Below are positions 1 through 64,000 of a stretch of DNA of 64,000 nt, in pieces; within the stretch, counting starts at the first letter, position 1, and every line of letters begins with the position of its first letter. The notes beneath the pieces were generated by a model. It worked only from the letters and a program-made list of their open reading frames with translations, was not told the DNA's origin and searched no databases. Source of the stretch: Arenimonas sp. Lineage in GTDB: Bacteria; Pseudomonadota; Gammaproteobacteria; Xanthomonadales; Xanthomonadaceae. The position numbers and the translations under genes are program-made. The DNA is taken from contig NZ_DASTNG010000017.1 in NCBI RefSeq assembly GCF_035721105.1, positions 23,393-87,392 of the forward strand, in the 5' to 3' direction.

Positions 1-2
1 CC

Positions 3-929
3 GCCCGGGCCCTGGCCCAGGTGGTGGTGAAGCTGACCGGCAACCCGCAGGCGGTCGCCGACCCGGTCGTGCGCCGCGCCCTGGCCAATGCCCAGAGCTA
101 CGTGACCACCAGCGACGCCAGCGAATCGAGCGATCAGCAGGGCAACACGGCCATCGGCGGCGTGCCGGTCTACAAGACCACCATGAGCTTCGCCTTCGAC
201 CCCAACGGCGTGGACGCGCTGATCGCGGCCGCCGGCCTGGACTACTGGGGCGGCGACCGGCCGCGCCCGATCCTGTGGCTGGCGATCGACGATGGCCGCG
301 GCGCGCGCCTGGTCAACGCCCAGCAGCTGGGCGTGGTGAAGCCGCTGGCCGATCGCGGGCTCGAGCGCGGCCTGCGCTTCGGCATGCCGGCCGGCAGCGC
401 GGTCGAACAGGCGGCGGTGCAAACCATCTGGAACCAGACCCCGGCGCCGATGCTGCCGCTCACCGCCCGCTACGGCGGCCAGGTGCAGCTGCTGGGCCGC
501 GTGTACCGCGCCGGTGCCGGCTGGAGCGCCGACTGGATCCTCAGCGACGGCGACCAGGAGCTTTCCCGCTGGTCGTTCAGCGATCCCAGCCCGCAGCGCG
601 CGATCGCCTCGGGTGCCGACGGCGCCGCCGACGCCATTGCCCGCCGCGATGCGGTGCCGCTGCAGGCCGGCGAACCGTCCACGCTGGTGGTGCAGGTCAC
701 CGGCCTGCGCGACGGCACCGACTTCACCCGCGCCATGGGTTACCTGCAGACGCTGGCGGTGGTGCGCGGCCTGCGCGTGGTGCGCGCCGAAGCCGATGCC
801 CTGGAGCTTGAGCTCGACCTCGCGGTCGGCGTCGAGGGCTTCGACCGCTTCGTCGCCGCCGGCACCGTGCTGGTCGCGGCCCCGGCCGGCCCCGACGCGG
901 CCGTGCCGGTCTACCGGCTGCTGCCATGA
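3..929 (+). CDS. DUF2066-family periplasmic protein, 5' end outside window
   Basis: Frame is open from the window edge. Sequence (MSFAFDPNGVDALIAAAGLDYWGGDRPRPILWLAIDDGRG) and position upstream of AI-2E/hda match the usual Xanthomonadales purM-neighbourhood gene. Confidence 0.75.
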   Translation, partial: ARALAQVVVKLTGNPQAVADPVVRRALANAQSYVTTSDASESSDQQGNTAIGGVPVYKTTMSFAFDPNGVDALIAAAGLDYWGGDRPRPILWLAIDDGRGARLVNAQQLGVVKPLADRGLERGLRFGMPAGSAVEQAAVQTIWNQTPAPMLPLTARYGGQVQLLGRVYRAGAGWSADWILSDGDQELSRWSFSDPSPQRAIASGADGAADAIARRDAVPLQAGEPSTLVVQVTGLRDGTDFTRAMGYLQTLAVVRGLRVVRAEADALELELDLAVGVEGFDRFVAAGTVLVAAPAGPDAAVPVYRLLP

Positions 930-2143
930 GCGCGCCGGTCGCCCAGGCGCCCGATCCCTTCAGCGACCGCCGCCGCTGGCAGTGGCTGGCGCTGGCGGGC
1001 GCGGTCGGCCTGCTGGTGTGGCTGCTGGCGCCCATCCTCACGCCCTTCGTGGTCTCGGCCCTGCTGGCCTGGCTGGGCGAGCCGCTGGTGCGCCGCCTCG
1101 AGCAAGGCGGCCGCTCGCGCACGGTGGCCGTGCTGCTGGTGTTCTCGCTGATGACCCTGGTGATCGTGCTGGCGGTGCTGCTGCTGATCCCGCTGATCGA
1201 AAACCAGGTCTCGAAGCTGATCGACTGGCTGCCGCGCTTCGGCGCCTGGCTCACCGGCACCGCGGTGCCCTGGGCCGAGCAGCGCTTCAACCTGGACCTG
1301 GCCGGCTACATCGACCCCAGCCAGCTGATCGAACTGCTGAAAAAGCACTGGCAGGAAGCGGGCGGCGTCGCCGCCAGCGTGTTCGGCGGCGTGTCGAAGT
1401 CGGGCCTGGCGATCCTGGGCTGGATGGCCAACCTGGCGCTGATCCCGGTGGTCACCTTCTACTTCATGCGCGACGGTGGCGCGATGCTCGGCAAGGTGCG
1501 CGACCTGCTGCCGCGTCCGGTCGAGCCGGTGGTGTCGAGGCTGACGCACGAATCCGACCAGGTGCTGGGCGGCTTCATCCGCGGCCAGCTGAGCGTGATG
1601 ATCGCGCTGGGCGCCATCTATGCCGTCGGCCTGAGTGCGGTGGGCGTGGACCTGGGCATCCTGATCGGCATCGTCGCCGGCCTGGTCAGCTTCGTGCCGT
1701 ACCTGGGCGCCATCGTTGGCGTCGGCGCGGCGGTCATCGCGACCCTGGTGCAGCACGGCGACCTGATGCACCTGGCGCTGGTGCTGGGCGTGTTCGGGCT
1801 GGGGCAGCTGCTGGAAAGCTTCTGGCTGACGCCGTGGCTGGTGGGCGACAAGATCGGCCTGCATCCGGTGGCGGTGATCTTCGCGATCATGGCCGGCGGC
1901 CAGCTGTTCGGCTTCCTGGGCGTGCTGCTGGCGCTGCCGGTGGCCGCGGTGCTGGTGGTCGTGCTGCGTTATGCGCATGCGCGCTACACCGCCAGCCAGC
2001 TGTATGGCGCCGACGATGACGCCGCCGCCGAGCCTGCCGCCGCCAACGCGTCCGCCGCCGGCGAGCCCTCTGGTCCGAAGGCCGAAGGCGAGCCCGCGCC
2101 GGGCCCGACCGCCCCGTCCCGGGAACCGCGCGACCCGCCGTGA
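926..2143 (+). CDS. AI-2E family (PerM-like) transporter
   Basis: Multi-TM protein with LSFVPYLG and IGLHPVAVIFAIMAGGQLFGFLGVLLALP motifs. ATGA overlap with the upstream gene. Confidence 0.9.
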   Translation: MSAPVAQAPDPFSDRRRWQWLALAGAVGLLVWLLAPILTPFVVSALLAWLGEPLVRRLEQGGRSRTVAVLLVFSLMTLVIVLAVLLLIPLIENQVSKLIDWLPRFGAWLTGTAVPWAEQRFNLDLAGYIDPSQLIELLKKHWQEAGGVAASVFGGVSKSGLAILGWMANLALIPVVTFYFMRDGGAMLGKVRDLLPRPVEPVVSRLTHESDQVLGGFIRGQLSVMIALGAIYAVGLSAVGVDLGILIGIVAGLVSFVPYLGAIVGVGAAVIATLVQHGDLMHLALVLGVFGLGQLLESFWLTPWLVGDKIGLHPVAVIFAIMAGGQLFGFLGVLLALPVAAVLVVVLRYAHARYTASQLYGADDDAAAEPAAANASAAGEPSGPKAEGEPAPGPTAPSREPRDPP

Positions 2144-2838
2144 CCACCCCGCAGCTTCCGCTGTCGCTGCGCACGCCGCCCGACCAGCAGTTCGACGCCT
2201 TCCACGGCCAGCCGGACGTGCGCGACGCCGTGCGCGCCGGGGCGCGCGGCGCGTCCGGCGACTGGCTCTACCTCGCGGGCCCGGCCGGCAGCGGCAAGAC
2301 CCACCTGCTGTTGGCCGCCTGCGCCGAAGCCACCGCGGCCGGCCGCCGCGCCGCCTACCTGCCGCTGCCGGCCTTCGCCGGCCGGCTGGAGCAGGCGCTG
2401 TCGGCGCAGGAGGGCGCGGCCCTGGTCTGCCTGGACGGCCTGGAGGCGATCGCGGGGCAGGCGGCCGATGAAGTAGCGCTGTTCCACTTCCACAACCGCG
2501 CCCGCGCCAGCGGCGCAGGGGTGATGTACGCGGCGCGGGCGCAGCCGGCGGCGCTGGGCCTGGGCCTGCCCGACCTGGCGACGCGCCTGGGCCAGTGCGT
2601 GCGGCTGGCGCTGGCGCCGCTGGACGACGCCGGTCGCCGCGAGGTGCTGCGCCAGCGCGGCGCGCGCCGCGGGCTCGACCTCGACGACGCCGTGCTCGAT
2701 TACCTGCTGCGCCGGGTCGATCGCGACCTGGGCAGCCTGACCCGCCTGCTCGAGCGCATCGATCGCGCCAGCCTGGCCGCGCAGCGGCGCGTCACCATCC
2801 CCTTCCTGCGCACCCTGCTGCAGGACGCCGCGAACTAG
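2140..2838 (+). CDS. hda: DnaA regulatory inactivator Hda
   Basis: N-terminal clamp-binding QLPLSL, Walker A GPAGSGKTHLL, C-terminal LDRASLAAQRRVTIPFLR-type helix. Conserved synteny. Confidence 0.93.
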   Translation: MTTPQLPLSLRTPPDQQFDAFHGQPDVRDAVRAGARGASGDWLYLAGPAGSGKTHLLLAACAEATAAGRRAAYLPLPAFAGRLEQALSAQEGAALVCLDGLEAIAGQAADEVALFHFHNRARASGAGVMYAARAQPAALGLGLPDLATRLGQCVRLALAPLDDAGRREVLRQRGARRGLDLDDAVLDYLLRRVDRDLGSLTRLLERIDRASLAAQRRVTIPFLRTLLQDAAN

Positions 2839-3971
2839 ACGCTGTTGGCCACCACGATCCGGTCGCGGCCCTCGCGCTTGGCCTGGTACAGCGCCGCATC
2901 GGCCTGGGCGAGCAGGTCGTTGAGCACGTCGCCCGGCCGCCAGGTCGCGATGCCGATGCTGAGCGTGGAACCGAACTCGCTGGCGCGGAGCCGGTAGTCC
3001 TGGCCCAGCCTTTCGGCGAAGCGCCGCGCGTGGTCCAGGCTGGCGCCCGGCAGCAGGCAGGCGAACTCCTCGCCGCCCAGGCGCGCGCAGTATTCGCCGG
3101 TGCCGATGCGCGCCGCCAGCACTTCGCCCAGCATCACCAGCAGCTGGTCGCCGACCAGGTGGCCGTGCTGGTCGTTGGTGCGCTTGAAGTAGTCGACGTC
3201 GATGAACAGCACCGCCGGCACCTGGCCGGCCTCGGTCGCCTCGGCCAGCGCGGTGCCGGCCAGGTTCATCCAGCCCTCGCGGTTGAGCAGGCCGGTGAGC
3301 GGATCGCTGACCGCGCGCTGCCACAGCGTTTCCACCCGGCGGTCCAGGCGCGTGGCCAGGTTCGAACGGGCGCGCCGCAGCAGCAGGCCCGCGGCCGTGG
3401 CCAGCGCGTAGTAGAAGGCGAACAGGCCCAGCTCGCCGGCGGGCGCCGGGCTTTGCCAGGCCAGCGCGCCAACCACCGCGGTCGCCACCGCCAGTCCACC
3501 GAAGGTCATGTGCGGACGCACCAGCAGCGGCAGCCAGGTGACCGGCAGCAGCAGGAACACGGCCATCGGCAGCAGTGACTGGCCCGGCCAGCGCAGCGTG
3601 GGCAGGGCCAGGCAGGCCAGCAGCAGCGCGCCGAACACCGAGCCCAGCACGCGCCGGCGCCGGATCGACACCACGTGCCGGTAGCGCCAGGCCATCACGG
3701 CCAGCGCCGCCACGCCGGCGGCCTGCCAGGCCAGCCGCGCCGACAGCGCGCCGTTGATCAGCGACTCGGCCAGCGCCACCACGGCCGCCAGCACGGTCAT
3801 GCCCAGCAGCAGGTTGCTCATCGCCGCATGCAGCAGCTGGATCTGGCGGCGGTACTGTTCGCGCCGCTCGTGCGCAGGCAGGCCCGCCACCTCGCCCTCG
3901 AAGGCGTGGCGGAGCAGGGAGCGTGCGGTCAGGGCGGGCGCGGCGTTTTGCACCGGGTCATTAGCGGTCAT
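2835..3971 (-). CDS. Membrane-bound diguanylate cyclase (GGDEF)
   Basis: Several N-terminal TM helices, then SDPLTGLLNR, LFIDVDYFKRTNDQHGHLVGD and RLGGEEF. Confidence 0.9.
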   Translation of the reverse strand: MTANDPVQNAAPALTARSLLRHAFEGEVAGLPAHERREQYRRQIQLLHAAMSNLLLGMTVLAAVVALAESLINGALSARLAWQAAGVAALAVMAWRYRHVVSIRRRRVLGSVFGALLLACLALPTLRWPGQSLLPMAVFLLLPVTWLPLLVRPHMTFGGLAVATAVVGALAWQSPAPAGELGLFAFYYALATAAGLLLRRARSNLATRLDRRVETLWQRAVSDPLTGLLNREGWMNLAGTALAEATEAGQVPAVLFIDVDYFKRTNDQHGHLVGDQLLVMLGEVLAARIGTGEYCARLGGEEFACLLPGASLDHARRFAERLGQDYRLRASEFGSTLSIGIATWRPGDVLNDLLAQADAALYQAKREGRDRIVVANSV

Positions 3972-4088
3972 TGCCGCGGCGGGCGCAAGGCAGCCAGCCG
4001 GGCCGGGCGCCGCGGAACTGAGCGGCGGATGAAGCCCGGGGCCCGGCGCGCAGGAACCGTGACGCGGCGCACGGCCCCGGCAACGGCA

Positions 4089-5791
<1,703 letters not shown>

Positions 5792-5798
5792 CCCCCGA

Positions 5799-5970
5799 TT
5801 ATCACCCGACACCCTCCCCGTTATCACCGGCAAACTCCCTGCCATCGCCCGATACCCTCCCTCCTGTCGCCCGACACCCTCCCTCCTATTGCCCGAGACC
5901 CTCCGTCCCATCGCCCGATACCCTCCCTCTTATCGCCCGATACCCTCCCTCCTGTCGCCCGATACCCTCC
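5799..5970. repeat. Degenerate tandem repeat, 8 units of ~22 nt (consensus CTRTCGCCCGATACCCTCCCTC)
   Basis: Units read directly at 5799, 5821, 5842, 5864, 5886, 5908, 5930 and 5952. The last unit abuts a REP. Confidence 0.9.
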
Positions 5971-6076
5971 CTGTAGGAGCGCCTTCAGGCGCGAAGCTTT
6001 TGGCGGAGCTTTTCGGGAATTCCGTTGATCCCCGAGTCCTTCGCGAAAAGATTCGCGCCTGAAGGCGCTCCTACAG
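5971..6076. repeat. REP doublet (GTAG class, subtype A)
   Basis: CTGTAGGAGCGCCTTCAGGCGCGAA ... TTCGCGCCTGAAGGCGCTCCTACAG inverted pair, intergenic. Confidence 0.92.
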
Positions 6077-6184
6077 GAGGGCGGGATTAATCCCGGGGGG
6101 GCGTTTGGCGAGGTTACGGGAAGGGTTCTCGGGGCCAGAGCTAGCGGGCATCATGGGGGCAGGCTTCCGACCCGCGGTCCCCCC

Positions 6185-7699
6185 ATGTCCCTGATCGTCC
6201 CCGTCCTGCTCTCCGGCGGCTCCGGCACCCGGCTCTGGCCGCTGTCGCGCGAAACCCATCCCAAGCAGTTCCAGCCGCTGGTGGGCGAGCAGTCGCTGCT
6301 GCAGGCGACCTGGCAGCGCCTGGCCGGGCTGGCGGGCGCGGGGGCGCCGATCGTGGTGGCGAACGAGGAGCACCGCTTCATGGTGGCCGAACAGCTGCGC
6401 CAGGTCGGCGTGACCCCGGCCGCCCTGCTGCTCGAGCCGGTGGGCCGCAACACCGCCCCGGCCATCGCCGCCGCGGCCCTGCAGGCCCAGGCCGACGGCA
6501 GTGATCCGCTGCTGCTGGTGCTGCCCTCGGACCACGTCATCCGCGACGAGGCCGGCTTCCGCGCCGCCGTGCAGGCCGCGGTGCCCGCCGCCGAGGGCGG
6601 CCAGCTGGTCACCTTCGGCGTGGTGCCCGCCGCGCCCGAAACCGGCTACGGCTACATCAAAGCCGCCCCGTCCCCTGTAGGAGCGCCTTCCGGCGCGAAT
6701 CTTTCCGCGAAGGGCTTCGCGCCTGAAGGCGCTCCTACAGAGGGGCAGTCGGTGGGGCGGGCGGAGGTGCGGGCGGTGGAACGGTTCGTGGAGAAGCCGG
6801 ACCTCGCCACGGCGCAGGCCTACGTCGCCAGCGGCGACTACTTCTGGAACTCGGGCATGTTCCTGTTCCGGGCCTCGCGCTACCTGGACGAACTGCAGGC
6901 GTTCGCGCCGGCGATGCTGGCCGCGGCCCGGGCCGCGCTGGCCGGGGCCACGCGCGACGTCGACTTCCTGCGCCTGGACCGGGCCGCGTTCGAAGCCTGC
7001 CCGGCCGACTCCATCGATTACGCGGTGATGGAAAAAACTTCTCAGGCCGCCGTGCTGCCGATCTCGGTGGGCTGGAGCGATGTAGGCTCGTGGTCGGCGC
7101 TGTGGGAAATCGCCGACCAGGACCCGGACGGCAATGCCCACCACGGCGACGTGCTGGCGATCGACTGCCGCAACACCCTGGCCTGGGGCGGCCGCCGGCT
7201 GGTCAGTCTGCTGGGCCTGGACGACGTGATCGTGGTCGACACCGACGATGCGCTGCTGGTGGCGGCGCGGGACCAGGTGCAGAAAGTCAAGGAGATAGTT
7301 TCTGCCCTGAAAATTCAGGGTCGTCCGCAGGCCAGCGTGCACCGCAAGGTGTATCGTCCCTGGGGCAGCTACGACGGCATCGACAGCGGCGACCGCTTCC
7401 AGGTCAAGCGCATCGTGGTCAAGCCGGGGGCGGCGCTGAGCCTGCAGATGCACCACCACCGGGCCGAGCACTGGATCGTGGTTAGCGGCAGTGCCCGGGT
7501 CACCTGCGATGACAAGGTGTTCCTGCTGGCCGAGAACCAGAGCACCTACATCCCGCTGGGCAGCAAGCACCGCCTGGAAAACCCCGGCAAGGTGCCGCTG
7601 GAGCTGATCGAGGTGCAATCGGGCAGCTACCTGGGCGAGGATGACATCGTGCGGTTCGAGGACGTGTATGGCCGTGGCCCGGACCCTACGCGGGGCTGA
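6185..7699 (+). CDS. manC: Mannose-1-phosphate guanylyltransferase / mannose-6-phosphate isomerase, with a REP-derived insertion
   Basis: LLSGGSGTRLWPLSR, EPVGRNTAPA, FVEKPD, WNSGMF, C-terminal cupin RPWGSY and LSLQMHHHRAEHW. Confidence 0.95.
   Translation: MSLIVPVLLSGGSGTRLWPLSRETHPKQFQPLVGEQSLLQATWQRLAGLAGAGAPIVVANEEHRFMVAEQLRQVGVTPAALLLEPVGRNTAPAIAAAALQAQADGSDPLLLVLPSDHVIRDEAGFRAAVQAAVPAAEGGQLVTFGVVPAAPETGYGYIKAAPSPVGAPSGANLSAKGFAPEGAPTEGQSVGRAEVRAVERFVEKPDLATAQAYVASGDYFWNSGMFLFRASRYLDELQAFAPAMLAAARAALAGATRDVDFLRLDRAAFEACPADSIDYAVMEKTSQAAVLPISVGWSDVGSWSALWEIADQDPDGNAHHGDVLAIDCRNTLAWGGRRLVSLLGLDDVIVVDTDDALLVAARDQVQKVKEIVSALKIQGRPQASVHRKVYRPWGSYDGIDSGDRFQVKRIVVKPGAALSLQMHHHRAEHWIVVSGSARVTCDDKVFLLAENQSTYIPLGSKHRLENPGKVPLELIEVQSGSYLGEDDIVRFEDVYGRGPDPTRG
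6675..6740. repeat. REP doublet inserted in frame inside manC
   Basis: CTGTAGGAGCGCCTTCCGGCGCGAA...TTCGCGCCTGAAGGCGCTCCTACAG, translated as [22 protein letters not shown]. Confidence 0.92.
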
Positions 7700-7785
7700 C
7701 ACAGGCGGGCTGCAAACTGCTGGATCAACGCGATCCTGAACCGGGCCGGGTGGCCTGAAAAAAGGAAAAAGGCGTTTTCATCCGC

Positions 7786-8922
7786 ATGGACTACCTCAAA
7801 CTCATCGACCAGCTCGAACCCCAGGCCTGGCAGCGGCTCGCCTTCAGCTTCGCCGCCTGCACCCTGCTGATGCCGCTGGCGCTGCCGCTGGCGCGCCGGT
7901 TCGGCCTGGTCGACCACCCCGGCGGCCGCAAGGACCACGGCTGCGCGATGCCGGTGGTGGGCGGGCTGGTGATCTACCTGGTGGTGGTGGCCGGGTTCCT
8001 GCTGTTCGAACAGACCAACAGCCTGCGCACCTGGGCCTTCATCGGCGGTGCCGGGCTGCTGGTGCTCGTGGGCCAGCTGGACGACTACTACGACCTGCGC
8101 TGGACCTGGCGCATCGGCGCCCAGTCGGTGGCGGCGCTGCTGATGGCCCTGGCCGGCGGCGTGATGGCCACCAACCTGCAGGACGTCTTTGGTTTCGCCG
8201 CGGCCAACATCGGCCTGCTGGCGGTGCCGTTCACCGTGTTCATCGTGGTCGGCGTCATCAATGCGCTGAACATGGCCGATGGCGTCGACGGCCTGGCCGG
8301 CAGCCTGTCGGTGGTGGCGCTGGTGCTGTTCGCGGCCTTTGGCCTGTACTCGGGCAACCTGCTGGTGGTCGAGCGCATGCTGGCGGTGGCCGCGGCGGTG
8401 CTGGGCTTCCTGGTCTGGAACGCGCGCTTCCCCTGGCAGGCGAGGGCCAAGGTCTTCCTGGGCAACGGCGGCAGCATGCTGCTGGGCTTCACCATTGCCT
8501 ATGGTTCGGTGCGGCTGTCGCAGGCGCCCGACCATCCGGTGTCGCCGGTGCTGGGGCCGTGGGCGCTGGCGCTGCCGCTGATCGACTGCGTCGCCCTGAT
8601 GATCCGCCGCTGGCGCCAGGGCCGCTCGCCCTTCGCGGCCGACCGCCACCACATGCACCACATGCTGCTCGACGCCGGCTTCCGGGCCACGGCCGTGGTG
8701 GCGATCATCGCCGGCGGCTCGCTGCTGCTGGGCCTGGCCGCGGCCGTGGCGCTGAAGCTGGGCGTGTACCGGCCGCTGCTGGTGCTGGCCTTCCTGGTGT
8801 TGCTGGCGGGCTGGTACGCATTCAGCGCCGATTACGACCGCGCGGTCGCGAGGCTGGCAGGCTGGCGCAAGGCCCGCCGGCCCGGCCCCAGCGCCGACGC
8901 CGCGGAATCGGAAGCCCATTGA
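7786..8922 (+). CDS. wecA: MraY/WecA-family undecaprenyl-phosphate HexNAc-1-P transferase (initiating glycosyltransferase)
   Basis: DHPGGRKDH, GQLDDYYDL, NALNMADGVDGLA, VFLGNGGS (variant of FMGDxG), ADRHHMHHML. Multi-TM. Confidence 0.8.
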   Translation: MDYLKLIDQLEPQAWQRLAFSFAACTLLMPLALPLARRFGLVDHPGGRKDHGCAMPVVGGLVIYLVVVAGFLLFEQTNSLRTWAFIGGAGLLVLVGQLDDYYDLRWTWRIGAQSVAALLMALAGGVMATNLQDVFGFAAANIGLLAVPFTVFIVVGVINALNMADGVDGLAGSLSVVALVLFAAFGLYSGNLLVVERMLAVAAAVLGFLVWNARFPWQARAKVFLGNGGSMLLGFTIAYGSVRLSQAPDHPVSPVLGPWALALPLIDCVALMIRRWRQGRSPFAADRHHMHHMLLDAGFRATAVVAIIAGGSLLLGLAAAVALKLGVYRPLLVLAFLVLLAGWYAFSADYDRAVARLAGWRKARRPGPSADAAESEAH

Positions 8923-8935
8923 CCCAGGCCCCCGG

Positions 8936-9733
8936 ATGATCGACCTGCACTGCCACCTGCTGCCCGGCATCGACGACGGCCCGACCACGCTGGACGTGTC
9001 GCTGGCGATGGCGCGCTGCGCCGTGGACGACGGCATCACCTTCACCGCCTGCACCCCGCACATCTATCCCGGCCTGTACGAGAACAACCGCGCCGGCATC
9101 GAGGCCGCGGTCGACGCCCTGCGCCTGGCCCTGGCCGAGGCCGGCATCCCGCTGCAGCTGGGCACCGGCGCCGACACCCACCTGGCGCCCGACCTGGCCG
9201 GCGGCATCCGCAGCGGCCGCGTGCCCACGATCAACGGCAGCCGCTACCTGCTGCTGGAGCCGCCGCACCACGTGGCGCCGCCGCGCTTCGACGAATCGGT
9301 GTTCAACCTGATGGCCGCCGGCATCGTGCCGGTGATCACCCATCCCGAGCGCCTGAGCTGGATCGAGACCCACTACACCGTGTTCGCCGACCTGGTGCGG
9401 CAGGGCGCGTGGATGCAGCTCACCGCCGGCAGCCTCACCGGCCGCTTCGGCCGCCGTCCGAAATACTGGGCCGAGCGCATGCTCGACGAAGGCCTGGTGC
9501 ACATCCTCGCCACCGACTCGCACCACATCGACAAGCGCCCGCCGCTGCTGGCCGAGGGCCGCGAGGCCGCGGCCGCCCGCGTCGGCGCCGAAGAAGCCAC
9601 GCACATGGTGCTGACCCGCCCGCAGGGCATCCTCGACGACCTGCCGCCGGGCCAGCTGCCGCCCTTGCCTGAACGACCGCGCGCCGCCGAATCGCGGCCC
9701 GGTTTTTGGCAGCGTCTGTTTGGCACCGCATAA
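8936..9733 (+). CDS. CpsB/CapC-type PHP tyrosine-protein phosphatase
   Basis: MIDLHCHLLPGIDDGP, TPH, ITHPER, ILATDSHH metal-binding motifs. Confidence 0.92.
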   Translation: MIDLHCHLLPGIDDGPTTLDVSLAMARCAVDDGITFTACTPHIYPGLYENNRAGIEAAVDALRLALAEAGIPLQLGTGADTHLAPDLAGGIRSGRVPTINGSRYLLLEPPHHVAPPRFDESVFNLMAAGIVPVITHPERLSWIETHYTVFADLVRQGAWMQLTAGSLTGRFGRRPKYWAERMLDEGLVHILATDSHHIDKRPPLLAEGREAAAARVGAEEATHMVLTRPQGILDDLPPGQLPPLPERPRAAESRPGFWQRLFGTA

Positions 9734-9761
9734 TGCTTCGCCCGGGCCCCCAGGAGACCCC

Positions 9762-10487
9762 ATGACCCATTCCATCCTCCGGACCCTCGCTGTCCTGTTC
9801 CTTGCCACGCTGCTGGTGGCCTGCGGCACCTCGACCAGCCAGTCGGTGCGGTCGGGCACCAGCAAGGCCGTCACCGCCACCGACGAGCTGGGCGAGCCCG
9901 ACACCCGCGCCGACTCCGGCGCCTACACCGGCAGCAGCGAATACCGGGTCGGCCCGCAGGACCTGCTCGAGATCAGCGTGTTCCAGGTCAACGACCTCAA
10001 CCGCACCGTGCGCGTGAACAGCAATGGCCAGATCTCGCTGCCCCTGATCGGCGTCGTCCAGGCCGGCGGCAACACCGTGCAGGAGCTCGAGGCGCTGGTG
10101 GCGCAGAAGCTGTCCGACCAGTACCTGCAGTCGCCGCAGGTCAGCGTGTTCGTCAAGGAATTCACCAGCCAGCGGGTGACGCTGGAGGGCGCGATCGCCA
10201 AGCCCGGCATCTATCCGATCACCGGCAAGACCTCGCTGCTGCAGGCGCTGGCCATGGGCGGCGGGCCGTCCGAGCTGGCCAACCTGCAGGGCGTGGTGGT
10301 CTTCCGCGTGGTCGACGGCCAGAAGATGGCCGCGGTGTTCGACCTCAAGCAAATCCGCGCCGGCGATGCCGTCGACCCGCAGATCTACGGCGACGACATC
10401 GTGGTGATCGACCAGTCCGGCGCCAAGACCGGCCTGCGTCGCATCCTGGAAACCATCCCGGTCTTCAATCTGTTCCGCGTCTACTGA
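9762..10487 (+). CDS. wza: Polysaccharide export lipoprotein (Wza/EpsE-like, Poly_export + SLBB)
   Basis: CAGGAG RBS, lipobox LVAC, YRVGPQDLLEISVF, GQISLPLIG. Confidence 0.85.
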   Translation: MTHSILRTLAVLFLATLLVACGTSTSQSVRSGTSKAVTATDELGEPDTRADSGAYTGSSEYRVGPQDLLEISVFQVNDLNRTVRVNSNGQISLPLIGVVQAGGNTVQELEALVAQKLSDQYLQSPQVSVFVKEFTSQRVTLEGAIAKPGIYPITGKTSLLQALAMGGGPSELANLQGVVVFRVVDGQKMAAVFDLKQIRAGDAVDPQIYGDDIVVIDQSGAKTGLRRILETIPVFNLFRVY

Positions 10488-10514
10488 CCGGCCGCTTTCC
10501 AAGGGAATGACCTG

Positions 10515-12800
10515 ATGTCCAACGAGATGGAACCCGGCCGGCCCGGCGGCCCGCAGCTGCCGGCGCCGCAGGATGAAGCGCGGCGCCAGGCCCTGGCCAC
10601 CGCCCGCAACCAGGCGCTGAGCCTGGACCTGCGCACGCAGGACAATGCCGACAGCGACGAGATCGACCTGCTCAGCTACTGGCGCATCCTGGTCAAGCGC
10701 CGCTGGACCGTGCTGGGCGCGCTGGGCATCGTGCTGGTGGCCACCCTGGTCGGCACGCTGCTGATGACGCCGATCTACCGCGCCACCACCTCGCTGCAGA
10801 TCGAGCGCGACACCATCAAGGTGGTCGACGTCGAAGGCGTGTCGCCGGTGGAAGGCGGCGCCGGCGCGGACTTCTACCAGACCCAATACGAACTGCTGAA
10901 GAGCCGGGCCCTGGCCCAGCGCGTCGCCTCGACGCTGTCGCTGGCCGAGGGCGACACGCTCGAGCGCCTGTCGCCCCCGTCGCCCTGGGCGGCGCTGCGC
11001 GGGCTGTTCTCCGGCGGCGGCGACGACGCCGACGAGGACTCCGAGGCGGCCCTGGCCTCGCGCGACGGCGCGGCCACCGCCTTCATCATGCGCGGCGTCA
11101 CCATCGAGCCGGTGCGCAATTCGCGCCTGGTGCGAGTGCACTTCGACAGCCCGGACCCGGCGTTCTCTCAGCGCGCCGCCAATGCACTGTCGGAAGCCTT
11201 CATCGCCAGCAACCTCGAGCGCCGCTTCGACTCCTCGGCCTACGCCAAGACCTACCTCGAGGACCGCCTGCAGGAACTGCGGCTCAAGCTCGAGGACTCC
11301 GAGCGCGAACTGGTCGCCTTCGCCCAGAAGGAACAGATCGTCGGCAGCGGCGACAGCAACGGCAACCTTAGCGAACAGGACCTGGGCTCGCTGAACGCCG
11401 CGCTGTCGCAGGCGCGCCAGGACCGCATCAAGGCCGAGGCGCGCTGGCGCCAAGCCCAGGCCTCGCGCGGCACGGTGCTGCTGGGCGAGATCGGCGAGGC
11501 CTCGATCATCAAGGGCCTGCAGGAGAGCCGCGGCAAGCTGCTGGCCGACTACCAGGACAAGCTGCGCCTGTACAAGCCGGGCTATCCGCTGATGGTGCAG
11601 CTCAAGGGCCAGATCGACGAGATCGAGCGCCAGATCGCGGCCGAGGTCGGCAACATCAAGGCCGCCATCCAGGCCGAGTTCCTGGCCGCGCAGGAGCAGG
11701 AGCGCCTGCTGGCCGAGCAGATGACGCTGGTGAAGACCGACGTGCTGGACCTGCAGAGCCGCTCGATCCAGTACAACATCCTCAAGCGCGAAGTCGACAC
11801 CAACCGCGAGCTCTACGACGGCCTGCTGCAGCGCTACAAGGAAATCGGCGTCGCCGCCGGCGTCAGCAACAACAACATCAGCGTCGTCGACCGCGCCCAG
11901 AACGGCTACAAGTTCAAGCCCAGCCTCACCCGCAACCTGGCGCTGGGCCTGCTGGCCGGCCTGATGCTGGGCGTGCTGCTGGCGCTGGCCTTCGAGTACC
12001 TGGACGACACCCTGAAGGCGCCGGAAGACGTCGAGAAGCAGCTGGGCCTGTCGGTGCTGGGCGTGATCCCGCTGCTGAAGCTGCCGATGACCCCGGCCAA
12101 GGCGCTGGAGGATCCGCGCTCGGCCTTCGCCGAAGCGTATCGCTCGGTGCGCACCGCGCTGCAGTTCGCCACCGACACCGGCGTGCCGCGCAGCCTGCTG
12201 ATCACCAGCTCGACGCCGTCGGAGGGCAAGTCGACCACCGCGCTCACGCTGGCCCGCAACTTCGCCCAGCTGGGCAAGCGCGTCCTGATCATCGACGCCG
12301 ACCTGCGCAACCCGTCGCTGCACCGCACGCTGGGCGTGGACAACACCGCGGGCCTGAGCAACTACCTGGCCGGCGCGGTGAAGGCCACCGACGTGATCCA
12401 CGCCACCGACACCCCGGGCCTGATGTACATGAGCACCGGCCCGCTGCCGCCCAACCCGGCCGAGCTGCTGATGGGCCCGAAGATGCTGAGCCTGATCAGC
12501 ATCGCGCGCGAGAAGTTCGACCAGCTGATCATCGACGGTCCGCCGGTGATGGGCCTGGCCGACGCGCCCATCCTGGGCAACCTGGCCGACGGCACCCTGC
12601 TGGTGGTGGAAGCCGGCGAGACCCGCATCACCGTGGCCCGCAACGCGCTCAAGCGCCTGCTGGCGGCGCGCGCGCACGTGGTGGGCGGGCTGCTCACCAA
12701 GTTCAGCAGCAAGCACGCGGGCTATGGCTACGGCTACGGCGCCTACAACTACTACTCGTACGGCGGCCAGGAAGAGACCAAGAAACTGGGACGCCGCTGA
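10515..12800 (+). CDS. wzc: Polysaccharide co-polymerase / tyrosine autokinase (Wzc/GumC-like)
   Basis: EIDLLSYWRIL, two TM helices around a coiled coil, Walker A STPSEGKST, IIDADLR, C-terminal Tyr cluster GYGYGYGAYNYYSY. Confidence 0.93.
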   Translation: MSNEMEPGRPGGPQLPAPQDEARRQALATARNQALSLDLRTQDNADSDEIDLLSYWRILVKRRWTVLGALGIVLVATLVGTLLMTPIYRATTSLQIERDTIKVVDVEGVSPVEGGAGADFYQTQYELLKSRALAQRVASTLSLAEGDTLERLSPPSPWAALRGLFSGGGDDADEDSEAALASRDGAATAFIMRGVTIEPVRNSRLVRVHFDSPDPAFSQRAANALSEAFIASNLERRFDSSAYAKTYLEDRLQELRLKLEDSERELVAFAQKEQIVGSGDSNGNLSEQDLGSLNAALSQARQDRIKAEARWRQAQASRGTVLLGEIGEASIIKGLQESRGKLLADYQDKLRLYKPGYPLMVQLKGQIDEIERQIAAEVGNIKAAIQAEFLAAQEQERLLAEQMTLVKTDVLDLQSRSIQYNILKREVDTNRELYDGLLQRYKEIGVAAGVSNNNISVVDRAQNGYKFKPSLTRNLALGLLAGLMLGVLLALAFEYLDDTLKAPEDVEKQLGLSVLGVIPLLKLPMTPAKALEDPRSAFAEAYRSVRTALQFATDTGVPRSLLITSSTPSEGKSTTALTLARNFAQLGKRVLIIDADLRNPSLHRTLGVDNTAGLSNYLAGAVKATDVIHATDTPGLMYMSTGPLPPNPAELLMGPKMLSLISIAREKFDQLIIDGPPVMGLADAPILGNLADGTLLVVEAGETRITVARNALKRLLAARAHVVGGLLTKFSSKHAGYGYGYGAYNYYSYGGQEETKKLGRR

Positions 12801-14242
12801 TGGCCGGCGCCGGCCATGCACTGGAGCAGGCCCTGGCCTACTACCGTGCGCCGGCGCGGCTGGCGATGGCGGCGCACCGGCCGCTGCCCGACGACCTGAT
12901 CGAACTGCTGCGCCTGGCCGCGGGCGACGGCGCCCAGGCCGCGGCCAGCGCCGCGGCCAGCGGCGAATCGCCCGAACGCGTGGCCGAGGCCGCGGTGTTC
13001 TTCGTGCAGCAGGTGATGTTCGCGGCCGGGGCCGACCCGCACCGCGTGCTGGGCGTGAACCCCGGCGCCCCCGCCGCCCGCATCCGCGAGCACTACCGCT
13101 GGCTGATCCGCTGGCTGCATCCCGACCGCAACGCCGACGACTGGGACAACGTCTACACCGACCGCGTCACCCGCGCCTGGCAGCAGCTTCGCCGCAGCGG
13201 CGCGCTGGCGGGGGAGGGCGGGGCCGACGCCGGCGAGTCCGCGGCCGAAGCCGCGCAGGACGCCGAATGGTCCCGGCTCGCCACCCGCGGCCGGCCCACG
13301 CCCGACGCCGCGCCGCGCGCCGCTGAGCCCGCCGCCGCCGAGGCCCCGGCCGCCGCCCCGCGCGCGACCGAACTCCCGGTCGCGCTGGCCCGCATCTCCC
13401 GCGAAACCGACGCCGCCCCCATCCTCTCCGCCCGCACCGCCCGCCGCCTGCCGGTGTTCGTGCTGGGCGGCCTGGGCCTGGCCGCCGTCAGCCTGGTCGC
13501 CCTGCTGTGGGTCGCCCAGCAGCAAAAAGCCGCGCGCCCGACCCTGGCCCGCGTCGAGCTGCCCGCCGTCGACGTGCCCCGCGAATCGCCCGCGATCCCC
13601 GGCGCCGCCCGCGCCAGCCTCGAGCTCCCCGCGCCCGTCCTCCCCCTCCTGCCCGCCATCCCCGCGCCCACCCCCTCCCCTGTAGGAGGGCCTTCAGGCC
13701 CGAATCTTTCCCCCGCCATCTCCGCGCCCAACCCCGCCCGCCCGCCCGCCCCGGCCGTGCCGCTGGCCGGCGACGCGCAAGCGGCGCCGGTACCGCAGGT
13801 CGCGGCGGAAAGCTTCGGGCCTGAAGGCCCTCCTACAGGGGAGGGCGTGGCGGCAGCGGAGACCGAGGCCACGGCCCCGCCAGCGCCGATGGACGAAGCC
13901 AGCGCCCGCGCCGTGCTCGCGAAGTTCAGCGCGGCCTACGCGGCGGGCGACATCAACGCCCTGATGCGCCTGTTCACCCGCGACGCGCGCAACAACCGCG
14001 GCGGGCGCGACGCCATCGTCTACGACTACCAGTCGCTGTTCGCGCGGTCCCGCGAGCGCCGCCTGGACCTGCAGCCCAACGGCTGGATCACCGGCGACAG
14101 CGGCGCCGTGGTGCTGGCCGAGTACGCGGCCTGGGTGAAAGAGGGCCGCCTGTTCCCCGGCAGCACCACCCGCGGCACCATCCGCTTCACCCTGCGCCGC
14201 GAAGACGGCGAACTGAAGATCAGCCAGGTGATCCATGACTGA
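12800..14242 (+). CDS. J-domain (HPD) membrane protein with Pro-rich linker and C-terminal NTF2/SnoaL-like domain
   Basis: HRVLGVNPGA...HYRWLIRWLHPDRN, one TM (VFVLGGLGLAAVSLVALLWV), C-terminal ARAVLAKFSAAYAAGDINALMRLF. TGATG coupling to wzc. The domain calls are by eye. Confidence 0.65.
   Translation: MAGAGHALEQALAYYRAPARLAMAAHRPLPDDLIELLRLAAGDGAQAAASAAASGESPERVAEAAVFFVQQVMFAAGADPHRVLGVNPGAPAARIREHYRWLIRWLHPDRNADDWDNVYTDRVTRAWQQLRRSGALAGEGGADAGESAAEAAQDAEWSRLATRGRPTPDAAPRAAEPAAAEAPAAAPRATELPVALARISRETDAAPILSARTARRLPVFVLGGLGLAAVSLVALLWVAQQQKAARPTLARVELPAVDVPRESPAIPGAARASLELPAPVLPLLPAIPAPTPSPVGGPSGPNLSPAISAPNPARPPAPAVPLAGDAQAAPVPQVAAESFGPEGPPTGEGVAAAETEATAPPAPMDEASARAVLAKFSAAYAAGDINALMRLFTRDARNNRGGRDAIVYDYQSLFARSRERRLDLQPNGWITGDSGAVVLAEYAAWVKEGRLFPGSTTRGTIRFTLRREDGELKISQVIHD
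13680..13838. repeat. REP doublet (subtype B) inside the J-domain protein CDS
   Basis: CTGTAGGAGGGCCTTCAGGCCCGAA at 13680 and TTCGGGCCTGAAGGCCCTCCTACAG ending at 13838, both translated. Confidence 0.9.
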
Positions 14243-15500
14243 GCCCTTGCCGCGCGCCCGCGTCCGCCGCCTGCTGCTGGCCCTCGCCACCGGCGCCCTG
14301 GTGCTGCTGGGCGGGCGCGCCGTGCAGAACGGCGTGGCCGACCACTACGCCATTTCCAACCCGGCCCGCGCCCTGGCCTGGCGCAGCGACCACCCCGAGG
14401 CCCTGTACCGCCAGGCCCTGCGCCTGGCCGCCGACCCGGCCCAGGCCGAGGCCGCCGCCGACCACGCCCGCCGCGCCCTGCGCGCCAACCCGCTGGACGG
14501 CCGCAGCTACCGCATCCTGGGCACCCTGGCCGACGCCGCCGGCGACCGCGCCCAGGCCGCCCGCCTGTTCACCGTGGCCGCGCAGCGCACCCCGCGCGAC
14601 CTGTCCAGCCAGGCCTGGCTGCTCGACTACCACCTGGCCGAAGGCGACCTGCCGGCCGCGATGCAGAACCTGGACCTGCTGCTGCGGGTGAATCCGGGCC
14701 TGTTCCCCAGCCTGGAAGCCCAACTGCTGGGCCTGGCCAGCGACGCCCGCGCCCACGAGGCCCTGGCCGACCGGCTGGCGACCCTGCCGCCCTGGCGCGG
14801 CCGGCTGCTGGTGGCCACGGCCGCGAAGGCGCCGTCCTACGAGGCGGTGGCGCCGCTGTTCGACCGCCTGCGCAAGGCCCCCGGCGGCCTGGCCCCGGCC
14901 GAGCTGTCGGCCTGGGTCGACCGCCTGGGCCGCGAGGGCCAGTGGGGCCCGGCCTACCTGATCTGGGTGAGCCAGCTGCCGCCCGAGCGGCTGGTGGGCC
15001 TGGGCAACCTTTACAACGGCAGCTTCGAATGGGAGCCGGGGCAGGGCGCCTTCCACTGGCGCCTGGGCCGCATCGCCGGCGCCCGCGTGGACCGCCTGCC
15101 CACCGAGGGCGCCGACGGCAAGCTGGCCCTGCGGGTCGCCTTCGAAGACCGCCGCGTGCCCTTCGCCCACGTGCGCCAGATGCTGGCCTTGGGCCCCGGC
15201 CGCTACACCTTCAGCGGCCAGGCCCGGCCCGAGACCCTGCGCACCGAGCGGGGCCTGGTGTGGACCATCACCTGCGCCAGCGGCGGCCCGGCCCTGGGCG
15301 AAACCCGGCCGCTGATGGGCAACGGCCCCTGGCGGGCGTTCGAAGCCGAGTTCGAGGTGCCGGCCGAAAACTGCGGCGCCCAGTGGCTGGTGCTGCGCCT
15401 GCCGGCCCGGATCCCGGCCGAGCAGCGCATCGGCGGCCGGGCCTGGTTCGATGCCCTGAAGATTTCTCGGCAGCGCCCGGCGCCCGACGCAAATAATTGA
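14235..15500 (+). CDS. Membrane-anchored TPR protein with C-terminal carbohydrate-binding-like beta-sandwich
   Basis: N-terminal TM, TPR-like helices (ARRALRANPLDGRSYRILG), C-terminal NLYNGSFE...WRL...RAWFDALKI typical of CBM-like domains. Fold call is inferred. Confidence 0.6.
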   Translation: MTEPLPRARVRRLLLALATGALVLLGGRAVQNGVADHYAISNPARALAWRSDHPEALYRQALRLAADPAQAEAAADHARRALRANPLDGRSYRILGTLADAAGDRAQAARLFTVAAQRTPRDLSSQAWLLDYHLAEGDLPAAMQNLDLLLRVNPGLFPSLEAQLLGLASDARAHEALADRLATLPPWRGRLLVATAAKAPSYEAVAPLFDRLRKAPGGLAPAELSAWVDRLGREGQWGPAYLIWVSQLPPERLVGLGNLYNGSFEWEPGQGAFHWRLGRIAGARVDRLPTEGADGKLALRVAFEDRRVPFAHVRQMLALGPGRYTFSGQARPETLRTERGLVWTITCASGGPALGETRPLMGNGPWRAFEAEFEVPAENCGAQWLVLRLPARIPAEQRIGGRAWFDALKISRQRPAPDANN

Positions 15501-15552
15501 TTTGAAACATTTACCCGATAGCCTGCGGTTCAGCAAAAAAACCCGTGAAGGG

Positions 15553-15581
15553 TTGCCAGGCCCGCCGTATCGGCCTAACCT
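15553..15581 (+). promoter_or_regulatory. Sigma70-like promoter for the small secreted protein
   Basis: TTGCCA-N17-TAACCT, preceded by an AT-rich tract at ~15490-15545. Confidence 0.55.
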
Positions 15582-15624
15582 AGAACCCAAATCGGCTTCA
15601 CCCGCCCCCCAAGGGAGCACCACC

Positions 15625-16074
15625 ATGATCCGTACCGCCCTCATCCTCTCCGCCCTCGTCGCCGCCCCGGCCTTTGCTGCCGACAGCGTTGCCACGCTCA
15701 GCGCGCAGCAGGGCACCGTGCTGGTCAACCAGGGCGACGAATTCATCACCGCCACCGACGCGCAGGCCCTGCTGGCCGGCGACCGCGTCATGGTCATGGA
15801 AGGCGGCAGCGCCGAAATCACCTTCGCCGACGGCTGCGTGCTGCCGCTGGTCTCGGGCTCGCTGGTCGACGTGCCGGCCACCTCCACCTGCGCTGGCGCC
15901 GTGGCCAGCGTGCAGAACATCGGCCCCAGCTACGCCCAGGCCGTGGGCAGCCGCAGCACCGACCGCAGCAAGTACGAGCCGCTGGTCTATGGTTTCTGGG
16001 GCTTGGTGATCGTCGGCATGATGCAGGACGGTGGCGTCAAGTTCACCTACCAGGAGCCGGCCGCCAGCCCGTAA
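15625..16074 (+). CDS. Small secreted protein of unknown function with C-terminal hydrophobic segment ending PAASP
   Basis: AGGGAG RBS, signal peptide MIRTALILSALVAAPAFA, two Cys, hydrophobic PLVYGFWGLVIVGMM near the C-terminus. Confidence 0.75.
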   Translation: MIRTALILSALVAAPAFAADSVATLSAQQGTVLVNQGDEFITATDAQALLAGDRVMVMEGGSAEITFADGCVLPLVSGSLVDVPATSTCAGAVASVQNIGPSYAQAVGSRSTDRSKYEPLVYGFWGLVIVGMMQDGGVKFTYQEPAASP

Positions 16075-16098
16075 CGGGTTCGCACCGCGCACCGCGAG

Positions 16099-16124
16099 AA
16101 AGGCCGCCCCCGGGCGGCCTTTTT
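16099..16124 (+). terminator. Rho-independent terminator
   Basis: AAAGGCCGCC-CCCG-GGCGGCCTTTTT hairpin with U-tract. Confidence 0.85.
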
Positions 16125-16239
16125 CATGGGCAAGGCGAAAGTTTCAAGCGCGGCGCGATGGCTTGTTTTGCAGCATAGTCCGCTATCATCACATGGCATT
16201 CGCGACGCGCAGGACGCGCACCGCAGACAGGGGAAACGC

Positions 16240-17613
16240 ATGATGCCAACCGCCCGCCCGCGCACGCTGGGCACGCACCTGCAGTGGCCGCTGGCTGCCG
16301 CACTGCTGCTGCTGTGCCTGGTGCTGGGCGGCGGGCAGGGCACGGTGGGCGATGCGCTGTGCCAGGCGCTGGCGGCGGGGCTGGTCATCCTGACCCTGTG
16401 GCGCAGTGAAACCGAGCCCGATGCCCGCCTGCCGCGCATCGCCTGGATCGCCGCACTTCCCCTGGCGGTGCCGCTGCTGCAGCTGCTGCCGATTCCCGAA
16501 GCGCTGTGGCTGATGCCGCCGGCGCGTGCCGAGATCGCCCAACAGCTGGCGGTCGCCGGCCTCGAGCCCACGACGCGCTGGACGCTGACGCCCTTCGGCA
16601 CCGAAACCGCGCTGGCCTGGCTGCTGCCGGCGGTGGCGATGTTCCTGGCGGTGCTGCAGTTCGATGCCACCCAGCGGCTGCGGTTGGTGGCGATCTTCGT
16701 GGCGGTGACCGTGGTGGCGATCGTGCTGGGCGTGGCGCAGATGGCGTCGGGCGCGGGCAGCGTGCTTTATTTCTACGACCGGACAAACAGCAGTAGCGCA
16801 GTGGGCTTCTTCGCCAACCGCAACCACTTCGCCAGCCAGCTGGTCCTGGCCTTGCCCTTCGTGCTGATCGGTACCGCGGCCTGGTGGAACACGCAGCGTG
16901 ACGAAGGCCGGAATGCCTTGCTGTGGGCCACGGCGGGCGTGGCGCTGGCCGCGCTGCTGATCCTGGCGTTGGCCTTGGTAGGCTCGCGCGCCGGCATCCT
17001 GCTCGGCATGCTGGCCATTGCACTGAGTCTGCCGGCCGTCCTGGCCATGCGGAACAAGCGCGGCACCCGGCGGCTGATGGCGGCGGTGCTGGGCGTCGGC
17101 CTGCTGCTAGGCGTGCAGTTCGCGCTGTTCGGCGTGATGCAGAGCTTCTCGCAGGACCCGATGGAAGACGCCCGCGTCCGGTACACGCAGCTGACCCTGG
17201 AGGCCGCAGGCCACCACGCGCCGCTGGGTACGGGGTTGGGCGGGTTCCGCCGTGCCTTCGAGGCCTATGACGTGGACTCGGTCGAAAACATCTACGTCAA
17301 TCACGCGCACAACGACTACGCCGAGCTTTGGCTCGATGGCCGTGGGTCGGCCCTGTTGATCGGCATGGCGCTGCTGGTCACCTTCGCCGCCGCCGCGTGG
17401 CGTCACTGGCGACGCCGTGGCGCGGCAACGCTGGAAAAGTTGCTGACCCGCGCTTCGCTGATCGGCCTGCTGATGCTGGCCCTGCATTCGTTTGGCGACT
17501 ACCCGCTGCGGACCACGGCGCTGCTGGCCAGCGCCGGGTTGCTTGCGGCGCTGCTGGCGCGCCCCCGCACCCATCATCGAACTGGAGTTCCCTTGGCCCA
17601 TGCTGAATCTTGA
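16240..17613 (+). CDS. O-antigen ligase / O-oligosaccharyltransferase-like (Wzy_C) membrane protein
   Basis: About 12 [45 protein letters not shown]. Confidence 0.82.
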
Positions 17614-18877
17614 AGACACGCGCATCGCCGTGATCGGCCTGGGCTATGTCGGCCTGCCGCTGGCGGTCGAGTTCGGCAAGCGATATGAAACCGTCGGCTA
17701 TGACATCCGGTCGGAACGCGTGGCCGAACTGGAAGCTGGACGCGACGGTACGCGGGAAGTTTCCCCCGAAGAACTGGCGGGAAGTCCCAAGCTGCGCTTC
17801 GGCAGCCAGCTGGACACCATCCGCGGCTGCAATGTCTACATCGTCACCGTGCCGACGCCCATTGATGCGGCCAAGCGCCCCGACCTGACTCCGCTGGTCA
17901 AGGCCAGCGAGGCCATCGGCAGCGTGCTCAAGAAAGGCGACGTGGTGGTGTACGAGTCGACGGTCTATCCCGGCTGCACCGAAGAGGTCTGCGTGCCGCT
18001 GCTGGAGAAGGCTTCGGGCCTCATGTTCAACCGCGACTTCCACTGCGGCTACAGCCCCGAACGGATCAATCCGGGCGACAAGCTGCACCGGGTGACCACT
18101 ATCCTGAAGGTGACCTCGGGCTCGACGCCGGCGACGGCCGACTTCGTGGACGCGCTGTACGGAAGCATCATCACCGCCGGCACCCACAAGGCCAGCAGCA
18201 TCAAGGTGGCCGAGGCCGCCAAGGTGATCGAGAACACCCAGCGCGACGTCAACATTGCATTGATCAACGAGCTGGCGCTGATCTTCAACAAGTTGGGCAT
18301 AGATACCCTTGAAGTACTGGAGGCGGCGGGCACGAAGTGGAACTTCCTGCCCTTCCGCCCGGGCTTGGTGGGCGGGCACTGCATCAGCGTCGATCCTTAC
18401 TACCTAACCCACAAGGCGCAGGAAATCGGCTACCACCCGGAAGTGATCCTGGCCGGCCGCCGAATCAACGACGGCATGGGCGCCCACGTGGCGGCCCAGG
18501 TGGTGCGGCTGATGGCGGGCAATGGCATCAACCCGGTGGGCGCACGCGTGCTGGTGCTGGGCCTCGCTTTCAAGGAGAACTGCCCCGACCTGCGCAACAC
18601 CCGCGTGGTGGACATCATCGGCGAGCTGGCCGGATTCCAGGCGAAGGTGGATGTGTACGACCCTTGGGTGGATGCCGCCGAAGCCGAGCACGAGTACGGC
18701 ATCACGCCGATCAGCGCGCCGAAGAGCGGTGAATACGACGCGATCGTGCTGGCCGTGGGGCATGCCGAGTTCGCCAAGCTGGGCGGGCAGGGCGTGCGTG
18801 CCCTGGGCAAGGCCAGCAGCGTGGTTTATGACGTGAAGTACGTGCTGCCGCGGGATGCGGTGGACGGGAGGCTTTGA
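17600..18877 (+). CDS. tviB: UDP-HexNAc C6 dehydrogenase (TviB/WbpO-like)
   Basis: [48 protein letters not shown]. Confidence 0.85.
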
Positions 18878-18879
18878 CA

Positions 18880-19890
18880 ATGAAGGTCCTGGTAACCGGC
18901 ACCGCCGGATTCATCGGCTCGCATCTCGCCATGCGGCTGCTCGAGCGCGGCAACGAAGTGGTCGGCTTCGACAACATGAGCGACTACTACGACGTGAACC
19001 TGAAGAGGGCGCGTCTGGCCCGCTTCATGGACCACCCGAACTACATCCACATCGAAGCCGACCTGGCCGATCGCGAAGCGGTGGAGCTGGCGTTTGCCAC
19101 CCACAAGCCGCAGCGCGTGGTGAACCTAGCGGCGCAGGCCGGCGTGCGTTACGCCGCCCAGAATCCGCACGTGTACGTCAGCAGTAACGTCACCGGATTT
19201 CTGCACATTCTGGAAGGCTGCCGGCATCACGGAGTTGAGCACCTGGTGTTCGCGTCCACCAGTTCGGTATACGGCGCAAACCTCAAGATGCCGTTCAGCG
19301 AACACCAGCCGACCGAGCACCCGTTGACCCTGTACGCGGCTACCAAGAAAGCCAACGAAATGATGGCGCACAGCTATGCGCACCTCTATGGCATTCCCTG
19401 CACCGGACTACGCTTCTTCACCGTCTACGGGCCCTGGGGTCGGCCGGACATGGCGCTGTTCCTATTCACCAAGGCCATCCTGGCCGGCGAGCAGATTAAG
19501 GTGTTCAACCACGGCAAGCACAAGCGCAGTTTCACTTTCGTGGACGACATCGTCGAAGGCGTGATTCGAACTCTGTGCCAGCCCGCGACCGCGAACACGG
19601 CCTGGGATGGCACGGCGCCGGACCCCGCCACCAGCAATATTCCGTACCGGATATTCAACATCGGCAACGAGCAGCCGGTGGAGCTGCTTCGCTACATTGA
19701 GGTATTGGAGGGCTGCCTGGGGCGAAAGGCGCGGATGGAGATGCTGCCGCTGCAGGCCGGCGATGTTCCCGACACCGAAGCCGATGTCTCCGAGTTGATC
19801 CAAAACGTCGGTTACTCCCCCGTGGTGCAGGTGGAGGAGGGTGTCCGTCGGTTCGTCGAGTGGTATCGCGAGTACTACGCCGCCTGTTGA
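18880..19890 (+). CDS. NAD-dependent epimerase (UDP-glucuronate 4-epimerase-like)
   Basis: VTGTAGFIG, NLAAQAGVRY, YAATKKANE, RFFTVYGPWGRPDMA, LPLQAGDV. Confidence 0.88.
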   Translation: MKVLVTGTAGFIGSHLAMRLLERGNEVVGFDNMSDYYDVNLKRARLARFMDHPNYIHIEADLADREAVELAFATHKPQRVVNLAAQAGVRYAAQNPHVYVSSNVTGFLHILEGCRHHGVEHLVFASTSSVYGANLKMPFSEHQPTEHPLTLYAATKKANEMMAHSYAHLYGIPCTGLRFFTVYGPWGRPDMALFLFTKAILAGEQIKVFNHGKHKRSFTFVDDIVEGVIRTLCQPATANTAWDGTAPDPATSNIPYRIFNIGNEQPVELLRYIEVLEGCLGRKARMEMLPLQAGDVPDTEADVSELIQNVGYSPVVQVEEGVRRFVEWYREYYAAC

Positions 19891-20002
19891 CCCTCTGCTG
19901 CCGAGTTTGACCAGCGTGGCCTCCTGCCGAAGGCTCATGCTCGTGGTGATCAGGCGACTTGCCGGGGCCCATGGGCACGCGGCGGTAGCGGATCGGCGGC
20001 TT

Positions 20003-21196
20003 TCAGGAAAAGAGAATGTCGCGCTGCCTGACGTCGGATTGGGTATACACCTCTTCCCGCATTTTCATGCGCTTGCGGTATCGGACCGCATTGTTGAGGT
20101 TGCGAGCCTTGTCATACAGGCCCCAGGCGCGGAGCAGCTTGCGCAGCGGCACGAAGCGATGCCGCTTCGCGTGGTCGTAATTGCGAATCCGCTGGACCTG
20201 GTCTTCTTCTAAGCCGATGGTCTTGGCAAAGGCATAGACCTCCCGGCGCATCTGGGCGGTGTCCAGCAGGCTACCGTTGAACTCCTTGAAATGCAGCTCC
20301 CAGATCACGCATTTCAATGCGTTTTCCACGTTAAAGCGTGCAAGCCAGACATCGCGCTCGGGCCATTTTTCCAGGGTTCGCTCGATATCGTTGAGCACCG
20401 TCGGAAACACGACGTCGATTTCCAGGCCGCGCCATTTCTCGCAACCCGGCCATTTTTCCTTGTAATGCCCCAGGCCGTTTATCGTCGTGTCCGAAAAATT
20501 GCTCTTGTTGCCGATCGGGTGGTACATCATCTCGTCGATTCGCACGCAGCGCTCTGCCAGCAGCAGCAGGGCGATGGCCGAGGTGTAATCCGGCGAGATC
20601 GGACGGAACAGTTCACCCCAGATCTCGCGGGCGCGCGTGCCCAGCTCGCGGCGGTAGCCTGAGTTCAGCGCCCTCGGGATGGGCTGACCGTAGACATTGC
20701 TGGTTTCGAAGCCGCGGAACTGAAGGAAAGTGGTGAATACGTCCTCGGCCCGTTCAGTGATGCAATGGATCGGCGGCGGGCCGCCTTCGGCGCCATGTGT
20801 TTTCTGCACATGATCGAACTTCTGGCCGGGCCAGAAGAAGATGTCCGGATCGGTCCGTTGCACGACATCCGCCATCAGGGCGAGGGCGCCGGGTCGCATC
20901 AGCCAGCGATCGGCCATGAACAGGACATAGCGCCCCTGCGCGGGAAGGCTGCAGGCCTCCCAGTTCTGGTCCATCTCGAGCTTGCCTCCGGTTTCGGTAA
21001 TCCGGACCTTTTCGCGATCGGGACCAAGCGCGGATAGCCAGGCCAGCAGTTGCCCGCCTTCCCGAACCGAATTGTCGGAGACGAGGATTTCGAAGTCCCT
21101 GAAAGACTGATCCAGGATGGACCTGATGGAGCGGCTGGCGGTTTCGAAACGGTCGCGGGACGGGACGCAGATGCTGAAAAGAGGCTCCCTGCTCAT
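20003..21196 (-). CDS. Glycosyltransferase family 2
   Basis: PLFSICVPSRDR...DQSFRDFEILVSDNS N-terminal GT2 signature. Confidence 0.75.
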   Translation of the reverse strand: MSREPLFSICVPSRDRFETASRSIRSILDQSFRDFEILVSDNSVREGGQLLAWLSALGPDREKVRITETGGKLEMDQNWEACSLPAQGRYVLFMADRWLMRPGALALMADVVQRTDPDIFFWPGQKFDHVQKTHGAEGGPPPIHCITERAEDVFTTFLQFRGFETSNVYGQPIPRALNSGYRRELGTRAREIWGELFRPISPDYTSAIALLLLAERCVRIDEMMYHPIGNKSNFSDTTINGLGHYKEKWPGCEKWRGLEIDVVFPTVLNDIERTLEKWPERDVWLARFNVENALKCVIWELHFKEFNGSLLDTAQMRREVYAFAKTIGLEEDQVQRIRNYDHAKRHRFVPLRKLLRAWGLYDKARNLNNAVRYRKRMKMREEVYTQSDVRQRDILFS

Positions 21197-21879
21197 GTCG
21201 GGCTTCCTGGCAGGTTCGAATGGGCGCGCGGGACGTCGCGGGATGGCTTTATGCGGGTGACCTTGGCGGGAACGCCCGCGACGACGGCGTATTCCGGCAC
21301 ATCGCGTGTCACGACAGCACCAGCACCTACGACTGACCAGGCGCCCAGCGTGAGGCGTGGCAGTACCGTGGCGCCCACGCCGATCAGCACGCCTTCGCCC
21401 GTTGTGACCAGTCCCGCCACTTTGACGCCGGGGGCGATGAAGTTGGTCGCGCCGATCCGCGTCTCGTGCGAGATCACGCAGCCCGCGTTGATGCAGGCGT
21501 TCTCGCCGATCTCCGTCGCGGCTTGCAGGATGACGCCGTCCTGGATGTAGGCGCCGACTCCGATCCGCGCGCCCGAGACATCGATCCCGGGGTGGATGAA
21601 GCTGTCGTGAAGGAAGCCCAAGTCGGTGACGATGCGCGAAGTTTCGTGCCGGGTTTCGGGGTCGCGGGTGATCAGGTTGATGAAGCGCCGTTCACGGGGC
21701 CAGTCGGACAGGATGTCGAATCCGCCGAACACCGGCAGGCCGCAAAACATAGTTCCCTTCTTGGTGGGATCATTGTCGACGAACCCTAGGAACCGCCGAG
21801 TGTCGCCGGCCGCCCGCAGGGCAGCCATCATGCGGGCGGTTTCCGGGTTGTTGGCCCCGATGAAGACTATCTCAGTCAT
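21193..21879 (-). CDS. Hexapeptide-repeat sugar N/O-acetyltransferase (NeuD/PglD-like)
   Basis: LbH repeats (IGENACINAG, ISHETRIG) and VVAGVPAK. Start overlaps the aminotransferase stop. Confidence 0.85.
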   Translation of the reverse strand: MTEIVFIGANNPETARMMAALRAAGDTRRFLGFVDNDPTKKGTMFCGLPVFGGFDILSDWPRERRFINLITRDPETRHETSRIVTDLGFLHDSFIHPGIDVSGARIGVGAYIQDGVILQAATEIGENACINAGCVISHETRIGATNFIAPGVKVAGLVTTGEGVLIGVGATVLPRLTLGAWSVVGAGAVVTRDVPEYAVVAGVPAKVTRIKPSRDVPRAHSNLPGSPT

Positions 21880-23005
21880 GCGTGCCGCCCGCGGGCGCCT
21901 TGTCGAGGCATCCTTTGAGCACGCTGACGACGCGGGAAATATCGTCATCCGTCATGTCGTGGTAGCTGGGCAAGTTGATTGCCCGGTCGGCAATGTCATG
22001 CCCCACCACGTTGCCAGGCATATGCGTGAACATCGGCATCGTTGACAGCGGGTGGAAGAACACCCGGGCATCGACATTGGCGCTCTTGAATTCGGCCAGA
22101 AGCAGCTCTCGCGTGACGCCAGTTTCGCGGGCGAAGACGGCCGTCGGCATCCATGCTGAATTGATGGTTCCGGCGGGTTCGGGGTTGATCGAGATCGCGC
22201 TGATCGGTGCGAGGGCGACCCGGTACTTGGCAAATATTTCGCGCTTTCGCCCGATAAGGTCCTCGATCCGTTCGATCTGGGCGCATCCGATCGCCGCCTG
22301 TATGTTCGACATCTTGTACTTGAAGCCGACCACCTGGGACCAGAACTGATGCGTCTCGCCTGGAACGCGGCCATGGTTGTTTAGGGTTAGCACCTTGTGG
22401 TTCAGTGCCGCGTCACTGGTCACGAACATGCCCCCCTCGCCGGTTGTCATGGTCTTGGTGCCATGAAACGAGAACGTGCCGAACAGGCCGCGCGACCCCG
22501 CCTGGCGGGCGCCCCAAGCAGAGCCCAGGGCTTCGGCCGCATCCTCGATGATCGGCAGGTCGTGCTGGCGGCCGATATCCAGTAGGGCATCCATGTCGCA
22601 CAGGTTGCCGTAAAGATGGGTGGCGATGATCGCCTTGGTGCGCGGCGTGATCGCGGCTCTGGCCTTGTCGGGGTCGATGCACCAGCTGTCGGGAAGGATG
22701 TCGACAAAGACCGGCGTGGCCCCGAGATGTACGATCACCGAGGCCGCGGCGATCCAGTTGGTGTCGGCCAGGATGACCTCGTCGCCCGGTCCGATTCCGA
22801 TGGCGGACATGCCCATGTGCAGCGCGCCGGTGCAGCTGGACGTGGCGATGGCGAACTCGGTGCCCACGTAGGCAGCGAACTTCGCCTCTAACTTGTAGAT
22901 GTAGTCGTAGCACAGCGCTCCCCAGCCGTTGCGCGCGGCATCGGTGGCGTATTCGACCTCAAGATCAGTGATCGACGGTTTCGTATAGAGGATTCGCGAC
23001 GACAT
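21872..23005 (-). CDS. DegT/DnrJ/EryC1/StrS sugar aminotransferase (perosamine synthase-like)
   Basis: SSCTGALH, IIEDAAEALG, FSFHGTKTMTTGEGG (PLP Lys), GFKYKMSNIQAAIG. Confidence 0.9.
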   Translation of the reverse strand: MSSRILYTKPSITDLEVEYATDAARNGWGALCYDYIYKLEAKFAAYVGTEFAIATSSCTGALHMGMSAIGIGPGDEVILADTNWIAAASVIVHLGATPVFVDILPDSWCIDPDKARAAITPRTKAIIATHLYGNLCDMDALLDIGRQHDLPIIEDAAEALGSAWGARQAGSRGLFGTFSFHGTKTMTTGEGGMFVTSDAALNHKVLTLNNHGRVPGETHQFWSQVVGFKYKMSNIQAAIGCAQIERIEDLIGRKREIFAKYRVALAPISAISINPEPAGTINSAWMPTAVFARETGVTRELLLAEFKSANVDARVFFHPLSTMPMFTHMPGNVVGHDIADRAINLPSYHDMTDDDISRVVSVLKGCLDKAPAGGTHD

Positions 23006-23061
23006 TCGAGCAGCTCCATGGCTTGCTTGGACATAGGGTCGGTTTTCGACCCGGATCGTGT

Positions 23062-23622
23062 TCAGGACAGCGTCTGAACGGGTACCGGACGGAGCTGCGC
23101 AAGGCTTTGCAGTGTCTGGTCACGCGCGGACAGGGACGTTACGGGCAGCGGCCAGCGGATGGCGACATCCGGGTCATCGTGCCGCAGGCCGCTTTCCATT
23201 TCGGGGGCATAGGTGGCACTGTTAAAATAGATGATCTCGCTGTCGTCCGTCAGGGCTTGGAAGCCGTGGGCAAAGCCAGCCGGCAGATAAAGCATGTCGC
23301 GGTTCTCGGCCGAGAGTTCGATTCCCGCCCACATGCCAAAGGTCGGCGAACCCTCGCGCAGGTCGACACCAACGTCAAATATCGCGCCCCGGATGCAGCG
23401 CACCAGTTTGACCTCGCTGGAGGGCGGATACTGGAAATGCAGGCCGCGCACCGTGCCCTTGTGCACCGTGAGGGAGTTGTTGATCTGCGCCCAGTCCGCC
23501 GTCAGTTCTTGCTGCGCGAACTCCGCGCGACAGAACAGGCGGGCAAAGAAGCCGCGGTCATCGCTACGGCGTTCGAGCGATATCCGGATCAGGTTCGGGA
23601 TTTCAAGTGGTGTGTATTTCAT
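23062..23622 (-). CDS. rfbC: NDP-4-keto-6-deoxyhexose 3,5-epimerase (RfbC/RmlC family)
   Basis: DDRGFFAR, RGLHFQ, KLVRCIRGAIFDVGVDLR, PAGFAHGFQAL. Confidence 0.88.
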   Translation of the reverse strand: MKYTPLEIPNLIRISLERRSDDRGFFARLFCRAEFAQQELTADWAQINNSLTVHKGTVRGLHFQYPPSSEVKLVRCIRGAIFDVGVDLREGSPTFGMWAGIELSAENRDMLYLPAGFAHGFQALTDDSEIIYFNSATYAPEMESGLRHDDPDVAIRWPLPVTSLSARDQTLQSLAQLRPVPVQTLS

Positions 23623-24691
23623 TTTTGAAGTTCGCAATCTGTTCGAGTGTTTTGCGACGGATCGCTTCGTTATCGGCGCCGGCGGCCACCTGGTACCAAT
23701 CGACGGTTTCGGCGACGGCGCGGGCAAAGCCCCAACACGGTGCCCAACCCAGGCGGTTGCGGGCACGGCTGGTATCGAGCGTCAGCAGGGTGGCCTCGTG
23801 CAGTCTCGGTGCGTACGGGTCCAGCGGACTCCAGCGGCCGGGCCAGCGAGACAAGGCTGTCTCGACCAGGCGCTGGACGGTCTGCGCAGCCTCTGGGTCG
23901 GGACCGAAATTGAAGGCATCCTGATAGATCGCAGCGGCATCCTGATGCAGGGTCTGTGCCAGCAACAGATACCCCCAGAGCGGATCAAGGACATGCTGCC
24001 AGGGACGCACCGCGCCCGGGTTGCGCAGCACGACGTCCTCGTTGCGCGCCAGGGCCCGCATGATGTCGGGCACGATCCGGTCTTCCGACCAGTCGCCGCC
24101 GCCGATCACGTTGCCGGCCCTGGCCGTGGCCAGCCTGACGTGGCCGCCCGGGGCGAAGAAGCTCTTGCGCCAGCTTTGTGCGGCGAGCTCGGTGCCCGCC
24201 TTGGAGGCGCTGTAGGGATCGTGACCACCCAGCGGGTCGTTCTCGCGGTAGCCGAATTCCCATTCGCTGTTGGCATAGACCTTGTCTGTGGTCACGACGA
24301 CTACGGTGCAGGGCGCCTCGAGATGCCGGACCGCCTCCAAGACATGGGCGGTTCCCATGACGTTGGTGGACCAGGTTTCCAGCGGATCGCGATAACTTTT
24401 CAGGACCAAGGGCTGGGCGGCCAAATGGAACACCACTTCCGGGGCGGCTTCGGCCATCAGGGCCCGCATTCGGTCCCGGTCGCGGATGTCGGCGATCCGG
24501 CTGTCCATGTCATCGGCCAGTGCCAGCTGGTCGAACAGGGCCGGTCGACCTTCGGGTTCCAGCGCTATGCCTGTGACCCGAGCGCCTGCCGTCAGAAGCC
24601 ACAGCGACAGCCATGACCCCTTGAATCCGGTGTGCCCGGTAACGACGACGCGCCGACCGGACCAGAAGCCTTCGCTGGGTGAGGCAGTCAT
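23603..24691 (-). CDS. rfbG: CDP-glucose 4,6-dehydratase
   Basis: FWSGRRVVVTGHTGFKGSWL, VFHLAAQPLV, DPYSASKA, RAGNVIGGGDW, RPWQHVLDPL. Confidence 0.93.
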   Translation of the reverse strand: MTASPSEGFWSGRRVVVTGHTGFKGSWLSLWLLTAGARVTGIALEPEGRPALFDQLALADDMDSRIADIRDRDRMRALMAEAAPEVVFHLAAQPLVLKSYRDPLETWSTNVMGTAHVLEAVRHLEAPCTVVVVTTDKVYANSEWEFGYRENDPLGGHDPYSASKAGTELAAQSWRKSFFAPGGHVRLATARAGNVIGGGDWSEDRIVPDIMRALARNEDVVLRNPGAVRPWQHVLDPLWGYLLLAQTLHQDAAAIYQDAFNFGPDPEAAQTVQRLVETALSRWPGRWSPLDPYAPRLHEATLLTLDTSRARNRLGWAPCWGFARAVAETVDWYQVAAGADNEAIRRKTLEQIANFKNEIHTT

Positions 24692-25470
24692 CAGGGCTTG
24701 TCCCAGATTTTCCATGGCGCGCGGTTGCTGTTCCAGAGGCCTTCCAGCATGGTCTTGTCGCGCAGCGTGTCCATGGGCTGCCAGAAGCCCTTGTGCTTGT
24801 AGGCTTCGAGCTGGCCTTCCTCGGCGATGCGGTCGAGAGGGCCGACTTCCCAACTGGTCTGGTCGCCTTCGATGTAGTCGAAGACCTTGGGCGACAGCAC
24901 GAAGAAGCCGCCGTTAATCCAGCCGGAGCCCTCGGCGGGCTTTTCGGTGAACCGCGACACTGCGCTCCCGTCCAACTGAAGCGCACCGTAGCGGCCTGCC
25001 GGCTCGACGGCCGTCACGGTGGCAAGTTTGCCGTGGGCGCGGTGGAAGGCGATCAGCTTGCCGATATCGATGTCGGACACGCCGTCTCCATAGGTGAAGC
25101 AGAAGTCATCCGCGTCGCCCACATGATCCTTCACGCGCTTCAGCCGGCCACCGGTCAACGTATTGGCCCCGGTTTCCACCAGGGTGATACGCCAGGGTTC
25201 GGCCATGTTCTGATGCACCGTCACGGCATTGGTTGACAGGTCCACAGTCAGATCAGACAAGTGGGCCGCGTAATTGATGAAGTATTCCTTGATTATGTAG
25301 CTCTTGTAGCCGCAGCAGATGACGAAGTCATTTATCCCGTGATGCGAATACATCTTCATGATGTGCCACAGGATGGGCTGGCTGCCGATCTCAACCATCG
25401 GCTTCGGTTTCAGATGGGTCTCTTCGGACAGGCGCGTACCGAGACCGCCCGCAAGAATGACTGCTTTCAT
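24691..25470 (-). CDS. rfbF: Glucose-1-phosphate cytidylyltransferase
   Basis: MKAVILAGGLGTRLSEET, KPKPMVEIG, TYGDG, FWQPMDTLRDK. Confidence 0.95.
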   Translation of the reverse strand: MKAVILAGGLGTRLSEETHLKPKPMVEIGSQPILWHIMKMYSHHGINDFVICCGYKSYIIKEYFINYAAHLSDLTVDLSTNAVTVHQNMAEPWRITLVETGANTLTGGRLKRVKDHVGDADDFCFTYGDGVSDIDIGKLIAFHRAHGKLATVTAVEPAGRYGALQLDGSAVSRFTEKPAEGSGWINGGFFVLSPKVFDYIEGDQTSWEVGPLDRIAEEGQLEAYKHKGFWQPMDTLRDKTMLEGLWNSNRAPWKIWDKP

Positions 25471-25668
25471 AGTAACTTTCCTTAGAAACCGTTCGCGTTG
25501 GCCATGAGTACCTTCCCGCCCCCTATTCTAGCTGAACTATCGCCGTTCGACGCTTGAGGTTAAGATTGCAAGCCGTGGCTTTCATTAGATATTTTCTCGG
25601 GGTTGAGGACTTCCAATTGGCTCTACTTCCTTTGCCTTCCAAGCTGTCCTCGCCGCGTCCGGGGTGCC

Positions 25669-27609
25669 ATGGCTGACACCGCGTACCGTGCGGACATCGA
25701 TGGCCTGCGGGCAATCGCCGTCGTTTCCGTTGTCCTGTTCCATGGCGAAATCGCGCTTCCGGGCGGGTTCCTGGGGGTAGACGTCTTCTTCGTGATCTCG
25801 GGCTACCTGATCTGCAGGCTACTGCTGTCGGAATTCGACCGGACCGGGCACGTTTCGATCGCCCGGTTCTACGAACGCCGCATCCGACGCATCTTTCCGG
25901 CGATGTTCGTGGTTTGCGCGCTGTGCGTGCCCTTTGCGCTGACGTGGATGTTCGAAGGCGAACTGAAGTCCTTTTTCGATTCCGCCCTTGCCGCCCTCTT
26001 TTTCGTAGCCAACATCTTTTTCTACCAAGAAACTGGCTATTTCGCTGCGGCAGCCGAGCAAAAACCTTTCATTCACTTCTGGAGTCTGGCGGTCGAAGAA
26101 CAGTATTACCTGGTCTTCCCGCTCTTCCTGGCGTTCGCACACAGATGGACCGGGCGGCGCTGCTTTTTGTGGATGTCCGTGATCGCGCTGGTCTTGTCGG
26201 CCGCGCTGATGGCGTGGGGGTCCACGCACATGCGCTCCGCCGCGTTCTATCTGACGCCGTTCCGCGTATGGGAACTGCTGGCCGGTGTGCTGGTGGCCAC
26301 GATCAGTCCGGTTTACCTGACTGGCATTGCGCGCCCCGTCAGGGAGGCAGGTGCTCTGATCGCCTCAGCGCTGATCCTGGGCGCGATGGTCCTCTACGAT
26401 CCGCTGTCGGTGGAGACGGCCTTTCCTTACATGCTGACGGTCGTCGCGGGATCCGCGTTGCTGATTGCGGTGGGCCATGGCACCTGGGTTGGCCGCGGCC
26501 TTGCCTGGCGGCCGGTGGTCGGGGTCGGCTTGATCAGTTATTCCACTTATCTTTACCACCAGCCGCTGTTCACCTTTGCCCGGTTGCGGTTGCCCGAGGG
26601 TCTGACGCTTGAACTTGCTTGGGTCCTGGCGATCCTGTCCTTCGGGTTGGGTTGGCTCAGCTGGCGGTTCGTCGAACAACCCTTCCGGGACCGGGCGCAC
26701 CTGACCAGGACGGGGGTCTTCCGACTGGCCGGCCTGGCCACCCTCATCCTGACGGCAGTAGTGCTGACACTTCGGCTGTCGCCGCTACCGACCCGTTTTC
26801 CACCGCAGGTCGTTGCGCTTTCGGACACTTTGGCCGCCGGTACTTATGGCCTGTCTCCCACGTGTCAGACCGACTGGGATACAAGTGCCGACTGCACCAC
26901 CGGCGATACCCCCCGGACTCTGCTATGGGGTGACAGCTATGCGATGCATCTCGCCTACGGCCTCGAGGCGACGCAAGTCGCGTTCCGGCAGGCGGCGCTG
27001 CCGTCGTGTTTCCCTCGCATGCGCCCAAAATCCGGCCCGAAGGGCCGTTACGAGGTCGAGTGCGCCGCGTTCAACGCCGCGGTGACGGCCTGGGTGAAAC
27101 AAGAGGTAGCCGCTGGACGGCTGGAGACGGTGATCATCACCTCGCGGGATCTCGGAGTCCGCGCGGGAGCGATACGGCGGATGCCGAGGGAAGCCCGCGT
27201 AGATCGGGACGCGGTCTTGACGGATCTTGACGCCACGATCGCCGAACTGCGCGCCAGCGGGCTGCGTGTCGGCCTCGTCGGGCCGCCTCCGCCGGCAGAT
27301 TTTGATCCCGGCCAGTGTCTCCTGCGTGTCGCGGCCTTTGGCGGCGCCCCGGATCGCTGCGAATTCGCGCTCCACCCCGAAGCTGGGGTGGAAGACCGGC
27401 GGCTGGCCGACCTGGCACGTACCCTGGATCTGCCCTTCTTATCGCTTGCGCAGCAGATCTGCCCGGACGGCCAATGCGCCCCGTTCCAAAATGATACGGT
27501 CCTCTATCGCGACAACGGCCACCTCACGCCGCAGGGCTCTGCATTGCTTTTCGACAGTCCCGCTGGCAAAGAGTTCATGAAAGACCTCGGCCTCGCGGAT
27601 CGGCGCTGA
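25669..27609 (+). CDS. OafA-type acyltransferase-3 + SGNH fusion (O-acetylase)
   Basis: YRADIDGLRAIAV, GVDVFFVISGY, HFWSLAVEEQYY, periplasmic WGDSYA and YRDNGHL. Confidence 0.9.
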   Translation: MADTAYRADIDGLRAIAVVSVVLFHGEIALPGGFLGVDVFFVISGYLICRLLLSEFDRTGHVSIARFYERRIRRIFPAMFVVCALCVPFALTWMFEGELKSFFDSALAALFFVANIFFYQETGYFAAAAEQKPFIHFWSLAVEEQYYLVFPLFLAFAHRWTGRRCFLWMSVIALVLSAALMAWGSTHMRSAAFYLTPFRVWELLAGVLVATISPVYLTGIARPVREAGALIASALILGAMVLYDPLSVETAFPYMLTVVAGSALLIAVGHGTWVGRGLAWRPVVGVGLISYSTYLYHQPLFTFARLRLPEGLTLELAWVLAILSFGLGWLSWRFVEQPFRDRAHLTRTGVFRLAGLATLILTAVVLTLRLSPLPTRFPPQVVALSDTLAAGTYGLSPTCQTDWDTSADCTTGDTPRTLLWGDSYAMHLAYGLEATQVAFRQAALPSCFPRMRPKSGPKGRYEVECAAFNAAVTAWVKQEVAAGRLETVIITSRDLGVRAGAIRRMPREARVDRDAVLTDLDATIAELRASGLRVGLVGPPPPADFDPGQCLLRVAAFGGAPDRCEFALHPEAGVEDRRLADLARTLDLPFLSLAQQICPDGQCAPFQNDTVLYRDNGHLTPQGSALLFDSPAGKEFMKDLGLADRR

Positions 27610-27627
27610 CATGACGGGGCAACTTTG

Positions 27628-29100
27628 ATGAAGCGCGGATTTGGGCATGCTCTGGCTGCCTTCATGGGCTCCTCCATCCTTGGCTCGCTGACGCAGGTGC
27701 TGAAGGGAAAGATCTCGGCGCTGGTGCTGGGGCCGGCTGGCGTCGGTGTCGTCAATCAGCTGACGCTCTGCTTCAGCTTGTTCTTGACCGCAAGCAGCCT
27801 GGGCGTTCCCAATGGTATAGCGCGCAACATTGCCGTCCACCAGCGGGAAGAGGACGAGGAAGCTATTCGGGCGCAGCTGTCGTCGTCCTTCATCTTTCTC
27901 GCGGCTGTTTCTCTGGGCTTCAGCGGCCTGGGCATGCTGCTGTCGCCGCTGATATCGGACATGCTCTTTGACGACGGGGGCGGGCGGGCCAATCTGGTCG
28001 TGCTGGTCCTGCTGGGTGTTCCCGTCGGCGTGGCCGGTCTTGTGTATCGATCGCTTCTCAACGGGACACGGTCAGTTAAGCAGCTGACGTTCGCGCGCAT
28101 GGCCGCCGATGTGCTGAGCGTTGCGGTCTTCGCCGCCCTGGTTGTTCCCTTCGGCATCCCCGGCGCAGCGCTCGGGCTGGTGTCGCTACATCTCCTGTAC
28201 CTGGTCCTCATCTCCTGGGGTGCCCGGGTGGCTATCGGGGCCCTGAGTCGTCCGAGGCTGGCCGCGTTTCGCTGGCAGGCAGTGCGAATGAACATGGGTT
28301 TTGGGATCCACGGCCTTGTCATCGCCGTCCTCACCATCTTTTCGACATTGCTTGTGTCACGCTGGATCATCACGGACTTCGGCATCGCGGAAAGCGGGCT
28401 GTTCAGCGTCGCGCTCAAGGTGACGTCGGTCTACCTGGGGGGTCTTTACGCCGCCGCGAGCGGATACTATTTCGCCTCCATCGCCCGGGCGCAGACGCCG
28501 GAAGAGCTTGCCGACCAGATCGACAAGGCCATCGCGCTCTACATGGTCATCGTGCCGCCGATCATCGTCGGCTTGATGGCAGGTGGCGACCTGATCGTCC
28601 GGATCCTGTTCAGTGCGGAGTTTCTGCCTGTGGCGACCATTCTTTTGGTGCTGTTGCCCGGGGATGTGCTGCGCCTGGTGGCCGAGACCATTGGCCAGGC
28701 GATACTGGCTCGAAAGCACTTCGTCCTGTCTGCGGGAATCATGCTTGCCTGGACCGTGTGCTACATGGTCCTCGTGAAGATCCTCATGGCGCGCTACGGG
28801 CTGATCGGTATCGCGTTGGCCTATCTGGTGAGCCACGCCGGGCTGATGGTCGCGTTTCTGGTCGCGGGAAGAATCGTCCTGGGGTACCTGCCTCGCATAA
28901 GCAGTACTCTTTTTGCCATCAGGGGCTTCGCACTGGTCGGGGTGACCGCATTCGCTGTCTACGGGGTGGATTATTGGCCGATCAAGATCGCCATCGGTGT
29001 AGTTGCACTCGCCGGCTGGGCGGTGGTCAGCAGTTTTGATCCGCAGTTCGCGGCACATGCGAGGAAATCCATCGACATTGTATTGCGTCGCAGAAAGTAG
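27628..29100 (+). CDS. wzx: Oligosaccharide flippase
   Basis: 12+ TM polysaccharide-biosynthesis protein with ALVLGPAGVG, inside the EPS locus. Confidence 0.78.
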   Translation: MKRGFGHALAAFMGSSILGSLTQVLKGKISALVLGPAGVGVVNQLTLCFSLFLTASSLGVPNGIARNIAVHQREEDEEAIRAQLSSSFIFLAAVSLGFSGLGMLLSPLISDMLFDDGGGRANLVVLVLLGVPVGVAGLVYRSLLNGTRSVKQLTFARMAADVLSVAVFAALVVPFGIPGAALGLVSLHLLYLVLISWGARVAIGALSRPRLAAFRWQAVRMNMGFGIHGLVIAVLTIFSTLLVSRWIITDFGIAESGLFSVALKVTSVYLGGLYAAASGYYFASIARAQTPEELADQIDKAIALYMVIVPPIIVGLMAGGDLIVRILFSAEFLPVATILLVLLPGDVLRLVAETIGQAILARKHFVLSAGIMLAWTVCYMVLVKILMARYGLIGIALAYLVSHAGLMVAFLVAGRIVLGYLPRISSTLFAIRGFALVGVTAFAVYGVDYWPIKIAIGVVALAGWAVVSSFDPQFAAHARKSIDIVLRRRK

Positions 29101-29308
29101 GGGCTGCCCAGTGCAAATAGTGTCCGCTCCGGGCCCCATAGCGGATTTTTACCTTGGGTGAATAGCCTGAAGATCGCGATTTTTCCGTGTGCTGCAGCCA
29201 TAATTGGGATTCAGTCGTGGAAGGTGCCATGAAGACCGTTGAGGACCTGAACACGCATGCCGCTGGCTTCTCGGCTTGGCTGTACCATCGGACGTTGAGC
29301 ACAGCCCA

Positions 29309-30439
29309 ATGAACCCCGCTGCGCGGCCTTCCCGCAGGATCGCCATCCTGCTTCCCGATCTCCGCCCCGGAGGCGCCGAGAGGCTGCACGTGAGTCTGGC
29401 CCGTGCCTGGATCGCACGCGGGTTCGAGGTCGAATTCGTATTGAGGCAGGCGCGGGGCGAGTTGATGGCGGAACTGCCCCTAGGTGCGTCAGTGTTCAGT
29501 TTGAATGCCGGCCGGGTTCGCAGGTCGATACTGCCGCTCGCGCGGTATTTGCGCTCAACTCCGCCCCGTGTGCTGCTGGCGGCCATGTGGCCGTTGACTG
29601 CAGTCGCTGCTTTGTCCGCGCGCCTTGGGGGTTATCGTGGCCGCGTGATCTGTAGTGAGCACTCACCTCTGTCCTTGGCGTATGCACGGCGCGGGGCATT
29701 GCATCGCTGGTTCCTGTCGGCGAGCCAGCGTTGGGCTTATCCGCGGTTGGATGCCGCAATTGGAGTATCGGCAGGCGTCGCGGATGACCTCGCTCTGACG
29801 TCGGGCCTGCCGAGGAAGGTGTTCACGGTGCTTCACAATCCTGCAGCGTTGGGCAACGCCGGCGTGCGAACGGACGTCCCACCCCAACTGGTTTCGGCGG
29901 CACGCCCCATATTCTTGACCGTTGGCACGCTCAAGCGGGTGAAGCGGCAAGACGTCCTCATCGATGCTTTCGCCAGGTTGGCCGCTCACGGACGAGGGAC
30001 GCTGTGCATCCTAGGTGATGGTCCCGAACGTGGTGCGTTGGCGGCCCAGGTACAGGCGCTTGGCTTGGGCGAAGCTGTGCTGATGCCCGGATTCGTGGAG
30101 GATCCCGGCCCTTGGTATGCCTCTGCGGATTTGTTCATCCTGTCGTCAGAGTACGAGGGATTTGGCAATGTCATTGTCGAAGCCATGGAGTACGGGCTTC
30201 CCATCGTCAGCACCGACTGTGTCGCGGGCCCCTCTGAAATTCTCGAGGGCGGCAGGTACGGAACGCTGGTGCCCGTGGGTGACGCCGAGGCGTTGTCCGA
30301 GGCGATGCAGGGGGCGCTGGTGGCGCCGATCGACAGGGAGGCCCTGCGAGCCCGTGCCCGTGACTTCGGACTGGAAGTGGTTGCAGAGCGCTATCTCGAC
30401 ATATTGATCCCAGGCTGGCGTTCCGAGGTCGTGGCATGA
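29309..30439 (+). CDS. Glycosyltransferase family 4 (PglJ-like)
   Basis: LPDLRPGGAER, LSSEYEGFGNVIVEAM, STDCVAGPSEIL. Confidence 0.9.
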   Translation: MNPAARPSRRIAILLPDLRPGGAERLHVSLARAWIARGFEVEFVLRQARGELMAELPLGASVFSLNAGRVRRSILPLARYLRSTPPRVLLAAMWPLTAVAALSARLGGYRGRVICSEHSPLSLAYARRGALHRWFLSASQRWAYPRLDAAIGVSAGVADDLALTSGLPRKVFTVLHNPAALGNAGVRTDVPPQLVSAARPIFLTVGTLKRVKRQDVLIDAFARLAAHGRGTLCILGDGPERGALAAQVQALGLGEAVLMPGFVEDPGPWYASADLFILSSEYEGFGNVIVEAMEYGLPIVSTDCVAGPSEILEGGRYGTLVPVGDAEALSEAMQGALVAPIDREALRARARDFGLEVVAERYLDILIPGWRSEVVA

Positions 30440-31629
30440 CCGCCGGGGTGCTTTACCTTTCCTACAGCGGCATGCTCGAGCCCCTCGGCCAGTCCCAGGT
30501 GCTCGCCTACCAGGAGCGCCTGGCCGCCGGCCATCCAGTGCACATCCTCAGCTTCGAGCGGCCAGGGGATTGGGCGAACGTTGCCCAGCGCGAAGCCATC
30601 GCCAATCGCATGGCCAACGCCGGCATCCACTGGCACCCGCTGCGCTACCACAAGCGTTTTTCGCTGGTGGCCACGTTCTGGGACATCCTCTGCGGCGCGT
30701 TCGTGGGCTGGTGTCTGGTGCGCAAGCACGGCCTGGGCGTCGTGCACGCCCGTAGCTACGTGCCTTCCATGATGGCGCTGATAATCAAACGCCTGACGGG
30801 TGTGCGCTACGTGTTCGACATGCGCGGGTTTTGGGTGGACGAGCGAGTGGATGGCGGCATCTGGTCGCGCGACGGGCGCGTTTATCGCGGCGCGAAGTGG
30901 TTCGAGCGCCGCTTCCTGCTGGCGGCCGACCACGTGGTTTCGCTGACGCAGGCCGGGCTCAACGAACTGGCGAAATTCAGCTACCTGCACGAGCGCATGC
31001 CGCCGGCGAGCGTCATCCCCACCTGTGCCGACCTGTCCCGATTCAAGCCGCAGGGCGCACCGCAGGGCGCGCTGACGCTCGGCTACGTGGGTTCGGTCGG
31101 CACCTGGTACTTGTTCGACGAAGTGGTGACCGCCTTCCGCCAGCTTCGCGAGCTTCGGCCGGACGCCAGGTTGCTGGTCATCAACCGCAATGACCACGCG
31201 TACGTCCGCGAACTTCTGCAGGCCGGGGGCGTTCCACTCGACGCGGTGGAAATCCGCGGCGCCACCCATGCCGAGGTCCCCGCGCAGATGGCCCGCATGC
31301 ACGCGGGCATCTTCTTCATCAAGCCGGTGTTCTCCAAGCAGGCTTCCGCGCCCACCAAGCTGGGTGAGTTCATGGGTTGCGGCATCCCCTGCCTGGCCAA
31401 CGCCGGCGTGGGCGACATGGCCGGGATCCTGGAAGCCGACCGCGTGGGCGTGGCCATCTCCGATTTCGACCCGGCAAGCATCCGTGCCGGCATGGCCCGC
31501 CTGCTTGAGCTGGTGGCTGACCCAGAAGCATCGGCGCGTTGCGTGGCTTCCGCGCACGTGCACTTCTCTCTCGACGAGGGGGTCCGCCGCTACCAGGCGG
31601 TGTACCGCAGCCTAGAGGTGAGCCGATGA
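30436..31629 (+). CDS. Glycosyltransferase family 4
   Basis: SQVLAYQ, HARSY, FDMRGFW, PTKLGEFMGCGIP. Confidence 0.85.
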   Translation: MTAGVLYLSYSGMLEPLGQSQVLAYQERLAAGHPVHILSFERPGDWANVAQREAIANRMANAGIHWHPLRYHKRFSLVATFWDILCGAFVGWCLVRKHGLGVVHARSYVPSMMALIIKRLTGVRYVFDMRGFWVDERVDGGIWSRDGRVYRGAKWFERRFLLAADHVVSLTQAGLNELAKFSYLHERMPPASVIPTCADLSRFKPQGAPQGALTLGYVGSVGTWYLFDEVVTAFRQLRELRPDARLLVINRNDHAYVRELLQAGGVPLDAVEIRGATHAEVPAQMARMHAGIFFIKPVFSKQASAPTKLGEFMGCGIPCLANAGVGDMAGILEADRVGVAISDFDPASIRAGMARLLELVADPEASARCVASAHVHFSLDEGVRRYQAVYRSLEVSR

Positions 31630-32735
31630 GCGGCCAGACTCTGCGCCGACTGAGGGTGCTATTCCTGACCCGCTATCCGGTGGAGGGCGCTTCCAGCCGC
31701 TACCGCGTTTACCAATACCTGCCGCACCTCGAGGCGCTGGGCGTGCATTGCCAAGTGCAGAGCTTTATGACGCAGGCCATGTACCAGCTGAGTTTTTCGA
31801 AGGGTCGTTCGCTGCGCAAGATGTGGGAAACCGGCAAGGCCGTGTTGCGGCGGCTGGCCGTGCTGGCGGGATATGGCCGATACGACATCATCTACATGCA
31901 GCGCGAACTGCTGCCGTTCGGTCCGCCGATAATTGAGCGCTTCCTGCGCTGGCGCGGCGCCACGCTGGTGTTCGACTACGACGACGCGCTGTTTATCCAC
32001 AAGCCCAGCCGCTACAACCCGCTGGCCAGCCTGGTGCGCTCCGCGGACAAAGTGCGCCAGTTGTTCGGTATCGTGCACTGCGTGATCGCCGGCAACGACT
32101 GGCTCCGCGACGAGGCCAGGCAGTCAGGCGCCCGGGCCGTGACCGTCGAGGTGGCTGAGGACACGGTGCGAATCCAGCCCCACGCGCCGCACACCAACGA
32201 CCGGCCGGTCACTATCGGTTGGCTCGGCTCCAGTTCCACGGTGAAGTACCTGCGGCTTATCGAGCCTGTACTGGTCGATCTGGCCGCCCGTAACCCATTG
32301 CTGCGCTTCGAGATCATGGGTGGCGGTGACTTCAGGATGGAGGGAGTACCTTGGGTCCTGGCGCCTTGGTCGCTGCAAGGCGAGCTGGAGGCTCTGAAAC
32401 GCTTCGACATTGGCCTGATGCCCTTGCCGTCCGAGGACTGGGCGAAAGGAAAGTCTGGGGGCAAAGCCCGGACCTACATGGCGGCGGGGGTCGTGCCCGT
32501 CTGCTCGGCGATTGGATATAACCTTGAACTGATTGACCCAGGCCGGACCGGGGTTCTTTGTTCCAGCTTGGATGATTGGCGCCGCGAAATAGAAATGTTG
32601 GCTGCCGACGCCGGGTTGCGACAACGTATCGCCGTTGCTGCGCGTGCGGAGGTCGAGTCCAGATTCTCGCCCGTCACCCAGGCGCGACGACTGGTTGGCA
32701 TTTTCGAAACGCTGCAGCGTGGATCGAAGGAATAG
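31626..32735 (+). CDS. Glycosyltransferase family 4
   Basis: GASSRYRVYQYLP, VFDYDDA, IGWLGS, FDIGLMPL, KSGGKARTYMAAGV. Confidence 0.85.
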   Translation: MSGQTLRRLRVLFLTRYPVEGASSRYRVYQYLPHLEALGVHCQVQSFMTQAMYQLSFSKGRSLRKMWETGKAVLRRLAVLAGYGRYDIIYMQRELLPFGPPIIERFLRWRGATLVFDYDDALFIHKPSRYNPLASLVRSADKVRQLFGIVHCVIAGNDWLRDEARQSGARAVTVEVAEDTVRIQPHAPHTNDRPVTIGWLGSSSTVKYLRLIEPVLVDLAARNPLLRFEIMGGGDFRMEGVPWVLAPWSLQGELEALKRFDIGLMPLPSEDWAKGKSGGKARTYMAAGVVPVCSAIGYNLELIDPGRTGVLCSSLDDWRREIEMLAADAGLRQRIAVAARAEVESRFSPVTQARRLVGIFETLQRGSKE

Positions 32736-32744
32736 TCCCAGTCG

Positions 32745-33794
32745 ATGTATCCCTACATATTGATTTTCGCCATCGCTTCGCTCTTCGCCTTCGGTGCCAA
32801 GAAGGCGTCCTCCCATCGTGCGCTGGCCATTTTGTTTGCACTAACGCTCGCAATTTTTGTATCCACTCGCTACGAAGTGGGATGCGACTTCACCGGCTAC
32901 GAGAATCGATTCCTGCAGCTGCAGGACCACCTCGACTGGGGTGAGATATTCGGGCAGGGCGAGGCGGGATTCCATCTCTTGAGCCTGCTCGTTCTGAATC
33001 TGGGGCTGCCCTACACGGGTCTGCTGTTCTTTAGTGGCCTGATATACATATTCTGCCTTGCACGTTTTTCCAAGCTGACAGAGCGGCCGCTGACCTTCCT
33101 CGCATTGTGCTTCCCCGTACTCGTGATCCAGCTGGGGATGTCCGGCATCCGCCAGGCGCTGGCCTTGGGCTTCCTGCTGCTGGCATTCGCAGCGTTCGCC
33201 GACAAGAGGCGTCTGGCCATGGCTATCTGGATTCTGGTTGCCTCACAGTTCCATACGTCGGCAATCATCTTCCTGCCCTTGGTCTACTTGATCGGAAGGG
33301 CGGTGTCCCTGCCGCGCCTGATCGCCGCGCTGATTGTTCTGGGGCCCGTGGTCGCCTGGCTCATTGGAGATCGCCTGAGTGTCTACAGTGACCGTTATGT
33401 CCAGCAGATCTACGGCGAGAATTCTTCCTCGGGGGCGTGGTTCCGCTACTATCTGGTGCTATTGCCCTTCCTCCTGTTCGAGTGGAAGCGCGCACTCATC
33501 GAAGCCGCTTATCCCAAGATTTACCCGCTCCTCCGTCTGTTCTCCCTGATCACGTTCTCGCTGGTCCTGGTGGGCGCACTGTCTAGCGTGGCGCTGCACC
33601 GCATGGTGTTCTACGTGATGCCGATGAGCATTCTGGCTTTGATCTGTCTTTCCCGCGTCATCTCGGGGAGGAGAACGATCGGCTTGGTCATGGCATCGCC
33701 GTTCCTGATTTATGGCCTCTACTTCGCGTCTTGGCTGACGCTGTCACGCCATGCCACCCTTTGTTACAACCCCTACGACTCTTGGTTGTTCTGA
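32745..33794 (+). CDS. EpsG-family polysaccharide polymerase (Wzy-like)
   Basis: Multi-TM with RYEVGCDF..Y, E.GF, SGIRQALA, SQFHTSA. Confidence 0.82.
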   Translation: MYPYILIFAIASLFAFGAKKASSHRALAILFALTLAIFVSTRYEVGCDFTGYENRFLQLQDHLDWGEIFGQGEAGFHLLSLLVLNLGLPYTGLLFFSGLIYIFCLARFSKLTERPLTFLALCFPVLVIQLGMSGIRQALALGFLLLAFAAFADKRRLAMAIWILVASQFHTSAIIFLPLVYLIGRAVSLPRLIAALIVLGPVVAWLIGDRLSVYSDRYVQQIYGENSSSGAWFRYYLVLLPFLLFEWKRALIEAAYPKIYPLLRLFSLITFSLVLVGALSSVALHRMVFYVMPMSILALICLSRVISGRRTIGLVMASPFLIYGLYFASWLTLSRHATLCYNPYDSWLF

Positions 33795-34981
33795 TGGTGC
33801 AAAATTCTGCCTTGCACGCAGTTATCCTGGGCCTGTCCCCGACGGGCCTGTATGTCGCGAGGGAGCTGGGGAAAGCAGGCGCACGCCTGCTTGGCGTGGA
33901 TTTCGGTCCGGCCACGGCGCGTTCATCCGTTCACTTCAACCGCGACGGAACCTGGCGCATCGAGGACCTTAAGGACCTCCTGCCGCGGCTGCTGGCGCAT
34001 GCGGCTGGCGCCGGGCAGCCGCCCTTGCTGATTGCCACCAGCGATGTCTTCATTGAGTGGATGATCGACAACTCGGCCGTCTTGCGCACGGCCTTCATCT
34101 TCCCCGCCGGCTACGAGGCGGCCGCGCCGGACCTTCTCGACAAAGTCCGCTTCCATGCACTCTGCGCCCGCCACGGGGTGGAAACGCCGGGCATCTGGCA
34201 GGCCGCCGACCGAGCCAAGCTGCAGGCGCTGGCCGGCGAGATCCCGTTTCCCTGCATCCTCAAGCCCGTGCTGATCCATCGCGCCAAGGCCTTCCTGAAG
34301 GGCCACAAGGTGCTGGTGGCGCGCTCGCGCGAGCAATATCAGGAATACGTCGCAGCCATCCCGGACGAGTCGGGCGCATGGTTTGTCCAGGAGATCATTC
34401 CGGGGCCGGAGTCGTCCATTACGCTTTTCGCCGGCTACGTGGATTCCGCAGGTGGCCTGCGGCAAGGCTTCACGGCGCGGAAGCTGCGCCAGTACCCGGC
34501 TGGCTTCGGCTCGGCGTCGCTGGTCATCAGCGAAGACAACGCCGATACCCGCGAAATCTGCGAACGTTTCCTGCCGGCCATTGGCTATCGCGGCATCTGC
34601 GGCGTGGAGTTCAAGCGCGACCCGCGCGACGGTCGGCTCAAGATCATCGAGATCAACCCGCGGCCCACCCTGTGGTTCCACCTGAGCCACGCGGCGGGCA
34701 AGCGAGTTGTGCTTGCCGCGGCCAACGACCTGACGGGGCAGTCCGCACCGCCGGATCTGCCCCAGTCCAATGGGGTGCTGTGGCGCTACGCCCTCAAGGA
34801 CTGGGTCTCGGCCGCCTTTTACGCCTTCAAGGGTCGCGGCTTCCTGTTCCCCGCGCCCGACCTGGCGGCCGCCGGGCCCACGCGCGCCCGCTGCTGGCCG
34901 GTGTTCGATGCGGCTGATCCGAAGCCCGCGCTGTTGGAGCCGATTCATTACGTGGTCAAGGCGTTCAAGAGGTTTGCATGA
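33794..34981 (+). CDS. ATP-grasp carboxylate-amine ligase (D-aspartate-ligase-like)
   Basis: LDKVRFHALC, FPCILKP, VQEIIPG, GVEFKRDPRDGRLKIIEINPR. TGATG-coupled to the polymerase gene. Confidence 0.82.
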   Translation: MVQNSALHAVILGLSPTGLYVARELGKAGARLLGVDFGPATARSSVHFNRDGTWRIEDLKDLLPRLLAHAAGAGQPPLLIATSDVFIEWMIDNSAVLRTAFIFPAGYEAAAPDLLDKVRFHALCARHGVETPGIWQAADRAKLQALAGEIPFPCILKPVLIHRAKAFLKGHKVLVARSREQYQEYVAAIPDESGAWFVQEIIPGPESSITLFAGYVDSAGGLRQGFTARKLRQYPAGFGSASLVISEDNADTREICERFLPAIGYRGICGVEFKRDPRDGRLKIIEINPRPTLWFHLSHAAGKRVVLAAANDLTGQSAPPDLPQSNGVLWRYALKDWVSAAFYAFKGRGFLFPAPDLAAAGPTRARCWPVFDAADPKPALLEPIHYVVKAFKRFA

Positions 34982-35856
34982 AGACGCTGATCGTGAACGC
35001 CGATGATTTCGGGCTGGCCCCGGCCGTGAACCAGGGCATCCTGGACGCCCACCTTGCCGGGTCGGTCACCAGCACCACGCTGATGGTGAACATGCCCGCC
35101 GCCGCCGAGGCAGCCGCCATCGCCAAGGCGCATCCGGCACTGGGCGTCGGTCTGCATTTCAACCTCACGCTGGGCAAGCCGCTGGCAGGCGCGTCGTCGG
35201 TGCCCAGCCTGGTGGGTCCCGACGGAAATTTCCACGAGCGGAGCGCGTTGGCGCGAGGGCTGTTCACCGGTCGTGTGCGCCGCGAACACCTCGTGCGCGA
35301 GCTCGACGCCCAGCACCAGGCCTACCTGGCGCTGGGCATTCGCCCCACGCATGTCGACAGCCACCAGCACGTACACGGCTTCCCGGCGGTGTTCGACGCC
35401 ATCGCCGCGCTGTGCGAGGCGCAGGGCATTCCCACCCGCATGCCCTGGCTGCTCAAGCTGGGCGGCAGCCGCCCCAGCGCCGGCCGTGCCCTTCGGCAGT
35501 GGCTGCTGGGCCGCATGCTCCGCCGCAACGTGCGTCAGTGGCAGGGGCGCGTGCAGTGGAACGCGGGCATGGGCAGCCTGTTCGACTTGGGCGCCATCCC
35601 GGCGCAGCCGACGCTGGGCGACTACCGCTGCGTGTTGGAAGCAGCGGGCGAGGGCGTGTTCGAACTTATGGTGCACCCCGTTCCTGAGGCCGAGGCCGTG
35701 CGCGGCCTCACCCGCATCGGTCACGTCAGCGCGGCCGAATGGCAGGTGCTGTCGAAGCCCGGGCTGGATCAGCTGGCCGCCGGGCTCGGCTTTCGCATGG
35801 CCAACTTCGCGAGTGCCTTCGGGCCCAGTGCGCGGGGAGTCGACGGTGCAGCCTGA
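34978..35856 (+). CDS. ChbG/HpnK/YdjC-family carbohydrate deacetylase
   Basis: LIVNADDFG, VGLHFNLT, THVDSHQHVH, ELMVHP. Confidence 0.9.
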   Translation: MKTLIVNADDFGLAPAVNQGILDAHLAGSVTSTTLMVNMPAAAEAAAIAKAHPALGVGLHFNLTLGKPLAGASSVPSLVGPDGNFHERSALARGLFTGRVRREHLVRELDAQHQAYLALGIRPTHVDSHQHVHGFPAVFDAIAALCEAQGIPTRMPWLLKLGGSRPSAGRALRQWLLGRMLRRNVRQWQGRVQWNAGMGSLFDLGAIPAQPTLGDYRCVLEAAGEGVFELMVHPVPEAEAVRGLTRIGHVSAAEWQVLSKPGLDQLAAGLGFRMANFASAFGPSARGVDGAA

Positions 35857-37003
35857 GGTCACCCCAAGGGCGAACCGGAAGGTAGTGCTGTTCGCCAACA
35901 CAGACTGGTACCTCTACAACTTCCGCTGCTCCCTGGCGCAAGCCCTGAGGGCCGCCGGCTACGACGTCCTGCTGCTCTCGCCGCCCGGCCCCTATGGCGA
36001 GAAGCTCATCGCCCGGGGCTTCCGCTGGGAGGCCGTCCCGATGGACCGACGCAGCCTCAATCCTCTACGGGAGGCCGCGCTGTTGGTCTACCTAGTCAGG
36101 CTGCTCCGCCGCGAGCGCCCCGCGCTGGTGCACAGCTTCACCATCAAGTGCGCGGTCTATGGGTCCCTGGCGGCCCGGCTGGCGGGCGTCCCGGCCCGGG
36201 TCAATGCGGTAGCCGGCATGGGCTACGTGTTCACCAGCACCGACCTCAAGGCCAGGCTGCTGCGATTGCCCGTGCGCATTTTGCTCCGGCTTGCATTGGG
36301 TGGACCTAGCGCGAGGTTGGTTCTGCAAAACCCCGATGATGTGGCCATGTTCAGGCGGGCAAGTCTGGTTGCCGACGATCAGGTGCGACTGATTCCCGGC
36401 TCGGGGGTCGACCTGCGGCGGTTTGTCCCGTCAGTTCGAACGAGGGAGCCCGGCTCCGCGATGACGGTCCTAGTGGCAGCCCGTTTGCTGTGGGACAAGG
36501 GCTTGGCGGAGTTCGTTGATGCGATTCGACTGTTGCGATCACAGGGCAGGGAGCTGACATTCTTCCTGGCCGGCACACCTGATCCGGGAAACCCCGCGGC
36601 GGTCCCTGAGGAGACAGTGCGGGCGTGGGTCTCGGACGGTCTACTGGTGTGGCTGGGTCACGTCGACGACATGCCAGGCCTTTTCTCTAGCGTTGACGTC
36701 GTAGTGTTACCGAGTTACCGGGAAGGCTTGCCAAAAAGCTTGATCGAGGCCGCGGCTTGCGCGTTGCCCCTCGTGACAACCGACGTACCGGGGTGTCGCG
36801 AGGTCGTCACTGATGGATTGGATGGTTTGTTGGTTCCTGCCCGGAACTCAGTTCACCTTGCCAACGCGATTGCTCGCATTCAAGACGACCCTGCGTTGGG
36901 TAAAGCGTTGGGTGCAGCTGCGCGCGAAAAAGCCATTGCTGTATTTGATGAGCGTGTGGTTTGCCAAGCGACATTGGCTGTTTATCGCGAGTTGCTAGGT
37001 TGA
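35846..37003 (+). CDS. Glycosyltransferase family 4 (GalNAc/Gal transferase-like)
   Basis: GTG start after GGGGAG, NTDWYLYNFR, HSFTIK, QNPDD, PSYREGLPKSLIEAAA. Confidence 0.88.
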   Translation: MQPEVTPRANRKVVLFANTDWYLYNFRCSLAQALRAAGYDVLLLSPPGPYGEKLIARGFRWEAVPMDRRSLNPLREAALLVYLVRLLRRERPALVHSFTIKCAVYGSLAARLAGVPARVNAVAGMGYVFTSTDLKARLLRLPVRILLRLALGGPSARLVLQNPDDVAMFRRASLVADDQVRLIPGSGVDLRRFVPSVRTREPGSAMTVLVAARLLWDKGLAEFVDAIRLLRSQGRELTFFLAGTPDPGNPAAVPEETVRAWVSDGLLVWLGHVDDMPGLFSSVDVVVLPSYREGLPKSLIEAAACALPLVTTDVPGCREVVTDGLDGLLVPARNSVHLANAIARIQDDPALGKALGAAAREKAIAVFDERVVCQATLAVYRELLG

Positions 37004-37082
37004 CTCGGAACGGGCGTGAATCTTTCTCATGGCCCGGAGGTGCGGGGTGCCTAGACTGGCGCCCTGAAAGGGGTGCGACGGC

Positions 37083-37328
37083 ATGGACGACTACGGGGAT
37101 ACACCGGCGGCGGCTTCACCGGTGGCGGTGGAGTTGCTCGACCACTACGACTTGGCCGACCAGCCCGGGCGCACGCTGCAGGCGCTGCAGGTCTTCTTCC
37201 CGGGCAAGGCGATCGAGTACTTCGCCGCGCTGCAGGTTGGCGGCGTGGTGCGGGTGGATGATCCGGTGTTTGTTGACCTGGTGGGGCAGTTGGCGGCGCA
37301 GGGGTTTCGGGTGCGGTTGGTTGGCTAG
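37083..37328 (+). CDS. Small hypothetical protein (81 aa)
   Basis: ATG ORF with non-shadow, protein-like composition. No motif recognised. Confidence 0.45.
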   Translation: MDDYGDTPAAASPVAVELLDHYDLADQPGRTLQALQVFFPGKAIEYFAALQVGGVVRVDDPVFVDLVGQLAAQGFRVRLVG

Positions 37329-37337
37329 GGGCGTTGT

Positions 37338-37403
37338 TGTAGGAAGGTCATGAGGCCCGATGGGCTGTGGAGAAAAGATTCGGGCCTGAAGGCCCTCCTA
37401 CAG
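37338..37403. repeat. REP doublet (subtype B, left arm degenerate) between convergent genes
   Basis: TGTAGGAAGGTCATGAGGCCCGAT ... TTCGGGCCTGAAGGCCCTCCTACAG. Confidence 0.8.
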
Positions 37404-37410
37404 GGGGGGG

Positions 37411-38652
<1,242 letters not shown>

Positions 38653-38746
38653 GGGAGGGGAGGGGGCAGAGGAAGATTCCTTGGTGCACTATGCTGTCCC
38701 GACTCGCTGCGCCGCAACATCCCTTTCACTGCCTGATCTGCCCGCC

Positions 38747-40132
38747 ATGACCGATCCGCGCCTGACGTCCCTGCAAACCGCCGTGCCCGGCCTGCGGCTC
38801 AGCACCGAGCCCGGCGACCTGGAGCACTACGGCCGCGACTGGACCCGGCGCTGGACGCCGGCGCCGCTGGCCATCGCCTTCCCGGCCGACGTGGCCCAGG
38901 TGCAGGCGGTGATGCGCTGGGCCAGCGCCCAGGGCGTGGCGGTGGTGCCCTCGGGCGGCCGCACGGGGCTGTCGGGCGGCGCGGTGGCGGCGCGCGGCGA
39001 GCTGGTGCTCAGCCTCGAGCGCATGAACAAGGTGCTGGGCTTCGACCCGGTCGACGGCCAGCTCACGGTGCAGGCCGGCACGCCGCTGCAGGCGGTGCAG
39101 GAGGCGGCGCAGGCGCAGGGCCTGCTCTATCCGGTCGACTTCGGCTCGCGCGGCAGCTGCAGCATCGGCGGCAATATCGCCACCAATGCCGGCGGCATCC
39201 GGGTCATTCGCTTCGGCAACACCCGCGAATGGGTGGCCGGCCTGAAGCTGGTCACCGGCACCGGCGAGCTGCTGGACCTGGGCCGCGGCCTGGTCAAGAA
39301 CTCCAGCGGCTACGACCTGCGCCACCTGGCCATCGGCGCCGAGGGCACGCTGGGCGTGGTGGTGGAAGCCACGCTGCGGCTCACCCGGCCGCTGCCGCCG
39401 GCGCAGACCCTGCTGCTGGCGCTGCCTTCGTTCGAGGCGCTGATGCAGGTGTTCGCGCATTTCCGCACCCGGGTGGACCTGCAGGCCTTCGAATTCCTCA
39501 CCGACGTCGGGCTGCGGCACGTGCGCGCGCACGGCGCCAGCTATCCCTTCGACGCGGTGCACCCCTACTACGTGCTCACCGAATACGATGCCGCCGACGA
39601 GGCGCAGCAGGCCGCGGGCCTGGCCGCGTTCGAACACTGCCTGGCGCAGGGCTGGGTGGTGGACGGCGTGCAGGCGGCCAGCGAGGCGCAGGCGAAGCAG
39701 CTGTGGCGGCTGCGCGAGGGGCTGACCGAGTCGCTGGCGCCGTACCGGCCCTACAAGAACGACATCTCGGTGCGCATCGCCGTGCTGCCGGCCTTCCTGG
39801 CCCAGGCGCAGGCGCTGCTGGCCGAGGCCTATCCGCAGTTCGAGGTGGTGTGGTTCGGCCACATCGGCGACGGCAACCTGCACATCAACGTGCTGCAGCC
39901 CGCCGGCGTGGCCGACGCCGACTTCGTGGCCCAGTGCGGGCAGGTCACCGGCCTGCTGGCCGACCTGCTGCAGGCGCACGGCGGCAGCATCTCGGCCGAG
40001 CACGGCATCGGCCTGGCGAAGAAGGATTACCTGGGCAGCACGCGTTCGCCGGCGGAGGTCGCGCTGATGCGGGGGATCCGGGCCGTGATGGATCCGGCCG
40101 GCATTCTCAACCCGGGAAAGCTGTTCGACTGA
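38747..40132 (+). CDS. FAD-binding oxidoreductase (D-2-hydroxyglutarate dehydrogenase-like)
   Basis: PSGGRTGLSGGA, KNSSGYDL, GAEGTLG, FGHIGDGNLH, SISAEHGIG, LNPGK. Divergent from serA. Confidence 0.85.
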   Translation: MTDPRLTSLQTAVPGLRLSTEPGDLEHYGRDWTRRWTPAPLAIAFPADVAQVQAVMRWASAQGVAVVPSGGRTGLSGGAVAARGELVLSLERMNKVLGFDPVDGQLTVQAGTPLQAVQEAAQAQGLLYPVDFGSRGSCSIGGNIATNAGGIRVIRFGNTREWVAGLKLVTGTGELLDLGRGLVKNSSGYDLRHLAIGAEGTLGVVVEATLRLTRPLPPAQTLLLALPSFEALMQVFAHFRTRVDLQAFEFLTDVGLRHVRAHGASYPFDAVHPYYVLTEYDAADEAQQAAGLAAFEHCLAQGWVVDGVQAASEAQAKQLWRLREGLTESLAPYRPYKNDISVRIAVLPAFLAQAQALLAEAYPQFEVVWFGHIGDGNLHINVLQPAGVADADFVAQCGQVTGLLADLLQAHGGSISAEHGIGLAKKDYLGSTRSPAEVALMRGIRAVMDPAGILNPGKLFD

Positions 40133-40153
40133 GCCGCCCGCGGGCGGCGCCGC

Positions 40154-41140
40154 TCAGAGGTCTTGCTCGTAGCGGATGTAGGGGACGCGCGTTTCTTCGT
40201 TGTCTTCGTCGGCAGCGCTGAACGGGTTCTGGCCGCTGGGGGCCAGGTTGGCGGCGCCCAGGCTGAGGCGGCCGCGCCACGGGGCGCGCCAGGTGACGCC
40301 GACGCCCATGTCGCTGTAGCGGGTGTTGGTGCCCGGCAGTTCGATGACGCGGCCGATCACTTCCCCACCGAAGTTGCCAACCCCCCCACTGATCGTGAGC
40401 GTGCCGGTGTTCCACTCGGGCGGCAGGCCGCCGGGCAGCTGCGCGGCCGGCACGATGCGGGCGCGGGCGAGGGTGCCGCCGATGCTGACCCAGCCGGATT
40501 CACCGATCTTGAGTTCGCCCAGCAGGCCGATGTCTTCCTGCTGGTAGTCGGCGCTGCGCAGGGAAAGCATCAGCGGGCTTTCGCTGCCGTCGTCCAGCGC
40601 CGCGGTGCCGGGCAGGGCCAGCGGCGACTGCAGGCTGAAGCGGTTCAGGCCGAGGCTGGCGCTGAGGGCGCCGTCGTTGCCTTCCAGCCGCGTTTCCATG
40701 CGCACGCCCGGGCGGGCCAGGGCCAGCGGCGCGGTCGGGTTGGGCGCCAGGTTGGCGACCATGCAGTGCTGGGCCAGCGCGCCGAAGCTGCGCGACACCG
40801 CGTTGCCGTTGCACAGCAGGCCGACGGTGGGATTGGTTTCCAGCGAGAGGTTGGTGCCGACGCGGCGGCCGTTGGCCAGCGGGAAGGTCATGCCGGCGCC
40901 CAGGCTGGGCGTGGCGTTGCGGCCCAGCAGGCGGTCGAGCGAATTGCGCGCCGGGTTGGCGGCGGTCGCGCCCGATTCGATCAGCAGGAAGCCTTCGACC
41001 TGGTTGTTGCGGATGATCGGCAGCGCGGTGGTGCCGTCGTCCTGGTCGGGAACCACCAGCGGCGCGGGCGACTGCGCAAACGCGACCGCGCCCGACAGGG
41101 CGAGCAGACCGGCGATGGCGGAACGCAGCAGCGGATTCAT
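40154..41140 (-). CDS. Secreted/outer-membrane hypothetical protein
   Basis: Signal peptide MNPLLRSAIAGLLALSGAVAFA after a GAGGA RBS. Beta-strand-like C-terminal half ending PYIRYEQDL. Confidence 0.7.
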   Translation of the reverse strand: MNPLLRSAIAGLLALSGAVAFAQSPAPLVVPDQDDGTTALPIIRNNQVEGFLLIESGATAANPARNSLDRLLGRNATPSLGAGMTFPLANGRRVGTNLSLETNPTVGLLCNGNAVSRSFGALAQHCMVANLAPNPTAPLALARPGVRMETRLEGNDGALSASLGLNRFSLQSPLALPGTAALDDGSESPLMLSLRSADYQQEDIGLLGELKIGESGWVSIGGTLARARIVPAAQLPGGLPPEWNTGTLTISGGVGNFGGEVIGRVIELPGTNTRYSDMGVGVTWRAPWRGRLSLGAANLAPSGQNPFSAADEDNEETRVPYIRYEQDL

Positions 41141-41257
41141 GTTCATTCCTCGGTGGCTCTCTTGGAGCCTTGCCAGTCCGGGAAGTTCCCGGGTGGGGGG
41201 TGGCACGCGGATTTTACAGGAATTTAACGCTTGCGTCCCCCAGCTGGGAAGCCCCCT

Positions 41258-41324
41258 CTGTAGGAGCGCCTTCAGGCGCGAATCTTTTCGCCAAAAAGCT
41301 TCGCGCCTGAAGGCGCTCCTACAG
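41258..41324. repeat. REP doublet (subtype A), intergenic
   Basis: Exact arms downstream of hslO. Confidence 0.92.
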
Positions 41325-41384
41325 GGGCGCGGCGTTGATGAGGGCGAGGCGTTGTGGGGGTGCGGGGTTATCCAGGACGCGGGG

Positions 41385-42278
41385 CTATTGCAGGCGCGTG
41401 GAACCCGGCGCAGGGACCGCCAAGCTGAACAACGCCTCGATCTGTTCAGCCTCGAAGCGATAGCCGCGGCCGCAGAAGTCGCAGTGCACCTCGGCCACGC
41501 CGTCCTCCAGGCTGGCGCGGGCTTCGTCGGCGCCCAGGCCGCGCAGCATGTCCTCCACCCGCTCGCGCGAGCAGCTGCAGGCGAAGGCCAGGGGGCGGCG
41601 GTCGAGCAGCTGCACGCCTTCCTCGTGGAAGAGGCGCCAGAGCAGGGTTTCCACCGGCAGGCTGGCCAGCTCGTCCGGGCCAAGGGTTTCGAACAGGGCG
41701 TTCACCCGGTCCCAGCCGTCCATGTCGCCCTCGGCGCCGGGCAGCTTCTGCAGGATCAGGCCGGCGGCGCGCTCGGCCTGGGTGGCCAGCAGCATCCGGG
41801 TGGGCAGCTGCTCGGACTGCTGGAAGTAGCCCTCGAAGGCCTCGGCCAGGCTGTCGGCGTCCAGGCTCACCAGGCCCTGGTAGCGGGTCATGTCGCGGGC
41901 GCCGGGCGGGGTGGATTCGATGGTGATGGCCATCAGCGAGCCCGGGCCGAAAGCGCGCGGGGTCAGCGGGCTGGGCACGGGGGTTTCGAAGTGGGCGATG
42001 CCGCGCAGGGTGCCGGCCGCGGTGCACTCGGCGAACAGGGTGCGCAGGCAGCCGGTGCCGCGCAGCTGCACGCTCAGGCGGCCGTCGATCTTGGCGTGGC
42101 CGGTGAACAGCGCGGCGGCGGCGCAGGTCTCGCCCAGCCGGGCGGCGATGGCCGGCGGGTATTCGGCGCGGCCGGCGATCTCGGTCCAGGCCTGGTCCAG
42201 GTGCACCACGACCCCGCGGATGCCGGAGCGTTCGAGCAGGAAGCGGGTGAGGGTGTCGCGGTCGGGATGGTTTTCCAT
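41385..42278 (-). CDS. hslO: Hsp33 redox-regulated chaperone
   Basis: FEGYFQQSEQLPT, zinc motif CSCSRERV...CDFC. Confidence 0.93.
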   Translation of the reverse strand: MENHPDRDTLTRFLLERSGIRGVVVHLDQAWTEIAGRAEYPPAIAARLGETCAAAALFTGHAKIDGRLSVQLRGTGCLRTLFAECTAAGTLRGIAHFETPVPSPLTPRAFGPGSLMAITIESTPPGARDMTRYQGLVSLDADSLAEAFEGYFQQSEQLPTRMLLATQAERAAGLILQKLPGAEGDMDGWDRVNALFETLGPDELASLPVETLLWRLFHEEGVQLLDRRPLAFACSCSRERVEDMLRGLGADEARASLEDGVAEVHCDFCGRGYRFEAEQIEALFSLAVPAPGSTRLQ

Positions 42279-42320
42279 GACCGCGATTTTACCCCGCCAC
42301 CCCCAATAACGCCTTGCCCC

Positions 42321-42386
42321 TTGTAGGAGCGCCTTCAGGCGCGAATCTTTTCGCGAAGAGCTTCGCGCCTGAAGGCGCTCCTACAG
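42321..42386. repeat. REP doublet (subtype A), intergenic
   Basis: Exact arms between divergent hslO and mtgA. Confidence 0.92.
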
Positions 42387-42467
42387 GGAGGGTTGGCAGG
42401 CGAGGGTGGCAGGGGAGGTTGGCGGGGGAGGTTGGCGGGGGAGGTTGGCGGGGGCGGGTGGCCAGGT
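42387..42467. repeat. G-rich tandem repeat, 13-nt unit GAGGTTGGCGGGG
   Basis: Three exact copies at 42415-42453 plus degenerate flanking copies, directly after the REP. Confidence 0.85.
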
Positions 42468-42508
42468 TCGCGGGGCGGGGGGCGGGGGTATGGCATGCTT
42501 CGCGGCCG

Positions 42509-43219
42509 ATGACTCCCGAACCTTCCCGCTTTCGCCGCTGGCTGCGCCGCCTGCTCTGGCTGCCTGTCGTCTTCGTGTCCGTCACCTTCCTGCAGGTGGC
42601 GCCGCTGCGCTTCGTCGATCCGCCCACGAGCGCCTTCATGCTGTGGCGGCAGGTGGATGGCCTGGGCGAGGAGGGCTTTTCCCTACGGCAGGAATGGCGC
42701 GACTACGACGAAATCTCGGCCTACCTGCCGATATCCGTGGTGGCGGCCGAGGATCAAAAATTCCCCCAGCACCACGGCTTCGACCTCGAGGCGATCGACA
42801 AGGCGCTCGCGTCGAACGCCGAGGGCGGCCGGGTCCGCGGCGGCAGCACCATCAGCCAGCAGGTGGCCAAGAACCTCTACCTCTGGAGCGGCGGCGGCTA
42901 TTTCCGCAAGGCGCTCGAGGCCTGGTACACGGTGCTGATCGAGCTGACCTGGCCCAAGCAGCGCATCCTGGAGGTGTACGTGAACATCGCCGAGTTCGGG
43001 GACGGCGTGTACGGCGCGGAAGCGGCGGCGCAGGCCTTCTTCAACAAGCCGGCCAGCGCGCTCACCGCGGCCGAATGCGCCCGCCTGGCCGCGGTGCTGC
43101 CCAACCCCAAGCGCTACAGCGCGCGCAGCCCGGGACCCTACGTGCAGCGCCGCGCCGCCTGGATCCAGCGCAACGCCCGCAACCTCGGCGGCCCCGCCTA
43201 CCTTGACCCCACCCTGTAG
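42509..43219 (+). CDS. mtgA: Monofunctional peptidoglycan transglycosylase
   Basis: [51 protein letters not shown]. Confidence 0.95.
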
Positions 43220-43278
43220 GAGCGCCTTCAGGCGCGAATCTTTTCGCCAAAAGCTTCGCGCCTGAAGGCGCTCCTACA
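43214..43278. repeat. REP doublet (subtype A) supplying the mtgA TAG stop
   Basis: The TAG at 43217-43219 lies within CTGTAGGAGCG. Confidence 0.9.
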
Positions 43279-43303
43279 AGCGCGCGCGGATTATGATGCG
43301 GCC

Positions 43304-44299
43304 ATGAGCTCCCCCCAGACCCTCACCGTCGTCATCGCCGCCTACAACGAGGACGCGGCCCTGCCGGTGTTCCATCCGCGCCTGCTGCAGGTGCTCGACG
43401 GCCTCGATCTGTCGGCGCGCGTGCTCTATGTCGACGACGGCAGCCGCGACGACACCTGGACCCTGCTCGAAGCCTTCGCCGCGGCCGACCCGCGCGTGGG
43501 CCTGATCCGCCTGGCCCGCAACTTCGGCAAGGAGCTGGCGCTCACCGCCGGCCTCGACCACGTCGACACCGACGCGGCCGTGGTGCTCGACGCCGACGGC
43601 CAGGACCCGCCGGAGCTCATCCCGGCCCTGGTGGCGAAGTGGCGCGAAGGCCATGACGTGGTCTACGGCACCCGCACCCGCCGCGACGGCGAGTCCTGGT
43701 TCAAGCGCTTCACCGCCGCCGGCTTCTACCGGGTCATGGCCTGGCTGTCGCGCACCGACATCCCGCGCGACACCGGCGACTTCCGCCTGATGTCGCGCCC
43801 GGTGCTCGACGCCCTGCGCGGCCTGCGCGAGCGCCAGCGCTTCATGAAAGGCCTGTTCACCTGGGTCGGCTTCCGCCAGGTCGCCTTCCCCTATGAGCGC
43901 GCGCCGCGCCTGGCCGGCCGCACCACGTTCAACTACTGGAAGCTGTGGAACCTGGCGCTCGAAGGCATCACCAGCTTCTCCACGGTGCCGCTGCGCCTGG
44001 CCACCTACATCGGCGTGTTCACCGCGCTGGCGGCCTTCGGCTGGGGCGTGTGGATCATCATCCGCACCCTGGTCTGGGACGACCCGGTGCAGGGCTGGCC
44101 GTCCCTGATGACCGTGGTGCTGTTCCTGGGCGGGCTGCAGCTGGTGGCGCTGGGGATCATCGGGGAATACCTGGGGCGGCTGTACATGGAGGCGAAGCAG
44201 CGGCCGCTTTACCTGGTGCGCGATGTCCGGCCCTTCGCCGCCGCGCCGGCAGGAGGGCCTTCAGGCCCGAAGCTTTTCGGCGGAGAGCTTCGGGCCTGA
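43304..44299 (+). CDS. GtrB/YfdH-like polyprenyl-phosphate glycosyltransferase (GT2)
   Basis: VDDGSRD, LARNFGKE, DADGQDPP, TGDFRLM, two C-terminal TMs, RPLYLV. Confidence 0.9.
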   Translation: MSSPQTLTVVIAAYNEDAALPVFHPRLLQVLDGLDLSARVLYVDDGSRDDTWTLLEAFAAADPRVGLIRLARNFGKELALTAGLDHVDTDAAVVLDADGQDPPELIPALVAKWREGHDVVYGTRTRRDGESWFKRFTAAGFYRVMAWLSRTDIPRDTGDFRLMSRPVLDALRGLRERQRFMKGLFTWVGFRQVAFPYERAPRLAGRTTFNYWKLWNLALEGITSFSTVPLRLATYIGVFTALAAFGWGVWIIIRTLVWDDPVQGWPSLMTVVLFLGGLQLVALGIIGEYLGRLYMEAKQRPLYLVRDVRPFAAAPAGGPSGPKLFGGELRA

Positions 44300-44313
44300 A
44301 GGCCCTCCTACAG
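44249..44313. repeat. REP doublet (subtype B) encoding the GT2 C-terminus and stop
   Basis: GCAGGAGGGCCTTCAGGCCCGAA...TTCGGGCCTGAAGGCCCTCCTACAG, read as AGGPSGPKLFGGELRA-stop. Confidence 0.88.
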
Positions 44314-44380
44314 GGGTGGTGGGGTGCAGGCGGGCGGCGGCGGGTCTATGATCGGGGCAAGGTCAACGGAGGGCAGCCCC

Positions 44381-44809
44381 ATGCGCAACGTGAACCAGAT
44401 CCTCGAGAACAAGGGTAGCGGCGTCATCGCCGTGCCGCGCGAAGCGCCGGTGCTCGAGGTCATCCGCCTGATGGCCGAAAACCACATCGGCTCGGTCCTG
44501 GTGATGCAGGGCCAGGAACTGATCGGCATCGCCACCGAACGCGACTACGCCCGCAAGGTCATCCTGCAGGGCCGCTCCTCGGCTGAAACGCCGGTCGGCG
44601 CCATCATGTCCAGCCCGGTCGTCTCGGTGCTCCCCACCGACACCGCCCAGACCTGCATGCAGATCATGACCGCCCGCAAGATCCGCCACTTGCCCGTCCT
44701 CGACGACGGCCGCCTGGTCGGCATGGTTTCCATCGGCGACCTGGTCAAGGCCGTCATCGAAGACCAACAGCAGGAAATCGCCCAGCTCCAGCAGTACATC
44801 GCCAGCTGA
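44381..44809 (+). CDS. CBS-pair protein
   Basis: Two CBS repeats (IGIATERDYARKV, IRHLPV, VSIGDLVK). GGAGG RBS. Confidence 0.9.
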   Translation: MRNVNQILENKGSGVIAVPREAPVLEVIRLMAENHIGSVLVMQGQELIGIATERDYARKVILQGRSSAETPVGAIMSSPVVSVLPTDTAQTCMQIMTARKIRHLPVLDDGRLVGMVSIGDLVKAVIEDQQQEIAQLQQYIAS

Positions 44810-44830
44810 GGTGTCGCGGCGTTGGGGGTA

Positions 44831-44984
44831 GAAAGGGCTTTTGGACACGGATCAAAGCGGAAAGAGCGGATAAAGGCGGATAGAGCAAAAGCCTTTTGGA
44901 TTTTGCTCTGGGCTTCTTAATCGTTATCGCTTTATCCGCTCTTATCCGCTCTTTCCGCTTTGATCCGTGTCCAAAAGCCCTTTC
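44831..44984. repeat. ~150 bp inverted-repeat element built of 10-nt GCGGATAAAA-like units (copy 1)
   Basis: 43-bp perfect inverted arms at 44831-44873 and 44942-44984. Confidence 0.9.
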
Positions 44985-44997
44985 CCACCCGCCCCCC

Positions 44998-45648
44998 TCA
45001 GCCCCCCACCACCTGGTGGGTAACGGCCACGAAATGGCAGGCGCTGCCGATCAGGACGAAGGCGTGCCAGATGGCGTGGGCGAAGGGGATGCGGCGGCTC
45101 ATGTAGAAGACCGTGCCCAGGGTGTAGGCCAGGCCGCCGCCGAGCAGCCAGCCCAGGGTGTCCATCGGGATCTGGCGCAGGAACGGCTTGATCGCCAGCA
45201 CCACCATCCAGCCCATGCCCAGGTAGATCAGGGTGGACAGGCCCTTGAAGCGGCCGGTGAAGAACAGCTTGAACACCACGCCCGCCACCGCGAAGGTCCA
45301 GATGGCGGCGAACAGCCACCAGCCGCCGTCCTCGCGCAGGCCCACCAGGGTGAAGGGCGTGTACGTGCCAGCGATCAGCACGTAGATCGCGCAGTGGTCG
45401 AAGACCTTGAAGCGGCCCTTGATGATGCGGTCGTGGCTGGCGTGGTAGAGCGTCGAGGCCGAATACAGCAGCACCAGCGCGATGCTGAAGACGATGGCGC
45501 CGGCCAGCTGCCAGCCGTTGCCGAAGGCCGCCGACAGCGTGATGAGCACCGTGCCGCCGACCAGCGACGCCAGCGCGCCGATGCCGTGGGTGATGGCGTT
45601 GGCGCGCTCCTCGCGCGGCGATTCGTGGTCGTGCTCGTAGTCGGTCAT
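44998..45648 (-). CDS. Hemolysin III / PAQR family membrane protein
   Basis: [40 protein letters not shown]. Confidence 0.92.
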
Positions 45649-47249
45649 TCGAGGGCGAGGGTCTGGGCGTGTTCGCGGGTGGCGGCGAATTCCAGGTCGG
45701 GCCAGCGCTCCATGGTCAGCTGCAGGTTCACGCGCGAGGGCGCCAGGTAGACCAGCTGGCCGGCGGCGTCCAGGCCCAGGTTCATCGCGTTCTTCTCGCG
45801 GAACTCCTCGAGCTTCTTCGGCGTGCCGCCCTTCACCCAGCGCGCGGTGGTGATGGTGATCGGCTCGAAGCTGGCGTCCACCGAATACTCGTCCTTGAGC
45901 CGGTAGGCCACCACGTCGAACTGCAGCGTGCCGACCGCGCCCAGGATCAGGTCGTTGCTCATCAGCGGCCGGAAGAACTGGGTGGCGCCTTCCTCGGACA
46001 GCTGGGCCAGGCCCTTCTGCAGCTGCTTGAGCTTGAGCGGGTCGCGCAGGCGGGCGCGGCGGAACAGCTCCGGCGCGAAGTTGGGGATGCCGGTGAAGGC
46101 CAGCGTCTCGCCCGCGCTGAAGGTGTCGCCGATCGAAATGGTGCCGTGGTTGTGCAGGCCGATCACGTCGCCCGGGTAGGCGGTCTCGACGATCTCGCGG
46201 TCGCTGGCCATGAAGGTCAGCGCGTTCGCCAGCTTCACGTCCTTGCCCAGGCGCACGTGGAAGGCCTTCATGCCGGCCTCGTACTTGCCCGAGCACACGC
46301 GCAGGAAGGCGACGCGGTCGCGGTGCTGCGGGTCCATGTTGGCCTGGATCTTGAACACGAAGCCGGAGAAGGTTTCTTCCTCCGGCGCGATCTCGCGCGA
46401 GGTGGTCGCGCGCGGCTGCGGGCCCGGCGCGTGCTCGACGAAGAAGTCGAGCAGCGGCTGCACGCCGAAGTTGTTCACCGCCGAGCCGAAGAACACCGGC
46501 GCCTGCTTGCCGGCCAGGTAGTCGGCCTTGTCGAAGGGATGCGAAGCGCCCTGCACCAGCGCCAGCTCGTCCTTCAGGTCGGCCAGCATCTGCGCGCCGA
46601 TCCGCTCGGCCAGGCCGGGCGCGTCGATGGACGGGAAGATGGTGGAGTCCTGGCGGGTGAAGTTGCGGCCCTGCTCGAACAGGTGCACTTCGCCCGTCAC
46701 CAGGTGCACGACGCCCTTGAGGCGCTGGCCCATGCCGATCGGCCAGGTGATGGGCGCGCACTGGATGCCCAGCACGCTTTCGATTTCGTCCAGCAGCTCG
46801 ATCGGCTCCTTGCCCTCGCGGTCGAGCTTGTTGATGAAGCCCATGATCGGCGTGTCGCGCAGGCGGCAGACCTCCATCAGCTTGATCGTGCGCTCCTCGA
46901 CGCCCTTGGCGACGTCGATGACCATCAGCGCGCTGTCCACCGCGGTCAGCACCCGGTAGGTGTCCTCGCCGAAGTCGGCGTGGCCGGGGGTGTCGAGCAG
47001 GTTTACGATGTGGCCCTCGTAGGGGAACTGCATCACCGAGGACGTGACCGAGATGCCGCGCTCCTTCTCCAGCGCCATCCAGTCCGAGGTGGCGTGGCGG
47101 GCGGCCTTGCGGCCCTTCACCGAGCCGGCCATCTGGATCGCGCCGCCGAACAGCAGCAGTTTCTCGGTCAGGGTGGTCTTGCCGGCGTCGGGGTGGCTGA
47201 CGATGGCGAAGGTGCGGCGGCGGTGGGTTTCGCGCAGGTGTTCGGACAT
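45645..47249 (-). CDS. prfC: Peptide chain release factor 3
   Basis: [53 protein letters not shown]. Confidence 0.97.
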
Positions 47250-47541
47250 GGGGTGGCCGCGCGCGGGGCGCAGGCTGGAAGAGGGAAGGCCGCGATTATA
47301 CCCGGCCGCCCACCCCGGCCCGGGCGGGCCGGGCATTTGTGACAGTTTTGGTCACTCTCGTTCATGCCGGGCGGGCGTGCGGGCCGGGACGGGTGACGAG
47401 GGCTATCGCCGTTAGTGGATTTCGCCGGGGGATTTCGGGGGGTGCGAGCCGGGGGTGCCAGATGGCACGGCAATTGCATGGGCACCTCCCGCCCGGCTTG
47501 CACCGGGCCCACGAAAACCAATCAAAACCAGGGGACCCCCG

Positions 47542-50500
47542 ATGCTCACTAGATTGACCGCCTTGCCATGGCTGCTGGCCGCCTGGCTCCTGTTGGCCGG
47601 AGCCGCCTCCGCCCAGGTCGCCACCTACGCGCCCGTCGGGCCCCAGAACAATGTCCCGCTGACCACCATCACCGGGGGCGGCTGGACCGAGTGCCACCGC
47701 GAGACCTTCGCCACCAACACCCCGATCGCCACCATTTCGGCCGCCTGCAACAAGGCGCAGATGATGATGGCCTGCACCAACGACGACAACACGATCCAGC
47801 TGCTGGCGCAGGCGCCCAAGGCGGACGTGATGTTCGACACCGGCACCGGCAACGTGGCGCGCGAGGCCAACGGCAGCGCCTGGTACTTCAACGGCTCCTG
47901 GTCCTGGGGCTTCGCGCCGGGCGGCGCCACGCTCAACCGCAGCTCCTGCGACGGCGGCGATGACCCGACCTTCTCGGTCAACCCCGACCCGATGCGCATG
48001 TGCATCCATACCGGCGCCAACAGCACCAGCAACGGCTGGCGCTGCGGCTCCACCACCGGCAACAACGGCTCCGGGATCTACGCCTTCCGCCGGATCTTCT
48101 TCCACGCCGACGGCGCCGTGGCCGGTGCCACCGTGCCGGGCGCGCCAACCGCCGCCAGCGCGGTCGCGGGCAACACCCAGGCCACCGTCAGCTTCACCGC
48201 GCCGGCCACCGACGGCGGCGCCGCCATCACCGGCTACCGCGTCACCTCCAGCCCGGACAACGTCGTCGCCACCGGCGGCACCAGCCCGATCCTGGTGACC
48301 GGCCTGACCAACGGCACCAGCTACACCTTCACGGTCGTCGCCATCAACGCGGTCGGCGACAGCCTGCCGTCGCTGCCGTCGAACGCGGTCGTGCCGGTCG
48401 GTCCGCCGACCCTGTCCAACTTCAACGACATCAACCGCACCTTCGGCGATGCCGACTTCGCGCTGGTGCCGCCGACCAGCGACAGCGCCGGTGCCTTCAG
48501 CTACACCAGCTCGAACCCGGCCGTGGCCACGGTCAGCGGCGACACCGTCACCCTCGTGGGTGCCGGCACCACCACCCTCACCGCCAACCAGGCGGCGGAC
48601 GGCGGCTTCACCGCCGGCTCGACCACCGCCACGCTCACGGTCGCCAAGGCCGTGCCGGTGGTGACCTGGATCGCGCCGCTCAGCCAGACCTTTGGCGATG
48701 CCGACTTCAGCCTGCCGGCGCCGACCAGCAGCAGCCCGGCCGCCTTCACCTACAGCTCGAACAACCCGGCCGTGGCCACGATCAGCGGCAACACCGTCAC
48801 CATCACCGGTGCCGGCAGCGCGATCCTGACGGCCAGCCAGCCCGAGGGCGCGAACCACCTGGCCGGTTCGGCCACGGTCTCGCTCACCGTCGCCACTGCG
48901 GATCCGGGCCTGTCGGGCTTCGCCGACCTCAACCGCGTGTTCGGCGAGCCGGCGTTCACGCTCTCGCCGCCGGCTTCGGCCAGCGCCGGTGCGTTCACCT
49001 ACACCAGCTCCAACCCGGCCGTGGCCACCGTCGCCGGTGACACCGTGACCCTGGTCGGCGCGGGCGTCACCACGCTCACCGCCAACCAGGCCGCCGACGG
49101 CAACTACGCCGCCAGCAGCACCACCGCCACGCTCACGGTCGCCAAGGCCGAGCCGGCCATCGGCTGGGTGGCGTCGCTCAACCGCACCTTCGGCGATGCC
49201 GCGTTCGCGCTGCCGGCGCCGACCAGCAACAGCACCGGTGCCTTCACCTACACCAGCTCGAACCCGGCCGTCGCCACGGTCAGCGGCAACACGGTCACCA
49301 TCGTCGCGGCCGGTACGGCCACGATCACCGCCAACCAGGCCGCTGACGCCAACTACAACGCGGGCAGCGCCAGCACCGTGCTGACCGTGGGCAAGGCCGC
49401 GCCGAACCTGGCGTGGATCGACGACATCTTCAAGACCTACGGCGAGGCCGATTTCGACCTGGCCGATCCGACCAGCGCCAGCCCGGGTGCCTTCACCTTC
49501 ACCAGCGCGAATGCCGCGGTGGCGACGGTGAGCGGCCGCACCGTCACCATCACCGGTTCGGGCAACACCGTGCTGACCGCGTCGCAGGCCGAGACCGCCA
49601 ACTACGCGGCGGCGTCGGTGACGACCACCCTGCGCGTGGATTCGCGTCCGGACCCGACCCGTGACCCGGGCGTGGTGGCCGGCCTTCAGGCCCAGGTGGA
49701 CGCCAGCGTGCGCTTCGCCAACGCCCAGCAGACCAACATCCGCGACCGCCTGCGCCAGGTGCGCTCGGGCAACAATGCCTCGAGCAATGCGCTGGCCCTG
49801 AACATGGGCAATGGCTTCGGCCCGGGCCTGTCGCTCAACGCCGGCCAGGCGCTGGGTGGCGACGCGCTGCCGCTGCCGGAAGGCTGGGGCTGGTGGACCG
49901 CCGGTGCGATCACCTTCGGTGACCGCGACGCGTCGCTGGGCAGCAGTGCCTTCGGCTTCCAGTCCGATGGCCTGAGCTTCGGCCTCGATCGCCGCGTCGG
50001 TGACAACGCGCTGATGGGCGTTGCGCTCGGCAACGGCTTCAGCGATGCCGATTTCGATGCCGACAACTCGTCGCTGGGCGGCAAGTACAAGTCGCTGTCG
50101 GTGTACGGCCTGTGGCGCAACGACCGCTTCTTCGTCGACGGCGTGCTGGGTGCGGGCCGCCTGGACTTCGACATCCGCCGCTACAGCGCGCTGGTGAACG
50201 ACTACGGCGTGGCCGACCGCGAGGGCGACCAGCGCTTCGTGTCGCTGACCGTGGGCCACGAGGCCCAGGGTGAGTCGATGCGGGTCGCCGGCTACGGCCG
50301 CTTCGACGCCAGCCGCACCGACCTGGACGCCTACCGCGAATCCGGCCTGGGCATCTACGACCTGAGCTACAGCGACCAGCGCGTGGACAGCCGCACGATG
50401 TCGATCGGCGCCGAGGGTGGCAACGCCTGGGCCACCCGCGCGGGCATGATCCGGCCGTACTGGCTGGTCGAGTACCGCAAGTCGCTCAAGGACCAGAGCG

Positions 50501-50805
50501 ACGTGGGCATCAACTACGTGGTGCTGCCCAACGCCAGCGACTACCTGCTGCGCCTGCGCAGCTACGCCGATGACGCCGTGGTCTGGGGCGGCGGCGTGGA
50601 TATGGACCTGGGTCCGCGCTGGGGCCTGGGCCTGCTGTACCGCGGCGAGAACGTCTCGGGCGTGGGCAGCAGCTACAGCGTGGGCCTGCAGCTGAGCTGG
50701 CGCGGCGGTCAGCCGTCGGCGCCGGTGACGGCCGAGGCGTCGGAAGCCTCCGATGCGGCGGCCGCGGCGCCGGCGATGGGCACGACCCGCACCGGCACCC
50801 GCTAA
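47542..50805 (+). CDS. Autotransporter adhesin: Cys-rich N-domain, FN3, five Ig-like repeats, beta-barrel
   Basis: Signal peptide, FN3 (VPGAPT...ITGYRVT...GLTNGTSYTFTV), 5 repeats with YTSSNPAVATV, C-terminal barrel (WWTAGAITFG...VGLQLSW). Confidence 0.87.
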   Translation: MLTRLTALPWLLAAWLLLAGAASAQVATYAPVGPQNNVPLTTITGGGWTECHRETFATNTPIATISAACNKAQMMMACTNDDNTIQLLAQAPKADVMFDTGTGNVAREANGSAWYFNGSWSWGFAPGGATLNRSSCDGGDDPTFSVNPDPMRMCIHTGANSTSNGWRCGSTTGNNGSGIYAFRRIFFHADGAVAGATVPGAPTAASAVAGNTQATVSFTAPATDGGAAITGYRVTSSPDNVVATGGTSPILVTGLTNGTSYTFTVVAINAVGDSLPSLPSNAVVPVGPPTLSNFNDINRTFGDADFALVPPTSDSAGAFSYTSSNPAVATVSGDTVTLVGAGTTTLTANQAADGGFTAGSTTATLTVAKAVPVVTWIAPLSQTFGDADFSLPAPTSSSPAAFTYSSNNPAVATISGNTVTITGAGSAILTASQPEGANHLAGSATVSLTVATADPGLSGFADLNRVFGEPAFTLSPPASASAGAFTYTSSNPAVATVAGDTVTLVGAGVTTLTANQAADGNYAASSTTATLTVAKAEPAIGWVASLNRTFGDAAFALPAPTSNSTGAFTYTSSNPAVATVSGNTVTIVAAGTATITANQAADANYNAGSASTVLTVGKAAPNLAWIDDIFKTYGEADFDLADPTSASPGAFTFTSANAAVATVSGRTVTITGSGNTVLTASQAETANYAAASVTTTLRVDSRPDPTRDPGVVAGLQAQVDASVRFANAQQTNIRDRLRQVRSGNNASSNALALNMGNGFGPGLSLNAGQALGGDALPLPEGWGWWTAGAITFGDRDASLGSSAFGFQSDGLSFGLDRRVGDNALMGVALGNGFSDADFDADNSSLGGKYKSLSVYGLWRNDRFFVDGVLGAGRLDFDIRRYSALVNDYGVADREGDQRFVSLTVGHEAQGESMRVAGYGRFDASRTDLDAYRESGLGIYDLSYSDQRVDSRTMSIGAEGGNAWATRAGMIRPYWLVEYRKSLKDQSDVGINYVVLPNASDYLLRLRSYADDAVVWGGGVDMDLGPRWGLGLLYRGENVSGVGSSYSVGLQLSWRGGQPSAPVTAEASEASDAAAAAPAMGTTRTGTR

Positions 50806-50825
50806 GTACCCCGCAAGCAAACCAG

Positions 50826-50855
50826 AAAGGCCCCGGCATCCGCCGGGGCCTTTTT
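50826..50855 (+). terminator. Rho-independent terminator
   Basis: AAAGGCCCCGGC-ATCC-GCCGGGGCCTTTTT. Confidence 0.88.
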
Positions 50856-50923
50856 CGTGGCGGCCGCCAACGCGGTCCGCAACAAGGGCGCTGCATCGAA
50901 GTCCGGGACTCGCGCCGTCGTCA

Positions 50924-50994
50924 CCGTGGAAGCGAGGGTCACCTCCCACTCAGTGAAGCCTTTATTTCGCGGGAGGTGACCCTCGCTTCCACGG
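50924..50994. repeat. 24-bp perfect inverted repeat (GTGG-class REP-like doublet)
   Basis: CCGTGGAAGCGAGGGTCACCTCCC / GGGAGGTGACCCTCGCTTCCACGG with a 23-nt loop. Confidence 0.85.
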
Positions 50995-51059
50995 CGCCGC
51001 CGGTGCGTAGCGGTTCCGGCGCGTGACGGAAGGCCCGCAGCCGCGCGCTCCGATGCTTA

Positions 51060-51352
51060 CGCGTGCGGGATCAGGACCAAGGCCGGGCATCTTTCCTGCT
51101 GATCCGGTGGGTTAAGCGGGCCGAGGCGCGTAGACCCAGCACGTCAGCGCCTGCGTGTCCCTTCGGACACTGGATGTGGCTGCGGCGCGAGCCTGGAAGG
51201 TGGCCAGATCGGGGGTCCTCGCCGCCCGGCGGCGGGTGTGGGTTCGAGGCAAGCGTCGGTGCGACATCCGGCATCGAACGGCCTGCGCTGCGACGTGGTG
51301 CCGGTGTAGGAACGACGCCAAGCCACGGCTCTTCACCGGGGTGAGGGACCGT
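51060..51352 (+). ncRNA. Candidate structured ncRNA / orphan mobile-element end
   Basis: Several nested complementary helices in a non-coding gap (see findings). Strand and identity are uncertain. Confidence 0.45.
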
Positions 51353-51364
51353 TTTATGCGGGGC

Positions 51365-52480
51365 TCAGGGCGTGGTGCAGTCGGTGCGCAGGGCCAGGGC
51401 CTTGGCGATGTCGCGCCAGTCGAAGGCGCCGGCGCCTTCGTCGTTGTGCGAGACGTACAGCACGCCGTTGGGGAACGCCCGGGTGCCCACCGCGTGCAGC
51501 CAGATGCCGTCGGTCACCGCGACCTGGTTGCCGGCGAAGCTGCCCTTGAACACCAGGCTCTGCCGGTCGAAGACGTGGAAGGCGGTGCGCTCGGGATTCT
51601 GGTCGGCGGTGATCCAGTAGCCGCTGCCGTCGGCGCAGGCCCACAGCGCGACGCCTTCGGCCTGGGCCTGGAAGCGCTCGGGCGGCAGGCTGCGGCCGGT
51701 GTAGGTGCCGTCCATCCGGTACTCGCGCAGGGTGGTGCCGATGCGGATGTCTTCCTCCGCGATCAACAGGCGGTCGTTCACCGGATCACCGGCGATCGAT
51801 TCGACCATGCGCAGCGCGCCTTTCTCGCTGGTGTCGCCGAACTGCTCGACCAGGGTGGCGCGCGGCGTGGCGCCACGCAGGTCGACGTGGTAGCGCTTCA
51901 CCCGCTGGTCGAGCTGGTCCAGCGGCGGCGCCAGCTCGATGCGGTAGTCGGCCATGAAGCTGTCGGTGACGAACAGCTCCAGCTCCCGCGGGGCGAGCTC
52001 GTGCAGCCACAGCCCGTAGGGGCTCTTGAGCTCATCGGCGCCGAAGGCCAGCAGCGGCCGGAAGCTGGGCAGCTCCAGCAGCTGCACGCGGTGGTTGTCG
52101 CGCTCGACCACGAACAGGATGTCGCCGAACACGGCGATGCCGTTGGGGCGCAGGAACTGTCCGGGCGCATCGCCCTTGCCGCCGATCGTGCGCAGCATCG
52201 CGCCGGTGTTGCCGTCGTAGACCACCAGCTGGTTGGTTTCCTTGCCGGTGGCGATCAGCCAGGTGCTGCCGTCGGGCAGGTTCCAGGCCGCGACCGAATC
52301 GATCTCGTGCTCGGGCATCGGCGCGGTGAGGAAGCTTTCGGCCACGTGCGCCATCGGCGGCGGGGTCTTGTCCGGCAGCGGGCCGGACGAGCTGTCGGGA
52401 CGGGCCCCGGGGCCGGCGCAGCCGGCGACGAGCAGGGCCAGGGGCAGGGCGGCGAGGCGCCAGCGGTTCGGAGTGGTCAT
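51365..52480 (-). CDS. Beta-propeller phytase-like lipoprotein (paralog 1)
   Basis: Lipobox VAGC, EIDSVAAW, PNGIAV, PYGLW, AEGVALWAC..GSGYWI.ADQ, TDGIWL, FPNGVLYVSHND. Confidence 0.75.
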   Translation of the reverse strand: MTTPNRWRLAALPLALLVAGCAGPGARPDSSSGPLPDKTPPPMAHVAESFLTAPMPEHEIDSVAAWNLPDGSTWLIATGKETNQLVVYDGNTGAMLRTIGGKGDAPGQFLRPNGIAVFGDILFVVERDNHRVQLLELPSFRPLLAFGADELKSPYGLWLHELAPRELELFVTDSFMADYRIELAPPLDQLDQRVKRYHVDLRGATPRATLVEQFGDTSEKGALRMVESIAGDPVNDRLLIAEEDIRIGTTLREYRMDGTYTGRSLPPERFQAQAEGVALWACADGSGYWITADQNPERTAFHVFDRQSLVFKGSFAGNQVAVTDGIWLHAVGTRAFPNGVLYVSHNDEGAGAFDWRDIAKALALRTDCTTP

Positions 52481-52556
52481 GGGCACCGATTATGCGGCGG
52501 GCCCCGGCGGGCTGGCCATCCCGCCCCGTATCCATCGCTTCATCCGCATGAAGGGA

Positions 52557-52585
52557 TTGACATGGTCGCGAGGGAGGCGCAAAGT
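52557..52585 (+). promoter_or_regulatory. Sigma70-like promoter of the met operon
   Basis: TTGACA-N17-CAAAGT just upstream of the riboswitch. Confidence 0.55.
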
Positions 52586-52598
52586 CCACCCCGCAACA

Positions 52599-52712
52599 CC
52601 CATCGAGACCGGCTGAGGGGTAGGCCCGAAGACGCCGGGGCAACCCATGCACGAGCAATCGCGCATGAAGGTGCCAATTCCTGCGGGGACCGCGCGTCCG
52701 CCGAGAGATGGG
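52599..52712 (+). ncRNA. SAM-I riboswitch aptamer
   Basis: P1 CCCATC/GATGGG, CTGAGGGG..GGCCC, GCAACC, GGTGCCAATTCCTGC, GAGAGATG, upstream of metX-metB-hom. Confidence 0.9.
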
Positions 52713-52765
52713 TCATGTGCTTCCCCGCCCCGGCGGGGCACGTGACGCCGCTTTCCCGCAAGAAC

Positions 52766-52793
52766 CTCCCTGGGTGCCCGACCCACCCAGGAG
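52766..52793 (+). promoter_or_regulatory. RBS-sequestering hairpin (riboswitch expression platform)
   Basis: CTCCCTGGGTG pairs with CACCCAGGAG, which contains the metX RBS. Confidence 0.65.
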
Positions 52794-52800
52794 CCCCGCG

Positions 52801-53937
52801 ATGAGTGTCCACCCCGCCCCCAGCCGCGCCCCGGCCGTTTCCGCCATCCCGGCGGTCCGCGCCATCACCGCCCCCGCCGCGGCCCTCCCTGTAGGAGGGC
52901 CTTCAGGCCCGAATCTCTTCGCCGCGACCCTGACGACGAAGCCGTCCGTCGAAACCGCTTCGGGCCTGACGCCCCTCCTGCAGGGCGCCACGGGCTTCAC
53001 GCTGCCCTGCGAACTACCCCTGCGCCACGCCGGCCCGCGCCACGTCGTGATCCGCGGCGAATGGCACGGGGCGCCCGGCGCGCCGGTGGTCGTGGTGGCG
53101 GGCGGCATTTCGGCCGGTCGCCAGGTCGTCGCGGGCGCGGCGTCCCCGGGCTGGTGGGACGCGCAGGTCGGCCCCGGCCGCGCCATCGATACCCGCCGCT
53201 TCCGCGTGCTGGCCCTCGACTGGCTGGGCGCCGACGGCGCGCTGGACGCCCCCATCGACAGTGCTGACCAGGCCGATGCTTTCGCCGCGGTGCTCGATCA
53301 CTTCGGACTGCGCCGGGTACGCGCCTTCGTCGGCGCCTCGTACGGGGCGATGGTCGGGCTGCAGTTCGCGGCGCGGCACGGCGATCGCCTCGATCGCCTC
53401 GTCGCAATCTCCGGCGCCCATCGCGCCCATCCCTACGCCAGCGCCTGGCGCGCGCTGCAGCGCCAGTGCGTGGCGCTGGGGCGCAGCGAGGGCAGCGTGT
53501 CGCGCGGCCTGGCCCTGGCCCGGCAGTTCGCGATGCTCAGCTATCGCACGCCCGAGGAATTCGGCGAACGCTTCGATGCACCGGCCGCGCTGCAGGGCAA
53601 CGTCGCCCGCTGCGCCGCCGAGGACTACCTGGCGCACTGCGGCCAGCGCTACGCCGCGCGCTGGACCAGCACCGCCTTCCTGCGCCTGTCCGAATCGATC
53701 GACCTGCACCGCGTCGATCCCGCCGGCGTGCGGGTGCCGACGACCGTGGTCGCGGTCGAGGATGACCGCCTGGTGCCGCTGGCCGACCTGCAGCAGCTGG
53801 TCGAGACGCTCGGTGCGCCGGCCACGCTGCGGCCGTTGCGCTCGCGCTTTGGCCACGACGCGTTCCTGAAGGAGGAGGCCGCGATCGCGCGGCTGCTGCG
53901 CGAAGCCCTGGCCGCGGCCGAAGGCGGTGCGGCGTGA
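52801..53937 (+). CDS. metX: Homoserine O-succinyl/acetyltransferase (MetX alpha/beta-hydrolase family)
   Basis: VAGGISA, GWWDAQVG, FVGASYGAMVGL, LSYRTPEEF, SESIDLH, FGHDAFLKE. Confidence 0.92.
   Translation: MSVHPAPSRAPAVSAIPAVRAITAPAAALPVGGPSGPNLFAATLTTKPSVETASGLTPLLQGATGFTLPCELPLRHAGPRHVVIRGEWHGAPGAPVVVVAGGISAGRQVVAGAASPGWWDAQVGPGRAIDTRRFRVLALDWLGADGALDAPIDSADQADAFAAVLDHFGLRRVRAFVGASYGAMVGLQFAARHGDRLDRLVAISGAHRAHPYASAWRALQRQCVALGRSEGSVSRGLALARQFAMLSYRTPEEFGERFDAPAALQGNVARCAAEDYLAHCGQRYAARWTSTAFLRLSESIDLHRVDPAGVRVPTTVVAVEDDRLVPLADLQQLVETLGAPATLRPLRSRFGHDAFLKEEAAIARLLREALAAAEGGAA
52889..52983. repeat. REP doublet (subtype B, right arm decayed) in the metX N-terminal coding region
   Basis: CTGTAGGAGGGCCTTCAGGCCCGAA (PVGGPSGPN) and TTCGGGCCTGACGCCCCTCCTGCAG (SGLTPLLQ). 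Confidence 0.85.
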
Positions 53938-55118
53938 GCGCGCGCTGTCCCGCCACCGTCGCGGTGCGCGCCGGCATCGACGCCGACACGGCCTTCGGTG
54001 CGGTCACGCCGCCCTTGGTGCTGTCGAGCAACTTCAGTTTCGCCGGCTTCGACCGCAAGCGCCGCTACGACTACACCCGCAGCGGCAACCCGACCCGCGA
54101 CCAGCTGGCCGAGGCGCTGGCCGAGCTCGAGGGCGGCGCCAATGCCGTGGTCACCGCCACCGGCCTGGCCGCGATCACGCTGGTGCTGGAAGCGGTGCTG
54201 CAGCCGGGCGACCGGCTGGTGGTGACGCATGACTGCTACGGCGGCAGCTGGCGGCTGTTCGATGCGCTCGCGCGCAAGGGCCGCTTCACGCTGGCCCTGG
54301 TCGACCTGGCCGACCCGCGGGCGCTGGCCGCCGCACTGGCGACGCCAACCGCGCTGGTCTGGATCGAGACGCCGTCGAATCCGCTGCTGCGCATCACCGA
54401 CCTGCAGGCCGTCATCGCCGCCGCCCACGCGGCCGGGGCGCTGGCGCTGGTGGACAACACCTTCCTGTCGCCGGCGCTGCAGCGTCCGATCGAGTTCGGC
54501 GCCGACTACGTGCTGCACTCGACCACCAAGTACATCAACGGCCACAGCGACGTGGTCGGTGGCGCGGTGGTCGCGCGCGACGCGGCGCGGCACGAGTCCC
54601 TGGCCTGGTGGGCGAATGCCCTAGGCCTCACCGGCTCGCCCTTCGACAGTTTCCTGACCCTGCGCGGCCTGCGCACCCTGGACGCGCGCCTGCGCGTGCA
54701 CCAGGAAAACGCCGCCGCGCTGGCCGAGCGCCTGCAGCGGCACCCGGCCTGCGCCGCCGTGCACTATCCCGGCCTGGCCACGCACCCGGGCCACGCGCTG
54801 GCCGCGCGACAGCAGCGCGGCTTCGGCGCGATGCTGTCGCTGGAGCTCGCGGGCGGCGTGCCGGCGGTGCGCGCCTTCCTCGACGGCTTGCGCCACGTCA
54901 CCCTGGCCGAATCGCTGGGCGGCGTGGAGAGCCTGGTGGCCCATCCGGCCACGATGACGCACGCGGCGATGTCGGCCGAGGCGCGCCGGAACGCCGGCAT
55001 CGGCGAGGGCCTCTTGCGCCTGTCCGTCGGCATCGAGGCGCTGGAAGACCTGGAGGCCGACCTCGGGGCGGCGCTGGCGCGCGCGGCGCGCGTGTCGTCC
55101 CCGGCGGTGCTGTCGTGA
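53934..55118 (+). CDS. metB: Cystathionine gamma-synthase / O-succinylhomoserine (thiol)-lyase
   Basis: YDYTRSGNPTR, WIETPSNP, VDNTFLSP, HSTTKYINGHSD, LAESLGGVESL. Confidence 0.93.
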   Translation: MSARCPATVAVRAGIDADTAFGAVTPPLVLSSNFSFAGFDRKRRYDYTRSGNPTRDQLAEALAELEGGANAVVTATGLAAITLVLEAVLQPGDRLVVTHDCYGGSWRLFDALARKGRFTLALVDLADPRALAAALATPTALVWIETPSNPLLRITDLQAVIAAAHAAGALALVDNTFLSPALQRPIEFGADYVLHSTTKYINGHSDVVGGAVVARDAARHESLAWWANALGLTGSPFDSFLTLRGLRTLDARLRVHQENAAALAERLQRHPACAAVHYPGLATHPGHALAARQQRGFGAMLSLELAGGVPAVRAFLDGLRHVTLAESLGGVESLVAHPATMTHAAMSAEARRNAGIGEGLLRLSVGIEALEDLEADLGAALARAARVSSPAVLS

Positions 55119-56251
55119 ACCGGCCGCGGGAGGCCCTGGCACCGGCCGTACCCGGCACGGCAGCGACGCCGGCACGCGTGGCGCTGCTGGGCGTGGGTAC
55201 CGTCGGCCGCGCGCTGCTGGCGCGACTGGCCGAACGCAACGATCCGCGCCTGTCGCTGCAGTTCGTGGCGACCTCGCGCCGCCGCCTGCAGGCGACCGCG
55301 GGCCTGGCCGCCGCGGCCTGCGCCGAGGCGCTGGCGCGCAGCGACGGGCCCCGCGCGGCACCGCCGTCCCTCGCGTCGTCGACGGGCGCCGCCGCCCTGC
55401 CGGTCTGCGAACCCCACGACGGCGGCGGCGCCTTGCCCGCGCACTTCGGTCCGGGCGACATCGTCGTCGACGCGACGGCATCGGCCGAGCTTGCGGCCTG
55501 GCATCCGCGCTGGCTGCGCCAGGGCCTGCACGTGGTCAGTGCGAACAAGCTGGGCCTGGGCGGTCCGCTGCTGCGCCAGCACGAGATCGCGCAGCTGGTG
55601 AACGCCGAGCGCCGCTACGGCGACGCCGCCACCGTCGGCGCCGGGCTGCCGCTGCTGGCGACCCTGCGCCAACTGCGCGCCGGCGGCGACCGCATCGGCG
55701 CCATCGTCGGCGTGCTGTCGGGCACGCTGGCCTGGCTGTTCGACGGCTACGACGGCCGCGAGGCCTTCTCCGACCGCGTGCGCGCGGCGGTGGCCCAGGG
55801 CTATGCCGAGCCGGATCCGCGCGTCGATCTCTCGGGCGAAGACGTGCGCCGCAAGCTGCTGATCCTGGCGCGCACGGCCGGCTACCCGCTGGAGTCCGAG
55901 GAGGTGCGGGTGGATTCGCTGCTGACCCCGGCGCTGCAGGCCGCGGCCGCGGGCGAGGTCGACGCCGCCCTGCGCGGACTCGACGGTCCACTCGGCGAAC
56001 GCGCCGCCCGGGCCCGCGGCGACGGTCGCGTGCTGCGCTACGTCGCGCGCTTCGACGCCGCCGGCGCCCGGATCGGCCTGGAGTCGCTGGCGCCGGACGA
56101 TCCGATCGCCGTCGGTCGCGGCTGCGACAATCGCGTCGCGGTTTGGAGCAGCCGCTATCGGGAGCGTCCGCTGCAGATCCAGGGGCCCGGTGCGGGGGCT
56201 GGGGTTACGGCGGCTGCGCTGTTGGATGATTTGTTGCGGGTGGTGGGCTGA
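55115..56251 (+). CDS. hom: Homoserine dehydrogenase
   Basis: ALLGVGTVG, VVSANK, ATVGAGLP, GYAEPDPRVDLSGEDV.RKL, GPGAGAGVTA. Confidence 0.9.
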   Translation: MNRPREALAPAVPGTAATPARVALLGVGTVGRALLARLAERNDPRLSLQFVATSRRRLQATAGLAAAACAEALARSDGPRAAPPSLASSTGAAALPVCEPHDGGGALPAHFGPGDIVVDATASAELAAWHPRWLRQGLHVVSANKLGLGGPLLRQHEIAQLVNAERRYGDAATVGAGLPLLATLRQLRAGGDRIGAIVGVLSGTLAWLFDGYDGREAFSDRVRAAVAQGYAEPDPRVDLSGEDVRRKLLILARTAGYPLESEEVRVDSLLTPALQAAAAGEVDAALRGLDGPLGERAARARGDGRVLRYVARFDAAGARIGLESLAPDDPIAVGRGCDNRVAVWSSRYRERPLQIQGPGAGAGVTAAALLDDLLRVVG

Positions 56252-56273
56252 GGCTTCGATTGGGGGAAGAGCG

Positions 56274-56417
56274 GGTTACACGGATCAAAGCGGAAAAGGC
56301 GGATAAGGGCCGATAGAGCAGAAAATAAGGGGGCCTGCGCGAGACGATTGATCGCGCGTTGGACCACTTGAGTTTTATCCGCTCTTATCTGATGTTTCCG
56401 CTCTTATCCGCGTTCAA
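56274..56417. repeat. 10-nt-unit inverted-repeat element (copy 2)
   Basis: ACACGGATCAAAGCGGAAAAGGCGGATAAGGGCCGATAGAGC ... TTATCCGCTCTTATCTGATGTTTCCGCTCTTATCCGCGTTCAA. Confidence 0.85.
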
Positions 56418-56468
56418 ATCTTTTCACCTCATGTGTGCTGAGGTTCGGTTCAGTGCGGCACTACGCCA

Positions 56469-57632
56469 TCAAGGCGCCGTGCACTGCTCCTGTAGTCCGA
56501 GGGCGGCGGCGATGTCGCGCCAGTCGAAGGCGCCGATGCCCATGTCGTCGTGTACGGCATAGAAGACGCCGGCGGGGAAGCGGCGGGTGCCGGCCTGGTG
56601 CAGCCACACGCCGTCGGTGTTGGCGATGGTGTTGCCGGCGAAGGCGCCCAGCGGGTCCAGGGTGACGCGGTCGAAGACGTGGAACAGGCTGTGGTCCTTG
56701 AACTGGTCGGTGGCGATCCAGTAACCGCTGCCGTCGTCGCAGGCCCAGAGCGTCACGCCTTCGGCCTGCGCCTTGAAACGGCCAACGCCGATCGAGCGGC
56801 CCTTGAACTGGCCGTCCAGCGCGTACTCGCGGTAGCCGGTGCCGGTGGCGACGTCTTCCTCGGCGATCAGCAGGCGGTCGTTGGCGACGTCGCCCCACAG
56901 CGATTCGGGGATGCGGATCGCGCCCAGCACGCTGGTGGCGCCGAACGGGCCGGTCGGCTCGGCCGTCAGGGCGGCGGCGTCGCCGCGCACGCGGTAGCGA
57001 TGGATGCGGTGGTCCAGCTCGGCCATCGGCGGCAGGATGTCTTCGTCGCCGGCGTCCTGGCCGGCCATGTAGGCGTCGCTGACCAGCACCTCCAGGTCGT
57101 CCGGCGCATGGGCGCGTACCCACAGCCCGTAGGGCTTTTGCAGTGCGTCCTGGCCGAAGCCCAGCCGCGGCTCGAAGCCGGGCAGGGACAGCACCTGCAC
57201 CCGGGCGTTGTCGCGCTCGACCACGAACAGCAGGTCGCCCACGACCGCCACGCCGTTGGGCCGGTTGAACTGTCCCAGCGCCGGCCCGACGGTGCCGACG
57301 CTGCGCAGGGTCGCGCCGGTGTCGCCGTCGTAGACCACCAGGCCCTTGTCGCCTTCCTTGGCGGTGGCGATCACCCAGGTGCTGCCGTCAGGCGCGGTCC
57401 ACGCGGCCGGAGAGTCGATGTTGTCGGCCGGGACCATCGCGCTCAGGAAAGCTTCGGGCACCACCGCGTGGGCGATGCCGGACCCGGCCAGCAGCGGATC
57501 GACCTCGCCGTTCTCGTCCGGCTCGCGGTCGCGCACCGCGTCGGTGGTGGGCACGGCGTCGGGCGTCGGCGCCGAGCAGGCGGCGGCGATCAGCAGGGGC
57601 AGCAGGGCGAGCGGGAGCAGGGCGGGGCGCAT
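56469..57632 (-). CDS. Beta-propeller phytase-like lipoprotein (paralog 2)
   Basis: Lipobox AAAC. Clearly homologous to 51365-52480 (NIDSPAAW, PNGVAV, PYGLW, AEGVTLWACDDGSGYWIATDQ, TDGVWL). Confidence 0.75.
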   Translation of the reverse strand: MRPALLPLALLPLLIAAACSAPTPDAVPTTDAVRDREPDENGEVDPLLAGSGIAHAVVPEAFLSAMVPADNIDSPAAWTAPDGSTWVIATAKEGDKGLVVYDGDTGATLRSVGTVGPALGQFNRPNGVAVVGDLLFVVERDNARVQVLSLPGFEPRLGFGQDALQKPYGLWVRAHAPDDLEVLVSDAYMAGQDAGDEDILPPMAELDHRIHRYRVRGDAAALTAEPTGPFGATSVLGAIRIPESLWGDVANDRLLIAEEDVATGTGYREYALDGQFKGRSIGVGRFKAQAEGVTLWACDDGSGYWIATDQFKDHSLFHVFDRVTLDPLGAFAGNTIANTDGVWLHQAGTRRFPAGVFYAVHDDMGIGAFDWRDIAAALGLQEQCTAP

Positions 57633-57669
57633 CGGGACTCCGGGAAGGGAAGGGTTCGGTGACGCTTGT

Positions 57670-57698
57670 ATCGCAGTCACAAGGCAGGGACATGACAG
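57670..57698 (-). promoter_or_regulatory. Putative PHO box array
   Basis: The minus strand reads CTGTCAT-N4-CTGCCTT-N4-CTGCGAT (11-bp period), between the divergent phytase-like and TonB receptor genes. Confidence 0.55.
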
Positions 57699-57764
57699 CG
57701 TCATCCGTCATATTTCGGCCACGTGCGCCACGTAGAAATCCCCGCATCCATCCCAGGGGAACCC

Positions 57765-60101
57765 ATGGCAATGACGAACCGACCGATCGCGTCCCGACTC
57801 TCGCTGGCCATCGCCGGCGCCCTGCTGGCCAGCGCAGGCCTCGCCGCCGCGCAGTCGCCGGCTCCGGCGCTCTCGCCGGACGGCGCGGTGCGCGAACTCG
57901 ACGCCATCGTGGTGCAGGGCGAGATCATCTACCGCGACCGCAGCGCCGACATCGCCCCGACCCTGAGCTACGACCTCGAGTATTTCCAGCGCTTCGAGCC
58001 GCTGACCGTGGGCGACATGCTCAAGCGCGTGCCGAGCGTGGCCTTCGTTTCCGACGTACTTGAATACGACGGCGCCCAGCTGCGCGGCCTGGATCCGGGC
58101 TACACTCAGATCCTGATCAACGGCAAGAAGGTGCCGGGCGCCGGCGCCGACCGCAGCTTCTTCGTCGACCGCATCCCGGCCGAGCTGGTCGAGCGCATCG
58201 AGATCGTGCGCGCGCCCAGCGCCAACCGCTCCGGCGATGCGGTCGCCGGTGCGCTCAACATCGTGCTGCGTGACGCCTTCGAGTTCGACGGTGCCTACGT
58301 GCGCGCCGGTGCGCTGCGCTTCGACGACGGCGAAGTGAAGCCGACCTACGGCGCCGTGGCCAGCGGCGATGTCGGCGGCGGGCGGCTGCTGGGCGGCATC
58401 AACGTGCAGGGCCGCTACAATCCGAAGGCCAAGTTCAGCACCCGGCTGAGCGAGCCGGGCGGCGACTTCGACAATCGCGAGGACCAGACCGACGTCCGCG
58501 ACGGCACCGACTACTCGGGCAACGTGTCCTACACCCGCGAGGTCGGCAGCGGCGAGCTCAAGCTCACCGGCCTGTACGTGCTCACCGACCGTACCCAGAC
58601 CGAGGACTCCATCGAGTACAACGCGCCGACCGGCACCTCCCGCGACAACCTGCTGTCCGTGAACCGCCAGGTGGTCGAGATCGACCAGACCAACCTCGCG
58701 CTGGGCGCCGCCTATGAGTTCGACATGGCCGGTGGCCGCACCGAGATCGACTTCGGGTACGCGGCGTTCAAAGACGAGCAGTTCGACACCGAGGTCGAGA
58801 CCGGCTACGACGATGACGACACGCCGCCGTCCTTCGACGAGTTCGAGGGCGAGCGCACCCTGACCGACGTCGAGGACACCGAGTCCTCGCTGAAGCTGGC
58901 GCACGTGCGCGACCTGGCGGGCAGCCGCTTCGAGTTCGGCCTGGACGCGATGGACAAGTCCCGCGACGCCGACATCCGCATCGCCGAATCCGCCACCGAC
59001 GTCGAGGGCGAGCCGCTGCCGCCGCTCACCGACTTCGACCGCCGCACCAGCCGCATCGATGAGCGCCGGCTCGATCCCTACCTGATGGTCTCGGGCGGCG
59101 ACGTGCTGGAATGGCAGGCCGGCCTGCGCTACGAAACCACCGACGTGGCCGTGGCGGCCGACGGCGACCGCGAGGACAACGACTATGCGGTGCTGCTGCC
59201 CTCGGCCAGCCTGCGCTGGAACCTGGGCGAAGACGACCGCCTGAGCCTGTCGCTGGGCCGCACGGTGCGCCGCCCGGGCTTCGACTTCGTGCTGCCGCTG
59301 CTGCTGGAGGAGGAGTACGGCGACAACGATTTCCTGGGCAACCCGCAGCTCGATCCCGAGACGGCCTGGGGCATCGACCTGGGCTTCGAGCGCCGCCTGG
59401 GCCGCAAGGGCATCGTCGGCGTGAACCTGTTCTACCGCGACATCACCGACCTGATCGAGGTGGTGAACACGGGCGTGCCGAACGAAACCGCGCTCGATGA
59501 CTATGCCGACGACGTCGAGGACTTCCTGGACGAGAACCCGGGCGCCGACGAGACCACGCCGGGCTATCCGGTGTTCGACCCGCAGAGCTTCGTCTACACC
59601 GCGGCCAACGTCGGCGACGGCTACGTGTACGGCATCGAGTTCGACGCCTCGACGCCGCTGACCGCGCTGGGCCTGCCCAACACGGGCGTGTTCGTGAACT
59701 ATTCCTGGCTCGACAGCTCGGTCGACGATGCGTTCGGTGAGCGCCGCTTCAACAACCAGGCCCGCTACGTCTACAACCTCGGCTTCATCCACGACATGCC
59801 GTCGCTGGCGGCCTCCTTCGGCGCCAGCTACCGCAAGCAGGGCGACGCCGAGCTGCGCATCCTGGCCGAGGAAGTCCGCACGTCCTACGGCGCCGACCTA
59901 GAGGTCTTCATCGAAAAGCGCTTCGGCGACAAGCTCTCCGTCCGCCTGACCGGCTCCAACCTGCTGGACGCCAGCAAGGACGAGGTCTTCGACAAGTTCG
60001 ACAACGGCATCGACCAGGCCAACCGCGACTACGACGAATACGAACTCGAGACCGAATCCGCCGGCCCGGTGTACCAGCTGATCGCCCGCTACTCGTTCTG
60101 A
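57765..60101 (+). CDS. TonB-dependent receptor
   Basis: Signal peptide, TonB box ELDAIVVQG, plug (LRGLDPGYTQILING, IPAELVERIEIVR), C-terminal VYQLIARYSF. Confidence 0.93.
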   Translation: MAMTNRPIASRLSLAIAGALLASAGLAAAQSPAPALSPDGAVRELDAIVVQGEIIYRDRSADIAPTLSYDLEYFQRFEPLTVGDMLKRVPSVAFVSDVLEYDGAQLRGLDPGYTQILINGKKVPGAGADRSFFVDRIPAELVERIEIVRAPSANRSGDAVAGALNIVLRDAFEFDGAYVRAGALRFDDGEVKPTYGAVASGDVGGGRLLGGINVQGRYNPKAKFSTRLSEPGGDFDNREDQTDVRDGTDYSGNVSYTREVGSGELKLTGLYVLTDRTQTEDSIEYNAPTGTSRDNLLSVNRQVVEIDQTNLALGAAYEFDMAGGRTEIDFGYAAFKDEQFDTEVETGYDDDDTPPSFDEFEGERTLTDVEDTESSLKLAHVRDLAGSRFEFGLDAMDKSRDADIRIAESATDVEGEPLPPLTDFDRRTSRIDERRLDPYLMVSGGDVLEWQAGLRYETTDVAVAADGDREDNDYAVLLPSASLRWNLGEDDRLSLSLGRTVRRPGFDFVLPLLLEEEYGDNDFLGNPQLDPETAWGIDLGFERRLGRKGIVGVNLFYRDITDLIEVVNTGVPNETALDDYADDVEDFLDENPGADETTPGYPVFDPQSFVYTAANVGDGYVYGIEFDASTPLTALGLPNTGVFVNYSWLDSSVDDAFGERRFNNQARYVYNLGFIHDMPSLAASFGASYRKQGDAELRILAEEVRTSYGADLEVFIEKRFGDKLSVRLTGSNLLDASKDEVFDKFDNGIDQANRDYDEYELETESAGPVYQLIARYSF

Positions 60102-60124
60102 GCGCGAAGCGGTGCCTGGCCTGA

Positions 60125-60270
60125 TTCAACGCGGATAAAAGCGGATAAACACGGATAAACGCGGATAGAGCAAAAGATGGTCTGATCCACGCCAGCACCC
60201 AAAAACCGCCGAAAACCACTCAAGCCTTATCGGCTCTTATCCGCCTTTTCCGCTCTGATCCGTGTAAACC
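60125..60270. repeat. 10-nt-unit inverted-repeat element (copy 3)
   Basis: TTCAACGCGGATAAAAGCGGATAAACACGGATAAACGCGGATAGAGCAAAA ... TTATCGGCTCTTATCCGCCTTTTCCGCTCTGATCCGTGTAAA. Confidence 0.87.
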
Positions 60271-60274
60271 GCTC

Positions 60275-61060
60275 TTACTCCAACGGCAGGAAGCCAGCCG
60301 GCCCGACCATGCGAAAAGGAATGGCGGCCAAGGCCAGCCCAGCATTGACCTGGACCGCGAAATGCAGATGCGGCCCGCTGGAGTAGCCCGTGTTGCCGGT
60401 GCGACCGATGACCTGCCCCAGCGACACCGTGTCGCCCGGGCGGACGAAGACCCCGTCCGGCTGCAGGTGGGCGTACAGCGCCATGCTGCCGTCCTCGTGC
60501 AGGACCCGGATGAGGTTGGCGCGGTTGGCCAGGGCCGGGTCAACCCCGCCTTCGCGGAAGTTGCCCTCGGCCTGCATCACCACGCCGGCGCGGGCGGCCA
60601 GCACCGGCGTGCCCTCGGGCACGATCAGGTCGACGGCGTAGCGGTTGGCGCGGTCCTGGTGGCTGAAGCCACCGTGGAAGCCCTGGCCCAGCTCGAAGCG
60701 GCGCTCGTCCACCGGCAGCGAATAGACCACGTCGCGCGCGACCTGGCCCGGTTCGCCGGCGGTGGCGTCCAGGCGCAGCGACTGCCGGGCATTGGCCGAC
60801 AGCGCCGTCAGCCGGACCAGCCGCACCCGCGCCCGCGGCGGCAGCACCTGGCGCAGGGGCAGGGCGGTGTCGTTGGCCATGTCGACCAGCTCCAGCGCGT
60901 TGAGCTCGACTTCCACCGGGCCGGCCAGCCGGTTCACGGCGTAGGCGACCACGTCCTGGCCGCGGCGCTCGATCACCAGCTCGGCCGGGCTGTCGTCATC
61001 CGCGACGGCGGGGCCGACGACGCCCAGCAGGGCGCAGGCCAGCCAGCGCCAGGCCTTCAC
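60275..61060 (-). CDS. M23 family metallopeptidase
   Basis: SH...AVDLIVPEGTPVLAARAG, YAHL, GNTGYSSGPHLHF. Confidence 0.9.
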   Translation of the reverse strand: MKAWRWLACALLGVVGPAVADDDSPAELVIERRGQDVVAYAVNRLAGPVEVELNALELVDMANDTALPLRQVLPPRARVRLVRLTALSANARQSLRLDATAGEPGQVARDVVYSLPVDERRFELGQGFHGGFSHQDRANRYAVDLIVPEGTPVLAARAGVVMQAEGNFREGGVDPALANRANLIRVLHEDGSMALYAHLQPDGVFVRPGDTVSLGQVIGRTGNTGYSSGPHLHFAVQVNAGLALAAIPFRMVGPAGFLPLE

Positions 61061-63264
61061 TCCCAGAAGCCCCGCGCCGGCGCCGCGAAATAGGTGCCGA
61101 TCGGCAGCGGCCGGTCCACCGCGTGGCCCTGCGCATAGTCCACGCCCATCGCGGCCAGCGCCTTGCGCTGGGCTTCGGACTCGGTGTGCTCGGCGATGCT
61201 GTGCTTGCCCAGCACGTGCGCGATCTCGTTGATCGAGCGCACCACCGCCAGCGACAGCGGCGAGGTGTCCATGTCGCGCACGAAGCTGCCGTCGATCTTG
61301 AAGTAGTCCACGTCCAGCGCCTGCACGTAGTTGAACGAGCAGAAGCCGGTGCCGAAGTCATCGAGGGCGAAGCGGCAGCCCAGCGAGCGCATCTCGGTGA
61401 TGAAGCGCTGGGCCCGGGCCAGGTCGCGCACCGCGCTGGTTTCGGTGACCTCGAAGCACAGCTTGCTGCCCGGGAAATTCCCGCGCCGCAGGCGTTCGGC
61501 CACGTAGCCGATGAAGCCGTCGTCGATCAGCGCATCGCCCGAGAGGTTGATGGCGCAGGTATGCACGGTGGCGGCGGCGTCCGGGTTGGTGGCCATCCAG
61601 TCCAGGGTCCGGCCGATCACCTCGCGGTCGATGCGCGTGCCCAGGTGGAAGCGCTCGGCCGCGGGCATGAAGCGCCCCGGCATCATCAGCTCGCCCGTGC
61701 GCGGGTCGCGCAGTCGCAGCAGCACCTCGAAGTGGCGGCCCTCCTGCAGGCCCTCGCGCAGCGGCACGATGCTCTGGCAGTGCAGCTCCAGCGCGTGGTG
61801 CTCGAGCGACTCGCGGATGCGTACCACCCACTTCATCGCGGCGGTGCGGTCGAGCAGCTCGCCGCCGTCGAGGCTGGCCAGGCAGACCCGGTTGCCGCCC
61901 TGTTCCTTGGCGGTGAAGCAGGCGGCATCGGCCTGCGACAGCAGCTGCGCGTAGTCGCACTGGCCGGGCTGGCAGGACACCAGGCCGACGCTGGCGGTGG
62001 TGGCCAGCATCTGCCCGTCCCAGCCGCAGCGATAGCCCTCGATGGCGCGCAGCAGGGCGCGGGCGCGGTCCTCGGCCACCATCGGCGTGCAGTTGCGCAG
62101 CAGCAGCGCGAACTCGTCGCCGCCGGTGCGGGCCAGCAGGTCGCCGCGGTGGCGGTGCGCCTCGATCACCCCGGCCACGCCGCGGATCATGCTGTCGCCG
62201 GCGACGTGGCTGGCGGTGTCGTTGATCAGCTTGAAGTGGTCCAGGTCCAGGTAGGCCAGCGCCATCTGCGGCGCGCCGAGCTCGGCCAGTGCGGCGCGCA
62301 CCTGCTCCTCGAAGGCGTTGCGGTTGGCCAGGCCGGTCAGCGGGTCGGTGTTGGCGCGCTGGATCAGGTGGGCGGCGCCGGTGCGCTGCTGGTGCATCGC
62401 GAACGAGAGGATCATCGGCAGCGCCGCCACCGCGATCAGGAAGGACAGCAGGCTGATGCTGTCGCGGGTGTGCGCCGGCGCCGGGTAGCCCGCCAGCGCC
62501 ATGCCGGCCATGCCGGCCACCAGCAGCATGGTCACGGCGATCGCCAGCGCCGTGTGCAGCGGCGGGAAGCGCAGCGCGCTCCACACCAGCACGCCCAGCG
62601 GCAGCGCCACCAGGCCGAGCGCATAGTTGCCGCCCAGGCTGCCGACCCAGGCCATCAGCAGGTAGCTGGCGGCCATCACCACGTTCCACAGCAGCTGCTC
62701 GGGCTCGGCCGCGTAGCCGGTGCCGTCGCCGACCCGGCGGCGTTCGCGGCGGGCCAGCGCCAGCAGCACCGCCGGCGCCACGCTGGCCACGCCCAGCAGG
62801 TCGCCCAGGAACCAGGTGGCCACCGCGGCCGGCAGCCCCGCCAGGGGGATCAGGCCGGCCTGCACCATGCCCACCGTGCCGATGGCGGCGCTGGTGAGCG
62901 CCATCGCCATGCCGCCGGCCAGCGCCCGCAGGCCGAAGTCGACCGTCAGCGGGTCGTTGCCCTGGGCGCGCTTGAGCAGCGACGCCCCCACCAGCACGCC
63001 GATGAAATTGCTGGCCAGCGACCAGGGCAGGAAACCGAGCGGCACCGGCGCGAACAGCAGGTGCACCAGCAGCCCGCCGATCGGCACGAACACCGCCCAG
63101 CGCACGCCGAACCGCATCACGCCCGCCAGCGCCACGCCCGAGGCGGGCCAGAACAGCGTGACCTCGTCGGTGCCGTCGATCAGTGCGTGGGAATAGGCGC
63201 CGCCGGCCACGTACAGCGCCACCAAGAGGGCGAACAGTCCGATCCGGCGGGTGTGCTGTTGCAT
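61057..63264 (-). CDS. MASE1-GGDEF-EAL c-di-GMP enzyme
   Basis: MASE1-like TM region (FWPASGVALA), GGDEF in RTGGDEF, EVL and DDFGTG EAL motifs. Confidence 0.9.
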   Translation of the reverse strand: MQQHTRRIGLFALLVALYVAGGAYSHALIDGTDEVTLFWPASGVALAGVMRFGVRWAVFVPIGGLLVHLLFAPVPLGFLPWSLASNFIGVLVGASLLKRAQGNDPLTVDFGLRALAGGMAMALTSAAIGTVGMVQAGLIPLAGLPAAVATWFLGDLLGVASVAPAVLLALARRERRRVGDGTGYAAEPEQLLWNVVMAASYLLMAWVGSLGGNYALGLVALPLGVLVWSALRFPPLHTALAIAVTMLLVAGMAGMALAGYPAPAHTRDSISLLSFLIAVAALPMILSFAMHQQRTGAAHLIQRANTDPLTGLANRNAFEEQVRAALAELGAPQMALAYLDLDHFKLINDTASHVAGDSMIRGVAGVIEAHRHRGDLLARTGGDEFALLLRNCTPMVAEDRARALLRAIEGYRCGWDGQMLATTASVGLVSCQPGQCDYAQLLSQADAACFTAKEQGGNRVCLASLDGGELLDRTAAMKWVVRIRESLEHHALELHCQSIVPLREGLQEGRHFEVLLRLRDPRTGELMMPGRFMPAAERFHLGTRIDREVIGRTLDWMATNPDAAATVHTCAINLSGDALIDDGFIGYVAERLRRGNFPGSKLCFEVTETSAVRDLARAQRFITEMRSLGCRFALDDFGTGFCSFNYVQALDVDYFKIDGSFVRDMDTSPLSLAVVRSINEIAHVLGKHSIAEHTESEAQRKALAAMGVDYAQGHAVDRPLPIGTYFAAPARGFWE

Positions 63265-63297
63265 GCCCCGAGGATAGGCCGCGGGACCCGCCCCCGA

Positions 63298-63999
63298 CTA
63301 GGGGGCGCGCACCCCGTCCGAGCCCAGCAGCTCGAACTTGCCCGAGGCCAGCAGGTCGGCCTCGCCGTTCTGAAGGGCGGCCAGCAGCCCGGGCAGGTCG
63401 GCGTGGGGCAGGGGCCGGTAGGCGGCCCAGCCGTTCCGGCCGTGGGCCTTCACGTGGTACAGGGCGCGGTCGGCCAGCTCCACCATCTGCTCCCAGCCCA
63501 GGCTGCCGCGGGCGTCCCGGAACAGCGGGCATTCGATGAAGCCGATCGAGCAGGTGAGCGAGATCGGCTCGTCCGTGCCGACGTCGAAGCGGTGGCTGGC
63601 GATGGCCTGGCGGATGCGCTCGCCCAGGATCGGCAGGTGCCGGTTCGGCATGGGTCGGAACACGACCAGGAACTCCTCGCCGCCCCAGCGCGCGATGTAG
63701 TCGCCGGTGCGCACCAGGTGGCCCAGGACCTGGGCGAACTGCTGCAGCACGCGGTCGCCGGCGGCGTGGCCGTAGCGGTCGTTGACGGCCTTGAAGTGGT
63801 CCACGTCGACCAGGGCGAACACCATCACTTCGCCCGGGGTGGCGCGGCGCACGACTTCGCGGTCGTAGTAGGCGATGTCGGCCGGGATCTGGTTGGCCAG
63901 GTAGCGGCGGTTGCGCAGGCCGGTCAGCGGGTCGGTCTGGCTGGCCTCCTCGAGCCGGAAGTTGGCCACCTCCAGCGCCTCGGTGCGCTGGCTGACCAG
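63298..63999 (-). CDS. Diguanylate cyclase, C-terminal part (N-terminus outside window)
   Basis: Coiled coil VSQRTEALEVAN, TDPLTGLRNRR, RTGD I-site, RWGGEEF. Frame open to the window edge. Confidence 0.88.
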   Translation of the reverse strand: MVSQRTEALEVANFRLEEASQTDPLTGLRNRRYLANQIPADIAYYDREVVRRATPGEVMVFALVDVDHFKAVNDRYGHAAGDRVLQQFAQVLGHLVRTGDYIARWGGEEFLVVFRPMPNRHLPILGERIRQAIASHRFDVGTDEPISLTCSIGFIECPLFRDARGSLGWEQMVELADRALYHVKAHGRNGWAAYRPLPHADLPGLLAALQNGEADLLASGKFELLGSDGVRAP

Positions 64000-64000
64000 G

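Follow-up and report, generated by a model that had tools for sequence, protein, structure and literature searches.

How does a core nucleotide-sugar enzyme come to carry a repeat palindrome within its coding sequence, and does the gene still work? The gene in question lies in a 64,000-nt stretch (the window) of an Arenimonas genome, labelled G000 here, which is a 2.97 Mb draft of 87 contigs with 70% GC. At 6185..7699 (+) the window contains manC/xanB, encoding a bifunctional mannose-1-phosphate guanylyltransferase/mannose-6-phosphate isomerase of 504 aa. The order of Pfam domains (NTP_transferase, ManC_GMP_beta-helix, MannoseP_isomer/Cupin_2) is that of a ManC/XanB type II PMI-GMP: an N-terminal nucleotidyltransferase domain (PF00483, E = 4.4e-59), a beta-helix linker (PF22640, E = 8.9e-16) and a C-terminal cupin mannose-6-phosphate isomerase domain (PF01050, E = 2e-59; PF07883). 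The motif GGxGxRLWPLS is present as LSGGSGTRLWPLSR (residues 9–22). Sequence matches in the PDB include 2x5s, 2cu2 and 2qh5, and a Foldseek search with the protein model returned the GDP-mannose pyrophosphorylases 2cu2 and 2x65 at TM 0.86–0.90 (target-normalised). We consider it about 85% probable that a GTAG REPIN sits in frame at the predicted tip of a beta-hairpin in the nucleotidyltransferase domain, contributing a tolerated passenger peptide.

The frame of manC is read without a stop across an inverted pair of GTAG-type REPs spanning 6672–6743. The sequence-only reading had reported a REP doublet at 6675–6740 with the ORF intact on both sides; the sequence is as described, and the 504-aa frame is unbroken. 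Pattern matches and a repeat search identify the left REP (6677..6699, +) as a member of the CGCC subfamily, with a GTAG head and the hairpin GCGCC-TTCC-GGCGC; pattern matches place an inverted REP of the same subfamily on the right (6716..6738, −). Both units begin with the GT(A/G)G head, GTAG at 6677 (+) and at 6738 (−), followed by the GC-rich imperfect palindrome GCGCC-TTCN-GGCGC of GTAG REPs, and an 18-nt spacer separates them as an inverted doublet. In the repeat search the arms extend over 6672–6699 and 6716–6743 (28 nt, 93% complementary, 16 nt between). The left REP departs from the master sequence at a single loop position (A>C), a change that is silent in ManC, and the 22-nt core of the right one is the commonest REP of the genome (125 copies).

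The whole doublet is predicted to fold in mRNA at −60.3 kcal/mol, and so stable a hairpin could, to whatever degree, slow or abort translation of manC. An Rfam scan of 5500–8000 detected no known RNA family at threshold; the best matches, to miRNA-precursor models, scored 24–38 bits on the two REPINs against gathering scores of 97–100. An internal terminator in manC was considered and dropped, as the promoter/terminator scan gave nothing above chance there.

REPINs, mobile elements that are not autonomous, are believed to depend on a RAYT (Y1) transposase for their movement, and the genome holds both the family and a candidate for its mobilisation. The 23-nt REP core GTAGGAGCGCCTTCNGGCGCGAA has 16 matches in the window at ≤3 mismatches (0.00 expected, 100 shuffles). 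The looser core GTRGGAG-N4-TTC-N5-CGA is dispersed at high copy number over many contigs (189 exact genome copies), and its reversed pattern, used as a control, has no match in the genome. Convergent doublets number 64 (copies in doublets spaced 18/19 nt), with a spacer of 18 nt in 18 and 19 nt in 33. Another CGCC REPIN, found by repeat search and pattern matches, is intergenic and lies ~110 nt upstream of the manC start (5970..6077); this site is filled also in the congeners G017 and G014, by other subfamilies. A Y1_Tnp (RAYT) gene on contig C25 (198–521; PF01797, 26.1 bits, cut-off 23) has CGCC REPs on both sides (54–75, 614–635 and 680–701), the arrangement of a cognate RAYT. No REP lies within 1.5 kb of the two other Y1_Tnp genes (C53, C78).

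REPs also lie near several contig ends (C5:13, C8:4, C17:2, C25:54, C26:53, C34:33), and in a repeat-rich draft of so many contigs a doublet might have been mis-spliced into manC during assembly. However, the element is 72 nt, below read length, and sits deep within its contig (C17:30069–30130), and four independent assemblies have a doublet at the ManC loop: G017, G014 (a single contig of 3.03 Mb), A. alkanexedens and A. metalli. An assembly artefact is thus hardly credible.

Empty sites in the same genus show manC without the REPIN. Between GYGYI and FVEKP, ManC of G000 has 42 residues, compared with 13 in the genomes G015, G007, G012, G010 and G001, which read GYGYI(K/Q/N)AA(A/P/T)G(E/Q)GVR..FVEKPD; the stretch that begins with the ETGYGYI codons and ends with the FVEKPD codons measures 78 nt in empty sites and 165 nt in G000. 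Alignment with close relatives, proposed at the outset as a check, fixes the empty site as a 13-residue loop. The original estimate of a ~22–30 aa insertion agrees with a loop 29 aa longer than in empty-site orthologues, and is refined into two parts. Comparison with empty sites delimits a REPIN-derived block of 72 nt (6671..6742, +), read in frame as the 24 codons S163–E186; separate from it, the alignment reveals an extra 18 nt (6749..6766, +), encoding the 6 aa SVGRAE and absent from empty-site orthologues. The sequence GCGGGCGG occurs twice, 12 nt apart, and the 18 nt are possibly a slipped duplication of the adjoining VRAVE-coding stretch.

The sequence-only reading had also credited homologues with no more than a short variable loop at this position. 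This is true of distant homologues (13–20 residues in most of 78) but not of the genus, where REP-derived sequence, as an insert or a remnant, occupies the loop in 36 of 115 Arenimonas-type proteins. Two-armed inserts, representing four subfamilies plus chimeras, account for 19 of these and one-arm remnants for 17; the bare 13-residue loop is found in 46 of the 115, and decayed loops include internal deletions (e.g., KSAAS-LPQ). A single ancient insertion followed by losses is rejected for G014, as its REPIN-bearing ManC is nested among many orthologues with a pristine 13-residue loop, which implies two or more separate gains. That some congeners have the site filled and others empty is indirect evidence of a putative mobilisation by the RAYT.

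The reading frame places a strict condition on these inserts. For doublets with an 18-nt spacer the genome consensus is ccccTGTAGGAGCGCCTTCAGGCGCGAAtCTtTTCGCGAAgaGcTTCGCGCCTGAAGGCGCTCCTACAgggg; its core of 69 nt is a multiple of three, one of its three frames is open (PVGAPSGA(N/K)...), and ManC reads precisely that frame. Depending on spacer length, stops close one or two of a doublet's three frames, and every in-gene REP copy examined has a stop-free frame and a length that is a multiple of three. The same holds for the nucleotides added at the ManC loop (87 in G000, 66 in G017, 57 in G014 and 36 in G008), and the frame is kept in all 19 two-armed inserts. In G000, REPs occur in frame in about 12 core genes.

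A long GC-rich hairpin inside a coding region also invites the idea of translational bypassing, in which the ribosome would skip the hairpin, as in phage T4 gene 60 or mitochondrial byp elements, and produce a protein without the REP peptide. Yeast mitochondria do have mobile GC-rich inserts that are bypassed. Bypassed elements, however, can do without an open frame and without a length divisible by three, and as a rule they have a stop after the take-off codon, whereas the manC REPIN neither breaks the frame nor contains a stop. Stop-free frames, maintained although one or two of three frames carry stops, and length differences that are all multiples of three are a signature of ordinary translation, leaving bypassing with a negligible probability.

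Selection on the gene was estimated from the REPIN-carrying species, among which dS is 0.3–0.6. Over 448 codons of manC, dN/dS equals 0.12 (G000 vs G017) and 0.14 (G000 vs G014). In three REPIN-carrier pairs it is 0.12–0.18 in the 153 codons upstream of the insert and 0.10–0.12 in the 295 codons downstream. By these ratios, manC is under purifying selection on either side of the insert, from which we infer that ManC is a working enzyme. The alternative is that manC is broken in practice, a young pseudogene still looking open, with the hairpin halting translation or transcription or with a misfolded product. The predicted stability of the hairpin would fit such a failure, but this divergence has lasted far too long for an untranslated 3′ end to have kept so low a downstream dN/dS, and the two-armed inserts of other genomes are all in frame. 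Moreover, a protein search of G000 (a draft estimated to be 94.8% complete) found one full-length manC and no second copy, the remaining matches to the ManC query being REP peptides only. We therefore regard a pseudogene as very improbable.

The position of the insert in the protein is consistent with its tolerance. The AlphaFold model of ManC has a mean pLDDT of 88.2 and a pTM of 0.83; across residues 161–190, the pLDDT per ten-residue block is 66, 42 and 40. DSSP on the model assigns beta strands N-terminal (residues 157–160; 6653..6664, +) and C-terminal (residues 196–202; 6770..6790, +) of the insert, the second running into the conserved FVEKPD, of which F201, V202, E203, K204 and P205 are invariant in 77 aligned sequences. 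Judged from secondary structure and pLDDT, the insert forms a low-confidence beta-hairpin tip in an otherwise confident model and is most likely a floppy surface loop. The structure model, the empty sites, the purifying selection and the dozen or so genes with in-frame REPs together support the initial proposal of a selfish-DNA-derived peptide tolerated, in the manner of Rickettsia palindromic elements (RPEs), in a surface loop of ManC of a free-living gammaproteobacterium.

We propose that the REPIN entered the ManC loop in its sole stop-free frame with a length divisible by three. The open frame would yield a disordered peptide of ~24 residues rich in Pro, Gly, Ala and Ser, which ManC would put up with as a passenger. 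This peptide is probably made, and we assume that it is functionally neutral. The present copy would have formed in the G000 lineage, either through insertion or because an older REPIN already there was overwritten, and the probable route is RAYT-mediated recombination between REPs.

A passenger need not remain one, and the persistence of REPs at this loop across the genus might mean that the insert has been co-opted, its mRNA hairpin or flexible protein loop now being useful. Candidate uses are as a linker at the protein level or, in the service of exopolysaccharide synthesis, as a means of tuning the translation of ManC or the stability of its mRNA. Besides the 36 proteins with REP-derived sequence at the loop, this would agree with a near-perfect hairpin in G000, G017, G014 and A. 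alkanexedens (−56 to −62 kcal/mol where folded) and with the second REPIN that REP-rich genomes have just upstream of manC. However, the bare loops and the many one-arm remnants or internal deletions represent decay rather than conservation, and the encoded peptide is wholly different between REP subfamilies. Intergenic sites and TsaD turn over likewise, so nothing in this behavior is specific to ManC. Co-option is accordingly unlikely in our estimation, and a tolerated passenger remains the preferred description of the REPIN peptide.

The passenger does change identity, as seen in shared REP sites of related species. In the 64 kb, G000 and its sister G017 (dS about 0.28) have six REP sites in common, and the subfamily is the same at one of the six; the commonest REP of G000 has zero exact copies in G017. 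In the five genomes read at the DNA level, the subfamily at the ManC loop is one resident in that genome, and the in-gene arms are identical or near-identical to the genome's own master sequence. Along the ManC tree, the loop arms pass from GGCC/GGCC (A. alkanexedens) to GGCC/GGAC (A. metalli) and then to GGAC/GGAC (P0004, G017). TsaD and intergenic sites show a like switch. We read these changes at shared sites as in-situ turnover. A more specific idea, that CGCC is restricted to the G000 lineage, with GGCC ancestral and CGCC new, was withdrawn: CGCC copies number 170 in G050, 98 in G044, 56 in G003 and 0 in G017, G014 and G015. Because this subfamily is patchy across the genus, only turnover itself is claimed.

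We tentatively suggest, at somewhat less than even odds, that Arenimonas REPIN sites, including those in essential genes, are heritable landing pads whose content is overwritten arm by arm by the active REP/RAYT subfamily of the lineage. Searching the literature for cases of REPs evolving in concert at orthologous loci gave nothing useful. Work of the 1990s on palindromic units in E. coli and Salmonella reportedly described species-specific sequences at shared loci.

A mechanism for the Arenimonas pattern is offered by TnpA(REP) of E. coli, which cleaves at REPs and exchanges strands between them in vitro (Ton-Hoang et al. 2012, NAR 40:3596, PMC3333891). In the authors' proposal, an excised BIME integrates by recombining with a target already bearing a REP or BIME, and one REP subfamily may have replaced another at a fixed site in this way. 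That study concerns intergenic E. coli BIMEs and in-vitro reactions, whereas the Arenimonas case is known from comparative sequence. If landing pads are real, they would provide natural evidence from living cells for REP-targeted recombination, which Ton-Hoang et al. demonstrated in vitro only.

Palindromes inside proteins, described at first as best known from Rickettsia, are not confined there. Di Nocera et al. (2013, BMC Genomics 14:522, PMC3733652) catalogued GTAG REP dimers of free-living bacteria, X. oryzae, Thauera, Opitutus and Thioalkalivibrio among them, that are read in frame as 20–30 aa within known proteins, and interpreted them as insertions in flexible linkers or loops. The manC REPIN shares with those elements the GTAG head, the hairpin, the head-to-head dimer and the RAYT association. 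Their list includes DnaE2, 2-oxoacid dehydrogenase E2 and tRNA synthetases, protein types that carry REPs in G000 too; the words 'mannose' and 'guanylyl' match no entry in the supplementary tables. In-frame GTAG REPs in free-living bacteria are thus already known, and the novelty is below what was earlier assumed. The catalogue, however, is a per-genome list, whereas here one in-gene site is followed through 115 orthologues; the new elements are the inserts of several REP subfamilies, chimeras and remnants at one ManC loop across these proteins, together with their turnover.

RPEs (Ogata et al. 2000, Science 290:347) are likewise selfish palindromes that lie in frame within numerous housekeeping genes, mostly at the protein surface, and their host proteins still function, as ManC appears to. 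RPE hosts are obligate intracellular bacteria, whereas Arenimonas is free-living. RPEs are about 105–146 bp long (PMC3184786), and the short intragenic RPE-4 and RPE-6 of R. conorii belong to a CGTC-tagged class with no dedicated transposase known (PMC3733652). The manC element has neither this tag nor this length, being GTAG-tagged, 72 bp, GC-rich and provided with a cognate RAYT; its behavior is RPE-like, but it falls outside that class.

Parallels also exist with REPIN–RAYT systems (Bertels and Rainey 2011, PLoS Genet 7:e1002132; Nunvar et al. 2010, 2013): about a hundred or more inverted doublets, a RAYT flanked by its own REPs, co-existing subfamilies, and classes differing between related strains. 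REPINs are described in that literature as almost exclusively extragenic; in contrast, ~9% of the REP clusters of G000 (12/140) sit within continuous coding frames.

The ManC loop offers a well-resolved natural series of empty site, perfect REPIN, chimera, one-arm remnant and internal deletion, with a reading-frame constraint throughout. It shows which REPIN frames and spacer lengths survive in a gene and that in-gene REP inserts decay fast. REP-derived peptides mark insertion-tolerant loops, and they also cause spurious local similarity between unrelated Arenimonas proteins (PVGAPSGA.., ..APEGAPT). A manC-REPIN reporter combined with the cognate RAYT provides a compact experimental handle. 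Finally, occupied REP sites change subfamily between sister species, which bears on how REPINs move and how REPIN populations homogenise.

The open reading frame at 6185..7699 on the plus strand encodes a 504-aa protein, a predicted bifunctional ManC/XanB because of its Pfam architecture (NTP_transferase, E = 4e-59; ManC_GMP_beta-helix; MannoseP_isomer/Cupin_2). Its nearest solved structures are GDP-mannose pyrophosphorylases of Thermotoga (2x5s) and Thermus (2cu2), and a protein-level search of the draft genome found no second full-length manC. The sequence-only reading had described a REP doublet at 6675–6740 read in frame within this gene, and it is confirmed as written: an inverted repeat spans 6672–6743 (arms of 2 × 28 nt, 93% complementary, 16 nt between), and each arm carries the unit GTAGGAGCGCCTTC(A/C)GGCGCGAA, which matches the window 16 times (≤3 mismatches) versus none in 100 shuffles. 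We put at roughly 85% the probability that the insert is an in-frame REPIN, an inverted doublet of REP units, carried as a tolerated passenger; the earlier interpretation is supported, with two corrections.

The host genome (G000; a 2.97-Mb draft, 70% G+C, 87 contigs), assigned to Arenimonas by the species names of its nearest ManC proteins, contains 189 copies of the core GTRGGAG-N4-TTC-N5-CGA and none of the reversed control pattern. The CGCC subfamily (stem GCGCC/GGCGC) accounts for 125 copies and the GGCC subfamily (stem GGGCC/GGCCC) for 42; convergent doublets number 64, with a core spacing of 18 nt in 18 and 19 nt in 33. Few positions separate the ManC copy from the 18-nt-spaced consensus doublet, one being a loop change synonymous in the manC frame, and on every sequence criterion the element classifies as a GTAG-type REP doublet, i.e., a REPIN. 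CGCC units flank one of the genome's three Y1-transposase (PF01797) genes, that on contig C25, and together they form a ‘REPtron’, the arrangement defining a RAYT. Across 41 Arenimonas genomes, the exact CGCC REP occurs 170, 125, 98, 58 and 56 times in five, 1–16 times in seven and not at all in 29; not a single exact copy of the master REP of G000 is present in the genome of G017, the closest relative.

Several G000 contigs carry REP units within their first 75 nt (C5:13-34, C8:4-25, C17:2-23, C25:54-75, C26:53-74, C34:33-54), and the draft assembly appears to break at REP clusters. The REP-encoded peptide also gives local protein matches that look significant (E about 1e-6) genome-wide, in real and spurious frames (e.g., C51:9457-9558, C42:7906-8001, C73:45921-46016), and creates false homology in Arenimonas.

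A ManC search of 30 related genomes fixes the empty site by alignment with close relatives. Most same-genus genes align to the query in two pieces, approximately residues 1–162 and 194–498, lacking the insert; in the DNA of five of them (G015, G007, G012, G010 and G001) the stretch between the first ETGYGYI codon and the last FVEKPD codon, both included, takes 78 nt, versus 165 nt in the window, and encodes GYGYI(K/Q/N)AA(A/P/T)G(E/Q)GVR..FVEKPD. The loop excess comprises a REPIN block of 72 nt (24 aa; S163–E186, nt 6671–6742) and a separate 18-nt expansion, SVGRAE (S189–E194, nt 6749–6766), which together give a loop exceeding that of empty sites by 29 aa. Among 78 more distant homologues the loop mostly measures 13–20 residues, with a few at 22–35; therefore, this position tolerates variable length in general.

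With the loop masked (448 codons), dN/dS is 0.12 between G000 and G017 and 0.14 between G000 and G014 (A. daejeonensis), the same range as in comparisons with insert-free genes. Three pairs among REPIN carriers give 0.12–0.18 upstream of the insert (153 codons) and 0.10–0.12 downstream (295 codons). At the dS of 0.3–0.6 separating these species an untranslated downstream part would not stay this clean, so the manC frame is, by this measure, probably read through the repeat; such purifying selection makes it very improbable that manC is a pseudogene or that translation ends at the hairpin. Just one of the three frames of the 18-nt-spaced consensus doublet is stop-free (beginning PVGAPSGA(N/K)), and ManC uses it; given the near-palindromic symmetry, either orientation offers a near-identical open frame. 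Length differences at filled sites (87, 66, 57 and 36 nt) are all multiples of three, which together with the open frame is the signature of ordinary translation. This pattern argues against a pseudogene and also against ribosomal bypass of the hairpin, which we consider next to negligible. As RNA, the doublet has a predicted folding energy of −60 kcal/mol, a hairpin that the ribosome would have to unwind.

An AlphaFold2 model of ManC built on 77 sequences (mean pLDDT 88.2, pTM 0.83), which Foldseek matches to 2cu2 and 2x65 (TM 0.86–0.90, normalised to target), was used to place the loop. Beta strands at 157–160 and 196–202 flank coil throughout, with mean pLDDT per ten residues of 66 (161–170), 42 (171–180) and 40 (181–190), and for this reason the insert is predicted to form an extended and disordered tip on a beta hairpin, the base of which runs into FVEKP, a motif invariant in the 77-sequence alignment. 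In the related enzyme RmlA, the base of the equivalent hairpin carries residues that bind the sugar phosphate, and the turn of the hairpin is at the surface.

The loop had been taken to be short in homologues generally; within Arenimonas it is not short throughout. Of 120 Arenimonas-type ManC proteins, 115 yielded the loop: 46 are bare (13 residues), 19 have both REP arms, 17 have one recognisable arm, and 33 are of intermediate length, some clearly internal REPIN deletions (e.g., KSAAS-LPQ). With so many loops bare or reduced to decayed remnants, it is unlikely that the hairpin or loop has been co-opted for a function. Two-armed loops comprise six GGCC/GGCC (VGGPSGP..GPEGPP), five CGCC/CGCC (VGAPSG..APEGAP), five GGAC/GGAC (VGGTSVP..GTEVPP), one GGGC/GGGC (VGGASAP..GAEAPP) and two chimeras, GGCC/GGAC and GGGC/GGAC.

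Checked at the DNA level in five genomes, the ManC doublet (left/right arm) always belongs to a subfamily resident in the same genome: CGCC/CGCC in G000, where CGCC is dominant; GGAC/GGAC in G017, where GGAC predominates among the copies listed; GGGC/GGGC in G014, which has several copies of its own ManC REP type; GGCC/GGCC in A. alkanexedens, where GGCC makes up 15 of the 16 REPs within 21 kb; and GGCC/GGAC in A. metalli, where both are mixed. The loop of G008 holds a one-arm remnant. A misplacement of the doublet by assembly is barely credible, as it recurs at the same loop in four independent assemblies. The ManC tree places G014 as the sister of G015 (96% support), which lacks the insert, and G014 is nested among many orthologues with a pristine loop; the G014 insert is therefore an independent gain.

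G000 and G017 are sisters (100% support, dS 0.28) and carry different subfamilies at the same ManC codon position. REPs occupy six sites of the window in both genomes: upstream of manC, in the ManC loop, in a J-domain linker, and at about 41.26, 44.25 and 52.9 kb; all but the one at about 44.25 kb differ in subfamily between the two. The REPIN in the intergenic space preceding manC (5970–6077) recurs in G017 (GGCC type; locus L002, 1384–1446) and in G014 (GGGT/GGGC types; L003, reverse-complemented, 1364–1443), with a remnant in G006, a GGAC-like doublet in G003 and no REPIN in G015 or G007; here too, as within manC, the site is shared and the subfamily switches. At one position in TsaD, G000 has a CGCC doublet and G017 a GGCC one; G008 retains a remnant, and in seven other genomes the site is empty.

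A tandem array of the 22-nt unit CTCCCTCCTATCGCCCGATACC (5835–5972; 6.3 repeats, 86% matches) adjoins the upstream REPIN, between a divergent APH-like kinase gene and manC. In A. metalli, a Y1_Tnp (RAYT) gene surrounded by GGAC doublets lies between CBS-domain and hemolysin-III genes (L105, 19703–20388); the RAYT is absent in G000 at the matching junction (about 44.8–45.0 kb).

Independent random insertion cannot give so many shared positions, and point mutation cannot turn four stem segments together into the master sequence of a different genome. The simplest reading of the site comparisons, which we hold tentatively and at slightly less than even odds, is inheritance with overwriting: an occupied site would pass down lineages while its REP content is overwritten by another subfamily, possibly a single arm per event, as the chimeric doublets suggest. 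In vitro, E. coli TnpA(REP) was shown to cut at REPs and to exchange strands between one REP and another, and integration was proposed to be recombination with a target already bearing a REP (Ton-Hoang et al. 2012, PMC3333891). REP-targeted recombination of this kind, which we infer for Arenimonas at the same odds, would give exactly the pattern seen.

According to the REPIN literature, the elements lie almost only outside genes, whereas in G000, with REP units (≤3 mismatches) grouped into 140 clusters, 12 lie in coding-like frames (open frame, at least 50 coding-like codons on each side, GC3 > 0.8 and GC1 > GC2). Four hosts come from Pfam hits: ManC, an ABC-F ATPase (C54:6521-6542), a 2-oxoacid dehydrogenase E2 (C29:16408-16490) and a lipoyl-bearing dihydrolipoamide dehydrogenase, E3 (C21:72898-72968). 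Five come from reading translations: TsaD (C39:78507-78583; also confirmed by orthologues), methionyl-tRNA synthetase (C36:15480-15541), a fused MeaB-mutase with two clusters (C19:8172-8233 and 10476-10497), PEP carboxylase (C84:18115-18169) and DnaE2 (C29:59444-59509). A 479-aa protein without a Pfam hit (C17:5069-5132) and a J-domain protein with a weak DnaJ hit (window 13682–13836) are also hosts; assignments in the cluster list from C39 to C17 follow the order of coordinates. The mutase REP peptide is identical to that of ManC at 20 of 22 residues. Because the orthologous J-domain gene of A. alkanexedens (L104, 17320–17516) has four REP units, three of them GGCC and one GGAC, versus two in G000, in-gene arrays can grow.

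An RPE-like event in a free-living bacterium had been proposed; the phenomenon stands and its novelty does not, as GTAG REPs inside proteins are already documented. A survey of GTAG- and CGTC-tagged REPs found them inside genes of several species, with hosts including DnaE2, E2 subunits and tRNA synthetases, and suggested that they are neutral, falling in flexible linkers or loops (Di Nocera, De Gregorio, Rocco 2013, PMC3733652); its tables have no entry matching ‘mannose’ or ‘guanylyl’. Rickettsia RPEs are the classic palindromic repeats in proteins, but the survey places the short intragenic RPE-4 and RPE-6 in the CGTC class, unlike the GTAG-class ManC element. By itself, the ManC case is ordinary for a specialist. 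Its interest lies in the range of states seen at a single loop and in the change of subfamily at common sites, which together make REPIN turnover testable.

Follow-up and report, generated by a model that had tools for sequence, protein, structure and literature searches.

Three palindromic elements (A, B and C) that lie between genes in a stretch of Arenimonas DNA are, by our estimate with a probability of roughly 60%, gene-less or miniature members of a family of palindromic cassettes, in whose gene-carrying form inverted arrays of short repeats box a gene for a GxxExxY nuclease. The best reading of the family, drawn by analogy with REP/RAYT or NTS/Ssn, would be that of a nuclease-associated selfish palindromic repeat, which is tolerated at the 3' ends of genes. 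The stretch analyzed, referred to here as the window, is 64,000 nt long and corresponds to positions 23393-87392 of contig C17 in a 2.97-Mb genome of 87 contigs and 70% GC (G000).

Three palindromic elements and their family

Element A occupies almost the entire intergenic gap (44810-44997) between a CBS-domain gene (44381-44809, plus strand) and a gene of the haemolysin-III (HlyIII) family (44998-45648, minus strand), both of which point their 3' ends toward it. The whole palindrome spans 44821-44994 when its outer extension of a G-run and a C-run is included. Its left arm (44831-44886, plus strand) is made up of an outer stretch, GAAAGGGCTT, and the terminus TTGGAC, followed by four phased units, ACGGATCAAA, GCGGAAAGA, GCGGATAAAG and GCGGATAGAGC. 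The right arm (44929-44984, minus strand) is an inverted copy of the left, and the centre between them (44887-44928) is a unique sequence of 42 nt. An inverted-repeat search returned arms of 56 nt each, 95% complementary and 42 nt apart; read directly, the first 43 nt of both arms are identical, which bears out the perfect 43-bp arms described in an earlier note on this DNA. The inner repeat described there, AGAGCAAAA/TTTTGCTCT, is present as well, and a small inner hairpin, AGAGCAAAAGCC..TTTTGCTCT at 44881-44908, overlaps the centre.

Element B has its left arm at 56276-56319 (plus strand; C17:79668-79711; TTACACGGATCAAAGCGGAAAAGGCGGATAAGGGCCGATAGAGC) and its right arm at 56375-56417 (minus strand; C17:79767-79809), between the homoserine dehydrogenase gene hom (55178-56251, plus strand) and a phytase-like gene (56469-57632, minus strand). 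The arms of element C, at 60125-60171 (plus strand; C17:83517-83563; TTCAACGCGGATAAAAGCGGATAAACACGGATAAACGCGGATAGAGC) and 60224-60268 (minus strand; C17:83616-83660), lie between a TonB-dependent receptor gene (57771-60101, plus strand) and a peptidase M23 gene (60275-61060, minus strand). Here too, the flanking genes all have their 3' ends toward the element. That B and C are related to A was confirmed by alignment of their arms, to which the mutual similarity is confined, while the centres are unrelated. The identities that had been given to the flanking genes were correct in all six cases, as was the description of all three junctions as convergent. The absence of classical terminators at these junctions was upheld by a consensus scan, in which none stood above chance and the overall count of terminator-like sites at the borders of A, B and C was at chance level.

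No Rfam family reached its gathering threshold at the elements in a search of the window, and no match to a described repeat family was found in Rfam. In an E-value search, element A matched miRNA-precursor models below threshold only, and these matches were rejected as a generic effect of long hairpins. The only Rfam family above threshold in the window was a SAM riboswitch (RF00162, 76 bits) at 52597-52714 on the plus strand, directly upstream of the start of the metX-hom operon at 52801.

To define the family across the genome, we used an iterated nhmmer search seeded with the six window arms, followed by pairing of the arms. The phased decamer array seen in the window thereby extended to a family of about 75 pairs of arms facing head to head, plus four arms that are truly solo. 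Each element consists of two inverted arms around an unrelated centre, and each arm holds 3-5 phased units of about 10 nt with the core CGGAT (3 or 4 units in 144 of 150 arms). Arms start with TT(T/G)(A/G)AC(A/G)CGGAT, followed by 3 or 4 units, and their consensus reads TTKAACRCGGAT, then (N5 CGGAT) repeats, without GTAG. Across the roughly 75 copies, CGGAT-type cores are spaced by 10 nt in 318 of 390 intervals (82%) and by 9 nt in 47 of 390. The arms have a GC content of 49%, against 70% genome-wide. Elements have a median length of 155 bp (range 88-452) with a median centre of 67 nt, and together make up 0.41% of the genome. Several arm subfamilies can be told apart, such as GCGGATCAGAGCGGAAAC-NN-CGGATAAGAGCGGATA, CCACGGATGAACACGGATAA and ACGCGGATTTACGCGGATAAACGCGGATAGAGC, and within an element, both arms fall into one subfamily almost without exception. 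A hypervariable dinucleotide likewise matches between the arms of one element and varies among elements. The family is unrelated to the GTAG REP, as had been stated earlier; a separate GTAG REP family is present in the same genome.

An all-against-all BLAST of the centres gave no support for a conserved core of the kind expected in a MITE, since no centres were held in common, except for one 57-nt hairpin in three copies. This motif, AAAAGGGGTCAGAGTGCAT..ATGCACTCTGACCCCTTTT, is found outside the window at C21:95721-95995, C39:71839-72059 and C39:23665-23865, and forms a perfect hairpin of about 20 bp with an A-tract on one side and a T-tract on the other. It resembles a bidirectional terminator and may represent a third small repeat family. 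At C21:95721-95995, it is preceded by two CACGAAA-type units. Four elements are nested in the centre of another element, and one copy, at C55:52345, sits within a GTAG REP doublet.

A GxxExxY gene between the same arms

The elements had been proposed to be non-autonomous, with an ORF bracketed by the arms as a candidate mobilizer. A copy that carries such an ORF was found outside the window, at C24:3265-3716. It is the one family member with a long centre, in which the arms box the sole PF13366 match of the genome (C24:3322-3654; 131.7 bits, and 126 bits for TIGR04256, ‘GxxExxY protein’). As this genome has an ORF boxed by the same arms, A, B and C can be regarded as non-autonomous. The ATG of the gene directly follows the left array; at its other end, the ORF continues across the right array and ends in a tail of low confidence. 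With 57.5% GC and a GC3 of 71%, the ORF is atypical for the genome, and PF13366 was the only Pfam domain found in its product.

In an alignment of 30 sequences, residues G21, E26, Y29, K77, Q89, Y93, N106 and F107 of the GxxExxY protein are invariant, and D65 and E75 are nearly so. The combination of D...E-x-K with Q-x-x-x-Y is a signature of RecB/Cas4-type nucleases. An AlphaFold model of the protein (pLDDT 90.9, pTM 0.84) had Cas4 SSO0001, the lambda and alkaline exonucleases and the Holliday-junction resolvase Hjc as its Foldseek neighbours, with TM values of about 0.5. The protein is thus predicted to adopt a RecB/Cas4-like PD-(D/E)XK nuclease fold in which the catalytic residues are intact. 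A sequence search of the PDB revealed no solved relative; a marginal match to a ‘Dandelion-hepn’ chain was set aside. The family PF13366/GxxExxY (PDDEXK_3), whose small proteins are very common in bacteria and archaea, is listed as ‘unknown’ in function and has undergone multiple transfers between divisions (Steczkiewicz et al. 2012, PMC3424549). The protein was found in only 8 plasmid records, mostly of megaplasmids, and is therefore not a plasmid-borne trait.

Among 37 genomes of the genus searched for both arms and the PF13366 gene, four carried both: G000 (151 arms), G017 (112), G002 (64) and G199 (15). Arms without the gene were found in G200 (62 arms, or about 31 elements), G198 (35), G003 and G006 (19 each), G008 (10), and G014 and G196 (2 each), and the 26 other genomes had neither. 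The gene is therefore present in 4 of 11 arm-bearing and 0 of 26 armless genomes (Fisher p = 0.005), with a copy number of elements that varies from 0 to about 75 among congeners. In all four gene-carrying genomes, the gene lies between arms, and its position is one and the same syntenic site, with an enoyl-CoA-hydratase-like gene on one side and a carboxylase gene on the other. In G017, the arms around it belong to a different subfamily than in G000. In G199, the gene is inverted relative to its flanks and to G000, as expected if inverted arms recombine. In the left arm of the G199 cassette (L186, G199:C1 about 1000381-1000900), two dialects are combined: four ACACGGATGA-type units come first, and five GCGGATAAGA units after them.

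Beyond the genus, arms were patchily distributed across the order: 14 of the 151 genomes had them, and 5 of the 64 genera, and none were found in the sampled genomes of other genera of the window's own family. One genome of another genus in the order carries four same-strand arm matches about 185-200 bp apart (G046:C1:841605-842221), which form a tandem array of arm-bearing units and not a single palindrome.

To look further afield, we scanned a four-unit CGGAT pattern over genomes of 185,579 species. More than 113 stretches in many phyla matched, where by our own rough estimate fewer than one would be expected by chance. The matches listed came from Acidobacteriota, Planctomycetota, Verrucomicrobiota, Chloroflexota, Cyanobacteria, Beta- and Deltaproteobacteria, and others. 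Some of these listed matches were plain microsatellites and many were palindromes of a plus array, a short spacer and a minus array; named Arenimonas records among them carry the same repeats. At two cross-phylum loci, the arrays box an ORF of about 120 aa with a G-x-x-E-x-x-Y motif, and 14 of 16 array-bearing cross-phylum genomes have PF13366 genes, with 1-37 per genome.

Approached from the side of the protein, 5 of 30 GxxExxY genes examined in these genomes had flanking arrays in a CGGAT-type search. When the flanks of 22 other GxxExxY genes were inspected by eye, inverted arrays of short units were seen at most of them, with units that differed from gene to gene (CACGAAR, CGCAAAG, ACAGGAT, ACGGAA, CRCAGAG, CGCCAAG, CACTGAA and CGGAT). 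Unit types, as labelled by eye, were placed on a maximum-likelihood protein tree of 35 copies, on which they required 10 changes (the minimum being 8), compared to a mean of 18.0 after shuffling; none of 200 shuffles equalled the observed number. The clades of the protein cut across phyla. A link between such repeats and GxxExxY genes in other bacteria, which the earlier note had suggested, is thus substantiated by inverted arrays that box these genes across phyla. Judged from these sequence comparisons, arms and nuclease gene are shown to travel and diversify together across phyla.

Gene ends, turnover and alternative roles

The position of the elements relative to genes was determined with our own codon-bias (GC3-based) gene caller, which called 2604 genes (90% coding). 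Of 71 non-nested elements, 41 lie at convergent, 29 at tandem and 1 at divergent junctions, while the genome has 350 convergent, 1807 tandem and 360 divergent junctions. This bias is very strong (chi-square p = 7e-26), and comprises both an enrichment at convergent junctions (p = 9e-18), 12% of which are occupied by elements, and a depletion at divergent ones (p = 2e-4). The genome-wide copies therefore show the orientation bias that the window had suggested, but with 29 of 71 copies between tandem genes, the elements do not occur only between convergent genes; that impression arose because the window sampled just three copies. Rather, the rule is that an element follows the 3' end of a gene and that promoter gaps are avoided: 70 of 71 copies are positioned after a 3' end, and the median distance from an element to the nearest gene end is 12 nt.

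Relatives provided the empty sites with which these locations could be compared. Site A is empty in five congeners. G015, which has no arms, has compact junctions where G000 has elements. At the site of the GxxExxY gene, the same two flanking genes overlap in G015 as a TGATG stop/start; at another site, two tandem genes, which we take to be trpB-trpA, share a GTGA overlap, and at two further sites convergent stop codons are 1-3 nt apart. The block absent from G015 extends past each TTGAAC terminus by about 20 nt, which are rich in G on the left and in C on the right. At two other sites compared with G015, both genes next to the element have their last 2-4 codons rewritten by it. At the gene-carrying copy, the stop codon of the upstream enoyl-CoA-hydratase-like gene is a TGA within the terminus TTGAAC (C24:3255-3275). 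In this way, the elements account for changes in C-termini and for new stop codons where genes end. In a tree of a 1.07-kb gene, the five ingroup lineages form a polytomy, and G014, G015 and G018 either never had the family or lost it.

The genome nearest to G000 is G017, with flanks that are 87% identical. Of the 26 sites that were mapped there, about 20 likewise hold an element, on which basis most copies are old, and no recent insertion was seen against this closest compared genome, at about 87% identity in the flanks. Arms likewise follow hom directly in G017, where G000 has element B. At common sites, the arms are 65% and the centres 49% identical between the two genomes, and at many of them the arm subfamily differs, both arms having changed together. 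One seemingly empty site in G017 had kept the right terminus, and is a deletion remnant and not a true empty site. At two others (L020 and L013, orthologous to C5:2665 and to window site A of G000), a GTAG REP doublet or a REP half-site is found instead, and both families of repeats appear to be in competition for these positions at gene ends.

No target-site duplication was found, and the flanks contain no direct repeat. An inverted target-site duplication was rejected as a general feature, as the outer flanks of one element were only marginally more complementary (8.6 of 20) than random pairs (8.1 of 20), and only 3 of 66, A among them, were strong. Exact insertion ends could not be read from the junctions in G017, because the flanks diverge by about 13%.

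The lack of a target-site duplication, the age of most copies and the fixed position of the gene at one syntenic site in four species would each fit a system that is not a transposon at all. There is a published precedent for this: NTS/SRM repeats frame the gene for Ssn, a small GIY-YIG single-strand nuclease, have hundreds of orphan copies near genes, and show a repeat variant that tracks the Ssn homolog across phyla (Chenal et al. 2025, PMC11893778). This layout matches the one seen here: a small nuclease gene has its own hairpin-forming repeat on either side, and orphan copies occur elsewhere. By analogy, the GxxExxY nuclease might recognize its own repeats in single-stranded DNA, such as transforming DNA or replication forks, and so modulate recombination or transformation or mark self, while the repeats would spread by ordinary recombination or another agent. 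We consider this role unlikely, though it is the main rival to our reading. It would leave unexplained the precise placement at gene ends of about 75 copies with unrelated centres, their nesting, and a copy number of 0 to 75 among congeners. The two systems also differ in their nuclease, which is GIY-YIG there and predicted to be PD-(D/E)XK here, and in their repeat, a single short hairpin there, whereas two inverted tandem arrays with a variable centre are found here. The biochemistry is known for Ssn, whereas the cassette protein is a predicted nuclease.

The folding of the elements as RNA raises another alternative. Element A folds with -119 kcal/mol (z = -17), and B and C with z-scores of -3 to -5. 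Over 74 elements, the median z-score was -11.7, and every element folded far better than shuffled sequence. Such stable hairpins could, in line with the terminator or stabilizer role suggested in the earlier note, be kept by the host as 3'-end elements that terminate or stabilize convergent and operon transcripts, as has been proposed for REP/BIME, with the nuclease gene as mere cargo in one copy. The position after gene 3' ends, the occupancy of convergent junctions, the absence of classical terminators at the three window junctions and the better conservation of arms than of centres between species all agree with such a function. However, no U-tract or flanking A/U tracts were found after the stems, and close relatives lack the elements at the same junctions, where their stop codons are 1-3 nt apart. 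In addition, purifying selection alone, in the form of simple selection against promoter insertions, is expected to give the same location bias, and the co-phylogeny of arms and protein across phyla is not accounted for. We give a host-serving role only a slim chance. Rho-independent bidirectional terminators, which likewise place a strong hairpin between convergent genes, also differ in form: their stems are 5-12 bp long, GC-rich and followed by a U-tract, whereas the stems here measure 40-55 bp at 49% GC.

Finally, the phased units might be bound by a DNA-binding or nucleoid protein of the host, or their AT-rich DNA might be intrinsically curved, in either case without relation to the nuclease. 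This would match the 10-nt phasing and the arms of 49% GC in a genome of 70% GC, but is very improbable, since no candidate protein was identified, the elements are absent from most congeners, and the units differ wholly in sequence between the dialects of different phyla, with no change in architecture or in the linked gene.

Proposed mechanism and closest known systems

Under the preferred reading of a nuclease-associated selfish repeat, the arms would be the cognate site of the nuclease. Phasing at one helical turn would bring every CGGAT core to the same face, be it of the duplex or of a folded stem. Folded as single-stranded DNA or as a cruciform, the palindrome would form a stem of 40-55 bp from the paired arrays, which is the form most likely to be recognized. 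A cut at or near the folded arms, combined with host repair or replication, may lead to elements being copied, replaced or removed, and gene-less copies would be acted on in trans. Copies in 3' UTRs would give rise to very stable RNA hairpins, which may block 3' exonucleases or attract RNase III; such effects would be a side effect and not the reason for the elements' existence. The suggestion of a phased protein-binding array, made when only the window had been read, thus persists in changed form, the likeliest candidate partner being the cassette's own nuclease.

Several points weigh against this mobile reading. A PD-(D/E)XK nuclease cannot rejoin DNA alone, most copies are old, and a target-site duplication was not found. 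G200 contains about 31 elements without the gene, and the centres are unrelated between copies, unlike those of classical MITEs. The gene occupies one syntenic site in four species, and hence the gene-carrying copy shows no movement within the genus. In addition, the gene-carrying copy of G000 has arms of a dialect that makes up a minor subfamily there, and another dialect surrounds the gene in G017, which argues against strict cognate recognition.

Of the known systems, REP/REPIN-RAYT (TnpA-REP, Y1 HUH; ‘REPtrons’) shares many of these features. Its repeats, too, are short, extragenic and palindromic, number tens to hundreds per genome, form inverted doublets that fold into a long hairpin, and are placed after gene 3' ends. 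A single small nuclease-type gene is flanked by them, and their distribution is patchy among relatives. The elements described here, however, lack the 5' GTAG and the imperfect palindrome of 20-40 nt typical of REPs, having arms of 3-5 phased units of 9-10 nt instead, and the linked protein has a predicted PD-(D/E)XK (RecB/Cas4-like) fold, whereas RAYT is a Y1 HUH (IS200-like) transposase. Classical MITEs, such as Correia/NEMIS, ERIC and RUP, are similar in size (about 100-300 bp), in their terminal inverted repeats, and in being non-coding, present in many copies, and located beside or between genes with which they are co-transcribed. Unlike these, whose conserved internal sequence goes back to a parent IS, our elements have unrelated centres and no detected target-site duplication, and their parent encodes no DDE or other transposase, only a nuclease domain of about 115 aa. 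The gene-less elements A, B and C thus belong with the nuclease-associated dispersed repeats, of which the closest published examples, REP/REPIN-RAYT and NTS/SRM-Ssn, differ in nuclease fold and in repeat architecture. In the literature we searched, the pairing of this nuclease with repeats apparently has no published description; GxxExxY is rarely mentioned there, and never together with repeats. Searches of the literature on Arenimonas REP repeats and on cyanobacterial STRR repeats yielded nothing relevant.

A more far-reaching proposal can be made, which we regard as doubtful. GxxExxY proteins and phased-array palindromes might together constitute a pan-bacterial class of mobile or self-propagating DNA, which uses a RecB/Cas4-like nuclease of about 115 aa and host repair on arms folded as hairpin or cruciform. 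In this Arenimonas lineage, a single resident nuclease gene would then have acted in trans to send about 75 gene-less copies to gene ends in one burst.

For the GxxExxY family, an abundant DNA partner provides a directly testable substrate. Arenimonas offers a natural experiment in this respect, with one gene copy, about 75 orphan sites, congeners with 0-75 copies, and clean empty sites. Should the nuclease prove specific, by sequence or by structure, to phased arrays or hairpins, it might find use as an enzyme, as Ssn has. For genome annotation, the elements explain many spurious small ORFs.

In the window itself, a large ORF of 1083 aa at 47554-50805 (plus strand) had no DNA match in 14 of 16 congeners. 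Weak matches were found in G191 and G193, the latter in the form of several tandem-looking pieces, and the ORF is probably an accessory, internally repetitive gene.

Follow-up and report, generated by a model that had tools for sequence, protein, structure and literature searches.

The closest described counterparts of the element considered here are the intragenic GTAG REPs surveyed by Di Nocera, De Gregorio and Rocco (2013, BMC Genomics 14:522; PMC3733652). A GTAG-type REP is defined as an imperfect palindrome of 20–40 bp with a GTAG head; such palindromes also form inverted dimers and lie in frame in known proteins, where they code for about 20–30 or more residues, and their hosts include DnaE2 and tRNA synthetases. 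An N-terminal location is common; many of the N-terminal copies lie upstream of the true start, and the same authors deem most of them non-coding. REPINs, together with RAYTs, were described by Bertels and Rainey (2011; PMC3116915) as extragenic elements. The Rickettsia palindromic elements (RPEs; Ogata et al., 2000), in the summary given in PMC3733652, sit in frame in functional genes and are tolerated in surface or unstructured segments; according to that summary, N-termini decorated with RPE-1 are expressed in vivo. Finally, in Xanthomonas campestris, experiments on the met operon's SAM-I riboswitch (SAM-I_Xcc; Tang et al., 2020; PMC7270179) have demonstrated mainly translational control, via an anti-SD stem, of this operon, which encodes homoserine O-succinyltransferase, metB and hom.

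The REP doublet in the metX gene of Arenimonas sp. is a well-supported new example of the known intragenic GTAG REPs, with RPE-like behaviour and no new mechanism; its standout features are an unusually secure start codon and a site that is occupied across a clade. Its left arm fits the definition of a GTAG-type REP, and, like the published copies, the element is an inverted dimer, in frame and N-terminal, in a genome where DnaE2 and a tRNA synthetase are decorated too. It differs from them in that the insert reaches 99 nt, owing to an expanded loop, and in that seven related lineages have REPs in this one tail; moreover, whereas most N-terminal REPs were deemed non-coding, the start of MetX is fixed by a conserved, riboswitch-linked SD and ATG. 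The likeness to REPINs and RAYTs is seen at the level of the genome, which has 98 inverted doublets, most with a fixed loop of 16–17 nt, and a Y1_Tnp gene bordered by perfect REPs, but the metX copy lies inside an ORF (as do 10 other elements of this genome), has a 45-nt loop and one diverged arm, and belongs to a subfamily, B, whose REPs were not found to flank any RAYT. The parallel with RPEs, so far as their published summary reaches, is a functional analogy only: these form an unrelated sequence family and are longer, whereas here a REP doublet is found in a free-living, high-GC gammaproteobacterium. With SAM-I_Xcc, the locus shares the operon and the arrangement of an aptamer and an anti-SD hairpin (here a predicted one) before the start, but the X. 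campestris ORF has no reported REP.

We consider it likely that the element is a REPIN, kept in frame in the disordered tail of MetX behind a riboswitch-controlled ATG, and that it is a translated, tolerated passenger; its anatomy, the homology of the start codon, the conserved frame and the predicted disorder of the tail are shown, and actual translation and neutrality are inferred. On this reading, a GTAG-type REPIN of subfamily B with an expanded loop would have become embedded in frame in a poorly conserved, disordered tail; ribosomes initiating at AUG 52801 would read through the hairpin; and the product would gain about 33 extra residues (about 30–62) just before the first β-strand. The insert would be a tolerated passenger, the only visible constraint on it being an open reading frame, and the tail site would either have held REP sequence since the common ancestor of the closest Arenimonas relatives or have been hit repeatedly.

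The features of the locus are collected in Table 1, with positions in the window, by which we mean the whole stretch of 64,000 nt that was analysed. The exact 378-residue product starting at 52801 is on record at NCBI; it scores 451.1 bits against NF006449 (cut-off 296), with residues 70–372 aligned to profile positions 35–339 of 344. The GTG start of metB overlaps the TGA stop of metX (GTGA, 53934–53937), suggesting that translation of the two genes is coupled in the met operon, and a homoserine dehydrogenase gene comes next; this gene order is that of the X. campestris met operon, XC1251–1253. Upstream, the SAM-I aptamer is present in 18 of 20 orthologous loci, where it ends 75–102 nt before the start ATG. 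In the predicted expression platform, CCUGGGUG (52769–52776) pairs with CACCCAGG (52784–52791), the SD being AGGAG at 52789–52793; an SD-sequestering hairpin is likewise predicted in the last 40–47 nt before the ATG in all nine of the nearest relatives, with sequence changes that keep the pairing. These are single-sequence folds: RNAalifold, applied to the expression platforms of 17 orthologues, returned no consensus structure because their alignment was poor, and was set aside.

Table 1. Features of the metX locus, and further in-frame REPs, in the Arenimonas sp. window
Feature	Position	Strand	Remarks
SAM-I riboswitch aptamer	52597-52714	+	RF00162, 76.1 bits against a gathering score of 44.4; model 1-108 of 108
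Anti-SD/SD hairpin of expression platform (predicted)	52766-52793	+	52760-52803 folds at −14.6 kcal/mol
metX CDS, homoserine O-succinyltransferase MetX, 378 aa	52801-53937	+	NCBIfam NF006449 (PRK08775)
Native hypervariable N-terminal tail before the REP	52801-52886	+	GC3 0.93 in the ATG frame, 0.90 in the core; pLDDT <50
REP left arm, subfamily B	52887-52913	+	Core at 52891-52913 perfect; translated (L)PVGGPSGPN
Expanded REPIN loop, 45 nt	52914-52958	+	Ends tctcttcgcc...gaaaccgc
REP right arm, reverse orientation	52959-52985	+	3 mismatches to consensus; translated SGLTPLLQ(G)
metB, O-succinylhomoserine (thiol)-lyase / cystathionine gamma-synthase	53934-55118	+	TIGR02080, 565 bits against a cut-off of 504.55
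In-frame REP in ManC	6677-6738		
In-frame REP in J-domain protein	13682-13836		

The inverted doublet occupies 52887–52985 (99 nt) and comprises two 27-nt arms, paired at 24 of 27 positions (89% complementary), on either side of a 45-nt spacer. An earlier note on this DNA had described a doublet translated as ...PVGGPSGPNL...SGLTPLLQ..., its arms read in two different frames from ATG 52801, and the computed translation agrees with this throughout. It had also called the left arm intact, and indeed the 23-nt core, GTAGGAGGGCCTTCAGGCCCGAA, is found there with no mismatches, as against three in the right arm. The left arm is built as GTAG-GAG-GGCC-TTCA-GGCC-CGAA, and its rare A/T-ending codons have not been replaced (GC3 0.33). 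In the right arm, the first change, CTA to CTG, is synonymous, removes a rare codon and gives the GCAG variant, which accounts for 13 of the genome's 57 exact subfamily-B stem matches and leaves a U·G wobble in the mRNA; the other two are AAG to ACG (K to T) and GCC to CCC (A to P). The 99-nt element has a minimum free energy (MFE) of −59.6 kcal/mol, or −71.0 kcal/mol if the right arm is made the complement of the left; the corresponding figure is −65.5 kcal/mol (z = −6.9) for a 111-nt region folded as RNA and, for comparison, −73.4 kcal/mol for a canonical short-loop doublet. The three substitutions, said previously to weaken the hairpin, do cost 11.4 kcal/mol of pairing, but one of them is a common variant that keeps a wobble pair, and the hairpin still folds at −59.6 kcal/mol. 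The further suggestion that pairing is decaying is not supported in view of 24 of 27 pairs, this folding energy and a left arm at perfect consensus with its GC3 of 0.33.

The ends of the metX loop match those of the canonical 16–17-nt loop (gcttttcgcc gaaaagc), with ~28 nt extra in the middle, and the long-loop copies among the 98 genomic doublets retain the same loop ends. Judged by its sequence, the element is thus probably a REPIN with ~28 nt added in the loop; two independent REP singlets are less likely, because the ends of the spacer fit those of a canonical REPIN loop. Given its 45-nt loop and diverged arm, this copy is probably no longer mobile. A SorX-like Rfam match at 52867–52919 (19 bits against a gathering score of 46.6) was discarded as a chance match to the REP stem.

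The REP family is abundant, with 17 copies in the window against 0 expected, and 252 arms in 140 elements in the whole genome under study (G000; 2.97 Mb, 87 contigs) against 0 arms in a reversed-genome null. Three subfamilies are set apart by compensating stem changes, their cores being ..GCGCCTTCAGGCGC.. (A), ..GGGCCTTCAGGCCC.. (B) and ..GGGACTTCAGTCCC.. (C, with few copies in this genome). Loops of 16–17 nt are found in 81 of the 98 inverted doublets, and these are typical REPINs. The genome gives three PF01797 (Y1_Tnp) matches, none of them flanked by subfamily B REPs. A Y1_Tnp gene outside the window, at C25:198–521, has perfect subfamily A REPs on either side (53–75, 614–636 and 679–701), and C25:53–701 is a REPtron-like RAYT locus.

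An AlphaFold2 model of MetX, built on a 23-sequence alignment (mean pLDDT 83.6, pTM 0.81), has an α/β-hydrolase fold with a core at pLDDT >90, whereas residues 1–60 fall below 50 and the first strand spans residues 64–74. The REP-coded stretch, 33 codons without a stop (residues about 30–62) and rich in Gly, Pro, Ser and Ala, is in this model wholly contained in the disordered tail, ending two residues before the fold. The native part of the tail also carries an 18-nt tandem duplication (52830–52865, 78% identical, encoding PAVSAI/PAVRAI), which fits weak constraint. The length of the protein fits an insertion, since 378 residues less the 33 REP codons leave 345, close to the 344 positions of the NF006449 profile, and since 78 residues separate the initiator ATG from the RHAG motif, as against 35–58 in REP-less relatives. 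Forty-eight columns of the alignment are invariant, among them S180 (in the GASYG motif), D322 and H352, which, by analogy with the fold family, would form the Ser-Asp-His triad. A word search of protein with residues 1–100 gave 1921 candidates, none of them significant. The insert had been called exapted; lying in a hypervariable tail with pLDDT <50, it looks tolerated rather than used.

REP-bearing MetX tails were found in seven lineages: G000, G017 and G023, the metagenome contigs L117, L118 (ERZ1066122...NODE-1885) and L119, and the cultured A. metalli CF5-1, in which the doublet is seen in the protein record (356 aa). Their architectures vary, with a doublet, a singlet plus a doublet, or a doublet plus an extra arm, drawn from subfamily B or C, and the interval from the ATG to RHAG measures 195 nt in G017, 204 in G023, 159 in L117, 195 in L118, 204 in L119 and 234 in G000; in all five loci examined as DNA it is a multiple of 3 and free of stops. 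Two frames are used for the left arm among these five: in L118 it gives CGRDFSPD (VGGTSVP elsewhere) and is followed by two right arms, and the total is still in frame. Five of six lineages also lack stops in frame +2 of the tail, so an open frame alone is weak evidence in such GC-rich DNA.

The four lineages G000, G017, L117 and L118 form a clade in the MetX tree (support 100/99), all of whose members are REP-bearing; L119 and G023 fall outside it, their place in the tree not being fixed. REP subfamily load differs sharply between congeners, and only REP-rich genomes have REPs in metX: copies of subfamilies B and C number 70 and 5 in G000, 65 and 182 in G017, and 0 and 205 in G023, whereas the REP-less relatives G015, G006 and G014 have 0 and 0, 3 and 2, and 7 and 11, respectively.

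It is against this distribution that a selected role for the hairpin has to be weighed. A hairpin of −59.6 kcal/mol within the first 190 nt of the ORF could affect elongation or mRNA decay, and the REP might, besides being translated, have been selected as a met leader RNA element, stabilizing the mRNA or tuning early elongation and hence riboswitch output. The prevailing view is that REP hairpins work as RNA elements (PMC3733652); they persist in the tail in seven lineages, six of which were folded, with whole-tail MFE values from −74 to −115 kcal/mol; and a sense-strand U·G pair survives one of the three right-arm changes. The other two changes in G000 are, however, uncompensated mismatches, the arms of L117 carry 3 and 4 mismatches, and the first arm lies at anything from 39 to 90 nt past the AUG. 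Moreover, the REP-poor, closely related G015, G006, G014 and L038 do without a REP in metX while keeping the same riboswitch and start, and the presence of the element follows the REP load of the genome rather than metX. We therefore regard selection as a leader element as unlikely. The note's proposal that a strong hairpin near the start had possibly interfered with riboswitch-controlled initiation is not supported: the doublet begins 86 nt past the AUG, outside the initiation footprint, and the relatives tolerate REP hairpins only 39–54 nt from it.

A related possibility is that the MetX tail is a long-lived landing pad for REPs, in which subfamilies replace one another at the same junction, while a strong hairpin has become part of the met leader and is retained because it modulates mRNA stability or early elongation downstream of the riboswitch. 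The right junction is common to G000, G017 and L117, the three that were compared (the arm, four codons, then TTC ACG CT), and this favours a REP already present in their common ancestor. The tail holds subfamily B in G000 and subfamily C in G017, L117 and L118. It is improbable that six coordinated arm-pair differences arose in place, which leaves replacement or conversion of the copy, or repeated hits on the site. We judge the landing-pad reading quite improbable.

The reading of the element as a tolerated, translated passenger depends on where MetX begins. The 23 orthologues compared, taken from the genus and other families of its order, all begin M-S-(L/F/V) or, once, M-T, and 21 of them have a GGAG-type SD 6–8 nt upstream of the ATG (none is seen at L010 and L015). 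The earlier note had stated that no ATG or GTG lies in frame between the REP and the catalytic domain, and this proves correct with TTG included: the first canonical in-frame start past the REP is GTG 53047 (codon 83), without an SD. ATG 52801 is, on this comparative evidence, the real start of MetX, as the note had proposed, because the SD and ATG and the distance to the riboswitch are conserved, no usable start lies downstream, and the frame is kept in seven lineages. This places the REP within the ORF, and the comparison implies that it is almost certainly translated. An in-frame ATG upstream, at 52708–52710, would give a 409-aa ORF, but its AUG falls within the conserved P1 strand of the aptamer, GAGAUGGGUC; in several orthologues, stops intervene before the MS(L/F/V) start, and the 409-aa product is not on record. 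This ATG is a trap for gene callers.

The alternative is that the REP belongs to the 5′-UTR, where its hairpin would be a post-transcriptional element, and that translation starts beyond it at a weak or non-canonical codon, either CTG 53002 (codon 68) or GTG 53047. There is precedent both in the N-terminal REPs that lie upstream of true starts (PMC3733652) and in A. metalli CF5-1, for which MetX is recorded in two forms: an older one of 313 aa (KFN45593.1 / WP_052575333.1), with a non-ATG start just past the REP, at the codon equivalent to L68 (MPLELALRHAG), and another of 356 aa (WP_425387863.1), which includes the doublet. Neither candidate codon has an SD, though, and a start at CTG 53002 would clip strand 64–74, whereas one at codon 83, inside strand 78–89 (β2), would lose strand 64–74 altogether, together with the invariant R75 and the near-invariant G78. 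Furthermore, REP-less relatives, which have no alternative start, share the conserved SD, ATG and riboswitch distance, and in seven REP-bearing lineages the ATG is in frame with the core despite inserts of unequal length. A UTR needs no phase, and its repeated conservation across differing inserts would not be expected of one. The 5′-UTR reading is thus very unlikely, and the practical ambiguity in annotation is resolved, the long A. metalli form (356 aa) being right by the comparative evidence.

That metX is instead decaying after damage by the REP, with methionine synthesis sustained by a paralogue elsewhere, is highly improbable: a second, distant MetX-like gene does exist (G000:C62:25844–26875, 32% identity), but X. 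campestris has the same two-gene arrangement (PMC7270179), the ORF is intact, with all 48 invariant columns present by definition (S180, D322 and H352 included), a profile score of 451 bits against the cut-off of 296 and a core GC3 of 0.90, and the riboswitch, the SD and the overlapping metB start are intact as well.

The metX copy is not alone in being built into a protein. In a crude census that demanded that the frame be open across the element and that both flanks show strong GC3 periodicity, 11 of the 140 REP elements (~8%) are in frame inside real genes: metX and 10 others, encoding ManC, an IcmF-like mutase, Lpd, an E2 acyltransferase, DnaE2, MetRS, an ABC-F ATPase, PEP carboxylase, a J-domain protein and one unknown. 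Most of these 10 lie in linkers. Every intragenic forward arm in the genome is read V/A-G-(A/G)-P-S-G. The commonest doublet, with a 17-nt loop (52 of 98), lacks stops in no reading but the alternative one, RSAFRRE...SRLKALLQ; in this census that form is never found inside a gene, the loops of doublets within genes being 16 nt, 18 nt or long. The single peptide reading and the absence of the 17-nt-loop form from genes suggest that a filter at the level of the peptide decides which REP copies survive there. Intragenic arms are also more diverged, with 1.18 against 0.59 mismatches per arm (one-sided Mann–Whitney U, p = 0.012; Fisher, p = 0.06), a difference that is compatible with age alone. The metX element and a near-perfect insert in manC had been offered as a time series; this divergence gives no dates, and the series cannot be built on it.

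Overall, the value of the metX element lies in its setting. Published work regards the coding status of N-terminal REPs as doubtful; here, the start is pinned independently by the riboswitch, so that such a REP can be demonstrated to be coding. More broadly, the ~8% of REP elements that this Arenimonas genome has built into its proteins illustrate how selfish repeats lengthen disordered linkers.
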